Made by a program: the position numbers and the translations under genes. Below, piece by piece: positions 1 to 64,000 of a DNA stretch of 64,000 bases. Origin of the DNA: Patellaria atrata CBS 101060. Taxonomy: Eukaryota. Within the stretch, counting starts at the first letter, position 1, and every line of letters begins with the position of its first letter. The stretch covers positions 1,137,301 to 1,201,300 of the forward strand of contig MU006093.1 in NCBI GenBank assembly GCA_010093705.1, in the 5' to 3' direction. The notes beneath the pieces were generated by a model. That model saw only the letters and a program-made list of their open reading frames with translations. It did no database searches and was not told the DNA's origin.

Positions 1-46
1 TCATGTTACTGCTCTATAATATAAAGCATCTAACTCACGAAAACAG

Positions 47-382
47 CTCTTTGGTGGTTCGGCAGCGGCAAAACAATATCTCTACAAGCTCAGCGATTAC
101 AACAAGGCTACGTGGAGTCAGAATTTCGTGGCATCCATTGCTGGTGCTACCGCATCCCTCGTCGTCTCCGCACCGCTCGACGTCATCAAGACTCGTATTC
201 AAAATAAGAACTTCGAGGCTAAGGAAAGCGGATTTAGAATCGTCTCAAATATGGCAAAGACCGAAGGCTTCGGTAGTTTCTTCAAGGGCCTTACTCCTAA
301 GCTTTTGATGACAGGCCCCAAGCTAGTGTTCTCATTCTGGCTTGCGCAGACTCTGATACCAGCGTTCAGCAAGGTCATATAA
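47..382 (+). CDS. GGC1: Mitochondrial GTP/GDP carrier, last exon (5' part outside window)
   Basis: Branch CTAAC and acceptor CAG at 44-46, then open frame LFGGSAAAKQYLYKLSDY...SAPLDVIKTRIQ...FFKGLTPKLLMTGPKLVFSFWLAQTLIPAF. Carrier signature PxDxxKxR; C-terminus matches Ggc1/Yhm1. Confidence 0.85.
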   Translation, partial: LFGGSAAAKQYLYKLSDYNKATWSQNFVASIAGATASLVVSAPLDVIKTRIQNKNFEAKESGFRIVSNMAKTEGFGSFFKGLTPKLLMTGPKLVFSFWLAQTLIPAFSKVI

Positions 383-1043
383 TGTGGCACAGTAGTACAC
401 TTCACTGGAGTTCTGGAACGGGTCAAGGTTAACCGCAACTTTAGCGGTCTGTTGAAGGGGTTGGTGTTACTTTCTCTGTCAAAAATTCTTCGTCCTTTTT
501 GTACAGTTATGAGAAATCTGGTCACCATCCATAGGTTCGAAGATGTTCATTTCGCGGCAGGTATTCCGGCATGCTTAGTGTAGAGACGATTTCTCCGGGT
601 GATGTTTGATTGTAAAGATAGGCACACGTAAGGCATAAGAGACAGATGTCGGTCAGTTCTGAGACATTTACATGCATCACGTGAAACATGCGATCCAGGA
701 CAATGGAATTCCATGGTCATGCACTTTGATATGTCGTATCTTGTCCAGTTCAGCAGCTGCCTTATGTAGTCAACTATACTATACACGGAAACGACTGGCT
801 TCGCTCTCCTTCATCCTGTTGAGGCCTATCTTTGCGCTGTATTGGGTTAGCGTCTTGGCGTTGCAGCGCTGGAGCGTGACATCTTACAGACAGGCACCGC
901 CGCCTCAAACCTCCATAAAAACAACATCACAAATTTCGGCTGAGCTACATCAACGTCGCTCTCCATAAAACGCCTCTCGACGCATCCCTATCTTCGCGTC
1001 TTCTATTCACCCTTCCCCCGCTGCTTTCAACACTCGACGCAAC

Positions 1044-2015
1044 ATGAATCCAGAGTAGTACGTCGCCCTGTTTTAGAAAACCTCCGCTCACCTTCTGGGC
1101 GGTGTGTTGCATGTTCTGATGTGCTCACTACCTTGATAACGAAGCTGACCTGTATTCTTTAGAGTATAAACGAAGATTCAAACCTGTTGACCCCATCATG
1201 CGTTCTACCTTTTCCGTGGTTGATGATGCTGATATTATTCCGACGTAAAGATACGATTATCTCTTCAAGCTGCTCTTGATCGGAGATTCCGGTGTAGGAA
1301 AATCTTGTCTGCTCTTGAGGTTTGCAGATGATACCTATACCGAGAGCTACATTTCCACCATCGGAGTCGATTTCGTGCGTCGACCTTGTGAAATGCTTCC
1401 GACGGACTGGTACTGATGGAGATGATAGAAAATCCGTACAATCGAGCTGGACGGAAAGACTGTGAAACTCCAGATCGTATGTACCATGAAATCGAACAGC
1501 TGAGGAAGGCATAACTTATAGTGATTTTCCAGTGGGATACTGCCGGCCAGGAGCGCTTCCGCACAATCACCTCCTCGTACTACCGCGGAGCACACGGCAT
1601 TTGCGTTGTCTATGATGTGACGGACATGGACTCGTTCAACAACGTGAAGCAGTGGCTACAAGAGATTGACAGGTATGCCACAGAGGGTGTCAACAAACTC
1701 TTGGTGGGCAACAAGTCAGATATGGCCGACAAGAAGGTTGTGGAGTACACAGTAGCAAAGGTATTGTCATATTGAATGATCTTAGATTGTCATCGCTTGC
1801 ATGTTACTAACAGTGACAAGGAATTCGCGGACAGTCTTGGTATCCCCTTCCTCGAAACATCCGCCAAGAACGCATCCAATGTCGAGCAAGCTTTCTTAAC
1901 CATGGCCAGGCAAATCAAGGAGCGTATGGGCACTACCGCTGTTAATAACAAGCCCACCGTCCCCATCGGCCAAGGTCAAGGTGTACAATCCGGTTCGGCC
2001 GGTGGATGCTGTTAA
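1044..2015 (+). CDS. YPT1: Rab1-family GTPase Ypt1; exons 1044-1054, 1251-1374, 1429-1476, 1533-1760, 1821-2015
   Basis: [38 protein letters not shown] and C-terminal GGCC prenylation motif. Confidence 0.97.
1055..1250 (+). other. Complex first intron of ypt1: predicted stwintron, inner intron 1058-1162 inside the outer donor
   Basis: GTA|GTACGT...GCTGAC...TTTAG|AGT...GCTGAT...AAG. Removing the inner intron reconstitutes GTAAGT. Confidence 0.8.
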
Positions 2016-2628
2016 ACGGAGAGCTTGGAGTAAGGGAAAGGGGTATTATGCTAATGTGGAGGATCTACGGCAGCTGTCCGTCTTTCTCGTGGTTCATGCA
2101 TGTTAGATGGGTGGTCCTTCCTACTGTTGGATTCCGATTGCTTTCAGTGTCCTCTATTGACCATGTCAAGATCAGGTAGGGGTCACACCATGGCTATCTT
2201 TCTTCCGGCGATCATTGGGTGCGGGTGCTATTTTTCCCACTGCTTTTCTCGAGTCCTCGGGGTCTCATCTGTAACTTTGGGTTCACAATGGGAGTTTATA
2301 TGCAGCTTTCGCAACCGTATACCAACTGAATATGGTTCTCAATAATTCGCAAATCATGACTAGTATAGGCTTATGACGTAGCAATTCGTCCCTCCGGAGT
2401 AGGTTTCTCACGTTCCTACTTCACCTCTCTATTGCGAATACCTCTACCAATCTACCTTCCGTTGTTACAGCTGTGGGCTTAGTCATTTATCGATCTTCTA
2501 CCTGGTGCCTTCGGTATGAAAGTGGATACGCAACCATCTAAGAATTTCCCTTAAAGATTATGCAAGAATTTTAGCTTGCCACAGCTTAGACGCGTTTCCC
2601 AAATTCGCACACTCATATTTACATAAAA

Positions 2629-3946
2629 ATGTCGCGTTCGACAGATCCAGGACACTTTTTCCAGACGTCGTATGTGTGCCCCTCTTTGAATTGAGAACCC
2701 CACTTCTTTAACCCCCATATTCTAAAAATCGATGTCACCAGTGTCTCACTCTCAGAAGCGGAGCGCAAAGCCAAAAAGAGCAGCAACAACAATGGGATTC
2801 CAATAAAGCTGCGTTCAAAGATCCTCGCCGTAGCCACGGACCCAGACGACACGGATGCGATATACGTCGCCGAGGCCGCGGGCACGGTGAAGAAACTGAG
2901 CCTCGAAGTGTGTAAGAGCTCTTTTCAACCTAATACCTTAACATACTTCCTCCACTGCAGTCCAACTAACCCCTTCTGCTCGGTATCAGAATTCCAAAAC
3001 AACACTCCTCCTCACCGGTCCCACCGCCCCCTTGACCTCCCTCGCCCTCTCCACCCCAACCCCCGCCTGTAGCTCCACTCGCACCCTCTTTGCCGGCTGC
3101 TGGGACAAGGCGATATATTCCTGGCAACTCCCCTACAATACCCGCGGCCGCACCTTCGTCGGCCACGCCGACTTCGTCAAGACCCTCCTCTTCGTGCCCC
3201 TGCCCGGCCGCGATGTCCTCCTCTCCGGCGCCGCGGACGGCGCCATCTTCGTCTGGGACGTCGCGAGCGGCGCGAAGTTGAGCGAGCTGAAGGGACACGA
3301 GAGGGGTGTGTTGGCGCTGACGCTGGATCCGGTGTTGGGCGACGAGGGGAAGAGTGTTGTCGTGTGGAGCGCGGACAGCGTGCGCGAGATCAGGGGATGG
3401 TCCGTCGGCGTCGAGGGCGGCGACGTCGTTGCGAAGTCTCTGGATCCCCAGGCCCCAATAGTCGCGCATGAAACCAGCGTTAATGCGCTTCGCTTTGACG
3501 CTGATGGTGACTTGTGGACTGCGAGCAGCGATAAGACGGTCAAGTGCTTGAGTCGGGAACGCGGTTGGGCTGAGGAGATGAGCTTGTCGCATCCGGATTT
3601 CGTGAGGGATGTTGTCGTGGATGAGCGGGGTGGGTTCGTCGTGACAGCTTGTAGGGATGAGGAGGTTAGGGTGTGGGAGAGGGGTTCGGGCGAGTTGCGT
3701 CATACATTCAGCGGCCACTTTGAAGAGGTTACAGGGTTGTTGCTACTGGGCCAGCTGGTGGTATCGATCTCTATTGATGCGACGGTACGGCGCTGGAGTC
3801 TTGCGCCTGAGGACTTGCGACAGGCGAGGTTGGACGCGGAGAGGGCGGCTAAGGGAGAGGTGAAGGAAGAAGATAAGCCGAAGGAGTCATTGATGACGGA
3901 GGAAGAGGAGAGAGAACTGGCGGAGCTGATGGATGAGAGCGATTAG
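2629..3946 (+). CDS. WD40-repeat protein; about 3 exons (2629-2669, 2742-2907, 2990-3946)
   Basis: Repeated GH...WD units (FVGHADFV, LKGHERGV, FSGHFEEV, IFVWD, VRVWE). Upstream exons join in frame through GT-AG introns. Confidence 0.85.
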
Positions 3947-4224
3947 ATGTTCAGAAATAGCATGAAAAATCTTATGGGAATTAGAGCTGTAGCTATCCGA
4001 TTAGGGCATGCATTTAGCTACACATGGAGTGAAATATCATCATTCAGCATTTTGTGATCCATAAGATATAAAAGTAAAGATGAAATCAAAGGGGATCCGA
4101 ACAGAGTACCGCATATCCTGATTGTGCATCATGCACCAGCCCGCCCCTAAAGTTCAGAAAGGAAACATGCCGTTATAGCTGTGTATCCATGACAGCCTTA
4201 GTTCGGAAGAAAAAATATTCATCG

Positions 4225-5385
4225 CTACCATCCAGGTTGAGAGGGACCACCTTGTGGACCTCCATAACCCTGCTGACCTCCTCCGTACTGATTGCCGGGA
4301 TATCCACCTCCTTGTTGTTCGTACTGCTGTTGTTGGTGGGGTGGCGGTGGGTATTGTTGATGGCCTGGTGTATGACTCTGATCATGTCCACCGTATAATC
4401 CTGATGACGGGGGATACTGACTGCCCCCAGTCGGAGGATACTGACTGCCGCTTGACGGAGGATATTGGTTGCCGCCTGGAGGAGGGTACTGCTGACCGCC
4501 GGGAGTGTGTTGGCCATAGCCTTGGTTTCCGTGCTGCTGGTCGTAGGGCTGTCCATACTGGCCGGGAGGGCCAGAACCACCGTATTGCTGCTGTGGGGGA
4601 TATGGAGAGTGGCCTTGTGGGGAAGCTGGGGACCCGTAACCATGTCCTTGTTGTCCCTGGGGTTGAGGGGAGCCATAACTATGTTGGCCTGGCGAAGGTG
4701 AACCGTACTGGGCGTGAGGCGGCCCATTATTGTACTGGGTTTGTTGGCCATATTGACCTGATGGAGTAGAAGCGCTTTGACCAGAAGGTTGATATGACGA
4801 TGGCGGGGCCTGTCCTTCATATGTGCCACTGGAGGAGTGTCCGGTGGAATAGCCGTAGTTTTGGTTGCCTTGGTTCTTTGAAGGTATTAGTAATTTCTCC
4901 ATGCGAGCTATCTACAAATGAAACTTACGGAGCCGTGAGAACTGCCATGCGAACCCCCATGGCTTCCACCTCCAAGTATGCCGCCTAGAGCACCCCCCAA
5001 AGTACCTCCAAGACCAGAAGAACCATGACCAGACGAGCTACTGTGCCCTCCTTGTTGGCCGTATTGCTTCTTGCCTCCTAATAAGCCACTGGCAAGCTGT
5101 CCTACCAGCCCTCCAGAGCTTCCATGCTGGCCGGAAGATCCACTGTGAGAAGAGTTGCCATGTGAACCACCACTGAGGAATGAGGACGCAAGGCCTCCTA
5201 AACCGCTGGATTGGCCACCATGACTTCCACCACTGTGCTTATTACCTGTAAGAAGGTTGAATGCGGTACCCTGAGAGATAATTAGAAGCAACAACGAGGG
5301 AAGGTTTAGTACAGGTGCATACTGTTAAGCTCCTATCTGATCCTCCTTGATTACCATGACCTCTTGTGCTTTCTTCTCCGCCCAT
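4225..5385 (-). CDS. Low-complexity Gly/Ser/His then Gly/Gln/Pro/Tyr-rich protein, about 3 exons
   Basis: ATG at 5385 (MGGEESTRGHGNQGG). Introns at about 5322-5271 and 4927-4884 link the two ORF-track segments. Confidence 0.7.
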
Positions 5386-6529
5386 TGTGTGTTGATTTTG
5401 AGGTGATGTGTAAGGGTCTTGTGCTTGTACGGGAGTATGTGTAGGTGAGGTTACAGGAATATCGCTTGTTGTTGGAAGATCCCATTGGCTTTGGCCGGTT
5501 GAAATCTAGTGGGGGTGGAGGATCAGTGACGTGAGGAGATGCAGGAACAAAGACAAATAAAGGCTCACTTGAACGAAATAATATTTTCGCTGACTGTACC
5601 GGTTGGGCATCAATTAACTTACGCGCCTAACAAGCAGATCGTTTCAGAATTACTCACTTGCCATCCCACTGTGAGATCCAACCTGGAGGACAATGAGGAA
5701 TTTGAGTACCGTCAGGTCCGGAATCTGGCGACGCAGGTTGACCTGGATGTTGCATGATAGATAGGTGAGAAATAACTCCCGTTCGTTCCAACCGTAACGG
5801 TGTCAAACAGTTCTAGTGTGAAGTGGGGGGTGTATCCAGGTCTGGTGATACTCGTAAACAGAATGCGGAGTCGTGCGTTTGTATGTATAGTACGCTGGAA
5901 TCCAACAGAGAACGGAAGAAGGGGAGGATACAAGATATTTATCAGTTTCAGGGAGGGGCTAGAGATAAAGAGTAGAGTTTCGAAGGTAGTGAGGAGCCAT
6001 TTCGGCAGGAAAATTTGAGTAATTCCATGATAAAATGCGACTGGGCTGTGCAGTGCGTGATTTGCCTCGATCTGATCGTCCTGGGCAGTTGCTAAGGTAA
6101 GTACTGTACAAGTACTGTACAGTACATCCAAGAGTACCCGAGGGGTATTGAACTTTGTTCACCCTTAGGTGAATCCGGTTTGCATGCAGAGTTCAGAGTT
6201 CTGTCATAGAGTAGAAAAGACTTCAGCTTCAGTCAACAAAGGATCTCTTTCCGAGCCCTGTGTCACCACCTCACCGGGCAATAGATAGATAGACTGGGCT
6301 ATCGTGGCTCAAGCAAAGTCATGAGGTGTACATATACGCACCGCCACAGCATATACCGTCACAACCGATAAGATATTCGGAGGTAGATATCAAATAGTTC
6401 AATATCAGTATGATCTGAAAAGACAAAAACTTAAGCTTCTTATTTCACACGTTCCCCTATCTAGTAGAGCGGCTAAATCACAGCTGTTAATACAAAATAT
6501 CACTCTATCCCCCACCCGATTCTGTCTAT

Positions 6530-8127
6530 TTACACTTTGAGCCCTAGCTCCTCTGCGAAAGGTAGCACATACAAATCGCCAACTGACGATACCGAGGCTT
6601 TGAAGTCCAGCAGTTCCTTTGCGACCTGTAACAGAGATAAATCTGTCAGCATTATCACACGTAATTGAGAACACAGCATTGCCTTGAGCATCGCCCTTAT
6701 CCGAACATCGTTGATGACGTACCTTCTTCACTTGTTCTTCCGTCACCGCCTCGATAGCTTTGGCACTCTCGTCAAGTTGGTATGGCTTGCCTCCTTGTAT
6801 TAAACCCGTCCCAGTCAGCTCAAGCCCAGCTCTGATGCTCTCGCCATACTCCAACTCCTTGAATTTAGCTTGAGCAATAGCTTTCTTGAGATCATCCTTG
6901 GAAAGTTCGCCCCCAGCAATCTCCTTAATCGTCTTGACCACCTCGTGTGTTGTACCGGCAACGGCTTTTGCTGGGCCATCTATCTTCACCGTAAGAAGGC
7001 CAGCATCAGAGTAGATCATGCTCTTGGTCGATACGGTTGCGCCGGGGTGGTTAGCAGCAGCTTTAGCAAGCAGGGAGTATCCGGAGGCCCACTTGACGCT
7101 GGTTTCCCCTCCAAGGAGTGCAGCTAGGACGGCGATTTCAGGTTTATAGAAGCCTCCAGTAAAGGTACTTGAACCGGGGAACGCAAGAACCACCGAATTA
7201 CCGCCGTCGTGTGCAATCCGTTCCTCGCCTCCATAGTATTTGGTTTGCTCGCTGCTCAAGCCCGTGGTGCTAGGCAAGTCTGTGAAAAATTCGCTCACCC
7301 ACTTGGTCACTTCCGAATGATCTGCACCGTTGGCGACAATAGCTATGTTAGATTTGGCAAACGCCCTTCCACTATACCCGCCGATGAAATCAGCATTGAG
7401 GTACTTTTTGAAAGGATGCGAGGATGTTGGGAAGAGCGGTGTACCAAGACCCCTGTGGAAGGCAAGGCTATGGGCTGAGTTGAGAGCCATCTCCGAGGTG
7501 TTTGCGAGAAACTTTCTGTGTGAGAACTGAATCAATGTCGATACATGTTCATCGAAAACCCATGCTGTGACCCAGCCAATTAGCAAAGAGTACAATTGAC
7601 CATATATCGTTTTAAATCTTACGGTCATATCTCGTTTTCGACGTCACTTCTGCAAGAAGCTCGAGGAAGTATGGTAGATCGTCGCGCAAAAATTTGGCCT
7701 GAAGGATGAGGTTTTCACGGGTGTGGTATGGTTGCACTTCACCTCCGAGTAACTCCACTTCCCGTACGATTCGCAGGGCCGACCGCTTTTCGGTACTCTA
7801 AGATTGTACAAGTCAGCACAAGGACTTCCGATCGGAAGGTGTTGGAATTCCCCAATAGAGTCATACCGTAAATGCGAATTTCTCTAAGCCCTGAGCGAGA
7901 CCGGGAAGAGGCTCATATCGAGTACCAGCCTTAGCAACCAATGCTAATGTTGTTGTTGGTCCCCATAAATCCCTAGTCGCAACCTTGATACCGGAGGAAT
8001 CTCCAGTCTGGTATGCAAAGCTCCCTGAAGCTGGTGCAGCAAGTCCTCTTCGATTCGTTGGTTGAGAGCAGCATTGGCGGCGAAGAGCTCGCTGTGCGCC
8101 CCGGCCGAGAGACGAGCGTGAGAGCAT
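6530..8127 (-). CDS. QCR2: Ubiquinol-cytochrome c reductase core subunit 2 (M16 family), 4 exons
   Basis: Presequence MLSRSSLGRGAQRALRR, motifs AKAGTRYE, YYGGEERI, IYSDAGL, and C-terminus GDLYVLPFAEELGLKV. Confidence 0.93.
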
Positions 8128-8488
8128 CTTCGCGATGAAGGAGGGAGGCAGGAGGATAGAGGGTGGTGGATGAAGCAATTGATGGGAAAACCGGAGGGAA
8201 TTGACGTCTTGACGGAGGAGCTTCAAGATCAGTCGTTCAAGTTGTTGCTGAGTTGCTCCCAATCCGCTACGGCTACCGGACTTCTTTTCAACGCACCCAA
8301 TCAGCGATGACTCTTTACTTTCTACCCTAAAGCTTCAACTCAAAGAATATCTGCAAACCTCAAACTTCCCCATATCGACCTTCACAATCTCTCAGAAAGT
8401 TCAACACTTTTCCTAGAAATGCACTCATAAATTTCCTTTTCCGTGGGATTATTTGCTGCTTGGGAAATTATCTGACCGCGGACTTGCA

Positions 8489-10627
8489 ATGGCTCAGGTA
8501 AGATCCTCACATGAACATATGTCACATTGAAACCAGACCTAATTCGAGGGAATAGCATATTGCTGAGCTTTGCACTCTACTAGTCGACGACCTGTATGGC
8601 AACCTCTCCTCTGTAAGACTCTCCCCAATTTGATTTCGCGACCACCGACTTCTACCCCTCCATCTGTTATACAGGAATCGCTATCCCCGCCCACATTATC
8701 AGTTGAGTCACACTAACACTCCCAGCGCGTCTTTGCGACCCTCGTGCGTGTCGGAAGACTCACACTTGGCAATGTAGCCCATCACTCTGGTCTTTCTGCT
8801 CGTCAGGTGAAACATGGGCTCGTCGTCTTGATCCAGCAACATCTCGTCCTCCACTCAACTCAAGACTCCGTTACACACTACGAAGCTAATGTTCAGCAAG
8901 CATATGCGTTGGTCCGTTCGGGAAAGATTATTAAACTTGTGGAAGACAGATTCGGAGAGGCCGCTGGTGGTATTGTGTCTAACTTGCTGTTGCTTGGCCA
9001 CGCAAGGGTGAAAGATCTCGCAGAAGCATACGGCGTCAGTAAAAAACATGGCCTCAACGGCGCGCAAGTAAACGGGAACGCATCTCTCAACACAGAAGAG
9101 AAAGAGAAGGAAAGAACCGGTTCTCAACACTTCAAAACATTGGGCCAGTTACATAAGGAACTGGGACGTCTCCTTAACGAAGGATTTCTTAAAGAAGTCT
9201 GGCCGGTACAATTCAAGCCCGAGGCGGATGTACAGACAGAAGCGGAACTTATTGTTACTCGTGACCAATATAAGGGTGGTGTAAAGGGTACAAAACAAAC
9301 AGTCCAGTTCAATGAAGATGTAAGGGCACTGAAGAGAAAGTGGAGAGATGAAGGAGCCGATGAAGACCGCGCGAACGGTCAAGCTAACGGAACAAAACCT
9401 GCGCGTCCAGTCTCAAAACGTGTGAAAATTAACAAGTACGCCATGAATGGGATGAGTGGACATGCAAATGATGATGATGACTTGGTCGGTTCGCTATTAG
9501 ACGTATGTGTCAAATTCTCACTCTTGAAGTGGCTTCAATCCAAACAGCTAATTCTTGTGTAGGAGGAGCTTATTGTTAGAGTCAATATAGATAGGTGTAA
9601 TGTAGCATTTCGAAGCCAGCAGCTCGTCGAATTTTGTTCCCGTTATATTAGCGAATCAACCGCCATGGTGTACGAAGCCCTCCTTCAACGATTAGAAACA
9701 AAGATTGAGCGATGTCACGATTTATTGGTGATAGTCAAGGATGAGATAGAAGAAAGAGAAACCGCTCCCTTAGTAACCTTACTCGAAGTATCAAACGCCT
9801 TGGATAAGAACGTGGATTTGGCCGCCGGCCTCTGGAGTGGAAACGACAATCAAACGTCTAGCGCAGGATCTAATGGCAACAAGACTAATAACTACGAAGA
9901 CGAGGGTTACGTTGAGGAAGAGGACTCCTTTCAAGTAAATGGCTCGCATAGGGCTGATCAACTTACCGCTAGGGATAAGATGATACACATCAAAAGTCAC
10001 CTTCAACTTCTTTGCGATGATCCTCGACGATTCGTTACATGGGTCGGATCCCGAGGCGGAGGTGAATACAGGGTAAACTTTCGGGCTCTAACGAGTTCTT
10101 TGATACAATATGAACTGGAAAAGTCTGTCACTGCGCGTTTTGGTGCTTTGGCAACCCGATTGGTACGGGCCTTGCACACCAAGGGAAAGTTAGACGAGAA
10201 ACAAGCTTGCAATATCTGCTTGGTTAAGCAGAAAGATATCCGAGTTCATTTCGCCGCACTACAGGAGGCGGGGTACGTCGACACACAAGAAATTCCAAAA
10301 GACAACAGTCGTCAACCAAGCAGGACCATCTATCTCTGGTCATTCGACCAGTCCAGATGCAGAGAACTCGTTCTCCACGATACTTACAAAGCCATGTGTA
10401 AACTCCTTCATAGGATGAAGGTCGAGAGAAGGAGATACAAAGCCGTCATTGACAAAGCAGAGCGTACCGATGTTATCGGCAACGAAGATAGATATCTTAC
10501 TGGTATGGAGAAACAGACATTAAGCCAGTGGAGAGATTCTGAGGAGAAGCTTCTCACACAATTAAGCAGACAAGATGAGCTTGTCACCTTATTCCGAGAC
10601 TTCCCTATGCCCCCTTTTGAACCTTGA
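8489..10627 (+). CDS. RPC82: RNA polymerase III subunit RPC3/C82, 4 exons
   Basis: MAQ|HIAELCTLLVDDLYG, QVKHGLVVLIQQHLV, GKLDEKQ, QEIPKDNSRQPSRTIYLW. Confidence 0.9.
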
Positions 10628-11032
10628 AGCTAAGGAGTCTATTATTTGTTATATCAGGAATATGTTATCAAGCTTAGGTTTTGCGTAACGATTAGGAGCA
10701 GGCCGGCGATGAGGACATTCTCAGCATTTTTCGGAGTTTCCGAATCACTTTTGGTATATTGAATTCCGCTGTTCCAACTCTCGGGAACTGAACAGCCGTG
10801 AGAATAAATATGAGCAGCTACATTGTAATTTTAACTCCTTTACAATGAATTCAGACTTGTTCACAGATTAAACAAGACCAATGTGCGGCTAGCTTTTCGG
10901 AATAAGGTACTATACCCCTCGCTTCCTCCAATCTGCTCTGAGTCTGTAGACAAGGTCTTATGGACCAGAACTACGCACTCTAACATCCATTGCCCCCTCC
11001 CCGTAAATGAGACAATGGAGATATTAACCGAA

Positions 11033-12454
11033 ATGCCCTTCGCTCTACTCCGTCCCTCTATGCTTTCCTCCTCTATCTTGAAAGTTCATAGATGATAAGA
11101 TCCTCCCGCTCCAACATCGCGATGACAACCACCGCTTCTTCGACCACCGCCGCGAGCACGCCCGCACAGACTGGGATCACCAAAGTCTCCCGCGGCCCGA
11201 ATGGGAAGCCCTCCTCTCCTAATCCGTTCGGCTCGCCCACGCCGCCGCCGGGTTCTGGCCCCACAGCCTGCCGCACGAGTACGGCGGGTCAGACTGCGGT
11301 ACCGGCCCGGGGGCAAATTTGTGGATGGCAGTTATTAGAGAACATCTTGCATCCAAGAGGGTGGGCTTGTTTAACGATCTGCAAACTGAGCATAGCGTCG
11401 TGGGCAATTTTCCGGATTTGGTCATGATGAGAGAATTCGGCACCCCCGAGCAGATGGACGAGTTCATTCGGGGACGGGTGGAGGGGAAGGTGAGGTTCAC
11501 GGTGGGGCTGACGGAGCGGGACCATGGGACTGATGTGACGTATTTGAAGACGAGGGCGGTGAGGGAGAGTGGAGGGAAGAGAAGGGTGGAGGATTAACGG
11601 GAGGAAGACGTGGCAGACGGGTATGCACGTTGCGACGCATTGTTTTGTTTTTACGAGGACCTTGGGGGAGGATGGGTCGGACTGGGGCATTACGTGTTTT
11701 GTGGTGCCTACGGAGACAAAGGGGATCGAGGTGGAGAGTTATGAATGATAGGTAAGAGCCCCCTCTAACATGGAACTTCTATCATGGAATGGAAGTATTG
11801 AGAACTAAAAGGGTTCAGGACTATGAATATGCCGACTGACCACGCCACTGTCTCTTTTAGCAAATGTATGGGTTCCTTCATCCGCCATTCTTAGAGAACT
11901 CAACCTACGACTCCCACTTGCTAAAGCTTTGATTCAGGAATACTGCATCAGTCAAGCAGCATCGTCACTCGGGGCCGCTGTTTACTGTGTCGAGCAATCT
12001 GTTGAGTATGCGAACAAGCAGGCTTCATTCGGAAAGCCGCTCTCACACAATCAAGGAATTCAGTTTCCACTCGTTGAACTGGCCATACAATGTGAGATGC
12101 TACGATTGCTTATAAGGAAGACGGCTTTACAAATGGATAGTATGTCGCATCGGGAGGTCGAGAAGAGGTTGGGAGATGAAATTAGCATGTGTAACTACTG
12201 GGCTAACCGTAAGTGGACCCAACACTCAGATATAGCGTAACAGGAGTATGTCGACGCTAAATCCAGGTCTATGTTGTGAGGCAGCGGATAGAGCAATACA
12301 AGTCCATGGTGGTCTAAGGTGTGGAAGAGAGCTACCTTTCGAACATATCTGGCGGCATCACCGCAAATACAGGAATACGGAAGGGTCCGAAGAGATTCAG
12401 ATGCGGAACGTAGCTGCACATCTATTCGAATTTGGAGGAAGGAGGAGCGAGTGA
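11033..12454 (+). pseudogene. Acyl-CoA dehydrogenase pseudogene
   Basis: ACAD motifs (GLTERDHGTD, WRINGRKTW, FGKPLSHNQGIQFPL, AIQVHGG, TEGSEEIQMR) are spread over several frames. In-frame TAA 11220-11222, TGA 11746-11748, and frameshifts near 11050-11080, 11580 and 11862. Confidence 0.85.
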
Positions 12455-12926
12455 AATTTGGCTTAAGTGCACTATACATAGGTCAGAAATATGCTTTATT
12501 AGACTGTATATAGTGCAAAAGAATTACAGGATAATCTAAAGTTTCATTGTTAGATAAAGCGGATATGTTTGCTCGGACATAAGTCTAATAGCTCTAACAG
12601 ATATCTGGGGATAGGAAAGGTTTGTGTTGATCTAATGAAACCGTTCTTTAGGTGAAGATGCATTTGGGAGGTGTGGTGATTCCAAAGTGACCCCTTAAAC
12701 TGTTTTACCGCCTTTATGATGTTGTTGTACGATAATTTCAATAGTTGCTGTACAAATAACCCATTGGACTGTACTAGCAAACTTATGAACTATTCGGAAC
12801 TCGCTAATTTCTAGAAAGGACTGGGAGCACTAGGAGTACTAGGGCCAATATAGTGTGATATAACTAGGAGATCAATAGCAAGGAAAATAGAGATATCATC
12901 AACTATAATTATTCCAGTATTTACAA

Positions 12927-14849
12927 TCATAGCTCCTTGGTGGCACTCTTCTCAACGGGGGAGGCCTCGTTATCCCTCGTATATTCTCCGGCCACCACAC
13001 CAACATCCATAGGATCAGCGTCTTTAGGAACCGGTGGGCCCGTGAAGTCTTTCCTACCTCTAACGAAATACCACGCAACGCTGATCGACGCGAACCCAGC
13101 AAATACGACAGACGCATAATTCATCGACGAGGCAGTGACAGGGAGTGCGACGGGCATACAGAACAGAACCACTGCAAGACAGATCCAAAATATACAGATA
13201 AGGTTGATAGCGTACCCAAAACGGCCGAGAGAGAATGTTGAATGGCGTACCATTTTTCGACCTCTGAGGACCGAGACTAGGATTGGAAGGCCGTAGGATG
13301 TGGAGAGGCAAATGGTTGCTACAGCCGTGAAAGCATTGAAGGCGGCGGCTGAGCCGAAGTAAATCAGACCGAGCAAACAATCTACGACCGTAGACAGAAC
13401 GAGACCCCAAAGGGGGATATCGAAACGCTTGTCAACTCTCTTCCATATACGTGAGCCGGGGATAGCACCATCTCGCGCGAACGCATAGGTACATCTTGAA
13501 GCCGCGGTCAAAGCACCAACGCCAGCGAAAAACCAGATTCCTAGAATGAGAAAGAGTAGACCAAACCCTCCTCCTGCGGATCCTGTCACAGTTTTGAAGA
13601 GGAGACCGATAGGTTGCCCGTTCGCTACACCAAGTAAGAGTTCAACCGGAGGTAGAACGAAAAGGATCGGAATGAGGTATAGTGCACCTGTAATACCAGC
13701 AGCCGCAACGGAGAGAACTATGGCTTTAGGGACCTCTCTTTCAGGATTTTGGACTTCTTCGCACATTGCCGCGACCATACCATAGCTCGTAAGAGTGTAG
13801 GCAGCCTGGAGGAGCCCTACGAAAAATGCCCACCCAGAAGGCCTATATATCAAATTTAGATTAGTTTCCAATCTCTCCATCTTGTATGTTTCACTTACCA
13901 GCCGCTGGCAGAAGCGTCATAGTGAGCGAAGACGAACTCCCCACTGCGTCTGTCGTCCGCCATGGATAGTAGAGTGATTAAAATGATGATAACACTGGCA
14001 GCGGTCCAGTAGATACAAATCTTATTCAAAAGGTCAAGGTACCTAGATCCGAAGATGTTTACTGCCATGCAAATAAGCATGACCGCCCAGAACATCAAAA
14101 CAGTCTGCCACTCATTCGGGACATAATCCTCATCCCACAAGGTGATTGCAGATAGGATTAACTGCGCTCCTCCAAAATTGATACTGAGGGTGACCGTCCA
14201 ATTTCCCACCAAGGTTAACCAACCCGTTATCCAACTCGCCAGTGGAGCCCACTTCTTGGTTGATATCATAGCAGCCCAATAATACACACCGCCAGCGGTA
14301 GGATATACGGCGCAAATTTCAGCCAATGAAGCAGCAATAGAAAGAGAGATTAAGGATACAAAGATCCAGCCCCAGATGACAGTAACGCTCTGGCCATCAG
14401 TAAGTGTAATGTACAGGGTCGTACTCAGACCGTATGGTGCCGCCATGATGGCGAAGGACCTGTACAATATTTGAATAAAAGTTGTCCACGATCATTCTAA
14501 GGGGACTTACAGTCCTAGGACACTGAGCATGCTGAGGCTTCGAGGTCTATACGTGGACAGTTAGTATCTCAAACATGTAATTACGACCCGGAGGAAATGA
14601 CACAGCAGGCTGGAAGTGAGCAACTCAAAATGCGCTGTACAGCTGCATGTTCTGTTGGAGCTCAACTACAGAATGAGTCCGTACGATCATTAAGCTGTTC
14701 GATTGTACAGCATTGCATTATGGGAATAGCGTACAGCTTCAAAACATCGGGAGTGCTCACAGTTCGCTCTTATAACCCATCTTCGCCAATGCTGCATCAG
14801 CATCTTGGTCAACGACGGAGCCATGCCTCCCGATAGACGGTCTCCTCAT
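12927..14849 (-). CDS. APC-superfamily amino acid/GABA/choline permease (Uga4/Hnm1-like), 4 exons
   Basis: ATG 14849; LAKMGYKSEL|PRSLSMLSVLGL|SFAIMA, SLAEICAVYPTAGGVYYW, AFARDGAIP, MNYASV; many hydrophobic segments. Confidence 0.9.
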
Positions 14850-15868
14850 GGTCGGATAAATATCGATATTATCTGGTTAATAGGAGTATTAGTCGTTTGT
14901 ACTTCTAGGGCAGCGCATATAGCTGATATCTATCAAGGACGAGCTGGCTGCTCACACGTGATAATATAACGAGTATATATCCAATGTGTTTTGAAATAGG
15001 CTTAAGTAGAGAGACGTCTCATGGCGCATGAAGCATACCTGGTACTTCAATATGCGTCCTGAGGGTACTAAAATAGAGCAAATTGACTTTCGGATCACGT
15101 CTAAACGGAAAAGGACTTATGAGCTATGGAAACAAACTCACCTTAAAACGAGAACTATCTGTACCTAAATTACTATACTTTTCGTTCAAAAACAATAAAA
15201 ATACATGTAGCTGGCAAGAAGATGCAGACTTGGATGCAGGGCCACGAGGGGGTAGGGAGGAGATAAGGATCATAAGGTGTATATCCCTCAGGCTAACGCG
15301 CCCAAGCCACTGTCATCATGGAGATCCGGGGTCACTCATTGGTCGTCACGCTTACTACAACGGGATAGAAAGGTCCGATATCTTTTATGCCTTGGTCCCC
15401 TTAAGCTTCTTTGAACCTCCTAGATACTCGCCTACAGAATCTCCTTTGTACCTTAATAAATCATCCGTTATGAGGTCTCGAAGTTAAGAACATTCAGTTG
15501 TGAGATCCTCCAGGAGTCGAGGGGGAAGAAGCTTTTTTTAATTACAACGAAGTCGCGATACAGATTTCACAGTTGACGGGGTTGGGCGTAATAGTTAGTA
15601 TCTGCACTATTGTGCCAGGCTGATACTTATTGCCGTATAGTGCTCCCTATTGGGGCAGGTGTTGAACACTTGATAGTGACTCATATTTGAAATCATTTCT
15701 CCTCTCATTAGTTGTAGGAGTATTGTTTAAAGGAATAGTCTCTGATCATGTATACTATCTATCGTAATATCATTCCTTCCATGAGCCCATTCCCATGCTT
15801 AGTCATTACTGAATAGTCTCAGTGCGTGTTGTCGTTACCATTAATGATTGTGCAACAATAGGATGCGT

Positions 15869-18056
15869 CTAAATCCTCGATAACACGACAACAGACTCGT
15901 CTTCTTCTTGATCTCCGGTCCAGTCCTCGTCGCCGCTTGCTTCAGAGTCCAAGAAATCCTGTTCTGTAAGCAGTACATCTCTCGGGCGAAGATTGTCGAT
16001 CCGGATGTCAACAACTTCACACATGCCTTGGATGAACCTTTCCTGAGCTGACTTCCATTCTTTCGGTGCATCCGATTCATCGTTCGACGACTCATGATAA
16101 TTTCTCGGACGCAATCTTCGAACCTCACGATGTCCCGTCTTTGTAAGAGAAAGGTCTCGAGCTGACGTGATCAAGCCTTCATTACCTGAACCTCTCCTTC
16201 TCATGTCAATCTGAACATGACTGAGTTTCACCGCGTTCGGACGGCTGACGACAGCTTCCTTCCACTCTCTGAAGGTTCTAAGAGATCTAAGGTGTTGACT
16301 GGGTGGGGATGATTTCCTTAGAAATACTTTCTGCAAGATACCGATCCATCGTTCACGGAATCCTGCTCTATCACGCCATCCTATATCGATGATGGCCTTG
16401 AGTACGAGCTTCCGTAGGTATGGTAACTCATCCGCAGCGTTTAATAACGATTCGAAAAGCAGCTCAGCAGCCCCGGCCGTCCATTTTCTTAGATGAATCA
16501 ATTCGATCGATTGTAGGGTAGAAGGCCAGGTTGGAATGTCACTCGGGTCTAAAAGAGCAAGGTAGAGAGGCTCGGATGCATTTTTCACAACAAGTCTGCT
16601 GGTGTAATTCAAATCCATGTGTAATGATTCAAGGTGCGGACAAGTCCGTTTGAGATTTGTAAGGAATTGTAGATCTAGCGACTGATTGTGGTCAAGAACT
16701 AGCTCCCTAAGTCCGGCCCCACGGTCTAGCAGGAAGGCGTCCAGAGGTTTTGAAGTAAGATGATTACAATTACTAATTTCTAGCGTGACGAGTCTTTCAG
16801 GTAGGAGAGAAGCAAACTTGTCATCCATTATAGGACAGTGTTGAAAGGATAACGATTTTAGCCCAGGAAGAAGTTGGATCACACTAGCGAGAAGTTCTGA
16901 TTGCTCGATGCGTTGCTCAATACGTGGCGCTTCAGCTGCAAAATTCAGTAATATCAAAGTTTTAAGACTTTGAAACGAAGGGTGTTGATGAATCTCTGAT
17001 ATCCATGACAGGTCCTGCTGTTGCTTGAAGAGTAAGCTAGAATTCCATGTCCAGGATCTGAGCCGTTGACCGGTGTCGCGAAGAGCGTCAAATATATCAT
17101 TTGTATAATGCCAACGGAAATGCGGGGCAGCAGACCCAAATTCTTCGAAGGAATTGATTATGGTGATAGTGTTAAGGCGCGGTAAGTGTGGTAACAAATC
17201 ACCGAGGCGAAAGAGGCCCCTTCCTGGCGCACTATGTGCCAGCGCTTTCGATATATCTAACTCAAGACATTGAATTCTTTGCTGATAGTTGAAGAAATGG
17301 GATTGTGCTGGCCGAGCTAGCAATTCCAAGAGCCTGTGCGGTTTATCTAGAGCTAGTAGCGGAGGTGATCTATACAGAGCTGTAAGCGCTGCGTCGGCGA
17401 ATGCGCGGCAAACACGAGACATCGACACTAGCCATAATATTGAAGATGTCGGTTGATAGCTCTCAGTGTGAAGAGGGTGCGAAGCGTAGGTGAAGATTTG
17501 TAGTAAGACTTCGTAAGGGAGAGAAGCCCATTGAGGGATCTTGTTATCAGTTGGAATCGTTGGTACCGCATTCTTGACGTTGACTTTTGCTTGAGGTGCT
17601 AGAATCAGGTGAGTACTTGGGCATTTTACCATTGGTGGTGATAAACATACCTCTCTTGGGTCGTTGGCCTAGAGGTCTTGTTAATGCTCGTAGTTGTCCC
17701 CCAACCTGACGAGAGCGAGGTGCTTGCGGCGTTGATCGCTTGACCCGTTTCGGTGGTGGGAGCGCAATATCTTCATCATCAACCGTATTGTCGTTATCAT
17801 CATCTAGTTCATCATTCGAGCTCAATTCCTTATACGAGACTCGAGCTTTCCCCCTCCGTTTAGAGACATGGTCGCTTGGATCCTCTAGAGCACGAGCACG
17901 AGTGCGGGCGTTTGTGCGCGAGGAATGAGCTCGCGGAGGAGTTTGAATGTTCTCCTTTGTTGAATCGTAGCCGCCCTCGGACTCGGATGATGACTCTCTG
18001 TAAGACACCTTCGCGCGAGTGCGGCGTGCTTTGGTGGTGCTACCGGATGCGGTCAT
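15869..18056 (-). CDS. F-box-like / RNI-like leucine-rich repeat protein with charged N-terminus, 2 exons
   Basis: WASLPYEVLLQIFTY F-box-like motif and LRR-like units (LKSLSFQHC, LVTLEISNC, LRELVLDHN). Intron about 17650-17599 joins the two ORFs. Confidence 0.75.
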
Positions 18057-18892
18057 TGTAATTTATAGTTCTATGGCGCAGGTGTGATTTGGCGGGTTAT
18101 CGCTGATTTCACAAGTTGACCCATAATGGGGAGATATGATTCATTTGTATATCACCGTTAGCATGTGTTGGGGACAAATGGGACCCTGGAATGACGATGA
18201 GGCGAAAGTTAAGTTGCAAATCCCTTGCGAAGGACAGCGAGTCATTTTCCTCAAAACACCTGGAGCTACCCGAGTCAGAGAGGCCAGTATTAAAAAGTAC
18301 TTGACTTGGCGTCTCCTTGCGCGACTGTTCGCATCCGTCCTACATACACATGTGAACCATTTTCTCCTTAACTTCACTTCCCCTGTGTCTAAATTTCAAT
18401 GAGCTCCTATTCACGTCTAACATTGGCCAGGCATTACCTATCGAAGCTTTCTAGAAATAGTTCTTAAGTATTACCTAGCTACCTACCCCAATGGGTATTT
18501 TGGATAGGAGTAATTGAGTACAAACAAACTAAAAGAAGAGAGTTAGGACGGTTTCGAAAATCATTATCTTTGCTCTTCCATAGCCTTTATTAAGCTTTCA
18601 AAGTTGATGTGATGAGATTAGAGTATGCAGTTCCGCTATCTTGATACTTGGTCAAACAGAGGGATTCCTGCAGTTAATTAAGCGGACACGGACGCGTCTC
18701 CTTCTTCTTACCTCGTATCATGCATTTGAACGTTACCATTCTTGCGTACATACGGTATCAGGTTGCGATCTACAAGAGTTGCCCACAGAGTCCGTTCTAC
18801 AATGAGTATACACTTGCAATAAGCAGCTTTCGAGAACCAGCCACTTAACTGTTTCTGAGTCCTATCGGTCCTCATCGTGAGCCGTAATAATA

Positions 18893-21162
18893 ATGGCTCT
18901 ATACGATTTGCAAAAGTATATGAAGGGAACCATCTTGTCTGAGCGTTTCTCAGGAGAGTCCAGAAACCCGTCTTTCCTTAGAAGGAACCTGAATGCAGCT
19001 CTCGACTACCATAAACGTCTATTGCAGGATCAAAGGAACAACAAATCTTCGTCATTATTATCACCTATAGATCAAAGCGACCGGGACTATGAACCAAGAA
19101 TACCATGGTCACTAGCTCACGATGGCCTTCTCAATGAAGTGGAGAGAGCCCTAGAACCTGCTTTGTACATCAACATCTCAAGCTTTAAGCTTCCTCATTA
19201 CAATTACGAGACTTCGTTCAACGACGTCGCTGTCAAAATTCATGTAATCTGGGCCAGATTCGAACTAAATATTAGAGTTGATAACTCCAATGGGGATTCT
19301 CATTTCTTCTATCGGGATGTTCAAGAAGCAAGACTCGACGTCCTTCAGGGTGGTGATGATACTCTTAAAGTCGATGTAATCCTTGAGCACCCATATCACA
19401 TCGCATCCCGAATGTTTACTATTCTAGATGCTGATCAGTCAACTTTTAAAATATCTGAGAGATACAAAACACAATTCAACTTCTGCTTCAAAAACCAAGA
19501 AGATGCGAAGTTCATGTTCAATCTTCTCGCTAACGAGTCGGACCAAATATCGGATTTACCGCGCTCTTTATACTTGAGCGCCAGATGGAAAAATTTACCA
19601 GAGAGAGTTATACCATCCGACCGTATCATAAGAACTTGTCGAGCAGACCGCGGGAGGAGAATTATGATGAAGTATGGACTCAAGGTTGATATGCGGTGGG
19701 AGGCTTTTGTGAAACCAACAACGGCTCTCACCGAGATCAACCGCTTCTTTAAAAAGTCCCGTCAGTCGAATAGCACATCAGTGGGGGAGGTTTCTAAAGT
19801 CAGTCCAAAGCCCTCGTCGGATGTACCCATCACGTACAAATTCAGGGATGTTTATGTTACCAAAGCGATCGTCATAAAAGGATACCAATGTTTCATTTGT
19901 GCAGCCGAACATGTAAACCTAGAAAGGCTGCATTTCCATTTGGTTACTATGCATGAACTACTCACTTTCAAGATTACCCAGAGTCCGTCCATTACCATCA
20001 CCTTTCATCTAGACGAGAGTGAAGCACGCAAAATTCGCCCGAAAGATATCAACTATGATCTATGGTGGGTTTCACCGCGTAAGCCGTTCGATATCAGTAA
20101 GTTCTTGAAGGGCGACAAAAGCTGGGTGGTCAACATGATCGGCGAAGAGGAAAAAGATCCTCAAAACACAAGATCCCAAAAACTCATCATAAGGATGCCC
20201 TCAAAACCCCCGGAAGCCGTCATAGACATCCCACCTCCTAGGCGAAAGAGATACCCCGTTCCGCCCAATCCCTCAGAAGACCGCTGTTTCTTCAGAACCT
20301 CGACCAAACGCGTGCTTGTCGAAGGTGAAATATTAGAGGAGAGCGACGACGACATTGACGAGGAGTGGATCAAGCTCCGTAGAAATGTGATCGTCAAGGA
20401 CTACCCAATACCAGAGTACGCGAAGCGCTTCATGATCCGCTGGGACAACCATTTCATGGCCGAACGAGTGCACGCTGATGCTTATGTCAGCGACTCACTA
20501 GTACGATTTATCAGGCAGAACAGAAACTGGCTCGGTGAGCTGTCAATAGCGCTCGCGTGCCATAAAAAAATCTGTGAGCTGAAGTTGGACGGTTTGGTCA
20601 GCCAAAAAACCTTCGATTGGTGCACACAACAGCTCAAAGAGGCCGTTACTAGACATCCAGATGGCCCAAGACTCAACCCAGGCAAATACGGAGACTTTAC
20701 GATACTCCCTGCAGAGGACTCTGATAAAGATGAGGATCCAGACGGCTTGTACGAAGAACACTCCCCACCGAAGCGACGAAGAGGTGATAAGGGCACCCTT
20801 GTAGCTGATGGCTCGACAGTCCGAAAAGAACCCAGAAAGATGAAGGTTGTAGGCAATGGCGACTTGCAAGGCGGCCTAGCATCGGTTTTGGAAAATTTCA
20901 AGATAGTCGAGCGTGAATCGAGTCCGCCTATTAGGAACGGTGAGACCTGCGTCTGTGGTAAATCGGTCGACTTGCGTGACTTCTTCAAGACGATGACATG
21001 TGATAACCCAGTGAGTGTGCTCAGATACAGGACTGGTGTATGATGGGAGAGAACTGTCACTAACTGAGCCTCTAGGATTGTTTGAGCCCAGAATTTCATG
21101 TTGCATGTGTTGGCCTCGCGAAACGAGTGCCCGGATGGAAGTGTCGGACATGTCGTCAGTAG
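18893..21162 (+). CDS. SUZ12: SUZ12-like Polycomb protein (C2H2 finger, VEFS box) with C-terminal PHD finger; exons 18893-21010, 21076-21162
   Basis: CFIC...LHFHLVTMH zinc finger and FFRTSTKR...ESDDDIDEEWI...KRFMIRWDNHF VEFS-like box. The last exon completes a Cys4-His-Cys3 finger. Confidence 0.75.
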
Positions 21163-22206
21163 GGAGAATGCTGCTGAAGAGCGTATTGGCTCTAGTAGCG
21201 GTGACTATTGATATATATCGAACCGTTATTCCAAGGTAATAGTGTGGAAAGGAGAGACATGATACCCTCTTGTGCGAGCAGACTTTTACATCCGTATTTT
21301 ATAGGACTGAATGTAAATGCAAATGTCTCGAGATTCAGTCATATTGGCACCTTTGGTTACGCAAGTGAGCCTGTCTTAAACTTTACCATGCTGTACCGTG
21401 CCAGTACGAACGCAACATAACTCCACAGGATCAGTACGGGAAGACCGAAACTGTGTTTCTCTTGTTTGGTTCGTGTGTGTTCCCGTACTAGATCTACTAA
21501 CTGTCTAATTAGTCTTGGTTAACGATCGTTCAATGATACGCTCTGGAAGAGCTCTGGACGGACTTGAAGGTCTTATTTGCACACTTCCCCGTTGTAGTTG
21601 TATTCTTCACCCCCTGCAAACTCGCACACGAGGAGGTTTTTGATTAGGGCGTAGAAATGGTGCGAACGCACGAATGGAATGAATGCCAAGCGTAGGTGAG
21701 GCTTGAGTATACATAACGGAGGTCTCTGGGCCGAGCAGTAGGCCAGTAGTAGTCTCCCCTTACCTGGTGAAAGCTATATACGGAGAACAACTGGGTCTAC
21801 ATATACGTAGAAAGTACTTAAATGCTCCCCTCGCAAAAAGTGGAATTGCAATAAGTTATAAAGTTATATCTAAATACGGGAGAGAGATATATCAACGGTT
21901 CGCATCTAAATAGATGCGGCGTGTTTTTCCATTTATTCTATCTACTAAAATCCTACACTTCTTCAGCCGACTAACTAGAAGTAATGCAGAAGCACTGCAT
22001 TCGTAAAGGACATCGCTACAGGTGGCAACTGCCATCTGCACACATCAGGTAGTGAGGTTTCAGAACTCTGATGACGACGTGACCAACACACTTTTCTTAT
22101 GACCGATAGACTACACACTGCTAGCGGTGTGACGGATATACGTTCTTGAGCAAGCATGTCATGGCATCCAGCTCCTCTGATGAGGATGAAATTTCAATTA
22201 AAACGG

Positions 22207-22650
22207 TCAACCACACTCGTTCGAGGGATGGATCCCCGTTCGTGCGCTGCGTAATGACCCATGTGGTCGACCTAAGACAGCGGCTTTGACTAACGACTGA
22301 ACGGTGTCGTCGTTCAGAGTTGGTAAGAAGCCCCATGGCTGTAACCTTGTCCATTCAGTGAGCACGAAATGAATTATTTCCCATGGGGACAACCCGGTGA
22401 GTATCTGCAAAGTTAACTCAACAGGTAAAGGCCAAATATGCCCAAAGGCTGGGCCAGCTGCTTCGCCCTCTTCTAGATTCTCTATTTCGATCAATGAAAG
22501 CGATGGAAGTTTCACCTTCTGCGACAATGGATGGTATCCTGCAAACGCGAGGTTGATGATTGCGTCGGGCGGCAGATACCCGATCACCTCATCAAAGAGT
22601 TCTTGCGGAAGGTTGAATAAAGTTGGGGAGGGACGCGAAGTGGACGACAT
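22207..22650 (-). CDS. Small hypothetical protein with two F-box-like motifs
   Basis: LFNLPQELFDEVIGYLPP and IWPLPVELTLQILTGLSP in a 147-aa ORF. Confidence 0.55.
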   Translation of the reverse strand: MSSTSRPSPTLFNLPQELFDEVIGYLPPDAIINLAFAGYHPLSQKVKLPSLSLIEIENLEEGEAAGPAFGHIWPLPVELTLQILTGLSPWEIIHFVLTEWTRLQPWGFLPTLNDDTVQSLVKAAVLGRPHGSLRSARTGIHPSNECG

Positions 22651-22758
22651 GGTCGACGGCCACGATAGCAAAGTTTATATGTAAGGGGTAGTTGGAGTGA
22701 CAGCACGTGCTAAGCCGGTTGAATGGCGACCTCGCGACGGATCCACTATTGGACGGTC

Positions 22759-23580
22759 TCAGTCGCTGTGAGGCTTTTGTGCTGATGTTATTGGGTCTGG
22801 TATTGAGCTAAGCCACCTCCAAATTGCAATTGAGAGGAACCACGCGCAGACAGCCAGGAAGATGATATAGAGAGCAGTTGAGATCAAAGAGCGAGGGAAT
22901 ATGTTTAGTAGGTAAGGGTCGAGGACTGTTATTGGGTTAGAGATGCCCTTTACTACATATTGTTTTTGTATAACTCACTTATGTCAACTTCAACTGGGGG
23001 AGGACTTTTCATAAGAGTTTGATTGGACGTGAAGAAGTCGGCAGCCGCGTGTACTTGAAGGAACAATGCGGATATCTCGTCAGGTCTATCTTTTTCTGGA
23101 TAGTCTGGTGGAGATGTCGCTGCGTGTACGCGCTGTTCCGAAAATTCGGCTAAGGAGGTTGCCAACGTAGGTGTTTCGAAAACAGCAGAGATTGTATGAA
23201 CGTTCAGTGAGAATTGCGTCGGTTGCTTTGACAGACGAAGATTAGCCTATGAGATACTTTGACTAGAAAACCCAAGCGTAACATACAGTAGCAACCCAGC
23301 AAATCCTGAGTTCGTATCTCCTCCCAGGTTCCAACTGTTCGAGCAGATACCAAGATTGAAGACCTTTAAGCTCCTGCTTGGTTGGAAATGCGACCGGAAG
23401 GCGCGTTCGCAATGTATGACGGACGGCAGGAGTAAAAGAGATCAGTCCCAGGTCAGATAGACCTGGGTGAACATTGGGAATGGGTATTGAAGGAGGCGAA
23501 ATGAAAATGACCTTCTCTGTGTTTGCCTTGACGGAGATGGTGAGGAAGAAGAAGATGAAGGTGCAGAGAGCAACAAACAT
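22759..23580 (-). CDS. PGA1: GPI mannosyltransferase II co-activator Pga1-like protein, 3 exons
   Basis: Signal peptide, ANTEKVIF, RYELRICWVAT|QPT, ILDPYLLNIFPRSL and a C-terminal TM segment. Confidence 0.75.
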
Positions 23581-24086
23581 CTTCCACAGGCAAGGAAGTG
23601 GGGCACTTATGATACCATTTGCTCATCACCTAGGTGATAAGCGAGAATAATATTGTGAAGAGAAATCACGTTGACAGAATCAAACGGGTGGTGGTAGTCG
23701 TGAATTTTCTATATATTCACTTTGTAAGGTAAGGGTAAGGAATTGTGACAGGAGGGTGATGATGTTCCCAAACGGGCCCCGCGGTGGTGAAGGGGTCATG
23801 GCACCCTTGGCACGTGCAAGGATATTGGAGCGGTACCTTATGCCTACATTCGGGAAGGTCGGGGGACTAGGTAGTTCTAGGAACTAGAGGTTTGCGCTTG
23901 GCCTACTACCCACAACAAAACATCTGCACTAGTCTGCAGGCAGCGCCAACTGCACATAGTATCACCTCCCACCGCCTTTGCTCAACCCTAAAGATTTACA
24001 ACCGGCTGTACCTTAGACGTTTTCTGAAGCTATCATCGAACCTTCGATAATTATCCCAATATCATTGTTTGAAGGAACCCGTCACC

Positions 24087-25851
24087 ATGAGAGAAGTCAT
24101 CAGTTTGAACGGTACGCATGCACCCCACGCCGCTTGACCGCTTTACCCTACCATGCCACGAACTTTTCTTCTACAGGGAAATACTGACTCCTTTACGTGT
24201 ATAGTCGGCCAAGCTGGTTGCCAGATTGCCAATTCTTGCTGGGAGGTAGGTTTCGACACAGATATCTTCTTTCAATTGAGAGCACACGGGTCTTTGGAGG
24301 AGTACGTGTTACATGAAGGAGGTTGCTGATGAATCGACAATAGCTTTACTGCCTCGAACACGGAATTCAGGTGAGTGTCTTCGGAATGTTTCTATTAGGA
24401 CTTGAAATAACATCTTCAGCCGGACGGTTACCTCAGCGAAGAACGCAAAGCTTCTGATGAAAACGACCATGGGTTCAGCACATTTTTTTCTGAAACTGGT
24501 AGGTTCGATCCTCGGGACTAACGTGGCAGTACACTCATTAAGCACACAATAGGTCAGGGTAAATACGTTCCAAGAACCATTTACTGCGACTTGGAGCCAA
24601 ACGTCGTCGATGAAGTCCGGACAGGAACCTATCGTAGCCTCTTCCATCCAGAGCAGATGATCACCGGAAAGGAGGATGCCTCAAATAACTATGCTCGTGG
24701 CCACTACACTGTTGGAAAGGAATTGATCGACCAAGTTATGGATAAGGTCAGACGAGTTGCAGACAACTGCGCAGGTTTACAGGGTTTCCTGGTCTTCCAT
24801 TCCTTTGGTGGGGGGACTGGCTCTGGATTCGGTGCGTTGTTAATGGAGCGTCTCTCCGTGGACTATGGCAAAAAGTGCAAGCTTGAGTTTTGCGTCTATC
24901 CAGCACCACAGGTTGCCACATCTGTCGTGGAACCTTACAATTCCATCCTCACCACTCACACTACCTTGGAGCACTCAGACTGCAGCTTTATGGTCGACAA
25001 CGAAGCAATTTATGATATCTGCCGCAGGAATCTGAACATTGAGAGACCTAACTATGAGAACTTGAACCGTCTGATTGCTCAAGGTAAGTTGATAACGGAA
25101 TCTTGCTCAAACACTAAGTATTGACACGTGCTCTAGTTGTGTCCTCTATCACGGCATCTCTCCGTTTTGATGGTTCACTAAATGTCGACCTTAACGAGTT
25201 CCAGACCAATCTTGTCCCTTATCCCCGTATTCATTTTCCTCTTGTCGCATATGCTCCTGTCGTCACCGCAGCCAAGGCATCGCACGAAGCTCATACCGTT
25301 CAGGAGATCTCGATGCAATGCTTCGAACCTAACAATCAGATGGTTAAGTGTGACCCACGCAATGGCAAGTACATGGCCACCTGCCTGCTCTACCGCGGAG
25401 ACGTCGTACCAAAGGATGCCAATGCTGCCGTGGCGACCCTCAAGACAAAGCGTACCATCCAATTCGTTGACTGGTGCCCGACTGGTTTCAAGATTGGTAT
25501 CTGCTACCAACCTCCACAATTCGTCCCTAACGGTGATTTGGCCAAGGTTAACCGTGCTGTGTAAGTTTCCACTGAAAGCCTTATCCTCGCGTGATTTGAA
25601 CAAGATGCTAATGTACATCCAGATGCATGCTTTCCAATACCACCGCTATCGCGCAGGCATGGGGTGCGCTGTCCCACAAGTTCGACCTCATGTACTCCAA
25701 GCGCGCTTTCGTCCATTGGTATGTCGGTGAGGGTATGGAGGAGGGTGAATTTTCCGAGGCACGTGAGGACTTGGCCGCGCTGGAGCGTGATTACGAGGAA
25801 GTAGCCGCCGACTCTATTGAGGGCGAGGAGACACTTGAAGCCGAGTATTAA
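24087..25851 (+). CDS. tubA: Alpha-tubulin, multi-exon
   Basis: [40 protein letters not shown], acidic tail ending EAEY. Confidence 0.98.
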
Positions 25852-26212
25852 AAAAGTCGAGACGTCGAGATGGTTTGGAGAGTGGAGTGGCGATGCTTGC
25901 TGATGTGTTGGCGCATCCTATTTTGGACGTTGACGGGGTTGCATGCATGGGCCTTTGTCCGTATGAGCGAGGGGCAGACTGTGTCTGTCTGTTTGTCTGC
26001 TTCTGGTATTGCTTGAATTCAATTACAGTCTAATATGATATCCTAAACGCACTGTATCCACACATCCATGGCCATGTATCCTTAACAGCCTTACAATCAA
26101 TGATAACATGCAATCATTAGTATACACATAACGTCCCAAAACGCCTATCCTGTCTGTTATTCAACCCGACCCACCCCATTTAAACCGAACAATACCACCC
26201 CCTAACTCTACC

Positions 26213-28906
26213 TCAAAACTCCTCATCCTCCTCCCCTAACCTCCCCTCCGCAACTTCCCTAATCTTCCCCGCGAGTACCTCCCTCCCAAACCTCTCCGCG
26301 ACCCTACCCGCCGCCTCGAGCATCTTACCGCTCCGATCCCGCATCAGCGTCACGATCTCAAGAGCCTTCATACCGTGCTCCTCGCCCTCGCGCGCCTCGA
26401 TCGCGAGCAGCTGCAGCAGCGCCTTATCGGCCTCCCTCTCCTGCGCGGCGAGCACGGTCTGCTGCTCGTGCGTCGCGCGGGTAGTGGACAGGGCGTCGGA
26501 GAGGAGGGCGTGCAAGAGAACGTGACGGGCGTGCTGTTCTTCGAGACGCGCGGCCTCGTGGGCAGGATCTTTGGTGGTATCGGAAACGAGGGCGTCGTCG
26601 TCTGTGGCGGGAGGGGGGGGAGCGGCGGAGACGGGGAGGCGGAAGTCGAAGTCGGTGAGTAAAGGGCGCGGGAAGTATGGGTGCGTATCGCCTCCTTTGA
26701 GGATGATGCAGTGGAACTTCTCCCCTGCGACGGCAACGGGCCAGTAGGACTCCTCTTTCTTCCCGCTTGCGAGGCGGGAGAGCTTTTTGGTGTCGAGGAG
26801 GGGTGCCCATCTTGCTTGACCTGGGAGGCGCCAGTGGAGCAGGACTAGTAGTACGCCGGTGGAGTCGTAGATGCATGGGTCGCCTGCGTCGGAGAAGAAG
26901 ATGGATTTGAGCTCTGCGGTTGCGGGGAGGGGGAGTATGTCCTCGGCTTGGCAGACATCGTCGCGGCGGACGTTTTCGATGGTGTAGCGGAGTGTGGTGC
27001 GCCCGTCGGAGCCGAGGGGTCCATTGCCAATGGTCCAGACGTAGTCGCGCCAGGCGGCGCAGGTAACAGTTGGAGAGGCTTTGGCGCGGTGGACGCGAAG
27101 GGGCACGCCGAAGAGGGAGTATATCCTGACATACCCTGTGTTGGTGGTAACGACTATATGCGACTCTGAGAGGGCTATCGCCGTGGGAGTTTCACCAGCG
27201 GGAAGCTCGGTACGCCAGTCGGTTCTTGTGGTCCAGGTCTCATGGGGCCGGTAGTATATAATCGCGGGAGACTTGGAGGATGGGGAACAGGAGAAAAGGG
27301 CACCGTGCTCGTTGAGGCAGGCTTTGTCGTACAGGAATGGGTCGGTGAAGTGGAAATCGCGGTGGAGTTCACGGTCGTAGAACTCGACGGTTACCGTGTG
27401 GTAGGCGTCTTCTTGGCTGACAGTCCAGACGAAGCCAACAAGATTCAAGCAAAGATATCTTCGGTTACCTCTCCAAGGCGTACTTCCTGGTTGGAAGGAG
27501 GCGTGAGTTTTAGGTTGCCAAATGCCTTGTGTTCGTGCACGTTTATACGGATACTCATGATCATTTAAGTCGTCATTGGCACGCTTTCCCAGACCATTAG
27601 TGGGTTCGACGTATCCCCCGTCATCATCGTCCTCGATGAATCCATCTACATCAGACATGCCATCTCCGTCAATGATGCCGTCCAATGAGTCTGGAGTCCG
27701 GTCTCGTGTCCGACGAGGTAGGCCATTTTTCGACCCATCAGTCTCCTGTCGTCTTACGTTTCCTGATATCTCAGATAATGGATCGTGAATAAAGGGGGCT
27801 GGTTGCAAATCCTTCTTCAGAGCGGAAATGTACTCCGCAGGAACAAAATCCGGATGGATATATAGCTCGCCGTCATTATTAGTATAAGAGAAGATATTCT
27901 CAGTCGGATGCCAAGACATCTCTAGGATCGTTGCTCTAACATCGTCGTACGTCTTGATAACTTTTTGAGACTTAGTGTCCCAGAGAACCAGTTTACGATC
28001 AGCACCGGCAGTTGCTAGTAGAGCTCCGTTAGGGGACCATGCAACTGCCGTAATGTCTCCAGAATGACCAGAAGAGAAAGCTCGTTGCTTTTCCCAGTCT
28101 CTGTGAGACATAACTTGGAACTCTCTTGTACCAGTAGGGGCACCAAAAGCTCTGCCATCAGGATGCCAGACAACTTTAGAACTTGCTTCTACCTCAGGTT
28201 CTAGACTTCTTATCAAGTCGTCTACTTTTCGTACTAGCTTAGGCTGCTCAGAGCTAAGTGAGTATACGTAAACCACACCATCCGTACACGAGGCAGTCAA
28301 GTATGTACCGCTAGGGTCGAATGAGACATGTTTAACTGATCTTGGCTGATCCCGTAGGTAGATCACTCGAGTCATATCATTAGTATTGACTACTTTCACG
28401 ACGAGTTCGCTAGATCCGTGTTAGCAGCTGTTGTTTTATGAGGTCTGTAGCATACTCACTCGCTAGCTACGGCGACCCAATTTCCGTCTGGAGAGAGTGC
28501 GACATCTCGAACAGCGACTGAACATCGTACCAAAATCTCATCCAAGGAGTTCGTCTCCAGCGAGTATTTGCACACCGTCCCATCATCTGACCCGGTGACG
28601 AAGAAGTCGTTCTGTGTGCCAGTAAGTACGGCCCTGAATGGATGTCGTCGGCTCTAAGATGACTTACAGAAGCGGCAATTGCTGTGTTAGAGTCCTGACA
28701 GTCATCTATGTTTGCTGGTTCAGCATCCGAACCTGTCTGAAAGACTCGAATCGCATTATTCAATCCGACAGTAATGAGTTTCCTGCCGTTCGGTGTATAG
28801 CTGAGAAATGTTGGACCAGGGGTATCTGGGAAATAATAGTTAGATAGATCATACCATGACCAAGATGCAACTTACGAGCAGGACGACCACGAATTCGAGC
28901 AGACAT
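26213..28906 (-). CDS. CTF4: Ctf4/Mcl1/SepB replisome hub (WD40 plus SepB domain)
   Basis: ATG 28906 MSARIRGRPA|H; WD40 N-terminus; FQPGSTPWRGNRRYLCLN, VTVEFYD, YWPVAV and PYFPRP motifs. Confidence 0.92.
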
Positions 28907-28961
28907 GTTTCGGTTTGTTATAATGTTGAACTGGACGGGAGTGTATGGGGGTTTGCGGGGA

Positions 28962-28986
28962 GTCGCGTCGTCGCGTGTCGCGAAAT
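28962..28986. promoter_or_regulatory. Cluster of CGCG (MCB/SCB-like) elements in the CTF4/CHZ1 divergent promoter
   Basis: GTCGCGTCGTCGCGTGTCGCGAAA lies about 55-80 bp upstream of the CTF4 ATG. CTF4 is a G1/S gene in yeasts. Confidence 0.55.
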
Positions 28987-29380
28987 CAATTAACCAAGTT
29001 TGTCCCGTTTGCTTCTCGTTTGTATTTTTACATTTTACCCCACATTTTCACCATAACAAACACTGGAACTGTGACCCCTCCAATCTTCGATCAAATAATC
29101 TGACAGGATACATATGATCGAAGAAGTGTGGCGACCTGTTGGTGAAGCATTTCTTCACATTTCACATCACACATCGCACAAAATAAGGTACTACAGAGAC
29201 TCACGAGATCGTTTAGCGCGTGGTGCATCTTAAGCGCGGACAAATTCCTTGATCGCGCCTGTCCAGGCCGAGACTTCCAAACACTTCCACACTCACTTCC
29301 TACTTTCTACTTCGCAATCCTCCACCTCACACAAAGCCACCAATTTCCAAACGAAAACATTATCGATCTCTTACCGCACG

Positions 29381-29829
29381 ATGAGTGACCAAGCGACCAA
29401 ACCGCAGGACACTTCCATGGAGTCCGCCCCAGCTCTCGACAAGGGCAAGGGCAAGGCGGTTGAGCAAGATCAGGACATCAGCATGGACGACGATAGTTCC
29501 GAGGAGGAGTCCGGAGTCGAAGATGTACGTTCAAAAATCTCAGTCATGATGATGTATAGACCAAGTAATTGACATATCCCAGATTGGAGAACGTAGGGCA
29601 TCCTTTACCTTCCTATCCAAGACGGTTCCACTAACCATTTTCAGCCGAAGTCGAGGACGAAGACAACATGGAAGAAATCGATACGGAAAACATCATCACT
29701 GATGGCAGGCGCACACGTGGCAAAACCATTGACTTTGCGAAAGCTGCTGAAAATGCTGATGATTTGGATGATGACGAGGAAGATGACGATGAAGACTTTG
29801 TAGACCCAGATGATTCCATGCAGCAGTAA
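29381..29829 (+). CDS. CHZ1: Histone H2A.Z chaperone Chz1; exons 29381-29525, 29583-29592, 29645-29829
   Basis: Acidic protein with CHZ motif DNMEEIDTENIITDGRRTRGKTIDFAKAAE. Confidence 0.88.
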
Positions 29830-32242
29830 AACTGTTGTAGGTGCTAGTCCAGTCCTTTAAATCCAAGCTATGGAGAATAATGCAGAAGATATAGACGTGC
29901 TAATACCTGAATCCAGGACATCGGGGTGTTACAAGCAATTGGACTACGATACGTCGCCTCTCTAAACCAGTGATATCAATATGGAGACGACCTCAAACAT
30001 GACTGTCAATGATCAGATGGATAAGGTACTTGATTGGAATTTGGCGGCTGGTGTTGCTATTTGAGGTGACAGGCCAAATGGTATCTTGGAATATATGACT
30101 TCCCAGAGGCCTTACCTAGGTATCTCCCGAATTGGAAGTCACCTTGTTTATTCCCAAAAACTCTAAGATCACAATATAATCAAAAGGAATATAGATCTTT
30201 CTATTGCTGAAATTAATCATCTTCATGACATGGGTGAAAACCCAACTGAGCAGCTCATGCGCCCACCAAAATTACTTGAGATTTGAGCCCGACAACATGT
30301 TATATCGTCGTACTGTACAGTACTTCGCACTTCGGTAGACAATCAATATACAAATGCGGAGGACAATTTTAAGCGAACACCACCGGGGTATGAATATGCT
30401 TTCTTGGTATTTTCCACTTGGGAGCTGGACAAGCCGGAATATATTATGTTCGTACTACTAGTGAGTTAAGCCAAGCTAGTCCAAGATATCTTGATTCAAT
30501 CATTCCCAAATTTATATATCTGTTATAGATGGTTCTCGTTACCCTAAATGAAACGAGGTAGGGCGTGCGGAGGCTCGCACGGGAGACGTGGGATGTGAAG
30601 TAGGAATGGCTGTTTGAGTTTTGATTGACATATTACTCGGAAGTGTGCTAGTAGTCAGTATATCAATAATGAGATCAATGTAATTCGAGTGTGCGGCGTC
30701 CCGCGACCGAGAGTTTAGAGCCAATCTGGTTCTTAAGCGTCTTTCTCCGTAGTGTGAGGCGACGATTATTCGGGATTCTTTCCAAGACGCTGAGAGGGGT
30801 GGAAAGAGTATTTCCAAGCGCATCTCTCTGGTGTATCTTCTACCTAGACGGTAGCGACATCGGCAGCAAATTCCAGGCGAGACGGGACTTTCGGACGGGG
30901 TTCTTGTGACAAACAGAAAATATTTTCCCTCGTGGAGTATTTTGGAGTTACACAAGTGGGATCCCGTATTCACCCGAAGGCTTTTTATATTCCAGAATAT
31001 GGTCCGTCGAGCGGGGAGTCAGCAGTGCAGACAGGGTGGAATTTCCTTTTTTTCACCAGGTGCGGTGTGGACGGTGTAAGTACAGAAGTACATGAAGAGC
31101 TAACTTGGTGGAGCCATTTCTGCCATTGAGCCTCGCAATTGTTTTCTGCAGCTGGTCACGTTTCCGTCAGTATGTGGTGCATGCAAGGCAATGTCCATGA
31201 GGTCGTTCGTTGGCTTCTTTTAAGTGTCCTTTTGGACTCATTTCTTGCAGTGTGCCCCCCCGGTATCAAGATGGTGCGTTGACTGCGTTACGTCTTAGCT
31301 TTGGGGGGATGATAAGGCTAGACAATGATGTATGACCAGGCAGAATTACACGAAAAGAAAAAGCCGGCATGGCGGAGAGCACCTTCCTGGCCAATGATCA
31401 CCTCGCGAATCTGGCAAGAACGTCAAATGCTGGTAACGGCGACGGGGTGATTTGCGGCAATCTGAATTTAACGTTGGGGAGCTTGGGGCAGCCTGCAGAT
31501 AAAGCACGGACAAGGCGTAAAGAAGCACATGCAATCCAGTGAATTCACTTTGCTGCTCCGAGGGTTGTGGAGTATATCAACAAATCAGAAAACTCGTATT
31601 TACGACTTCAACTTCCACCGCCCTGGTTCCGGCGAGTTCCTCATGAGCAGATCTAGGCGCATTTAGGCCTCATGCATCGCGGAGCCGTGGGGTTAAACTG
31701 ACAGTTAAGGTACTGTAGCCGCGAACATATGGACATACAGTACTCCGTGCAGAAACCTAAGAATTGTAATCAATATCTTGCTTGTGGCCGTCGAATTGTA
31801 TTGGGTGATAAATTATCCCGTCTGGTTGAAGAAGAACACTTTCATGATGGGGCCCTCTTTTTGTCCTAATAAAGTAGCTATACAGTACAATCAATGGAAA
31901 CTTCAAATTTCGTGTGAGCACCTATCCATCATATATAACTTCCCAGTGGACTCTTTAAGCTTATGTCTCGTTCGAGGCTTCAAGGCAAGCTGAGGTGAAG
32001 TAAAACATACTATACGAATGGAGACGGTATCCAATATCGGTGACTGGGTGCAATTCATAGCCGTCCATATCTAAAACCAGTGGAGACTAGATCAATTGGG
32101 AAGACAGGAACCATACCTTATGATAATATTTCCTTAGGTAGGATTTTCAAACTTTCCCCACCGTCACCTGGGCTGCCTCACTTTTCTGCTAGTCCAGAAT
32201 AAATTCAACCCACTGCCCACAAAAAAGTCTGTCTGCTCTATT

Positions 32243-32266
<24 letters not shown>
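32243..32266. repeat. (TC)12 microsatellite
   Basis: Direct reading. Confidence 0.9.
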
Positions 32267-32273
<7 letters not shown>

Positions 32274-32443
32274 ACCTGACACTGCACACTTCACTTCTTT
32301 CGCCTGGCCGAGTTGCTTGAGCAGCAGAATCACCCGACCAACCTCTGTTATAAGATAGCTTGTAAGTTGAAAATTATCCACCAGCCCACCAATTCATCCA
32401 ACTACCACCCGTCATTGTTCTCTCACCGCAACCAGCGGAAGTT

Positions 32444-32492
32444 TGTACTGTACTGTACTGTACTGTACTGTACTGTGCTGTGTTGTACAGTA
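32444..32492. repeat. (TGTAC)6 pentanucleotide repeat with degenerate tail
   Basis: Direct reading: tgtac x6, then tgtgc tgtgt tgtac agta. Confidence 0.9.
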
Positions 32493-33145
32493 TCTTTGGT
32501 ATACAGTACCTTATGACGGGATGTGCGCGCACAACCTTAACCCACACACAAATTATTTATTGCCGGGAACCCTGTCCCCCATTTCCCCCCCGTCCCCCTC
32601 CCAATCTACCCCACCATGAAATTTGATTCGTTGAAGCTCCCTTATCGACAAAAGACGAGCTAGTGTCTACGTCGTTGAGCGACTCTCAAAACTTCCTTTA
32701 TGGCTGCAATCATTCGAATCTTCGACATCATCCGATGAATCGATCGCAAAATTTTACTCTGCACGCGCAACCTGAGCTTTTCGGCCATTCTGACGACAGT
32801 GCTTTCTCAGCACCCGGCCCATTACTTGGCCACGGACTGAGAGACTTAGTACCGACGGATCTCCGGTCCATTGCTTTTTAGGAACATAGACCCTCCACTT
32901 CTTTCTATCTCCATTCCAATCCACATCTCTTCATCCCTCTCTCTCACCTTCAATTCGGCCAGGCCCTGCCAATCCACTTCTTGTCGTCTCTTGTTCATCT
33001 CATCTTTGTTGCCCTTGCTGATTATAGACCCTATCTTCAGGTCGCAACTTCCCCAGGCGAACCCGTGATCACGAGATCTGATATCTCCACCAACTATAGG
33101 TGAAAGCTTCTACTCAGATATTTCCTTCGGCCTTTTGCCGAAAGT

Positions 33146-36100
33146 ATGGGTCGGGTGTCATTCGCAGACGAAGAAAAGCACTACGATATCGATATTGAAG
33201 TTGAGCAGACGACGAGTGTCTATCAGTACGAAGAGACACCTGAGAATCGGTCATGGGCTAGTGCATTACCATTGAAGCAGGGTCTTTATGACCCTGAGTT
33301 GGAGAAGGATGCATGTGGTGTTGGCTTTGCTGCGTAAGTCCTCCTTGCAGAAATAAAATATCCGGCAGCATACTTGATCTGACACTAACATATATTACAG
33401 CCACATAAAGGGCAAAGCAAGCCACAAGATCGTTAGCGATGGTTTGTCTCTACCAGTCCTCTATACTTGGAGTTAATCAGCTAATCCTTTGCTCTTTTAG
33501 CCAAAAACCTCCTTTGCAACATGACCCATAGAGGGGCAGTAGGCTCCGATGCAAGAGATGGTGATGGTGCGGGTGTCATGACCTCAATTCCTCATAAATT
33601 CTTCATCAAGAACTTCGAGCGGGAGCAAGGAATAAAGTTGCCGAAACAAGGGCAATATGCTGCTGGGAATCTGTTCTTTAAACCAGATACCGAAGTTTTA
33701 AAGGATACAATAGGAACATTTGAAGATATTGCAGTGTCCTTGGACCTGAGAGTACTCGGGTGGCGAGAGGTTCCAAGGGACTCATCTTTGCTTGGTCCTG
33801 CTGCATTGTCCAGAGAGCCGATCATACTACAACCATTCGTGGTTCTACTTTCCGCTTATGGTGATGGTAACGAGCCGGTGGACACTTTCGAAGAAGACTT
33901 CGATGAGCCCTACTTTGAGCGCCAGTTGTATGTGCTACGAAAGCGGTCAACACATATCATTGGTCTGCACAATTGGTTCTACCTTTGTTCATTGAGCAAC
34001 AAGAACATCGTTTACAAGGGACAGCTTGCACCAGTTCAGGTTTATGAGTATTACCATGACCTTGTAAATGTTGATTACGAAGGTCACTTTGCTCTTGTGC
34101 ACTCTCGTTTTTCCACCAACACATTCCCCAGCTGGGACAGAGCTCAACCATTACGATGGGCAGCTCACAATGGTGAAATTAACACATTGAGAGGGAACAA
34201 GAACTGGATGCGTGCCCGCGAAGGTGTTCTGAAATCTCATCTATTTGGACCCGATCTCGAACTACTATATCCAATCATTGAAGACGGTGGCTCCGATTCC
34301 GCTGCCTTTGACAACGTACTCGAGCTCCTTACTATCAATGGAGTCTTGTCCCTTCCAGAAGCTGTCATGCTGATGGTTCCGGAGGCGTGGCAAGGTAATC
34401 GGGCCATGGATCCTGCCAAACAGGCCTTCTACGAGTGGGCTGGTTGTATGATGGAACCTTGGGATGGCCCAGCTCTATTCACGTTCTCTGATGGAAGATA
34501 TTGTGGTGCAAACTTGGATCGTAACGGTCTTCGTCCTTGCAGATACTATGTTACAGATGACGATAGGATCGTCTGCGCTTCTGAAGTGGGCACAATCAGT
34601 ATCGAGCCGGAAAGGATCGTGCAGAAAGGACGTCTACAGCCCGGAAGAATGTTGCTCGTTGACACTGTCGCCGGCCGCATTGTCGATGATAGCGAACTTA
34701 AGAACACAGTTGCGAGTCGTCACGACTTCAAGGCTTGGATTGAGAAGAACCTGCTCACAATGCCTAGTATTTATAATCAAGTCCAAGAGAAAGGAATCGA
34801 CATCTCACATGCATTGACGGAGACTCGAGTCCAGGAGGATCCTCGATTGAAGGCATTCGGTTACTCACTAGAACAGGTCAGTTTGCTGCTTGGACCAATG
34901 GCTGCAGACTCCAAAGAAGCGTTAGGATCCATGGGCAACGATGCGCCTCTTGCATGCCTAGCTAGTCAGCCTCGTCTTCTCTACGAGTACTTCCGTCAAC
35001 TATTCGCTCAGGTCACCAATCCTCCAATCGATCCCATTCGGGAGGCTATTGTAATGTCTCTGGAAGCTTATGTAGGACCTCAAGGTAATCTTCTAGAAAT
35101 GGAAGAGAGCCAGTGTCATCGTTTGCTTCTACCATCCCCTGTCCTGTCTCTCGAAGAATTCAATGCTCTCAAGAACATTACAACACTTCACCCGAAATGG
35201 AAAGTTCGGGTAATCGATATTACATTCCCTAAGACGGAAGGCATCAAAGGATATATGGATGCTCTAGATCGTATCTGTGACGCCGCAAGCGAGGGCATTT
35301 CTAACGACGACACAATTCTGATACTTTCTGACCGCGCGACATCGGCCGAGCGAGTACCCGTTTCCGCGCTCCTGGCTACAGGTATGGTCCACCACCATCT
35401 CGTCAGGAATAGATGGCGTTCTCAGGCTGCACTTGTCGTTGAGACGGGCGAGGCCCGTGAGGTCCACCACATGTGTGTACTTGTAGGATACGGTGCAGAT
35501 GCTGTCTGTCCCTATCTAGCAATCGAGTGTATCCTCAAGATGGACCGAGAAGGTCTCATTAGGAAGAAGTTGACACCTCAACAACTCATTGATAACTACA
35601 AGCATTCTTGCGACGGTGGAATCTTGAAGGTTATGAGCAAAATGGGTATTTCGACTCTTCAAAGTTATAAGGGTGCACAGATTTTTGAAGCCCTTGGTGT
35701 TGACGACAGCGTCGTCGACCGTTGTTTCACTGGTACCGCTACTCGAGTGAAGGGTATGACCTTTGAATTGATTGCACAGGACGCTTTCGCCTTGCACGAG
35801 AAGGGTTATCCAACCAGGAGCATCGTTGAAGTTCCCGGTCTTGCTGAAACTGGCGAATACCACTGGAGAGATGGTGGTGAAGCTCACATCAACGACCCGA
35901 CAGCTATCGCAAATATCCAGGACGCTGTACGATCCAAGAATGATAAATCCTACGAGGCATATTCGATCTCTGAATATGATCAGATCAAGAAGTGCACATT
36001 GCGGGGTCTGCTCGACTTCGATTTCGAAGAGCGCGCCCCAGTACCAATCGAGCAAGTGGAACCATGGACTGAAATTGTCCGCCGTTTCGTAACTGGTGCT

Positions 36101-39100
36101 ATGTCGTATGGTTCTATCTCAATGGAGTCCCACTCAACTCTTGCAGTCGCTATGAATAGACTAGGAGGCAAGTCAAATACCGGTGAAGGAGGTGAAGACC
36201 CCGAACGCAGTTTGAGACTTGACAACGGTGATACCATGCGGTCCGCCATCAAACAAGTCGCTTCCGGTCGCTTTGGTGTCACAAGCAACTATCTTGCGGA
36301 TGCGGATGAGCTTCAGATCAAGATGGCACAAGGAGCCAAACCTGGTGAAGGTGGTGAGCTTCCTGGACACAAAGTTTCAGGACCTATTGCGAAGACTCGC
36401 CATTCAACCCCAGGTGTCGGTCTGATTTCTCCTCCTCCCCATCACGACATCTACTCAATCGAAGATCTCAAACAATTGATCTACGATTTGAAGTGCTCGA
36501 ATCCAAGAGCCCGGGTGTCAGTGAAGCTTGTCTCTGAAACAGGAGTTGGAATTGTTGCTTCCGGTGTGGCCAAAGCAAAGGCAGACCACATTTTGATCTC
36601 TGGTCATGACGGCGGTACTGGGGCTTCTCGTTGGACTGGTATTAAATATGCCGGTCTTCCATGGGAACTTGGTTTGGCCGAAACTCATCAGACACTCGTC
36701 TTGAACGATCTACGTGGCAGGGTGGTCGTTCAGACAGACGGTCAGCTTCGTACCGGCCGTGACGTCGCGATTGCATGCTTGCTCGGTGCCGAAGAGTTCG
36801 GTTTCGCTACAGCACCATTGATTGCTATGGGTTGTATTATGATGCGTAAATGTCATTTGAATACATGCCCAGTAGGCATAGCGACCCAAGACCAAGAACT
36901 ACGAAAGAAATTCACAGGTACACCAGAACATGTCATCAATTTCTTCTATTACGTTGCAAACGAATTGAGAGCTATCATGGCAAAGCTAGGCTTCCGCACC
37001 ATCAACGAGATGGTTGGACGATGCGAAGTTTTGCGTGTGCGCGATGATCTACGCACTTCTAAGACCGAGAATATCGATCTCTCCCTAATCCTCACTCCAG
37101 CACACAGTTTGAGGCCTGGCGTAGCAACATACAATGTCAGAAAGCAAGATCATCGTCTACATGTCCGTCTGGATAACAAACTTATCTCGGAATCAGAGCT
37201 CGCTCTTGAGAAAGGATTACCAACACGCATTGAATGCGATATTGTCAACACTGATCGAGCACTTGGTGCTACACTCTCCTACCATATCAGCAAACGTTAT
37301 GGCGAAAGTGGTCTCCCTCAGGATACTATTCATGCCAATATCCGAGGTTCGGCTGGTCAATCCTTCGGTGCTTATCTCGCTCCTGGCGTTACTCTTGAGC
37401 TTGAAGGTGACGCGAATGACTATGTCGGTAAAGGCCTCTCTGGTGGACGTCTCATTATCTACCCTCCTCGGTCAGCTGTCTTCAAAGCTGAAGAAAATAT
37501 CCTCATCGGTAACGTTTGTCTCTATGGTGCCACCAAGGGTACTTGCTTCTTCAGAGGCGTTGCTGCAGAACGCTTTGCAGTCCGTAATTCTGGCGTCACA
37601 GCTGTTGTGGAGGGCGTCGGAGATCACGGTTGTGAGTATATGACTGGTGGTCGTGTTGTCGTTCTCGGCTCTACTGGTCGCAATTTCGCTGCTGGTATGT
37701 CTGGTGGAATCGCCTATGTTCTGGATATGTACCATGACTTTGAGGGCAAGGTCAATCAAGAGATGGTGGAGCTGTCACAGGTTGAAGATCCTACCGAGAT
37801 TGCATTCCTTCGCGGACTCATTGAAGACCATCACCATTACACCGGCTCCGAGCTCGCAGCCCGAATCCTCCTCGATTTCAACCGTGCCCTACCGCGCTTC
37901 GTCAAAGTGCTTCCTACAGACTATAAACGTGTCATGGATGAGGAAGCGAAGAGGGCAGAGGAAGCTAGGAAAGCTACATATCCACTACCTCTCTTGCCTG
38001 GGAATCCCGTACGTGGCATTCACGAACAGACTAAGAGGGTGGATCAAGAAAAGGAAACTAAAGAGCAGAAGAAGAATGATCTTCTGGACATTGAAGAGAG
38101 TGTTGGAGATGCCAAGGCCGAGAAAAAGCGGTCAAAGTTAGTTCTTGACAAGACCAAAGGATTTATGAAATATCAGCGCCGATCTGAAAAGTATCGCAAC
38201 CCGAAGACTCGCACGAGGGACTGGCAAGAGCTCTCTACAAGGTTAAACGAAGACGAGCTCAAGTACCAGACAGCACGATGCATGGACTGCGGTGTACCCT
38301 TCTGTCAATCAGATACCGGCTGTCCAATTAGTAATATCATTCCTAAGTGGAACGAGCTCGTGTTCCAGAATCAATGGAGAGATGCTCTCAACCGATTGCT
38401 GATGACGAATAATTTTCCAGAGTTTACTGGCCGTGTCTGCCCAGCTCCTTGCGAAGGTGCTTGCGTTCTTGGAATCAACGAAGATCCTGTTGGCATCAAA
38501 TCCATCGAATGCGCAATCATTGATCGAGGATTCGAGATGGGATGGATGGTTCCATCACCACCAAAGTATCGCAGCGGCAAGAAGGTCTCGATCATCGGCT
38601 CAGGACCAGCTGGCCTTGCTTGCGCCGATCAACTCAACAAGGCGGGCCATGAAGTTACAGTGTATGAACGCGCAGACCGCATAGGTGGTCTCCTCATGTA
38701 TGGTATTCCCAACATGAAGCTGGACAAGAAGGTCGTTCAACGTCGTGTTGATTTCATGGGCGATGAAGGTGTCAAGTATGTCACTGGATGCGCTGTAGGT
38801 GAGGGAGATGTCACCCTCGACTCTCTCAGGGAGTCTTCTGATGCCGTCGTCATTGCCACCGGTGCGACAGTCGCTAGAGATCTTCCCATCCCTAATCGCA
38901 ACCTTGACGGTGTTCACTTTGCCATGCAGTTCCTGCACCGCAACACCAAATCACTCCTCGACTCTAACCTTTCGGACGGAGAATACATTTCAGCTAAAGA
39001 CAAGCACGTTGTGGTAATCGGTGGCGGTGATACCGGTAACGATTGCATTGGTACATCCGTTCGTCATGGTGCAAAATCCGTTATCAATTTCGAACTACTG

Positions 39101-39754
39101 CCTCAACCTCCTCCTGAGCGTGCCCGTGATAACCCGTGGCCACAATGGCCTCGTATCTACCGTGTTGATTACGGTCATACCGAAGTCAAGACTCACATGG
39201 GTAGAGATCCTCGCGAGTACTGTGTCATGTCAAAGGATTTTGTTGACGATGGCAATGGCCACGTCAAGGGCATTAACACCGTAAGAGTTGAATGGACTAA
39301 GAGCTCTTCAGGCGGTTGGGACATGAAGCAAGTGGAGGGCAGCGAGGAGTTCTTCCCTGCTGACCTCGTCCTACTCTCTATGGGTTTCTTGGGTCCAGAG
39401 GATCGCGTCCTCGGAGGAGCTATTGAGAAGGATCCGCGAAAGAACATCAAGACACCTCCTGGAAAATACAGCACGAATGTGACGGGAGTATTCGCTGCTG
39501 GCGATTGTCGCCGTGGACAGTCTCTCATTGTTTGGTAAGTCTTCGCCCCTTTTCAAATCCTATGTGCTGTACGTGCACTAACTAGTCTAAGGGGCATTAA
39601 CGAGGGTCGCATGGCCGCTCGAGAGGTCGACACATACCTTACTGGCGTAGGTACTCAGCTTCCAGTGACTGGTGGCATCGTCAAGCGTCCACCTTATGAG
39701 CTCTTGAGCAAGGTTGATGGCGCGCCGACAGAATTAATCACTGCAGCCGCTTAG
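33146..39754 (+). CDS. GLT1: NADH-dependent glutamate synthase (GOGAT); exons 33146-33333, 33401-33441, 33501-39534, 39592-39754
   Basis: EKDACGVGF (Ntn Cys), HSRFSTNT, QIKMAQGAKPGEGG, CIMMRKCHLNTC, and fused beta subunit with CMDCGVPFC and IIGSGPAG. Confidence 0.99.
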
Positions 39755-39803
39755 AATCGATCAAGATTCACAAGTGGTTTAGGTGGACCTGCGACACCAA
39801 ATT

Positions 39804-39823
39804 TATATATATATATATATATA
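39804..39823. repeat. (TA)10 microsatellite in the GLT1 3' region
   Basis: Direct reading. Confidence 0.85.
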
Positions 39824-41074
39824 ACATTACGTAAGATCATGACGGATGACATCACTCGATAGGGACATTAGTTGTATGGCAAAGAAGGAAGAGCACAGTT
39901 AGAACGAATCTTGTACGACGGCGCTTTCTACGATTATGATCACAGACTGTACGATTGGATCTTGGAAGACGATGCTGCATATAACCATATTTACTCGGGC
40001 GGTGGACTTTTGTCTCTGTTATGTTGAAGATGATTTACGCGGAGATATGAAGACCTGGAGTGGGAGTTTTCTGCGTTGCGCAACAATTCTTTCTATCTCG
40101 CCGTCTTTCTTGCTTATCGCAGTCGTTTCATATACCAGAGATTTGCTTTTTCATGTTGGGTTCACAGTCGCCGTCTAGGCGGAATACTGGATTTCTGGAT
40201 GGCGACTGGGGAAGCGAGTTGAGTTTGTTAGCTGCTAGGAGAGCATTTAAATAATTAAAATCATTGCATAATATGAATGTGCTGTGACTATAGGAACAGA
40301 GGGAGCTTGCAGCAAAACCTTCGCTGTTCCTCCCCCGAAAATGCAATTCTTCCCCTTTTCCTTGTTCACGATATGCTCGCTTTACAGTCCGTTACCTGCG
40401 AGATGATTCCTAAATTGAGCTTGAGTGGGTTGTTACCTGGCTGAACTGGATACCAGGGAGTCATGTGGAGTTCGCAGTGACAAGTAGGTATAGTGAAGGT
40501 CTTCGCACTCAGAGATACGACAGAATGGGATACTACGGCCTTCATATCTTGCCAGTACGACGATCTGCGTATAGCAAGTAGACGGGGAACCCGGGGTGCG
40601 GAGCGTGATGAAAGATATGTTTTATTGGACAACCTAAAATACAGTTGCACCGGCGGATTTGGATACCCTGCGAACTATGCAAGGGGTTCTTGGTACGCCT
40701 TGGAACACCTAACATTCCTCCGAACCGATCTTGTCCAAGTAGCTCGGTACGGTCGAGGGAAAGTTTGGTGATGTCTCCTTGTTTGGACAGACGGAGCTTG
40801 CTATCATTCGAGCTTCAGGCGAAATATCGTACAGGCCAAGGCTCAACGCCGAGGTTGTTCCTAGGTGATATTAGTACCATACAAGAGGTCCAGAACCACA
40901 GTCAAGCGTACATGTTGTACCAGCCGGACATTCAACATTCGCACATACGGACTCTCGATATCGAAAAAGATATCCTCAAACCGCAGTAGATCAGACGCCA
41001 CAGAATCCTAGAAATACGATGAAGACTCACATCTAATAGGTCATATAATCATACAATGCCATCGTACCGCTTCC

Positions 41075-41305
41075 TCACCGTAATTCCTCGCCGGGCCCGG
41101 GTCCCGTGACTGGTATCGGGGGTTCCCCGACCTCGATCGGGTCGTTCGCCATCGCCATCAGGACTGTCGAGGGAATGGGTTTCTGCGCCCAGAAATCATC
41201 GACGAGGTCTGGGATCTTCTTGGTGTTGGAGGAGCGGGAGGGAGAGGGCCAGGCGCTCACAATGGAGAGAATGCTGAGGATGGATAAGAGGGTGGAGAGC
41301 TGCAT
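41075..41305 (-). CDS. Putative small secreted protein (76 aa)
   Basis: Signal peptide MQLSTLLSILSILSIVSA-WP, good ATG context (ACAATG), C-rich codon usage; 3' end uncertain. Confidence 0.55.
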   Translation of the reverse strand: MQLSTLLSILSILSIVSAWPSPSRSSNTKKIPDLVDDFWAQKPIPSTVLMAMANDPIEVGEPPIPVTGPGPGEELR

Positions 41306-42352
41306 TGTAGATCTCGGGATCGAATTTGGAGTACTGATCGTCGCCTTTTACGCGATATATACGGGGACTGGTATACTGCTCGAGATCGAAGAGGGTCATA
41401 TAGAGTACAGACTACCTCAGCGATAGAGATATATAGGTGAGAGGTACAGGTCTCGAGATCAGGAGGGGGCAGAAAGTCGCAGTTTCCTTGTTCGAGTGAA
41501 GGAAGCAAACAAAGGCAAGGGTAAATACAGGTCTTAGGAGTTTTTGATCTTCTTATCTTTGACATACTTTCTTGGTCCTCTACCGCTCGATATAAAGCTC
41601 AGCTCAAGTCACATTGCCCGGCTCGTTGAGTTCAAGCAGGCCCAGGTACGACCATGGTGTAGTAGCCCAGGAACGCGAAAACGTGAAAAGCTCCGTCAAG
41701 CATATTGGACAAGAGCGATCAAGGCGAGCGATCAAGCCGTCAAGCAATCCGCTCCTTGCAGTAAAAGTTCGGCTCCTAGATTTTTTGTGGAATGTGAGGT
41801 CCGTAAGAGGACTTACAAGACGGCACGTTTTAGAAAAGGGGCTCTGATTGGTCTATGGTTGATCTTGGGACCGGGAAGATGGAGATTGTGGTTGAGGTGT
41901 GTGGGGCTTACCTTAGCGCTTCTGATCGAGAACCAGACGCGTGGGGGGTTTATGCCACAGATCCTGAATATGAGTGCGGAGCGGGGCGGGACGGGACGGG
42001 GCGGGGCGGAAACTGAGATGCCATTTTAGATATTGTACCTTTGTAACCTTCGACTTGAAATGGAAATTGGAAAGCAAAAACCTTCGAATCCTAGTGTGGT
42101 GATTTTAAGTTTACGACAAATGTTAGGGAAACAATCACTGAACACCTCACGGAAGGTTTCCCTTCAGGACAAACTGCGATGTGCATTTGTTTACAGAGAT
42201 CTTTCTTCCCACAAAAATACCTCCAATATACCATCGTTAGGCGTGGACTTAAACTATACGCATCCCATAACCTCCTTGCAGTCCCCGGACTACCGGTATC
42301 TCCAGTGATCGACCTTCTATTAGGCTCCTGCCGCCCCGAATCTTATTCTGTC

Positions 42353-43260
42353 ATGCTTTCCCTACCATTGGTACCACCTCGCGATGTATGTCTCTATAAC
42401 ATTCCATCCATAAGGAAAACCTATACTAAAGCTAAGAAACTTAGGATCATGGCTTCTGGCACACATCATTCTCCCGTTCACACGGCACTACAGAGCATGG
42501 CGATCAACACAATCATCACAACCGCCCACGTTCCCCGCACCGAAATACACAACCTCCGGTCCGATCTTCACTTGCTATTCTCACCGCCGACGAAGAGAAG
42601 ATAGAGAAGCGTAAACAATTCATCCGTCGGTTTGGCGCCAGCTGGATTCGACCTCCGGGCGTTGCTAAAACTTACCAAGCGACCATGGACGAGATCGCAG
42701 AGCGAGAGGAGCAGGATATGTTGGCGAGACGGGAACAAGCGATGATGGACTTGGCGAACGCACAAGAGTTGGAGGCACAGCGACAAGCTGCCGCGGAAGG
42801 CGGAGAGGAGGACGAGGAAGGGGAAGGTGAAAGAGATCTGGACGATGATGTACCTGAGGCGGAGGACCTGACGTTCAACGAGGAGAGCCTGATAGAGGGG
42901 AGCATGCTGGAGCACGACGTTGAACACATGTTGGATATGGAAGAGGCGGAGATGGAAGGCGTGTTAGAGGAACAGAGAGATCTGGAAAGGGATCTGGATG
43001 ATGATGTCCCAGAGGCGGGGAGCTACCAACATACTGATACGGAATTGGAAGACTCGAGTAGCGAACCCGAGCTTGAGGAAGAAGAGGAGAGCTTCTCCAA
43101 CGTGCGACGGGGTGTTGGTAGAAGCGTGCTCAGTGAGGGTGACAGCTCTTTACTGGGTGGTAGCTCGTTCGTTGGGAGTAGTCCAGCGGCTAGGAGAGGA
43201 CCTGCCGGTGGAAGTGCCTTTCGCGGAAGACTCATGCAGGGAAGACCCAATGGAAGGTAA
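42353..43260 (+). CDS. APC15: APC/C subunit Apc15/Mnd2-like; exons 42353-42385, 42445-43260
   Basis: MLSLPLVPPRD|DHGFW...RRFGASWIRPPGVAKT motif followed by an acidic tail. Confidence 0.8.
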
Positions 43261-43478
43261 TAGTTCTGTGCCCAGCTTTTTCCGGGAGCTCTACTAGAGC
43301 GTACTCAATAGTATATATTACATTATCGATAGCAAAAAGACTCTTCAAATCCACCTGGGCGTAATCATGTACTATAGATGTCTTGTTCCCAAACCAAACG
43401 CCATCCGCTTTGTATTGTACGAACCCAATGCGCCATCATTCAGTGCATGTACGCAGATCCTCTCGCTACCCGCTCGCT

Positions 43479-44138
43479 CTAGAATAGCCAAACGTACCAG
43501 AACAACAGTGCAACCGCAGCAAAGAATGCGAGCCACAGTTTCCACCCAATACCGGACCGATCCGCCATCCTCAACATCCTTTTCATCGTCCCTCGTAACC
43601 GTATTCTCGCGTCATCAAAGTGCTCGTTCATCTTTTCCGCTAACGCAGACGAGTCCCTTATCTCATCTCCAATCGCAACCGTTAACTATCACAAAAGTCC
43701 TGTCAGTCTAAACCTTTACAGAATATGCCGTGTAGTGGTTGTTCTCACCTCTTTCAACGCCTTCACCCTGGCCAGCGCCCCTCCCAGCTGCTCGTCATTC
43801 TGACTCTCCAGCTCCGAGAGCACCGCATCGCTGTACTGGCCCTTCGAGTTGGGCGTCGCTGAACGGAATAGCCCTTGGTTCGGGCTGGGGTAAGCGGAGA
43901 ATGCGCCGCTCGGCGCGCCGTTGCCGTTCAGCGTTGACGGGTAGCCGTAGCCGGAGTCTGGGCGAGAGGCAGAGATAGGAGAGCGGGAGCCGGCGCGGGA
44001 GTCATAGGAGGAGAAGAGGGAGGAGCGGGTATCACGGTTGGGGTTGTTGAATCTGGAGTAATGTTAGGAGGGTATGCAAGGGGTTGGAGTATTGGTTTCT
44101 GGGGCGGTTTTCTGGGGGATGTTGTACCTGGATGCCAT
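43479..44138 (-). CDS. BET1: Qc-SNARE Bet1, 3 exons (missing from the ORF track)
   Basis: Spliced protein MASRFNNPNRD...ELESQNDEQL...VKALKE|LTVAIGDEIRDS...GTMKRMLRMA plus C-terminal TM WLAFFAAVALLFWYVWLF. Confidence 0.9.
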
Positions 44139-44497
44139 GGTTTTTGTGAGAAGGTTGTTATCTGAGAAGCATGGCGGGAGAAAAGTTTTCTTTATGAGAT
44201 TCGAAAAAAGTTCGAACCAACGTGCTTGTTGGCTTCTTTTGAAATTAATGGATTTACTTCGTTGTTGGTACGGGAGGTGGAAGGGACAGATGTGCAGTTC
44301 TGGTCAAGGAGATGATCGCGTGGCGCATGTCACTTTGATTCGCGCGTCCAAGTCCAACTTCAAACGACTTGAATACCTTTACCTTTCTCACTGTTTGTAT
44401 TGAAGTCGGCCATCTGTTTAGATCGATTAGTGATGCTCGTCCATAGGGTATATCAATGATGATGGAAATTCAGAACCAACTTTAAAGTCGGAAAGTA

Positions 44498-47196
44498 ATG
44501 TTGAATCCTCATCGTCTCCGGTTGCATGGCCGGCCTGTGGCTCTCCCTGGACGTCACGCTTCTCTCAATCAAGCATGGCTTGGCATAAGGTTTGATATTC
44601 ACCACCGTCTACAGAAGGGATATTGCTGATATTATGATAGGTCACCGCAATGGGGAAGTTCGATTCGATACAGGCCAGGCATTCGCAATGTTGCCTCGGA
44701 GGCTGGGGAGAACGATACTGGCCATATCAACCCCGCTGAGAATGAGAATATCCTTTTCTTCGATAGTATGTTTTACTCTTACGCTTGAAAGGCCCCTCTT
44801 GAATGAAAGTAGCTAATGTGGAACGATAGACGTATTCCCATTAAGACTTCAATGGCTGTCCCGTTTGCCCTTCCAAGCGGAAGCAGCTATACCGCGTTTA
44901 TTGAAGCACTTGAACACGACTAGTATACCGAATGTAGACCCTCTGAAGGCTATCGAACAGTCTAATGTTGACAAGACCCCTCTCAAGGTAATGGAAGTCC
45001 TGCCTCGTTTGAAGGAAGGCGGTGCATTTGTCAAGTTTCAACATGATCCGAGCGTATCTGCCGAGACCATTGCAGAAAACCTAAAAGAATATCTCAAAGG
45101 CCATCCAATGAAGCCGTGGTGGAATCCATTTCAAAGCATGCGCACCAATCTAGTGAGGGGCCGGCCGTGGGTGGAAGACCTGTATAGGCTTCCTAGCTCC
45201 CGTCTGAAAGTCGAATTCCTACCTCCTAAACCTGGACAGGAAGCTGCAGAACTATCGCAAGAGCAACTTTACAGCTACTTTAGACCATACGGGAAACTTA
45301 GTGATATCATTCCGCAGCCACCAGATTCAAAAGTGCTGCCCAAGTATGCATTGCTTGATTTTGCACAAGTCAAACCTTCAGTAATGGCAAAGAATTGCAT
45401 GCATGGATACATAGTGCCGGAAAGCGCTGGAGGCGGCAAGTCTGGGACTGTACTGCGGTTGACTTATGAGCAAAAGCGAAAAGCACATTGGCTCCGTGAC
45501 TGGTTGACAAGCCACCCGAGAATTGTTATACCTATACTCGGAGCTCTTGCCGCAGCTTTCACCGTTGCCGTATTTGATCCTATCCGTACTTTCTTTGTCA
45601 AAGCGCATATAACGCGGGCGTTTCACATCGCCGATAACAGGGTTTACCGCTGGTTCCGCGCACAAGCAACGGATTGGCTCTCGTTCCATCGTCGCAAAGA
45701 GGATGAGGAGGGAATGCAAGCAGTTTGGGATGATCGCAAGGAGAACATTCAGCAACTTCAGACATGGCTGATGGAGACAGCAGATACTTTTATCATTGTA
45801 CAGGGTCCTCGAGGATCAGGCAAAAAGGAACTGGTACTCAACCAAGCATTGAAGGACAAGAAGAATAAACTAGTCATTGACTGCAAACCGATTCAAGAGG
45901 CTCGGGGAGATGGTCCAACGATCGCTGCGACAGCAAAACAGGTCGGCTATCGTCCAGTTTTCTCCTGGATGAATAGTTTCAGCGGCATGATTGATATGGC
46001 GGCTGCGGGTGCAACTGGCGTGAAGACTGGATTCTCGGAAACCCTTGATTCACAGCTTCAAAAGATCTTGAATAACACTGGTACTGCTTTGAAAGAGATC
46101 GCTCTAGACTGCCGTAAAAAAGGTGACAAGGATTCGCAATTGGGAGACGATGAGTACCTGGAGGCTCATCCGGAAAAACGGCCAGTCATCGTGATCGACA
46201 ACTTTTTGCACAAAGCTCAAGAAAACAGTCTTGTATATGACAAGATAGCGGATTGGTAAGCTCCAAAGCGAAACATGTTAGTCATAATACCATCTAATTT
46301 CTATTAGGGCCGCAGCCTTGACCACAAGCAATATCGCCCATGTTATCTTTCTCACTACCGATGTTTCATTCACGAAATCTCTTAGTAAAGCCCTACCAGA
46401 CCGGGTCTTCCGGCAAATCTCTCTGAGTGACTGTAGCCCTGAAGTTGCTAAACGATTCGTTATAACTCATCTGGACGCTGACGTAGAAGACGATGGCGAG
46501 CATGCTGACCACGAGAAGAAGCTTACCCATCCGGTCCGCAAGAAGGACCTCCAAGAACTGGATACATGCATTTCCTACCTTGGAGGTCGTCTAACCGATC
46601 TAGAGTTCTTGGCTCGTCGTATCAAAACAGGAGAAACTCCTACTAAAGCTGTGAATGAGATCATCGAGCAAAGTGCCTCTGAGATCCTTAAAATGTACCT
46701 GTTTGTGGGTGATGACAATGGAAGGAAGTGGACTCCTGAACAAGCTTGGTTATTAGTCAAGCAGCTCGCAGAAAAAGAAACACTGCGGTATAATGAAGTT
46801 CTGCTATCAGATACATACAAGAGCGGTGGAGATGATGTTTTACATGCTCTCGAACAGGCGGAATTAATCAGTATCGTGGCCGCGAACGGACGACCTCAGG
46901 CTATCAAGCCCGGTAGACCGGTCTATCAGCCGGCATTCAAGCTGCTGACTGAAGATAGGGTGCTGCGCAGCAGACTCGATCTAGCGATCCTGACAGAGCA
47001 GACGAAGATTGAGAATGCGACAATCGACAAGTGCGAAAATGAGCTAAGGCTATTAGCGGAGCTTCCCAAGCAGCCGGCTGAGGTGACATCAAGAGTAAAA
47101 TATTTGTTAGACAAGCTGGCGGCGAGTCAGGCCAAAGTTGAGGCATACGATGCAGAGAGTGGAAAGTTGAAGAAGGTTTTGAAGGAAGAATATTAG
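44498..47196 (+). CDS. YME2: Mitochondrial escape protein 2 (RRM plus P-loop RNA12 domain), 4 exons
   Basis: LFFD|xVFPLRL, PRLKEGGAFVKF, SHPRIVIP, VQGPRGSGK, GGRLTDLE. Confidence 0.92.
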
Positions 47197-47926
47197 GGGG
47201 CCTGATTAATGACCAATAGCGGTCGAAGTTATTGTTGATACCACGAGTAGAATCCACGCTTCTTTGTAATCGTTGTAAATAGTAATCGTACTCCATACTA
47301 TATACTGTATACCTGGCGTCCTCTTTCCCCTAGTGAATATAACCGTGGACCATTCTGGACATTTACGGGCATGCAATCAGTTTAGTAAATATTTCGATAC
47401 GTTACAGCTGTACAGGTCCATCCAGCCTCAGCCGCCGCACTCGAAATATGCGGGAAGCCGTGCGAAGAAATGAGCATAGAAGGAAGGTTTAAGCAAACAG
47501 ACGATCAAATTCGCTGAAGAGCTAAAGTGTCTTCCAAGTCTAGCAGACGTGGAAGGATGGCCCATTATATGGAAACGTTGAACCTTATGGCGTGAGCGTA
47601 CAATCAGAGCCAAATTTGTGCCAAAGCCGAAATAAGGTTTCGCCATCGACGGTGTCATGTACGGGCAAACGAACTTCATAGAAGTTGCTGTACACGCTAA
47701 TATCAATACCTACTCATACAGATATTTTAGAGTATCCCACTCTCGCATACTGCTTCTTGAAGTCAACAGACAAACATACTAGACGTGCTTGTACAGGCAT
47801 ACTCACGTAGTTGTCATATATGAAATATATCAAAGTTTTTATCTCAGATAGGCCACGGGCTTGTCTTGAGAGATGCCTTAACGCCCGTCGCTCATTGATT
47901 CGATAAAATAGGAAGGATACGTGAGA

Positions 47927-48487
47927 TCATCCTTCACTCTCTTCACTCTTTCCCCTTTGCTCCCGCTCCCGCTCTTCACTCCTCTCCCTCTGAGCACTCG
48001 CCTTCTCCACCAAGTTAGATTTCAATCTCTCCTCTTGCTTCTTCCAGTGACTCCCCTCCTCATAGTCCGCCCTGATGCCCAGCGCCTTCCTCAACCTCTC
48101 ACTCTCCTCAATCTTCGCAGCCGCAAGCTCATGCACCTGATGGGTCTTCAACCCCCGCGCAGCTTTCCCCGATTTCGCGCCCTCCCCTTTCTTCCGCTCC
48201 GCTTGCAACTTCTTCCTTAGTGCCGTACATTGATCTTCGATTTCATCATCATCCACACCCTCGTCTTCTAGCCGGTCTCGCAGCTCGAATACTTTGACTT
48301 CGATCTCGCGTTTTCGGTCGTGCTCGAGGATCTCGGTGTCTGGCTGCCGCTGTCGGTGCTTGAGCATGTCGAAGTCTTTTGGATACGGTGCGGTAGCGTC
48401 CCGGGGCTTGAGGTGGGAGAGATTGCGTTGGACGTAGCCGGACGTACCGCTACCTCGGGGGGTGTTGAGGCCGACGTTGGCGGACAT
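47927..48487 (-). CDS. CWC21: Pre-mRNA splicing factor Cwc21
   Basis: MSANVGLNTPRGSGTSGYVQRN and ILEHDRKREIEVK. Confidence 0.95.
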   Translation of the reverse strand: MSANVGLNTPRGSGTSGYVQRNLSHLKPRDATAPYPKDFDMLKHRQRQPDTEILEHDRKREIEVKVFELRDRLEDEGVDDDEIEDQCTALRKKLQAERKKGEGAKSGKAARGLKTHQVHELAAAKIEESERLRKALGIRADYEEGSHWKKQEERLKSNLVEKASAQRERSEEREREQRGKSEESEG

Positions 48488-48804
48488 CGTGCTTCTTTGA
48501 AGGTGGAGAGAGCTGCGCCGAAGTAGTTTTGTCGGCTCGATTTCTATCGTCGAGGTGATTGTTGAGGGTTGTAGGGGTGTTGGTGGTGAGAGGGAGGGAG
48601 GTTAATGCGGCAAAGGTTGCTTAGTCATGCACGATTTGGCTCAGGATAGAGTTCTACAGCTTTCTGCAGCAACGGAGTAACCTTTCCTCCCCGTTTTGTG
48701 TATTCACCATATCATTATATTTATACAACATAGCGTAAAGGTAAGACGGCATATTAGCTCTACGAGTTATCTCTCTTGATAATCTGGTCCCAAAAGAAGG
48801 CATC

Positions 48805-50087
48805 ATGGAGTCGGAAACTCTGAAGAGACTTCAATTTCCGGCTCTGACAAAATCACATATCATGAACTGTTCATTTCACTCCTGGTACCCTAGGTACGCC
48901 AGTTTTTTTCTTACAAATACTTCTATTTCTTTGTCTGATATCGTTTCTCTAGATATCGATCAGTCACACCCAAAGCCCGGTTAATCCCCCTTCCCCTACC
49001 CTTTCTTGAGTATCTACGTTCGGATGGCATTGTTCTTCCTCCGGAAGAGAATGCCCCTCGGACTGAATGGTCGGATTCGGATAGTGGCATATTTTCCTCC
49101 AACGATAATGCGTCCGATCAGGAGGACGGAGAAGATGAAGACCCTTCTGTACATTGGGCCGAAACACATCAAAGTATTAAAAACACCATACAAGAGCTAG
49201 GAGGCAAAGTAATTCCGAAACTGAACTGGTCAGCACCAAAGGATGCAACGTGGATATCTTCCACCAATAGTATGGACTGTAGAGCGCCCAACGATATCTA
49301 TTTACTACTAAAGAGCTCGGACTTTGTAACTCACGATCTGGAGCATGCATTTGATGATTGCGTAGAAGATGATAGCGAGCCGTCATCGAAACTGGAGATT
49401 GTTGATATACCATATCATCTCATATTACGCAAGCATATCTTACTTAATCCGTCAGTAGAATTCAGGTGTTTCGTACGGAACAGGAAACTCCTCGCGATCT
49501 GCCAGCGGGATCTTAATCACTTCGACTTTCTCTTCAAAATGGAGGACAAGCTGCGGGATAGGATACAGTGGTTTTTCGATGAGAAGCTAAAGCACTCTTT
49601 TCCAGATGCTAACTTTGTATTCGATGTGTATATACCTCCACCGCACGACAGAGTGTGGTTGGTCGATATAAATCCGTGGGCTCAACGTACAGATCCTCTA
49701 CTCTTTAGTTGGCTGGAATTACTTACAATGGCCGAACCACCTTCCCCGGTAGAGGAGCAGTTCTTGCGGATGAGTCTGCACTCCGGTGCAATAATACTCA
49801 CAACCGAAGAGTCTCCTGAGTCTCAGAACAGTGATGAGTCAGATGACGAAGAAGAAGAAGATGCGGATGATGAGCTATTCATCCCAGAGGTCCGCCTTGT
49901 CCATAAAGACGATCCTGAAGCGTACGGCTTCACAACACCGCAGTACAGCGCGCACAAACTACCAAGAGACGTGGTTGACGCGAGTCGAGGTGGTGAAGGT
50001 TCTTTGAGAGAGTTCGCGGACCAATGGAAGGAAGTTCTTGCGAAGCGACAGAGAGAGGATGAAGGAGATGAGAGCGAAGCGGATTAG
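48805..50087 (+). CDS. CDC123: Cdc123/D123 eIF2 assembly factor, 2 exons
   Basis: [47 protein letters not shown]. Confidence 0.93.
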
Positions 50088-50743
50088 AGCACAATAGCAT
50101 CCCACTTGTAATTTCTTGAATATCCTGACACATGTAGAGGGTGAGCACGAATAGACGATCTTAGCCGCTAACCGCATTGGTTGCCTACCTCTTCCCCTGC
50201 GGTGGATTAGTATGAGACGAGCAACAGTGGCTCTAAAGGAGCGGAACCATGCGGAGGAACTTCCGTTACGCGTCACACGACGTTATAGATGCTGTAATGG
50301 GATTCTAGCGCGTTGGTAACTTTTGGGCGAAAGAAATCTCTCGTCCATCAGGTACCAGTTAAGAAGCACACGAAAAATGTGACCGAGACGAAGTGGAACT
50401 GGCATGTACAAGGGCGAAATCAAGTATGAGATTTTGGCGAAAATACTCTTCCTCTATGCTTAGTTCCATAATTGCAATTTTTTTTATTACTAAATTCTAG
50501 AGATGTTATGAGAAAAAAGAACCAAATAAAAACCAAGAGCCAAAGTTTCGTAATTCAGACTGTGCGCAAGGTCCTAATATATACTCCCCCAAAGCTTGCC
50601 CCATTTAGCCATAACGCCTCTGAATGCTAAAGTTGACCATTTTCGGCCTTCCTTTGGAATTGTAAGAAAAGGATACCACCTAGAAGCCTGCATCACTTGA
50701 TCGACTCCAACTTGAGGAAACCGACATATTCGCAATGTTCCAA

Positions 50744-52256
50744 TCAGCGTCGGGCTTTTGCTTGCGTTGCCTTCAACCTCCTGAAAGCATCGCCAGCAGC
50801 ACCAGGAGCACGGACGGGTTGAGATCCTGGTACTACGTTATTCTTAGGCACAATCGTGTAGCTCGTCTGGCTGCCAGTAATCCTCGCGCGATTCATAACA
50901 GTAGGCGTAGCAAGCATTTTCTCGCGAGCAGCAGCGGTTGCGGCAGAGAGTTGACTGTTGCCGCCTTGTGAAGGACGGATAGGCAGACGACTGTAACATC
51001 ACAAGTTAGAATTGTAACTCTTTAAAATCACATGTACGCAACTTACTTCGGATCATACTCTGCCTCCTTGAATTCCTTCTTGCGGTAGTCGTCGGTACGC
51101 CTGAGGATTGGACGCTTCCATTCATTCACAAGTCTGTCGGCCTGTCGTTTGATATTCGCCTCCACTTTCGGGCTCTTGGTGTAGAAATGAACCACCTTAC
51201 CTAAACCGCTCGCGATTAGAGTATCTTTCGTGATTGGAAGTTTCTCGAGCGCAGCAAAGAGCTCTCGTTGGATGTTGTAAGCAGGCATACTTCCGTCAGA
51301 GAGGGGTTCAAGGAAGAATCGTACACCTTCCATAAGGTTATTATCCGGATCAACGATGGAGTTTTGAATGGTCCTGCGGCTGAGGAGACTAATAACCTCC
51401 GGAAGCATACGCAGTTTAAGCATTGCTGGTTCTCCCCGTTCTCTCGCGGCAAGATCTGCTGCTGCTGCGTCACCCATCCTCTTTCGCATATCTTGGATTT
51501 CTTCGTCGGCTAGGGTCTCGAGATCCTGAGAAATATATCAGTAAAGAGCTAGTACGCAATAGAATAGGTGTACATACAATGCCATCCTTCTTACGCAACC
51601 TCTTGTTCGGGTTCCGAAGCGCTGCATCCATAGCTCTGTCTAGAGCACGTCTCCGCCCTGTTGAAAGTATCAGTATTCGCAAATATCGAAATCAGCACTT
51701 ATGGATATTGCTCACTCTCTTCCGGCGTCAAGCTCTCATCATCCTCTGGGGTTGCTTTACGAGTCGTTCTAGCACGCTCCCTTCGCTCACCGCCCTCCTT
51801 CTTCCTATTGCGCTTTCCCTCTAGCTCCTCTCCTCCACTAAAATTGTCATCGTCTTCTCTCCTCTTGCGCGACTTCTTGGGTTTCTCCCTTTTTCGTTCC
51901 TTCTTTTTCCGCGAGGCTTCTTCTCCCTCTGTTCGCTTGCGTTTATGCACCCCTAGGGCATTCACGTTACTCTCATCAACCATGATAGGTCTTTCCTCGA
52001 TTGCCACATTGGCTGCATCGAAATCCTCAAATTGAGCTTCATCGATTTCAGATAGGTCGGATTCGTCATCAAGGCCGTCCTCTTTGTCTTCTGCATCTTC
52101 TGTCACTTCCATGTCCAGTGTCGGATCTGCTACCGGGGGCGTTGGCGTTGAGTTTTCTTCGTCAATCTCAGGACGAAGGGGGTCATTAGGATCATGCCCT
52201 GCTTCTGGCCCACCGGATACCATTTCTAACTGGGGAGGAAGCTCGACGTCTTCCAT
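50744..52256 (-). CDS. IWS1: Transcription elongation factor Iws1/Spn1, 4 exons
   Basis: Acidic N-terminus; PAMLKLRML, FLEPLSDGSMPAYNIQR, SGLGKVVHFY (TFIIS-N-like domain). Confidence 0.92.
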
Positions 52257-52537
52257 TGTTGCGTGTATGCGACAGCCTTTGATTTTGGAGTCGAAATGTA
52301 ACCTTTAAAGTTCAATGGTTGTCGGTATCAAAACCAAAGAATAGACTCAGAGAGAGTGAAGGTTAAGAGATGGGCTGGGTGGTAAAGATATGGAGATATG
52401 AACAATGTGATTCTGGAAACGGCAACCTTTCGGTCTTGGCAGTAAACGGAATCTTCCGCAGCCCCCCTTACAACGTTATTTGTTCAGAGCTCCGCGTTAC
52501 CATCGTCCGGAACGAAATTTGAGAAGAACCGCCCACA

Positions 52538-52852
52538 ATGTTTGGAGGAGGTGAGTGTTACTTTCTAATTTCATTAAACAATAATTAACTACTAGTATCT
52601 AGCACCGCCACCACCCAGCAAAGCTGAACTCGAAGTAAGACGTCTCTGGGATCTTTGACAAGTGGATAGTAGCTTATATCCATCCTCCCAGGCACAAGAA
52701 GCAGAAGCATCACAAGGTCTCAAGATGGCGACAGCAACCTGCATACTCCTCTACCTATGTATGCGATCCCGCTATTGCCTACCTCTAATCTATCAAGATA
52801 CTAACGTCCAATAGCTCCCTTTGCTATCGACTACATTCGCAAACTCGTATAA
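52538..52852 (+). CDS. TOM5: Mitochondrial import receptor subunit Tom5, 49 aa in 4 exons (missing from the ORF track)
   Basis: Spliced MFGGAPPPPSKAELEAQEAEASQGLKMATATCILLYLSPFAIDYIRKLV with three canonical introns. Confidence 0.88.
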
Positions 52853-53158
52853 ATATTCTGCATATGCATTGGAATTTCATTCCGGGCCACTGTACATCAA
52901 ATCCATAATGATATGGGGATCTGGCGATGCTGTACAATAGAGGGAACATGACGGAGTCAAGTCGGTGTATCATAATTAGTCTACTCGTCAAACCATGTCG
53001 GGTATCGAAACCGAAATGGACAATACATGATGTCTTCTCCTTCTCTCCCTTTGCCGATAACACGTATTTTCCGATGATCACGAAACAAATAAGCAGATTG
53101 AATTTCAGTTTCCGTTCGCACTAAACTGGGGAGTCCCCGTCTTGATATATCATGCTTT

Positions 53159-54305
53159 TTATTGCGGCCGTACACTCTTTTCCCATTCCTTGAAGTCGGT
53201 CCCAATCTTTTCCACCTCCTTGCGAAGATGGGCAAGCTGAGAATCAAAATCGTTCAACAACTGCTGAAAAGTCAGCAACGTGAGACAAGTGAGAACCACG
53301 CGTTCTTACCTGCTTGACCTTCTTCATAGTATCCTCGTCGATAGTCTCCTCGGAATTCTCTAAATTCTTACCCAATTTCTCAGACTCTTGTTGTAGGTAG
53401 TCCGCCCGAGTCCTAATTGCAGACATCCGCGCCCACATCTCTTCTTGCCTCCCGTTCAGATTTGGATCGAAAGCTGCTTTTTCTAGGTCGACCAACTTCC
53501 TCTTCAGCTCCTCCTCCATACTATCCATAGCATATCCCCTATTTCGTAAGACCTGGACCTTACTCGCTAGAGATAGACACCTTTGACTCAGAATTATATG
53601 CTTTCTCCTTGCCTCGACTGCACGCACAGATATCTCCAGGTCGTGCTGTTGCGTGATCCTGGTTAGACTCGCGTTAATCTCGTGCATGCGTGCCTGTAGT
53701 GAGCCAACGGCACGGACTTGCATCTCCAGACGCTTAGCAACGTCTCTAAAACCTTTCGCGATGATAGGAATGGCTAGGGCATAAGGTTTTCTCGCCAAGG
53801 CGTCCTCCCACTTCTTCTCGTCTTCGTTTTGCCCGGGACCATAGTGGTGCACCATTGACGGCTCCACACTATTATAGAAATAATAGTGAAAGTACGAATT
53901 TGGTGATTCGGGTGACCATTTCTCAAAAATTATTTGCATCTGCTCGGTAATTGACTTCTCACCTAGGATATAGTTAGTTTAGTACTCAATCTTAATACCA
54001 GGGATGCTTCTTCCAGACTCACGTGCAGGGCCAGGAGGCGCATTCCACACCCCTGATCGCTGTAAAGAGTTTTGCAATAGGCCTTGTTGAGAGCTTAGCA
54101 AGGAGTTTGACAGTCCTTGTTGTTGGGGTTGCTGTTGAGAAACCCCAAACAATCCTGTATTGCCAGGTGCCGCATTGTTTTGCTGCGAGTTCGCAAGAAA
54201 CTGGTTTGGCTGGGTTGCTGGTTGGGTTGCAAATAGACCGAGAGGTTTGTTCGCGGTATTACCTCCAAATAAACTACTCCCACCTTGGGCCGTATTTGAA
54301 AACAT
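53159..54305 (-). CDS. NUP57: Nucleoporin Nup57/Nup54 family, 3 exons
   Basis: SLFGG/GLFG repeats, KWSPESPNSYFHYYFYN, VQVLRNRGYAM and coiled coil. Exact start uncertain. Confidence 0.85.
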
Positions 54306-54617
54306 GTTGTTGAGGTATTGGAATAGCGGCACGTACGGAGAGGTGCAAAGGATGAGTTTGCGCGTTGGAGAATGCTGAGAAACAGCTACCGAAAGATAAC
54401 CATAAACTTACCCTCTAGAACACCAACCCCGAAAATGTTGAACGCGCTTTGTCCGCAACAATTCATCGACGTTCAGGTTGTTTTCAAAAGGTTTGGCTTG
54501 GCACAATCCCTAGCTCACACTAGTTCGGAGCATATCCGAACGTCAACCTGAAAACTCCAAGTATCAGAAGCTTCACAATAACGATCAATTCGTCTGCTCG
54601 TGTACCGGTTCGATACG

Positions 54618-55259
54618 ATGGCGGCGAGAGCAGCGAGGTAAATACCCAATCGAAGTTTGATGTCCGTTATTACTGAGTCAAGTTCACTTTGTTAGGTTCA
54701 ACCAGCAGGTACTGATCGATACCACCCCTCTTCCGGACAGCATCCCCAAAGTAAAAGAAATCGGTGCTACCTCCGCACCGTTACTTTCCGCAGCCTTCTT
54801 CATCGGGGCAAGATGCAAACCATACAACGATGATTACATGATGTGCAAGACGGAGGCAAACGGAAGGGGTGAACTAGAGTGTATGAAGGAAGGCAGAAGA
54901 GTCACCAGATGTGCGGCGAGCGTGTAAGGGGTTGCGCACAAATGAGTGCTCCTTGGGTTTGCTGATATATGGTACCAGGATTGCGGACGTCAATACCCAC
55001 TGTCTATCAGAATTCAGAAAACACTGGATGTGCTTAGAAAATTGGAACCAACAGCTGTGGCAATGTCGACGGTTTGAGAGGGATCTGAACAAATGCGTCT
55101 TCGAAAACCTAGTGAGTTTCATCCTAATGCTGTTATTATCGATCACTATTAATTTGATGGAAGAAACTGGAAAAGGTTATCCCAGGTGCACCAGCTGACG
55201 AAATTCCCGTTCATCTGCGGAAGAGGCAAATATATGCGCACAGTTATGCAAATATGTAA
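54618..55259 (+). CDS. NDUFA8: Complex I 20.8 kDa subunit (NDUFA8), 4 exons
   Basis: EIGATSAPLLSAAFFIGARCKPYNDDYMMCK...CMKEGRRVTRCA with Cx9C motifs. Confidence 0.9.
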
Positions 55260-55883
55260 ATATATCATTTCCTATAACAGTAGATCAATGGCGCAAACTG
55301 GTTCTGAATCGAATTCATTTTCTCCGTATCTATAGCTGGGGTGTGACCAATGAATATACCTTAAGCCCAATAACCGATTTCCTATGTCATTTGAGGAGTT
55401 CATTCACACTTACTACGAGAAAATGGTACTCATCAGTCTCCCGTTGTATATGCTCGTGAATTGGGCTATAATGGCCGCAAGTGTGTGATATGGTTCACCG
55501 TATACGAATTCCAGGGTTCCCAAAAAAAAAATCGCCTTAGGGCCCATTTCAATGTATGTGCTATCGAGTAGAGTCCTGGGGAACTTGGTTAATATTAATA
55601 GTACCTGTATAGTGTATGCTTTGTTCCAGCAAGTTGCGACCTCATTAAAGTTGACACGATTTATACAAAGTGCACCAGTCCCATATATTCAACTTTTAGA
55701 TATTTTATACAAGAGATATGCCGTTTTATCGATACATCAGAAGGGTAAAACGATCCACCGGATCATAGTAAGGATTTTAGGCATCTTCTCGCGCCATTGA
55801 ATTCCGTATATAGATAAGGGGTATCTCCCAACAACGCCAGTCTACCGCAAGCCTTAGCCCGAAAGACACCAAGAACTCCGCTC

Positions 55884-57056
55884 TTACCAATCTGGGACGT
55901 GCAACCCGTACGTGATCCTTGCCCCTAGTTTGCGCAAGGCATCCCGCATCTCCGGACTACCGTACCTATGTTCCTCTGCCACAATTTCTTTGGGAATGTC
56001 ACTCTTGACATCAGCCCAGTGCCATAGATCTAGGGCGAGCTTCTCGCATTCGTCCCTCTTGTTCCTATCCCACCATACGGGGAGAACCCCACGCATGCTC
56101 TCCGCTTGCGCTAAGTAATTGCGCAGGTGTTGGTACGAATGGCCTTCGATATATTTCGGAGTGTCAGCTTGGATAGATGGTACAAAGCTCTCCGGCAGCA
56201 AGGTTGCTGGTTCGGAGACACCATGGTCGAAGGAACCTGTGGCATCTATCGAGAAGATTGATTGTACGGGAGAGTTCGGTTCCGTCTCGGTAACATGGAG
56301 GCCCCTCTCACGCCTCAAATCCTCACTGTACACTCGGAAGCTATCGATGAGAAGCTTCAGTGCGATGCGCTCCGGCTTGTGGTACAGGAGGCCCTCGATG
56401 GGTTCCCCTTCGTACGGACGGAACATGTCGGAGAGATGATCGTTTCCTGGCCAGACTCGAGCGGGCATCTGTTGAGCTTGTACAGTAGAGCTTGTTGTGG
56501 TCTCCGTGCGCATTCCAGAAAGATTTACGCCTGAAGGGATAGCAGCAAGGCGTCCGAGGCTGCTTTCGTACCCGGGTTGTGATATCGTCCGTGTGAAGAT
56601 TGAACCACCGGGAGACTCTTGTAGAGTGTTTACGTTGGAAGCGGAAATACGCCGACGGTGGATAGGGGCAGTGAGCTTGCAGTGCATTTTGTGCTCAGGC
56701 CAATCGTCGGTTTCGCACTTGCGAGAACAGTAGAGAACCTCATCGCACCGGCTACAACCTCGAAGGATAACATCGTCTAATTCGTCTTCCTCTTTCATAC
56801 AATTGTTGCATCGTCGTACATGCCTGGGGGTTTTGAAGTGCTTTTCAGAGTCGGGGGTGAGACGCTCTGATGACTCTTGAGGCTTCTTAGAGGGTCCTAT
56901 GAGGAGGTGATCATAAGAATAAGAGAGATTCATTATGTATCGTGTAAGTTCTGCGACGTACAATGTTTGTTCATGTACATGATTCGGAGATGTAGATGTG
57001 TTCTTCGCAGAATTTATGGAGCTCTGAGGGATGGGTAACGATATAAGCTTCAACAA
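55884..57056 (-). CDS. MYND zinc-finger protein (start uncertain, possibly ATG 56933)
   Basis: CNNC...CSRCDEVLYCSRKCETDDWPEHKMHC; LLIDSFR and GVLPVWW motifs typical of a fungal MYND family. Confidence 0.8.
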   Translation of the reverse strand: MLKLISLPIPQSSINSAKNTSTSPNHVHEQTLYVAELTRYIMNLSYSYDHLLIGPSKKPQESSERLTPDSEKHFKTPRHVRRCNNCMKEEDELDDVILRGCSRCDEVLYCSRKCETDDWPEHKMHCKLTAPIHRRRISASNVNTLQESPGGSIFTRTISQPGYESSLGRLAAIPSGVNLSGMRTETTTSSTVQAQQMPARVWPGNDHLSDMFRPYEGEPIEGLLYHKPERIALKLLIDSFRVYSEDLRRERGLHVTETEPNSPVQSIFSIDATGSFDHGVSEPATLLPESFVPSIQADTPKYIEGHSYQHLRNYLAQAESMRGVLPVWWDRNKRDECEKLALDLWHWADVKSDIPKEIVAEEHRYGSPEMRDALRKLGARITYGLHVPDW

Positions 57057-57838
57057 TAGACGCCTAGCAAAAGGTGAAGAAGGAAGTCAGATGTCGTGGT
57101 CAGATGTTTGATGTTGTTGTTATTGTTTTGAAGATATGGCGTCAGTGTTCATTCGCTGGAATATAGTCACCTTACTCAGGGGAAGGAACATTTACAGAAT
57201 TCACAGAAGCGACTAGCTCAACAGACACAGTAAAAGCCACGGGAAATTGCAGAAATGTCCCGTGAGAGAAATTATGGAAATGAAGCGTAAATAGAGCCAC
57301 ATTTCTCAGATATCATATGGTCATGCGTTTAAGAGACCGGTGGACAGCAATAGTAGATTGAGCTAACAACCTCTTTAAGGGTAAGAACTGAACTTAGAAA
57401 GCTTTGATATGCATTGAGAACGCCAGTGTCTTTATTTTATGAACAATGATATGAATAGTAGGGATATAGTTTAGAGACCGGTACTCCAGTAACAGACCCA
57501 GAACATAACTGTTTGATTCAGAAACTAGCTACTCGTTCCTTATTGCATTGACCTAGGGCATTAAAATAAACCCAGTTTGTATACAAAATACTAAGGTAAT
57601 ATCGTACTTAAAGGACTCAATACGCGGGAAAATCTACATTAGAGAAGTATCATGAGCATAGCTCGATTTAGAGGGACCAGGACTACGCCTCCTAGTTCCT
57701 ATCAAGGACATTCATAACCACTTATAATACAATACCACGCTTTTACCGCACCCTAGACACGACAAATATAACTCTAGTCTCTTAACTTATCGTAGCATAC
57801 AGTCTCGTCGCTGTAATCTTATTGTAGCAAACTGCTGG

Positions 57839-59144
57839 TTAGCCCAACATGATAGCCACGCTCGAGATTGCTTTGTTAATCGCGGCATCATGTGGTAAAT
57901 ACATTTTAGCAACTCTGAATAGTCTTCTTGCTTCAGATTTATCACCCATTTCTCTGCAAGCTAGGCCGGTTCTATAGTAGATCTTACCCATCTCATTAGC
58001 GGCCGCAAAACCAAGCATTGGAGTGTCCTCTTCAGCTTGCATACCCATGGCGTCACGCATTGAGTCACGGAGGATGTTGATTGTACGCAAACCCCAGAAG
58101 TGAGCTTCGTCCCACTCTTGGAGTTTAATGTATGCGAGGACAATGTTGGCGACAAGTTTGACCTCAAGGGGAAATCAGTTAGCAGACGAAGTAAACAATT
58201 GGAAAGAACTTACTCGGAGCACGACCCGCACCTGCTGTGCATGTTGACCGTCGTATTGCCCACCCTTACATTGAGTCTGAAACCAAGCGTCGCCCCAGAT
58301 CTCACGCCGTCTTCCTTTACAAATGATGTGAATCGCAAAGAATGCTTTCTCGTACAGTTTGATTGCCCCCCAATAATTCTGTTGCCCTAACGCAACATTT
58401 CCTTCATCTTTAAGTCTTGTCGCTTCCTCCAAGCATTCCGTTGGCGTCTTATGCGGCACCGCCATAGTTTCTTGCAGGTTCTTTTCAATAGCATCATAAT
58501 GTGGCCCTTGGATGCGGAATGACCGTAGGTTTTTCACAGATCCAAACGGTAGTAGTAATTGCTCTTGGAGGCGCTTCGGAATTGGTTTCTCCTCAAAAGA
58601 TAGAGTCGAAGGGTTGTTCAGCTTGAGATTCAAGCTAAGATGCGAGTTTAGATCCGGGGTGGAGAGGTCGGAATAGAACCACATTTGCGTGAAGGCGGGT
58701 AGGTCCTTCAGTAACAAAAGGACACAAGTCGGGTCATCGTCGTACCAGTCGTGATCGGGCGTACCGATCTTCACGGCGAGATGGTAGTCCTTGAAACCAC
58801 TCACATCATCATTATGAAGGACGATTGGAACTCGATGTTCAATACCTATGTGACTTCGAGCCTCTGAGCTAACGTTAGTGATGTATGACAGACTAAGTAC
58901 GGTTTAGTTTGGACAGACCTGGAAATGGTGTTTCCACCTTGATCAACACATTTTGGCGCCTAAACACGCCACGCGCTTCTTCGTGTAGCTGGCGGTTGAG
59001 GAGAAATATGGTGACTATATGATCAAAGCGGTATCCAGTCAACGAGTCAGTACCGTGCTCTATGCGCTCTATTTTCGGAAGGACTAGATACGAGAAAATA
59101 TGCTCCCGCAGTTCTATCGGAAGACCAAGAAAAGTGGGTGACAT
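57839..59144 (-). CDS. Hypothetical protein with N-terminal F-box-like motif and C-terminal TPR-like helices, 3 exons
   Basis: FLGLPIELREHIFSYL; ATRLKDEGNVALGQQNYWGAIKLYEKA; GKIYYRTGLACREMG. Confidence 0.7.
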
Positions 59145-59598
59145 GGCTGCTTATCATACAAAGAGCAACATTTCAAAGGAAAGGGTGAAGGAATGACGAC
59201 TTATTATGATACGGGAGTGTGCGGTTGAGTCCAGAACCGTCTCTGCCGCCACCACCGAATGCCGAAAGCTGGAGAAGACCGAGCCGACTCCCGACCGAAT
59301 GAAGCTAGTCGCTCACATGGCTGGAGTATATTTCCACCTCACTTCATCATCTGCCACTACCTTTCCGAATTTTGTTTAAATTCACTCGCATCTCTGTATA
59401 CATTATGAAAACTCAATCTTTCCCATCAGATATTTCATGTATTCCTGCACAACCAAATTAATTGAGAACGTACGGGGGTGCTCTAGTTCGCACGAATGTG
59501 TCAACTGTATTCATGGAGGAGTTCTGTTGCTACTCTAGTCGAAATAGCTACTAAGGTACATAGTGGAAGTGGAGCAACCATAGCTATACCCAAAGATT

Positions 59599-60240
59599 CT
59601 AGTTGTAGTAGTGAGGAGACGTGTCAATCTTCCACTTCCTAAAGAAATTACCCGTCTGATGTTCGCTCGCTATCAGCAATTCAATCATAGCTTCCATTCT
59701 ACTTTCACATATCCTTCCAGCTAAAACGATCATAGACTTGTCTGGTGCATAGTGTTCAGGAGCAGGACGAAAGTCAATACTGAATAGTGGGGCGACGACA
59801 AGACACTGGATCCTGTTGCGCGGGTGGGTGTCATCCCAACGGATTGACGTCGTGATGACACGCATGTTGGATTCGAAAGGGTAGATGAAAGTCAAATTAT
59901 CTAACATCAGGTTAGTTGGACGGGTCAGGCTACTGACATAGGGTTACTTACCTTTGATCTGCTGCTTCATCCTTTGGAGAGCAGGCTCATCATCAGTCTC
60001 TACGCCCACTCCAGGATCACTGGTGCTTCGTTTGATCGTATAGGGACCATCGCGCTTAGGGAGAGCCGGTTGTGCCAGCAGTGGAGCGGAGGGTGAACGG
60101 TAATTGGCCAAGGTGCGCTTTACAGGAATAACAGCAAGAGATCCGGCGGCTTTGGATCTGGGGGGTCCTGCTGCTGCAGCATATCGTACAGGAGTGTCTG
60201 GGACCAGAGGTAAGGTGGGTGGCGCCTTTTTTGGGGCCAT
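59599..60240 (-). CDS. Hypothetical protein; exons 60240-59952, 59900-59599
   Basis: ATG MAPKKAPP; a GTAAGT...CTAAC...TAG intron joins two ORFs in frame. Confidence 0.7.
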
Positions 60241-61277
60241 TCCAACTTGATTGCGAGGTCGATTGTGGATCAACTTGTCCAGCTTCCTGTACAGGGACGT
60301 GATTTTGCTCGAACGAAGAAAGCTAAAGAGCGCGTAAGATCACCATGCATCTCTTTTGTTGATATGTTGACAACATTGACTTACGCTGCGAAATCCAAGT
60401 TGCGGATACGCGCGCTTTCCTTGCTCAACTCCTTCTGGTTACGCTCCATGTCAAGCGTGTACTATTTTGTTACCTTAAGCTTCAAGTTTGTCGTGGGTAG
60501 CATATTATGATGAATTTGAAGTGCGATGTGAGGGGATCAAGGGTTGGGTGTGAGAAATGTTGTGAAGAAGTAAAGGGGTGGAGTCTGCAGTAGATATTTA
60601 CCTTGGAGCATCGTCTCTCGTTTGTCTGGAGGAGACTTGACTTACCACCCTGAGAACACCTGATACGTCAGAAGATCAAGAGCAAACGAGAGTCTCCCAG
60701 GCTCAAATTTCATCTTACATTATCTACAATTGATACAATCACTTAAAGATTTTCCTGAGATTTATGTACAGTACCCTAAGGCCCCACGACGAAAGGAAAT
60801 ATATCCTTAGCCATATAGACGACCTTCCGGTTACTGTTTGTCACTTATTTTCTGTACTTTGTGACATCGAGAAGACAATGCACTATGTATGCAACCTTAA
60901 CCATCTAAGTCTCTAGCTGTGGACGTGAGTCGAATGGGTTGGTAGAATTGAACCTAAATTCATCAACCTTCCCTTATCTCTTCTCTAAGTCGATACGCAA
61001 CGCCCATAGGTTAACCCCCCGGATATTTTCCCTTCTTGGTAAATTACCATCTCCAGATGCTGTATGAGACTCATTCTGTACACTCATTTGTATTATATTA
61101 ATGAAAGGAATGGTCAGTATAGATGAGATAAATGAATAAGCCACCTCATCTCCGGACTTCCACGAGCATGAAGAACCACACTCCTCTCCTTATCTTATCA
61201 AATTCTAAACCCAAACCCGATCCTGGTCGCTCCTGCTGCATATACACACCCACACTTCTATTAAGCTCACGGACCCT

Positions 61278-61946
61278 TCAAGTGGCTTCTAGTTCCTCAT
61301 CCCAATGCTGATCCTTCATCAGATTCCATAGTTCCCTCTCCGTGAACTCCAACAATCCCTGCATTGCGCCTAGGCGACCCTGATTCGAGGAGTACCAGCA
61401 CAGATTGAAGACCTTGTGGCCTTCTTCCTTCTCCCTTGTCACATACGTCGTGTAACCCGCGACGAGAATCGCGTGCCAGGCCCACTTGCTCTTGTTAGCT
61501 TGGACTGTGATGACATCGAGATTTAGACCCGGGAAGAGGGTGCGGGAATTTGCTATACTGGGTCAGTAAGAGAAGGAAGACGCGAACGAATACACACAGA
61601 GAATTTGTCGCTTATATGCCTCTACTTCGATAATTCCCCCAGCGAGAGGTTTGGGAGGGGAAGGAGATTGTTGAGGCGGTCCAGAAGGAGGTGGGGGAGG
61701 ATACATCGGCGGTGCGCCTCCATTACGATTATTTGGTGGGATGTTTCCTGGTGGTGCACTTGCTGCCGTGGGTGGAGGTTGCTCTAGGTCGGCAGCAAAT
61801 GTTGCATGTTTGACTGGACGCGCTGCTTTAGGGATCTCAGGACTCGGGAATGTATTCGAGCGAGTTGGAGGACGTGTGAACGCTGCGCGTGGGACGGAGG
61901 CTGATCTACCCTCTGGCGCAGGTGGATCAAGGGCTGTCGATGACAT
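61278..61946 (-). CDS. Hypothetical proline-rich protein; exons 61946-61598, 61552-61278
   Basis: A GTGTGT...CTGAC...TAG 45-nt intron leads into an open exon of about 90 codons not shown in this frame in the ORF track. Confidence 0.65.
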
Positions 61947-62568
61947 GGTGCACTAAAGGCGTTCTATAGCTAGTGATGCTGATTCTGAATATGCGGTGTG
62001 TTGGTTCTAGTAACCGTTGATGCTGCTAATTTATGTGATAGGTCTAGGAATACGTTAAGGAAAGAGACTTGAGAATGCCCAATGGGAAGAGGTAGATTTG
62101 AAATCTGAACGTATGTCTAATGTCGCATGACTTGAAGCATCAATTGGCGAGGACAAAGATCAAGGTTTAACTGGAAGGAACAAGAACACAGTACGTGGTG
62201 CCAGTTTCCTAGCTTGGTGATTCATTATGCAAATGCTAAATATACAGGTACCGTTAAAAGTTTGGTCAAGGGCACCTAAACTACTTAATTAGAGAATAAT
62301 GTAATGGTGAGTAGAGCCCAGGTGGAAAAGGGGTATCCGGATTTATCAATCTGCCATTTAAGTCTATATGCATAATGACATCGAGTAGATACCTGGGGCT
62401 TGTTTTCCCTCATTTAAATGATTGATGTCGGAAATAAGCTATCAGTATGATTTCTGGACATGGAAGAGATTGAGGTTAGAATGAAGTTACAAAAGACGAT
62501 AAAGATCTAATCGATAAGATAAGATAGGGCGGCCAGTGATCCTTGCTGATCCTTGAACAGGACGACAA

Positions 62569-63492
62569 ATGGCCATCCCACCCCTCAACATCCGAGATGT
62601 CCTATCCTACGCTCACCGTACCTGTCCTTGCGACTGTCAAGACATGTCTTCCCCCCAAGAGGTTCCGCCTCCCCTCTACCACGAACACTCACCACCACCC
62701 TCATTTCCAAAGCAGACCATCCCGGGACAAACGCGCGCTGGAGTTGATGAAGCCTTTGTCGGACTTGAAGAGAATGACGTGGATCTTCCTCCCGCATACG
62801 CATCCGTAGACACGAGGGCCTCGGTGTTCCGCGCAGACCCTCCGCTGCTATATTCTTGCGACTTCTCACATACCCCACGCTACCAGCTTCATCTGAACTT
62901 GACGCAGTCGGGGAAACCCTACCAGCTTCGCATCCGGCGGCTTCGCCCCAGTGAAACCCGTCGATTGTCTCTCATCAGCGCCGTCAGTTCTGCGTCGAGC
63001 AGCGGCAGCAGAAGTCGCTGTGGCATCGACTACGAGGACGATTGCACTCTTTATGAGATCAAGAACGTAGCCGCATTCGGTGGTACCGGCATCGAGATTA
63101 GAGGATGCCGACTCAGCGCTCTCCCCGGCTACATCAAGCTGGAGAAATGCACGGGCCTGACTGGCAGGTATTGGAGATTCTGGCATATGACCCGAAACCC
63201 CAATGCCGACAGCTTAAGAGAGGAGAACGAGAGGAAGATGCAGAAGTACGGTTACCATGCGGATAATGAGTGGTATCGGGATCTGCTGTTTGATGTTAGG
63301 TTCAAGAAGAAGCAGATTGTATGGACTGATATTGCCGGGTATGTTGTTGCCCGGGCGGTATCGATTGAGCCAGGTAGTGAGATCACGGTTCAGGTTGACC
63401 TACCACCGAAGATGAAGGACGTCTTGTTAACGTGTTGGGTTGCTCATTCTTGGTCTGTTGACTTCGCACCGTGGGCGGCTTGTAGAGAATGA
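62569..63492 (+). CDS. Hypothetical protein (307 aa) with N-terminal PY motifs
   Basis: Intronless ORF containing PPPLY and LPPAY. Confidence 0.7.
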   Translation: MAIPPLNIRDVLSYAHRTCPCDCQDMSSPQEVPPPLYHEHSPPPSFPKQTIPGQTRAGVDEAFVGLEENDVDLPPAYASVDTRASVFRADPPLLYSCDFSHTPRYQLHLNLTQSGKPYQLRIRRLRPSETRRLSLISAVSSASSSGSRSRCGIDYEDDCTLYEIKNVAAFGGTGIEIRGCRLSALPGYIKLEKCTGLTGRYWRFWHMTRNPNADSLREENERKMQKYGYHADNEWYRDLLFDVRFKKKQIVWTDIAGYVVARAVSIEPGSEITVQVDLPPKMKDVLLTCWVAHSWSVDFAPWAACRE

Positions 63493-63758
63493 CAATCAAA
63501 TGCTTTTCAACTTGAACTCAGTGGTCTTACCGTGTTTCATTGATATTGGCCTTTCAAGCATGATGGCACAGAATAAGACAAGGTAGTAGGACTGTTCTGC
63601 AGATAAGCAGGCAAATTCTCGAAACGAGTGCTATTCATTTCTATGAAAATTCGTATTGAGCTAACAGATCCGCTCATGTCAAAACCTAAACGATAACCGG
63701 ACCATCTCGTTCACTGATTAGGCTAATTGTACACCTCCAATGCATCCAATAGCCCAGC

Positions 63759-63880
63759 TTAGTAATCTCCTAATCGCAACCGTCTCCCGATCTCGCGTCG
63801 TTGCGAGACTTTCTCTTCGGCCTGATTCTCATCCTTGAGTTTCAAGGCGTTCATCAAAAGTCCCGCGTCGAAGAAGCCGT
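63759..63880 (-). CDS. Probable terminal exon of a gene extending beyond the window
   Basis: GCTGAT branch, pyrimidine tract and TAG acceptor, then GFFDAGLLMNALKLKDENQAEEKVSQRREIGRRLRLGDY*. Confidence 0.5.
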
Positions 63881-64000
63881 CTAAAGCAAATAAGAAAAAT
63901 CAGCACAAATGAAAGTTCAAGAGTAGTGAAGTGTAAAGTGTAGTGTATGGGGGTATATGCTGGATAAATAACAAAAATGAAATGTGAGATTTGAGCCAGA

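Follow-up and report, generated by a model that had tools for sequence, protein, structure and literature searches.

A probable donor-disrupted spliceosomal twin intron of type [D3,4] at the first coding intron position of fungal ypt1

The window analysed here, a stretch of 64,000 nt from Patellaria atrata CBS 101060, carries ypt1 on its plus strand in five exons. Exon 1 (1044-1054; ATGAATCCAGA) holds the start codon, codons 2 and 3, and bases 1 and 2 of the Glu4 codon (M N P E), and is followed by a first intervening sequence of 196 nt (1055-1250). Exon 2 (1251-1374) supplies the last base of Glu4 and then encodes YDYLFK through GVDF. The remaining exons are exon 3 (1429-1476), exon 4 with the Ras-family core (1533-1760; Pfam Ras PF00071, E 1.8e-28) and exon 5 (1821-2015), which contains the C-terminal CC motif and the stop codon and whose tail is 98% identical over 64 aa to a Saccharata proteae model. 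They are separated by intron 2 (1375-1428; 54 nt, GTGCGT ... TAG) and intron 3 (1477-1532; 56 nt, GTATGT ... CAG), both ordinary, and by intron 4 (1761-1820; 60 nt), whose donor GTATTG is without G at +5 and is preceded by exonic AAG. When joined, the five exons form an open frame of 201 codons that reads as a Ypt1/Rab1 protein; judged from the window DNA, this frame requires the junction 1054|1251, that is, removal of 1055-1250. A search of sequencing runs listed no RNA run containing the stretch; it yielded two runs from one sample, each of which covered positions 900-2400 with one unspliced, DNA-like contig that showed no splice junction, was identical to the window and is probably its source. 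An Rfam search of the entire window gave no match, so no known RNA gene lies within the introns. A minus-strand ORF (1159-1515) is antisense to coding exons and was rejected for want of support.

The first intervening sequence has a nested anatomy. The hexamer at the genomic boundary, GTAGTA (1055-1060), scored -1.7 bits with a donor matrix derived from 230 control introns (described below), for which the minimum was -1.0. Three nucleotides further in, a complete intron of 105 nt (1058-1162) was found with the canonical donor GTACGT (1058-1063; 9.7 bits, the maximum among the controls), the branch element GCTGAC (1144-1149, branch A at 1148) and the acceptor TAG (1160-1162, within a TTTAG ending at 1162). 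It is followed by AGT (1163-1165), and its excision would join this triplet to GTA (1055-1057), rebuilding the canonical donor GTAAGT (8.5 bits). The inner intron thus lies within the six-nucleotide donor of an outer intron, between donor nucleotides 3 and 4, and that donor is predicted in silico to be non-functional in its genomic form. The remainder of the outer intron (1163-1250; 88 nt, or 91 nt together with 1055-1057) has its own branch element GCTGAT (1228-1233, branch A at 1232), its own acceptor AAG (1248-1250) and a workable size. These coordinates had been proposed in an earlier note on this DNA, and direct reading of the window agreed with all of them (exon 1 as well as both donors, branches, acceptors and lengths). 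The note had further stated that unspliced RNA reads GAG TAG after Pro3, and that both the half-spliced intermediate and RNA in which the inner donor is paired with the outer acceptor read GAG TAA; all three stops were found as described. Three other pairings were considered and rejected: an inner acceptor at 1076 would give an intron of 19 nt, which is too short; pairing of 1055 with the acceptor at 1162 leaves no donor; and a donor at 1164 yields a stop. On its own, the nested 3' splice site of a single sequence of 196 nt would arise by chance in approximately 9% of cases, dinucleotide shuffling giving 7.7 of 83 per round.

Orthologous loci were collected by scanning metagenome contigs, blind to the donor, for AG followed by exon 2 only, with a search pattern built from window positions 1251-1374. 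At least 111 ypt1 loci were obtained. In 94 of the 111 loci among the matches listed, an exon ATGAAYCCNGA stood immediately upstream of the intervening sequence; most of the other 17 were contigs cut short. Together with the window, the 94 listed loci gave 83 distinct intervening sequences. Introns 2-4 of the same listed loci served as controls (230 distinct sequences, representing three intron positions of one gene). The 83 listed intervening sequences were 145-541 nt long (median 179), as compared to 46-121 nt (median 59) for the 230 controls, and their outer units measured 78-424 nt (median 101).

Among the 83 listed sequences, 81 started with GTN followed by GT, an arrangement seen in none of the 230 control donors. 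The hexamer at the exon 1 boundary scored below every control in 80 of the 83, and the hexamer 3 nt further in reached at least the 5th percentile of the controls in 81. An inner intron equivalent to that of the window was called in 80 of the 83 distinct orthologous sequences listed, and all 80 contained a CTRAY branch, located at a median of 15 nt (IQR 14-17) from branch A to acceptor (controls, 12 nt). The triplet following the inner acceptor was AGT in 55 of these 80, AGC in 12, TGT in five, CGT and GGT in three each, and AGA in two. When the inner acceptor was called blind to the bases downstream of it, NGY came next in 68 of the 83 listed sequences (background frequency 0.115). The rebuilt donor carried G at +5 in 80 of the 83, and a YTRAY branch was present 5-45 nt upstream of the final acceptor in 72.

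Shuffled sequences were used to estimate chance expectation; the compared contigs are metagenome pieces related to one another, and the shuffles ignore this kinship. An acceptor that rebuilds a donor (YAG|NG with CTRAY) occurred in 79 of the 83 listed sequences (shuffles: mean 5.0, maximum 12), and the full combination AG + GTN|WGY + YTRAY in 72 (mean 7.7, maximum 17; 200 rounds). The best rebuilt donor attained at least the controls' 5th percentile in 75 of the 83 (mean 25.8, maximum 36). Depending on the criterion, the nested arrangement thus recurs in 72-80 of the 83 listed sequences, and this recurrence exceeds chance. Some observations count against a twin-intron reading: the donors rebuilt by five GTC forms and by one GTT form are only weak (GTCAGT, GTTAGA), and in one locus (L045) TCG stands in place of the inner acceptor TAG of its relative L081.

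The interiors of the listed sequences could not be aligned (median pairwise identity 0.56; best match of the window 0.61). At a threshold of at least 70% identity they fell into 61 clusters, and in 58 of these the rebuilt donor had G at +5. Loci with the layout encoded C-terminal tails that were 98-100% identical to named proteins of Sordariales, Pleosporales, Helotiales and Aspergillus. The same pattern, GTG+GTRNGN ... YAG|AGT, was present at loci whose protein starts with M-Q-P-E, M-V-T-P-E or M-A-S-Q-E. One Saccharomycotina-like locus (L061), whose nearest named protein among the matches listed is from Sugiyamaella (84%), begins with an M-N-S-E exon, lacks any further intron and reads GTA|GTAAGT ... 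TAG|AGT. Two loci are nested in other registers, namely L067 (GT|GTGAGT ... CAG|ATGT) and L091 (GTATG|GTATGT ... TAG|T), which indicates that nesting, rather than the GTNGT motif, is what persists. Loss of the inner intron was not seen among the 83 distinct sequences listed. Given the same layout in distantly related fungi, it probably represents a real and old two-step splicing unit. From these sequences, ypt1 of filamentous ascomycetes has probably inherited the layout stably over a long time, and at least one budding-yeast-like lineage probably has it too. A comparison of ypt1 intron 1 between species had been proposed as a check in the earlier note: the ordered two-step removal of an intron split between donor nucleotides 3 and 4, as put forward there, appears strongly supported by the comparison, and the framing as a peculiarity of one gene in one genome gave way to a layout that is widespread in ypt1 of many listed loci.

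We consider it likely, with a probability of roughly 0.78, that 1055-1250 constitutes a donor-disrupted spliceosomal twin intron (stwintron) of type [D3,4] at the first coding intron position of ypt1. According to this model, the spliceosome would first remove 105 nt, using GTACGT at 1058 as a strong donor together with the closest 3' splice site, defined by branch A 1148 and TAG 1160-1162. GTA (1055-1057) would thereby meet AGT (1163-1165) to give the donor GTAAGT, which would then be used with branch A 1232 and the AAG ending at 1250, such that the remaining 91 nt are excised and 1054 is joined to 1251. The product of the second reaction would carry the N-terminus M-N-P-E-Y-D-Y-L-F-K. We infer that the two reactions would follow this order in vivo and that a one-step route would be negligible. 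One Logan-derived ORF (P0113) had introns 2-4 removed and retained 63 codons upstream of exon 2, and may come from a partly spliced transcript, either a pre-mRNA or the intermediate; its N-terminal part had no tblastn match in any locus among those listed.

Three other explanations were weighed against the stwintron. It is hardly credible that the nested signals are fortuitous, or that the true N-terminus lies elsewhere and 1044-1054 is not an exon. The start M-N-P-E-Y-D-Y-L-F-K was indeed found in just six of the 35 named Pezizomycotina cluster representatives among those listed, yet the deviating public models are intron read-throughs, as illustrated by a Curvularia model in which M-N-P-E-W-Y-V is the translation of GA GTG GTA YGT. 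Moreover, the 94 listed exons ATGAAYCCNGA directly preceding GTN display synonymous variation at both degenerate sites, and the shuffle controls rule out chance. A one-step route through a tandem donor, which we judge unlikely, would have U1 dock at GTACGT (1058) and cleavage occur at the upstream GU (1055), so that the 196 nt are removed once with branch 1232 and acceptor 1250 and the inner signals remain unused. Precedents exist in the available parts of the literature: GTNGTN donors with both GU sites in use are known in animals and plants (PMC1779574), and for human delta-3 tandem donors cleavage 3 nt off the U1 register is documented, which makes a one-step route from 1055 mechanistically possible; in STAT3, site choice was independent of the exact U1 position (PMC11162779). 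Retention of GTN+GT across the orthologues fits this route, as does intron 4 of the same gene in the window, where a donor without G at +5 is tolerated. The tandem donor leaves unexplained, however, why a strong CTRAY and YAG|NG persist in 79 of 83 listed sequences that cannot be aligned, why the shortest listed intervening sequence measures 145 nt against a control median of 59 nt, and why L067 and L091 are nested in the absence of a delta-3 motif. In addition, as far as the available text of the GYNGYN survey goes, preference goes to whichever site pairs more strongly with U1, U1 binding strength predicting the preferred site in 88% of human GTNGTN donors (PMC1779574); by this rule, the predicted choice here is the inner donor at 1058. 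The likeness to GYNGYN donors consists in two GU sites 3 nt apart at the exon end (GTNGTN at the boundary in 81 of the 83 listed sequences); in both, use of the upstream GU makes the motif wholly intronic. GYNGYN donors give rise to two mRNAs 3 nt apart in one step and have no internal 3' splice site. In ypt1 the two GU sites do not yield two viable mRNAs, since the downstream GU spliced to 1250 reads GAG TAA; when the downstream GU is spliced to the final acceptor, 77 of the 83 listed sequences run into TAA, TAG or TGA, and the internal 3' splice site is conserved.

That frequent stop bears on a further explanation, which takes up the control point suggested in the earlier note and is quite improbable in our view: removal in two steps would be in competition with a dead-end splice from 1058 to 1250 (M-N-P-E-stop), and the cell would set Ypt1 dosage in this way, with nonsense-mediated decay. 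For such a gate speaks that retention of GTN places TAA or TGA right after Glu4 in the 77 listed sequences, and that [D1,2] stwintrons are reported, in the available text of PMC12403724, to be mis-spliced between their inner donor and the distal acceptor. The GTC and GTT forms (6 of 83 listed) would instead insert one residue, so the immediate stop is common but not universal. Also in favour of a gate, exon 2 opens with A in 82 of the 83 listed sequences, although other Glu codons of ypt1 favour GAG (66:15 and 44:31). With GTA, however, an exon 2 opening with G would produce a stop as well, and the preference for A is therefore not explained by a gate. A simpler reason against G may be that exon 2 would then begin with the donor-like GTAYGA; both GTACGA and GTATGA were found among the control donors of the listed loci.

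Taken as a [D3,4] stwintron, the ypt1 intron is very likely a conserved member of a subtype not yet described in the literature examined. Neither a [D3,4] type nor any mention of ypt1 was found in the available stwintron literature searched, and a search of the available literature on ypt1 and introns likewise gave no ypt1 stwintron; the caveat of the earlier note on this point holds within this scope. In the available text, types [D1,2], [D2,3], [D4,5], [D5,6], [D6,7], [D7,8] and [A2,3] are demonstrated (PMC7138796, PMC5639578, PMC12403724), and since all other donor-disrupted positions are given as demonstrated by the stwintron authors (PMC7138796), [D3,4] would fill a gap. Stwintrons described so far are mostly young, lineage-specific [D1,2] copies; the ypt1 case, by contrast, concerns an essential housekeeping gene that is present universally, and is common to several fungal classes. 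As such it offers a convenient, alignable model for the origin and persistence of nested introns. The layout also offers a natural test of intron-definition pairing versus delta-3 tandem-donor use. Many public fungal ypt1 models have wrong N-termini (read-throughs, truncations and invented upstream exons). Gene finders are unable to model the nested intron; a rule of GTN + canonical intron + NGY would fix them. A more far-reaching view, which we regard as doubtful, is that the ypt1 intron might rank among the known nested spliceosomal introns of greatest age and stability, might predate the split between filamentous ascomycetes and some budding yeasts, might require two-step splicing obligatorily, and might have been kept for a function in an essential, dosage-sensitive GTPase as a candidate kinetic or fidelity checkpoint with a four-residue dead-end product.

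Recursive (ratchet-point) splicing of long animal introns starts from the donor of the upstream exon, and a fresh donor then arises at AG|GT. The ypt1 case resembles it in that removal takes place in successive reactions with a donor regenerated at the junction, but differs in that the first reaction would involve no exon and the donor would be rebuilt from two intronic halves. Group II/III twintrons of Euglena plastids, as far as described in the available text of PMC7138796, share with ypt1 an intron within an intron and an obligatory order of removal; they are, however, self-splicing organellar ribozymes, not spliceosomal introns, and are unrelated to ypt1 in sequence.

Also comparable is the Lipomyces reticulon-like gene ([D6,7]/[D7,8]; PMC7138796, available text), in which, as in ypt1, two donor elements abut or nearly do so at the 5' end. 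There the first donor is intact ('sensu lato'), and in L. starkeyi one-step removal is also possible (PMC7138796), unlike ypt1, where the first hexamer lies below all 230 controls in 80 of the 83 listed sequences. According to the available account of the 'stwintronisation' model, such introns arise by a small donor duplication and maturation of an internal 3' splice site (PMC7138796). Among the ypt1 sequences, the forms GTA+GTAAGT and GTG+GTGAGT resemble 3-nt duplications, and the set suggests an origin of the nested intron by 3-nt duplication of the donor.

A further close parallel is found in the donor-disrupted stwintrons of filamentous ascomycetes, of types [D1,2], [D2,3], [D4,5] and [D5,6], as described by Flipphi, Fekete, Ag, Karaffa, Scazzocchio and co-workers in the available texts (PMC7138796, PMC5639578, PMC12403724). 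Like these, the ypt1 intron has a canonical U2 intron inside a 6-nt donor, an outer donor that exists only after removal of the inner intron, and a separate branch and acceptor for each unit; it likewise resides in a nuclear gene of filamentous ascomycetes and came to notice through an obvious gene model that would call for a donor which cannot work. Detection of an intermediate RNA without the internal intron is the experimental criterion of the stwintron authors in the texts available (PMC5639578, PMC7138796); for ypt1 of the window, the predicted intermediate would join 1057 to 1163. The [D2,3] stwintron of bioDA lost its inner intron at least five times according to the available text (PMC5639578), as opposed to none of the 83 listed ypt1 sequences. 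From the four types named, as they appear in these texts, the ypt1 intron differs in its host gene and in the split of its donor between nucleotides 3 and 4.

Window positions 1055-1250, the first intervening sequence of ypt1, are best read as a spliceosomal twin intron (stwintron) of type [D3,4], in which the outer donor would be split between its third and fourth nucleotides by an inner intron; we assign this reading a probability of about 0.78. The ypt1 gene lies on the forward strand, with exons at 1044-1054, 1251-1374, 1429-1476, 1533-1760 and 1821-2015 whose open frame of 201 codons encodes a Ypt1/Rab1 GTPase (Pfam Ras match in exon 4, E 1.8e-28). Its neighbours on the same strand are the 3' end of a mitochondrial-carrier gene upstream (20-382; PF00153, E 4e-16) and a WD40-repeat gene downstream (2942-3946). 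No credible gene was found on the opposite strand at ypt1, and Rfam matched no RNA gene over the window. Compared over 900-2400, two runs of one sample, neither recorded as RNA, each yielded one contig identical to the window, with no joint.

The first intervening sequence measures 196 nt, and introns 2 to 4 measure 54, 56 and 60 nt; the intron 4 donor, GTATTG (1761-1766), lacks the usual +5 G and stands behind an exonic AAG. Exon 1 (1044-1054) reads ATGAATCCAGA, then GTAGTACGT. The inner intron (1058-1162, 105 nt) has the donor GTACGT, the branch GCTGAC (1144-1149) and the acceptor TAG ending at 1162. Directly 3' of it stands the triplet AGT (1163-1165), followed in the outer unit by a second branch, GCTGAT (1228-1233), and the acceptor AAG (1248-1250), with exon 2 starting at 1251. 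Donors, branches, acceptors and exon borders all lie exactly where the earlier note had placed them. Direct reading also bore out its three premature stops, each after the fourth codon: in unspliced RNA, in RNA lacking only the inner intron, and in RNA spliced from 1058 to 1250.

Orthologues were collected from metagenome contigs by scanning for AG followed by a fully degenerate back-translation of the exon 2 start, a donor-blind pattern that carries no information on the 5' end of the intron. As intron-less genes cannot match this pattern, loss of the whole intervening sequence is invisible to it, while reversion to a plain intron would show. At least 111 loci were recovered, 94 of them with an ATGAAYCCNGA exon at most 700 nt upstream; together with the window these gave 95 sequences, 83 of them distinct among the matches listed, to which all counts of sequences and introns below likewise refer. 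The ypt1 introns 2, 3 and 4, taken from these loci, served as controls (230 distinct; 46-121 nt, median 59; +5 G present in 213 and absent from 17), and the matrix for donor scores was built from them. A strict test demanded an AG with a YTRAY branch upstream, a following triplet completing GTNWGY, and two sub-introns of at least 40 nt each. Dinucleotide shuffles of the intervening-sequence interiors (200 rounds for the strict test) provided a further control.

The structural reading proposed in the earlier note is strongly supported by conservation among these orthologous sequences. All 83 first intervening sequences are long (145-541 nt, median 179), about three times the control length and never short, and a plain intron was found in none of the 83. 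At the 5' end, GTN is directly followed by GT in 81 of 83, versus 0 of 230 control donors. In 80 of 83, no control donor scored as low as the 6-mer at the exon boundary; the 6-mer three bases inward reached at least the controls' 5th percentile in 81. The strict test was passed by 72 of 83 (shuffles: mean 7.7, maximum 17), and YAG followed by NG, with a CTRAY branch, was present in 79 (shuffles: mean 5.0, maximum 12); these counts are not probabilities, because the sequences have common ancestry and the shuffles take no account of it. When the inner acceptor was called blind, as the first AG after the first CTRAY, NGY came next in 68 of 83, against a background frequency of 0.115.

Eighty sequences were classed as [D3,4]. 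Their leading triplet is GTA (49), GTG (25), GTC (5) or GTT (1), the inner acceptor is CAG (62) or TAG (18), and the triplet past it is AGT (55), AGC (12), TGT (5), CGT (3), GGT (3) or AGA (2). Inner units span 54-183 nt (median 88) and outer units 78-424 nt (median 101). The distance from inner branch A to acceptor has a median of 15 nt (IQR 14-17), close to the 12 nt of the controls. Interiors could not be aligned: pairwise identity had a median of 0.56, which is what lenient global alignment yields for unrelated sequence, and the best match of the window interior reached 0.61. Single linkage at ≥70% identity left 61 clusters, of which 53 passed the strict test and 58 the +5 G test.

Taxonomic breadth was estimated from 57 loci, whose last exons were compared with 37 named proteins. 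Tails were 100% identical to those of Rhypophila (Sordariales; L012), Paraphaeosphaeria (Pleosporales; L042, L063, L070, L074) and Cudoniella (Helotiales; L010, L068), and 98% identical to Aspergillus (L064); the window tail was 98% identical to Saccharata (Botryosphaeriales). Tails of 64 residues permit rough placement only, and one common tail occurs in several classes; even so, the layout is represented in at least four classes. On one contig (L061) the first exon, M-N-S-E, precedes exon 2 by about 470 nt in a gene without other introns, whose closest named protein is Sugiyamaella lignohabitans YPT1 (84%; Saccharomycotina, Dipodascales). Its layout runs GTA/GTAAGT, about 400 nt of inner unit up to ACACTAAC ... 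TAG, AGT, and finally an outer unit of 57 nt, and on the strength of this contig the layout may be older than Pezizomycotina. In public models of Yarrowia, Saitoella and Sugiyamaella, translation continues through the 3' end of an intron located at this position, so the intron position itself is old.

Three of the 83 sequences lack the +5 G in a rebuilt [D3,4] donor, that is, the 6-mer formed by joining the outer-donor halves (GTAAGT in the window). One, L045, has TCG at the inner-acceptor site, where L081, a near-identical relative, has TAG. The difference is either an error in the contig or a true natural variant; the latter should prevent the first splicing step. The other two are nested differently: L067, whose protein tail reaches no more than 61% identity with the named proteins of the panel, reads GT/GTGAGT ... 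CAG/ATGT ([D2,3]-like), and L091 reads GTATG/GTATGT ... TAG/T ([D5,6]-like); the first 6-mer of L091, GTATGG, would be an acceptable donor on its own too. Rebuilt donors are weak in the five GTC forms and the GTT form (GTCAGT, GTTAGA). Seven sequences (L024, L096, L100, L029, L030, L106 and L053) failed the strict test solely through the rebuilt donors GTACGT, GTGGGT, GTAGGT or GTAAGA.

The 17 of at least 111 loci without an ATGAAYCCNGA match were sorted by upstream content: (i) five have another first exon and the same layout (L026, L048, L052 with its duplicate L095, and L061); (ii) two contigs end at exon 1 with GTR+GT ... CAG/AGT visible (L018, L071); (iii) four end within the inner intron with CTRAY ... 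YAG/AGT visible (L032, L073, L081, L085); (iv) one ends in the outer part (L086); (v) five have too little upstream sequence for the layout to be read. L048, on a 345-kb contig, is a divergent Rab1-like gene with first exon M-A-S-Q-E, several residue differences in exon 2, nesting GTG/GTAAGT ... CAG/AGT and intron 2 at the same position, and may represent either a paralogue or a distant lineage. The outer part of L054 (424 nt) and that of L086 carry an ORF that spans about 60 codons and continues in frame into exon 2; two Apiospora ypt1 models (P0104, P0105) have N-terminal extensions that match it at 50-57% identity, with gaps the size of codons. Possible explanations are an alternative first exon used by some Sordariomycetes and a shared artefact of annotation.

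Window position 1251, where exon 2 begins, supplies the final base of the split Glu4 codon. In 82 of 83 sequences this base is A, while other Glu codons of the same genes favour GAG (66:15 and 44:31). A G there would give a donor-like GTAYGA start, and the preference for A points to selection that keeps a cryptic donor from forming at the acceptor.

Under intron definition, the strong inner donor would pair with the nearest 3' splice site; removal of the inner intron would join GTN to NGY, creating the sole good donor that reaches exon 2 in frame, and a second reaction would take out the remainder. The order of removal would be inherent, because the outer donor is absent until the inner intron is gone. 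A splicing intermediate is the defining experimental criterion for a stwintron in the accessible text of PMC5639578 and PMC7138796. The main alternative, an improbable one, is one-step splicing in which a delta-3 tandem donor is cut at its upstream GU, although such donors are documented (PMC1779574, accessible text) and cleavage in STAT3 is independent of the exact U1 register (PMC11162779, accessible text). In the GYNGYN survey of PMC1779574 the site with stronger U1 pairing was preferred in 88% of cases, which predicts use of the inner donor here. The one-step route also leaves unexplained why an internal branch, an acceptor and NGY are conserved, why none of the 83 sequences is shorter than 145 nt, and why L067 and L091 keep the nesting in another register. 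To the stwintron reading the earlier note had added a putative NMD-coupled gate on expression. Dead-end splicing from the inner donor to the outer acceptor would give an immediate stop in 77 of 83 sequences, but not in the GTC and GTT forms.

Public gene models agree with an intron beyond the models of gene finders. Among the matches listed, ypt1 models of named fungi (P0031-P0120) range from 159 to 300 residues against about 201 expected, and the start M-N-P-E-Y-D-Y-L-F-K occurs in 6 of 35 named Pezizomycotina representatives, which is not a rate since the sample is biased towards score-ranked cluster representatives of at least 134 residues. The remaining models (also P0123, P0130 and P0131) have wrong N-termini, in that they are shortened, carry invented upstream exons or translate the intron; a Curvularia model reads M-N-P-E-W-Y-V, the translation of GA GTG GTA YGT. 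The practical bearing is on fungal genome annotation of ypt1 N-termini. A Logan-derived ORF (P0113; 260 aa, 1221-nt contig) lacks introns 2-4 and keeps 63 codons 5' of exon 2 in frame; it may stem from a partly spliced ypt1 transcript, pre-mRNA or intermediate, and matched no survey locus among the matches listed.

The GTA+GTAAGT and GTG+GTGAGT forms resemble 3-nt duplications of an ordinary donor start and look like products of donor duplication ('stwintronisation'), a route proposed for Lipomyces in the accessible text of PMC7138796. That text, from 2020, lists [D1,2], [D2,3], [D5,6] and [A2,3] as demonstrated earlier and adds [D4,5], [D6,7] and [D7,8]; nearly all known stwintrons are [D1,2], other types being rarely encountered (PMC12403724, 2025, accessible text). 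Neither a [D3,4] nor a ypt1 case was found in the accessible text of the stwintron literature searched, which does not mention ypt, Rab or GTPase in this context; a search for ypt1 and intron returned nothing relevant. A [D3,4] stwintron has thus likely not been described before in the accessible main-text literature. For the ancient bioDA [D2,3] stwintron, at least five losses of the inner intron are documented, and in early-diverging classes a plain intron occupies its site (PMC5639578, accessible text); ypt1, in contrast, shows no plain intron in the 83 sequences among the matches listed. The stwintron is a known class of element, and what is probably novel here is the [D3,4] type, the ypt1 host and the wide conservation.
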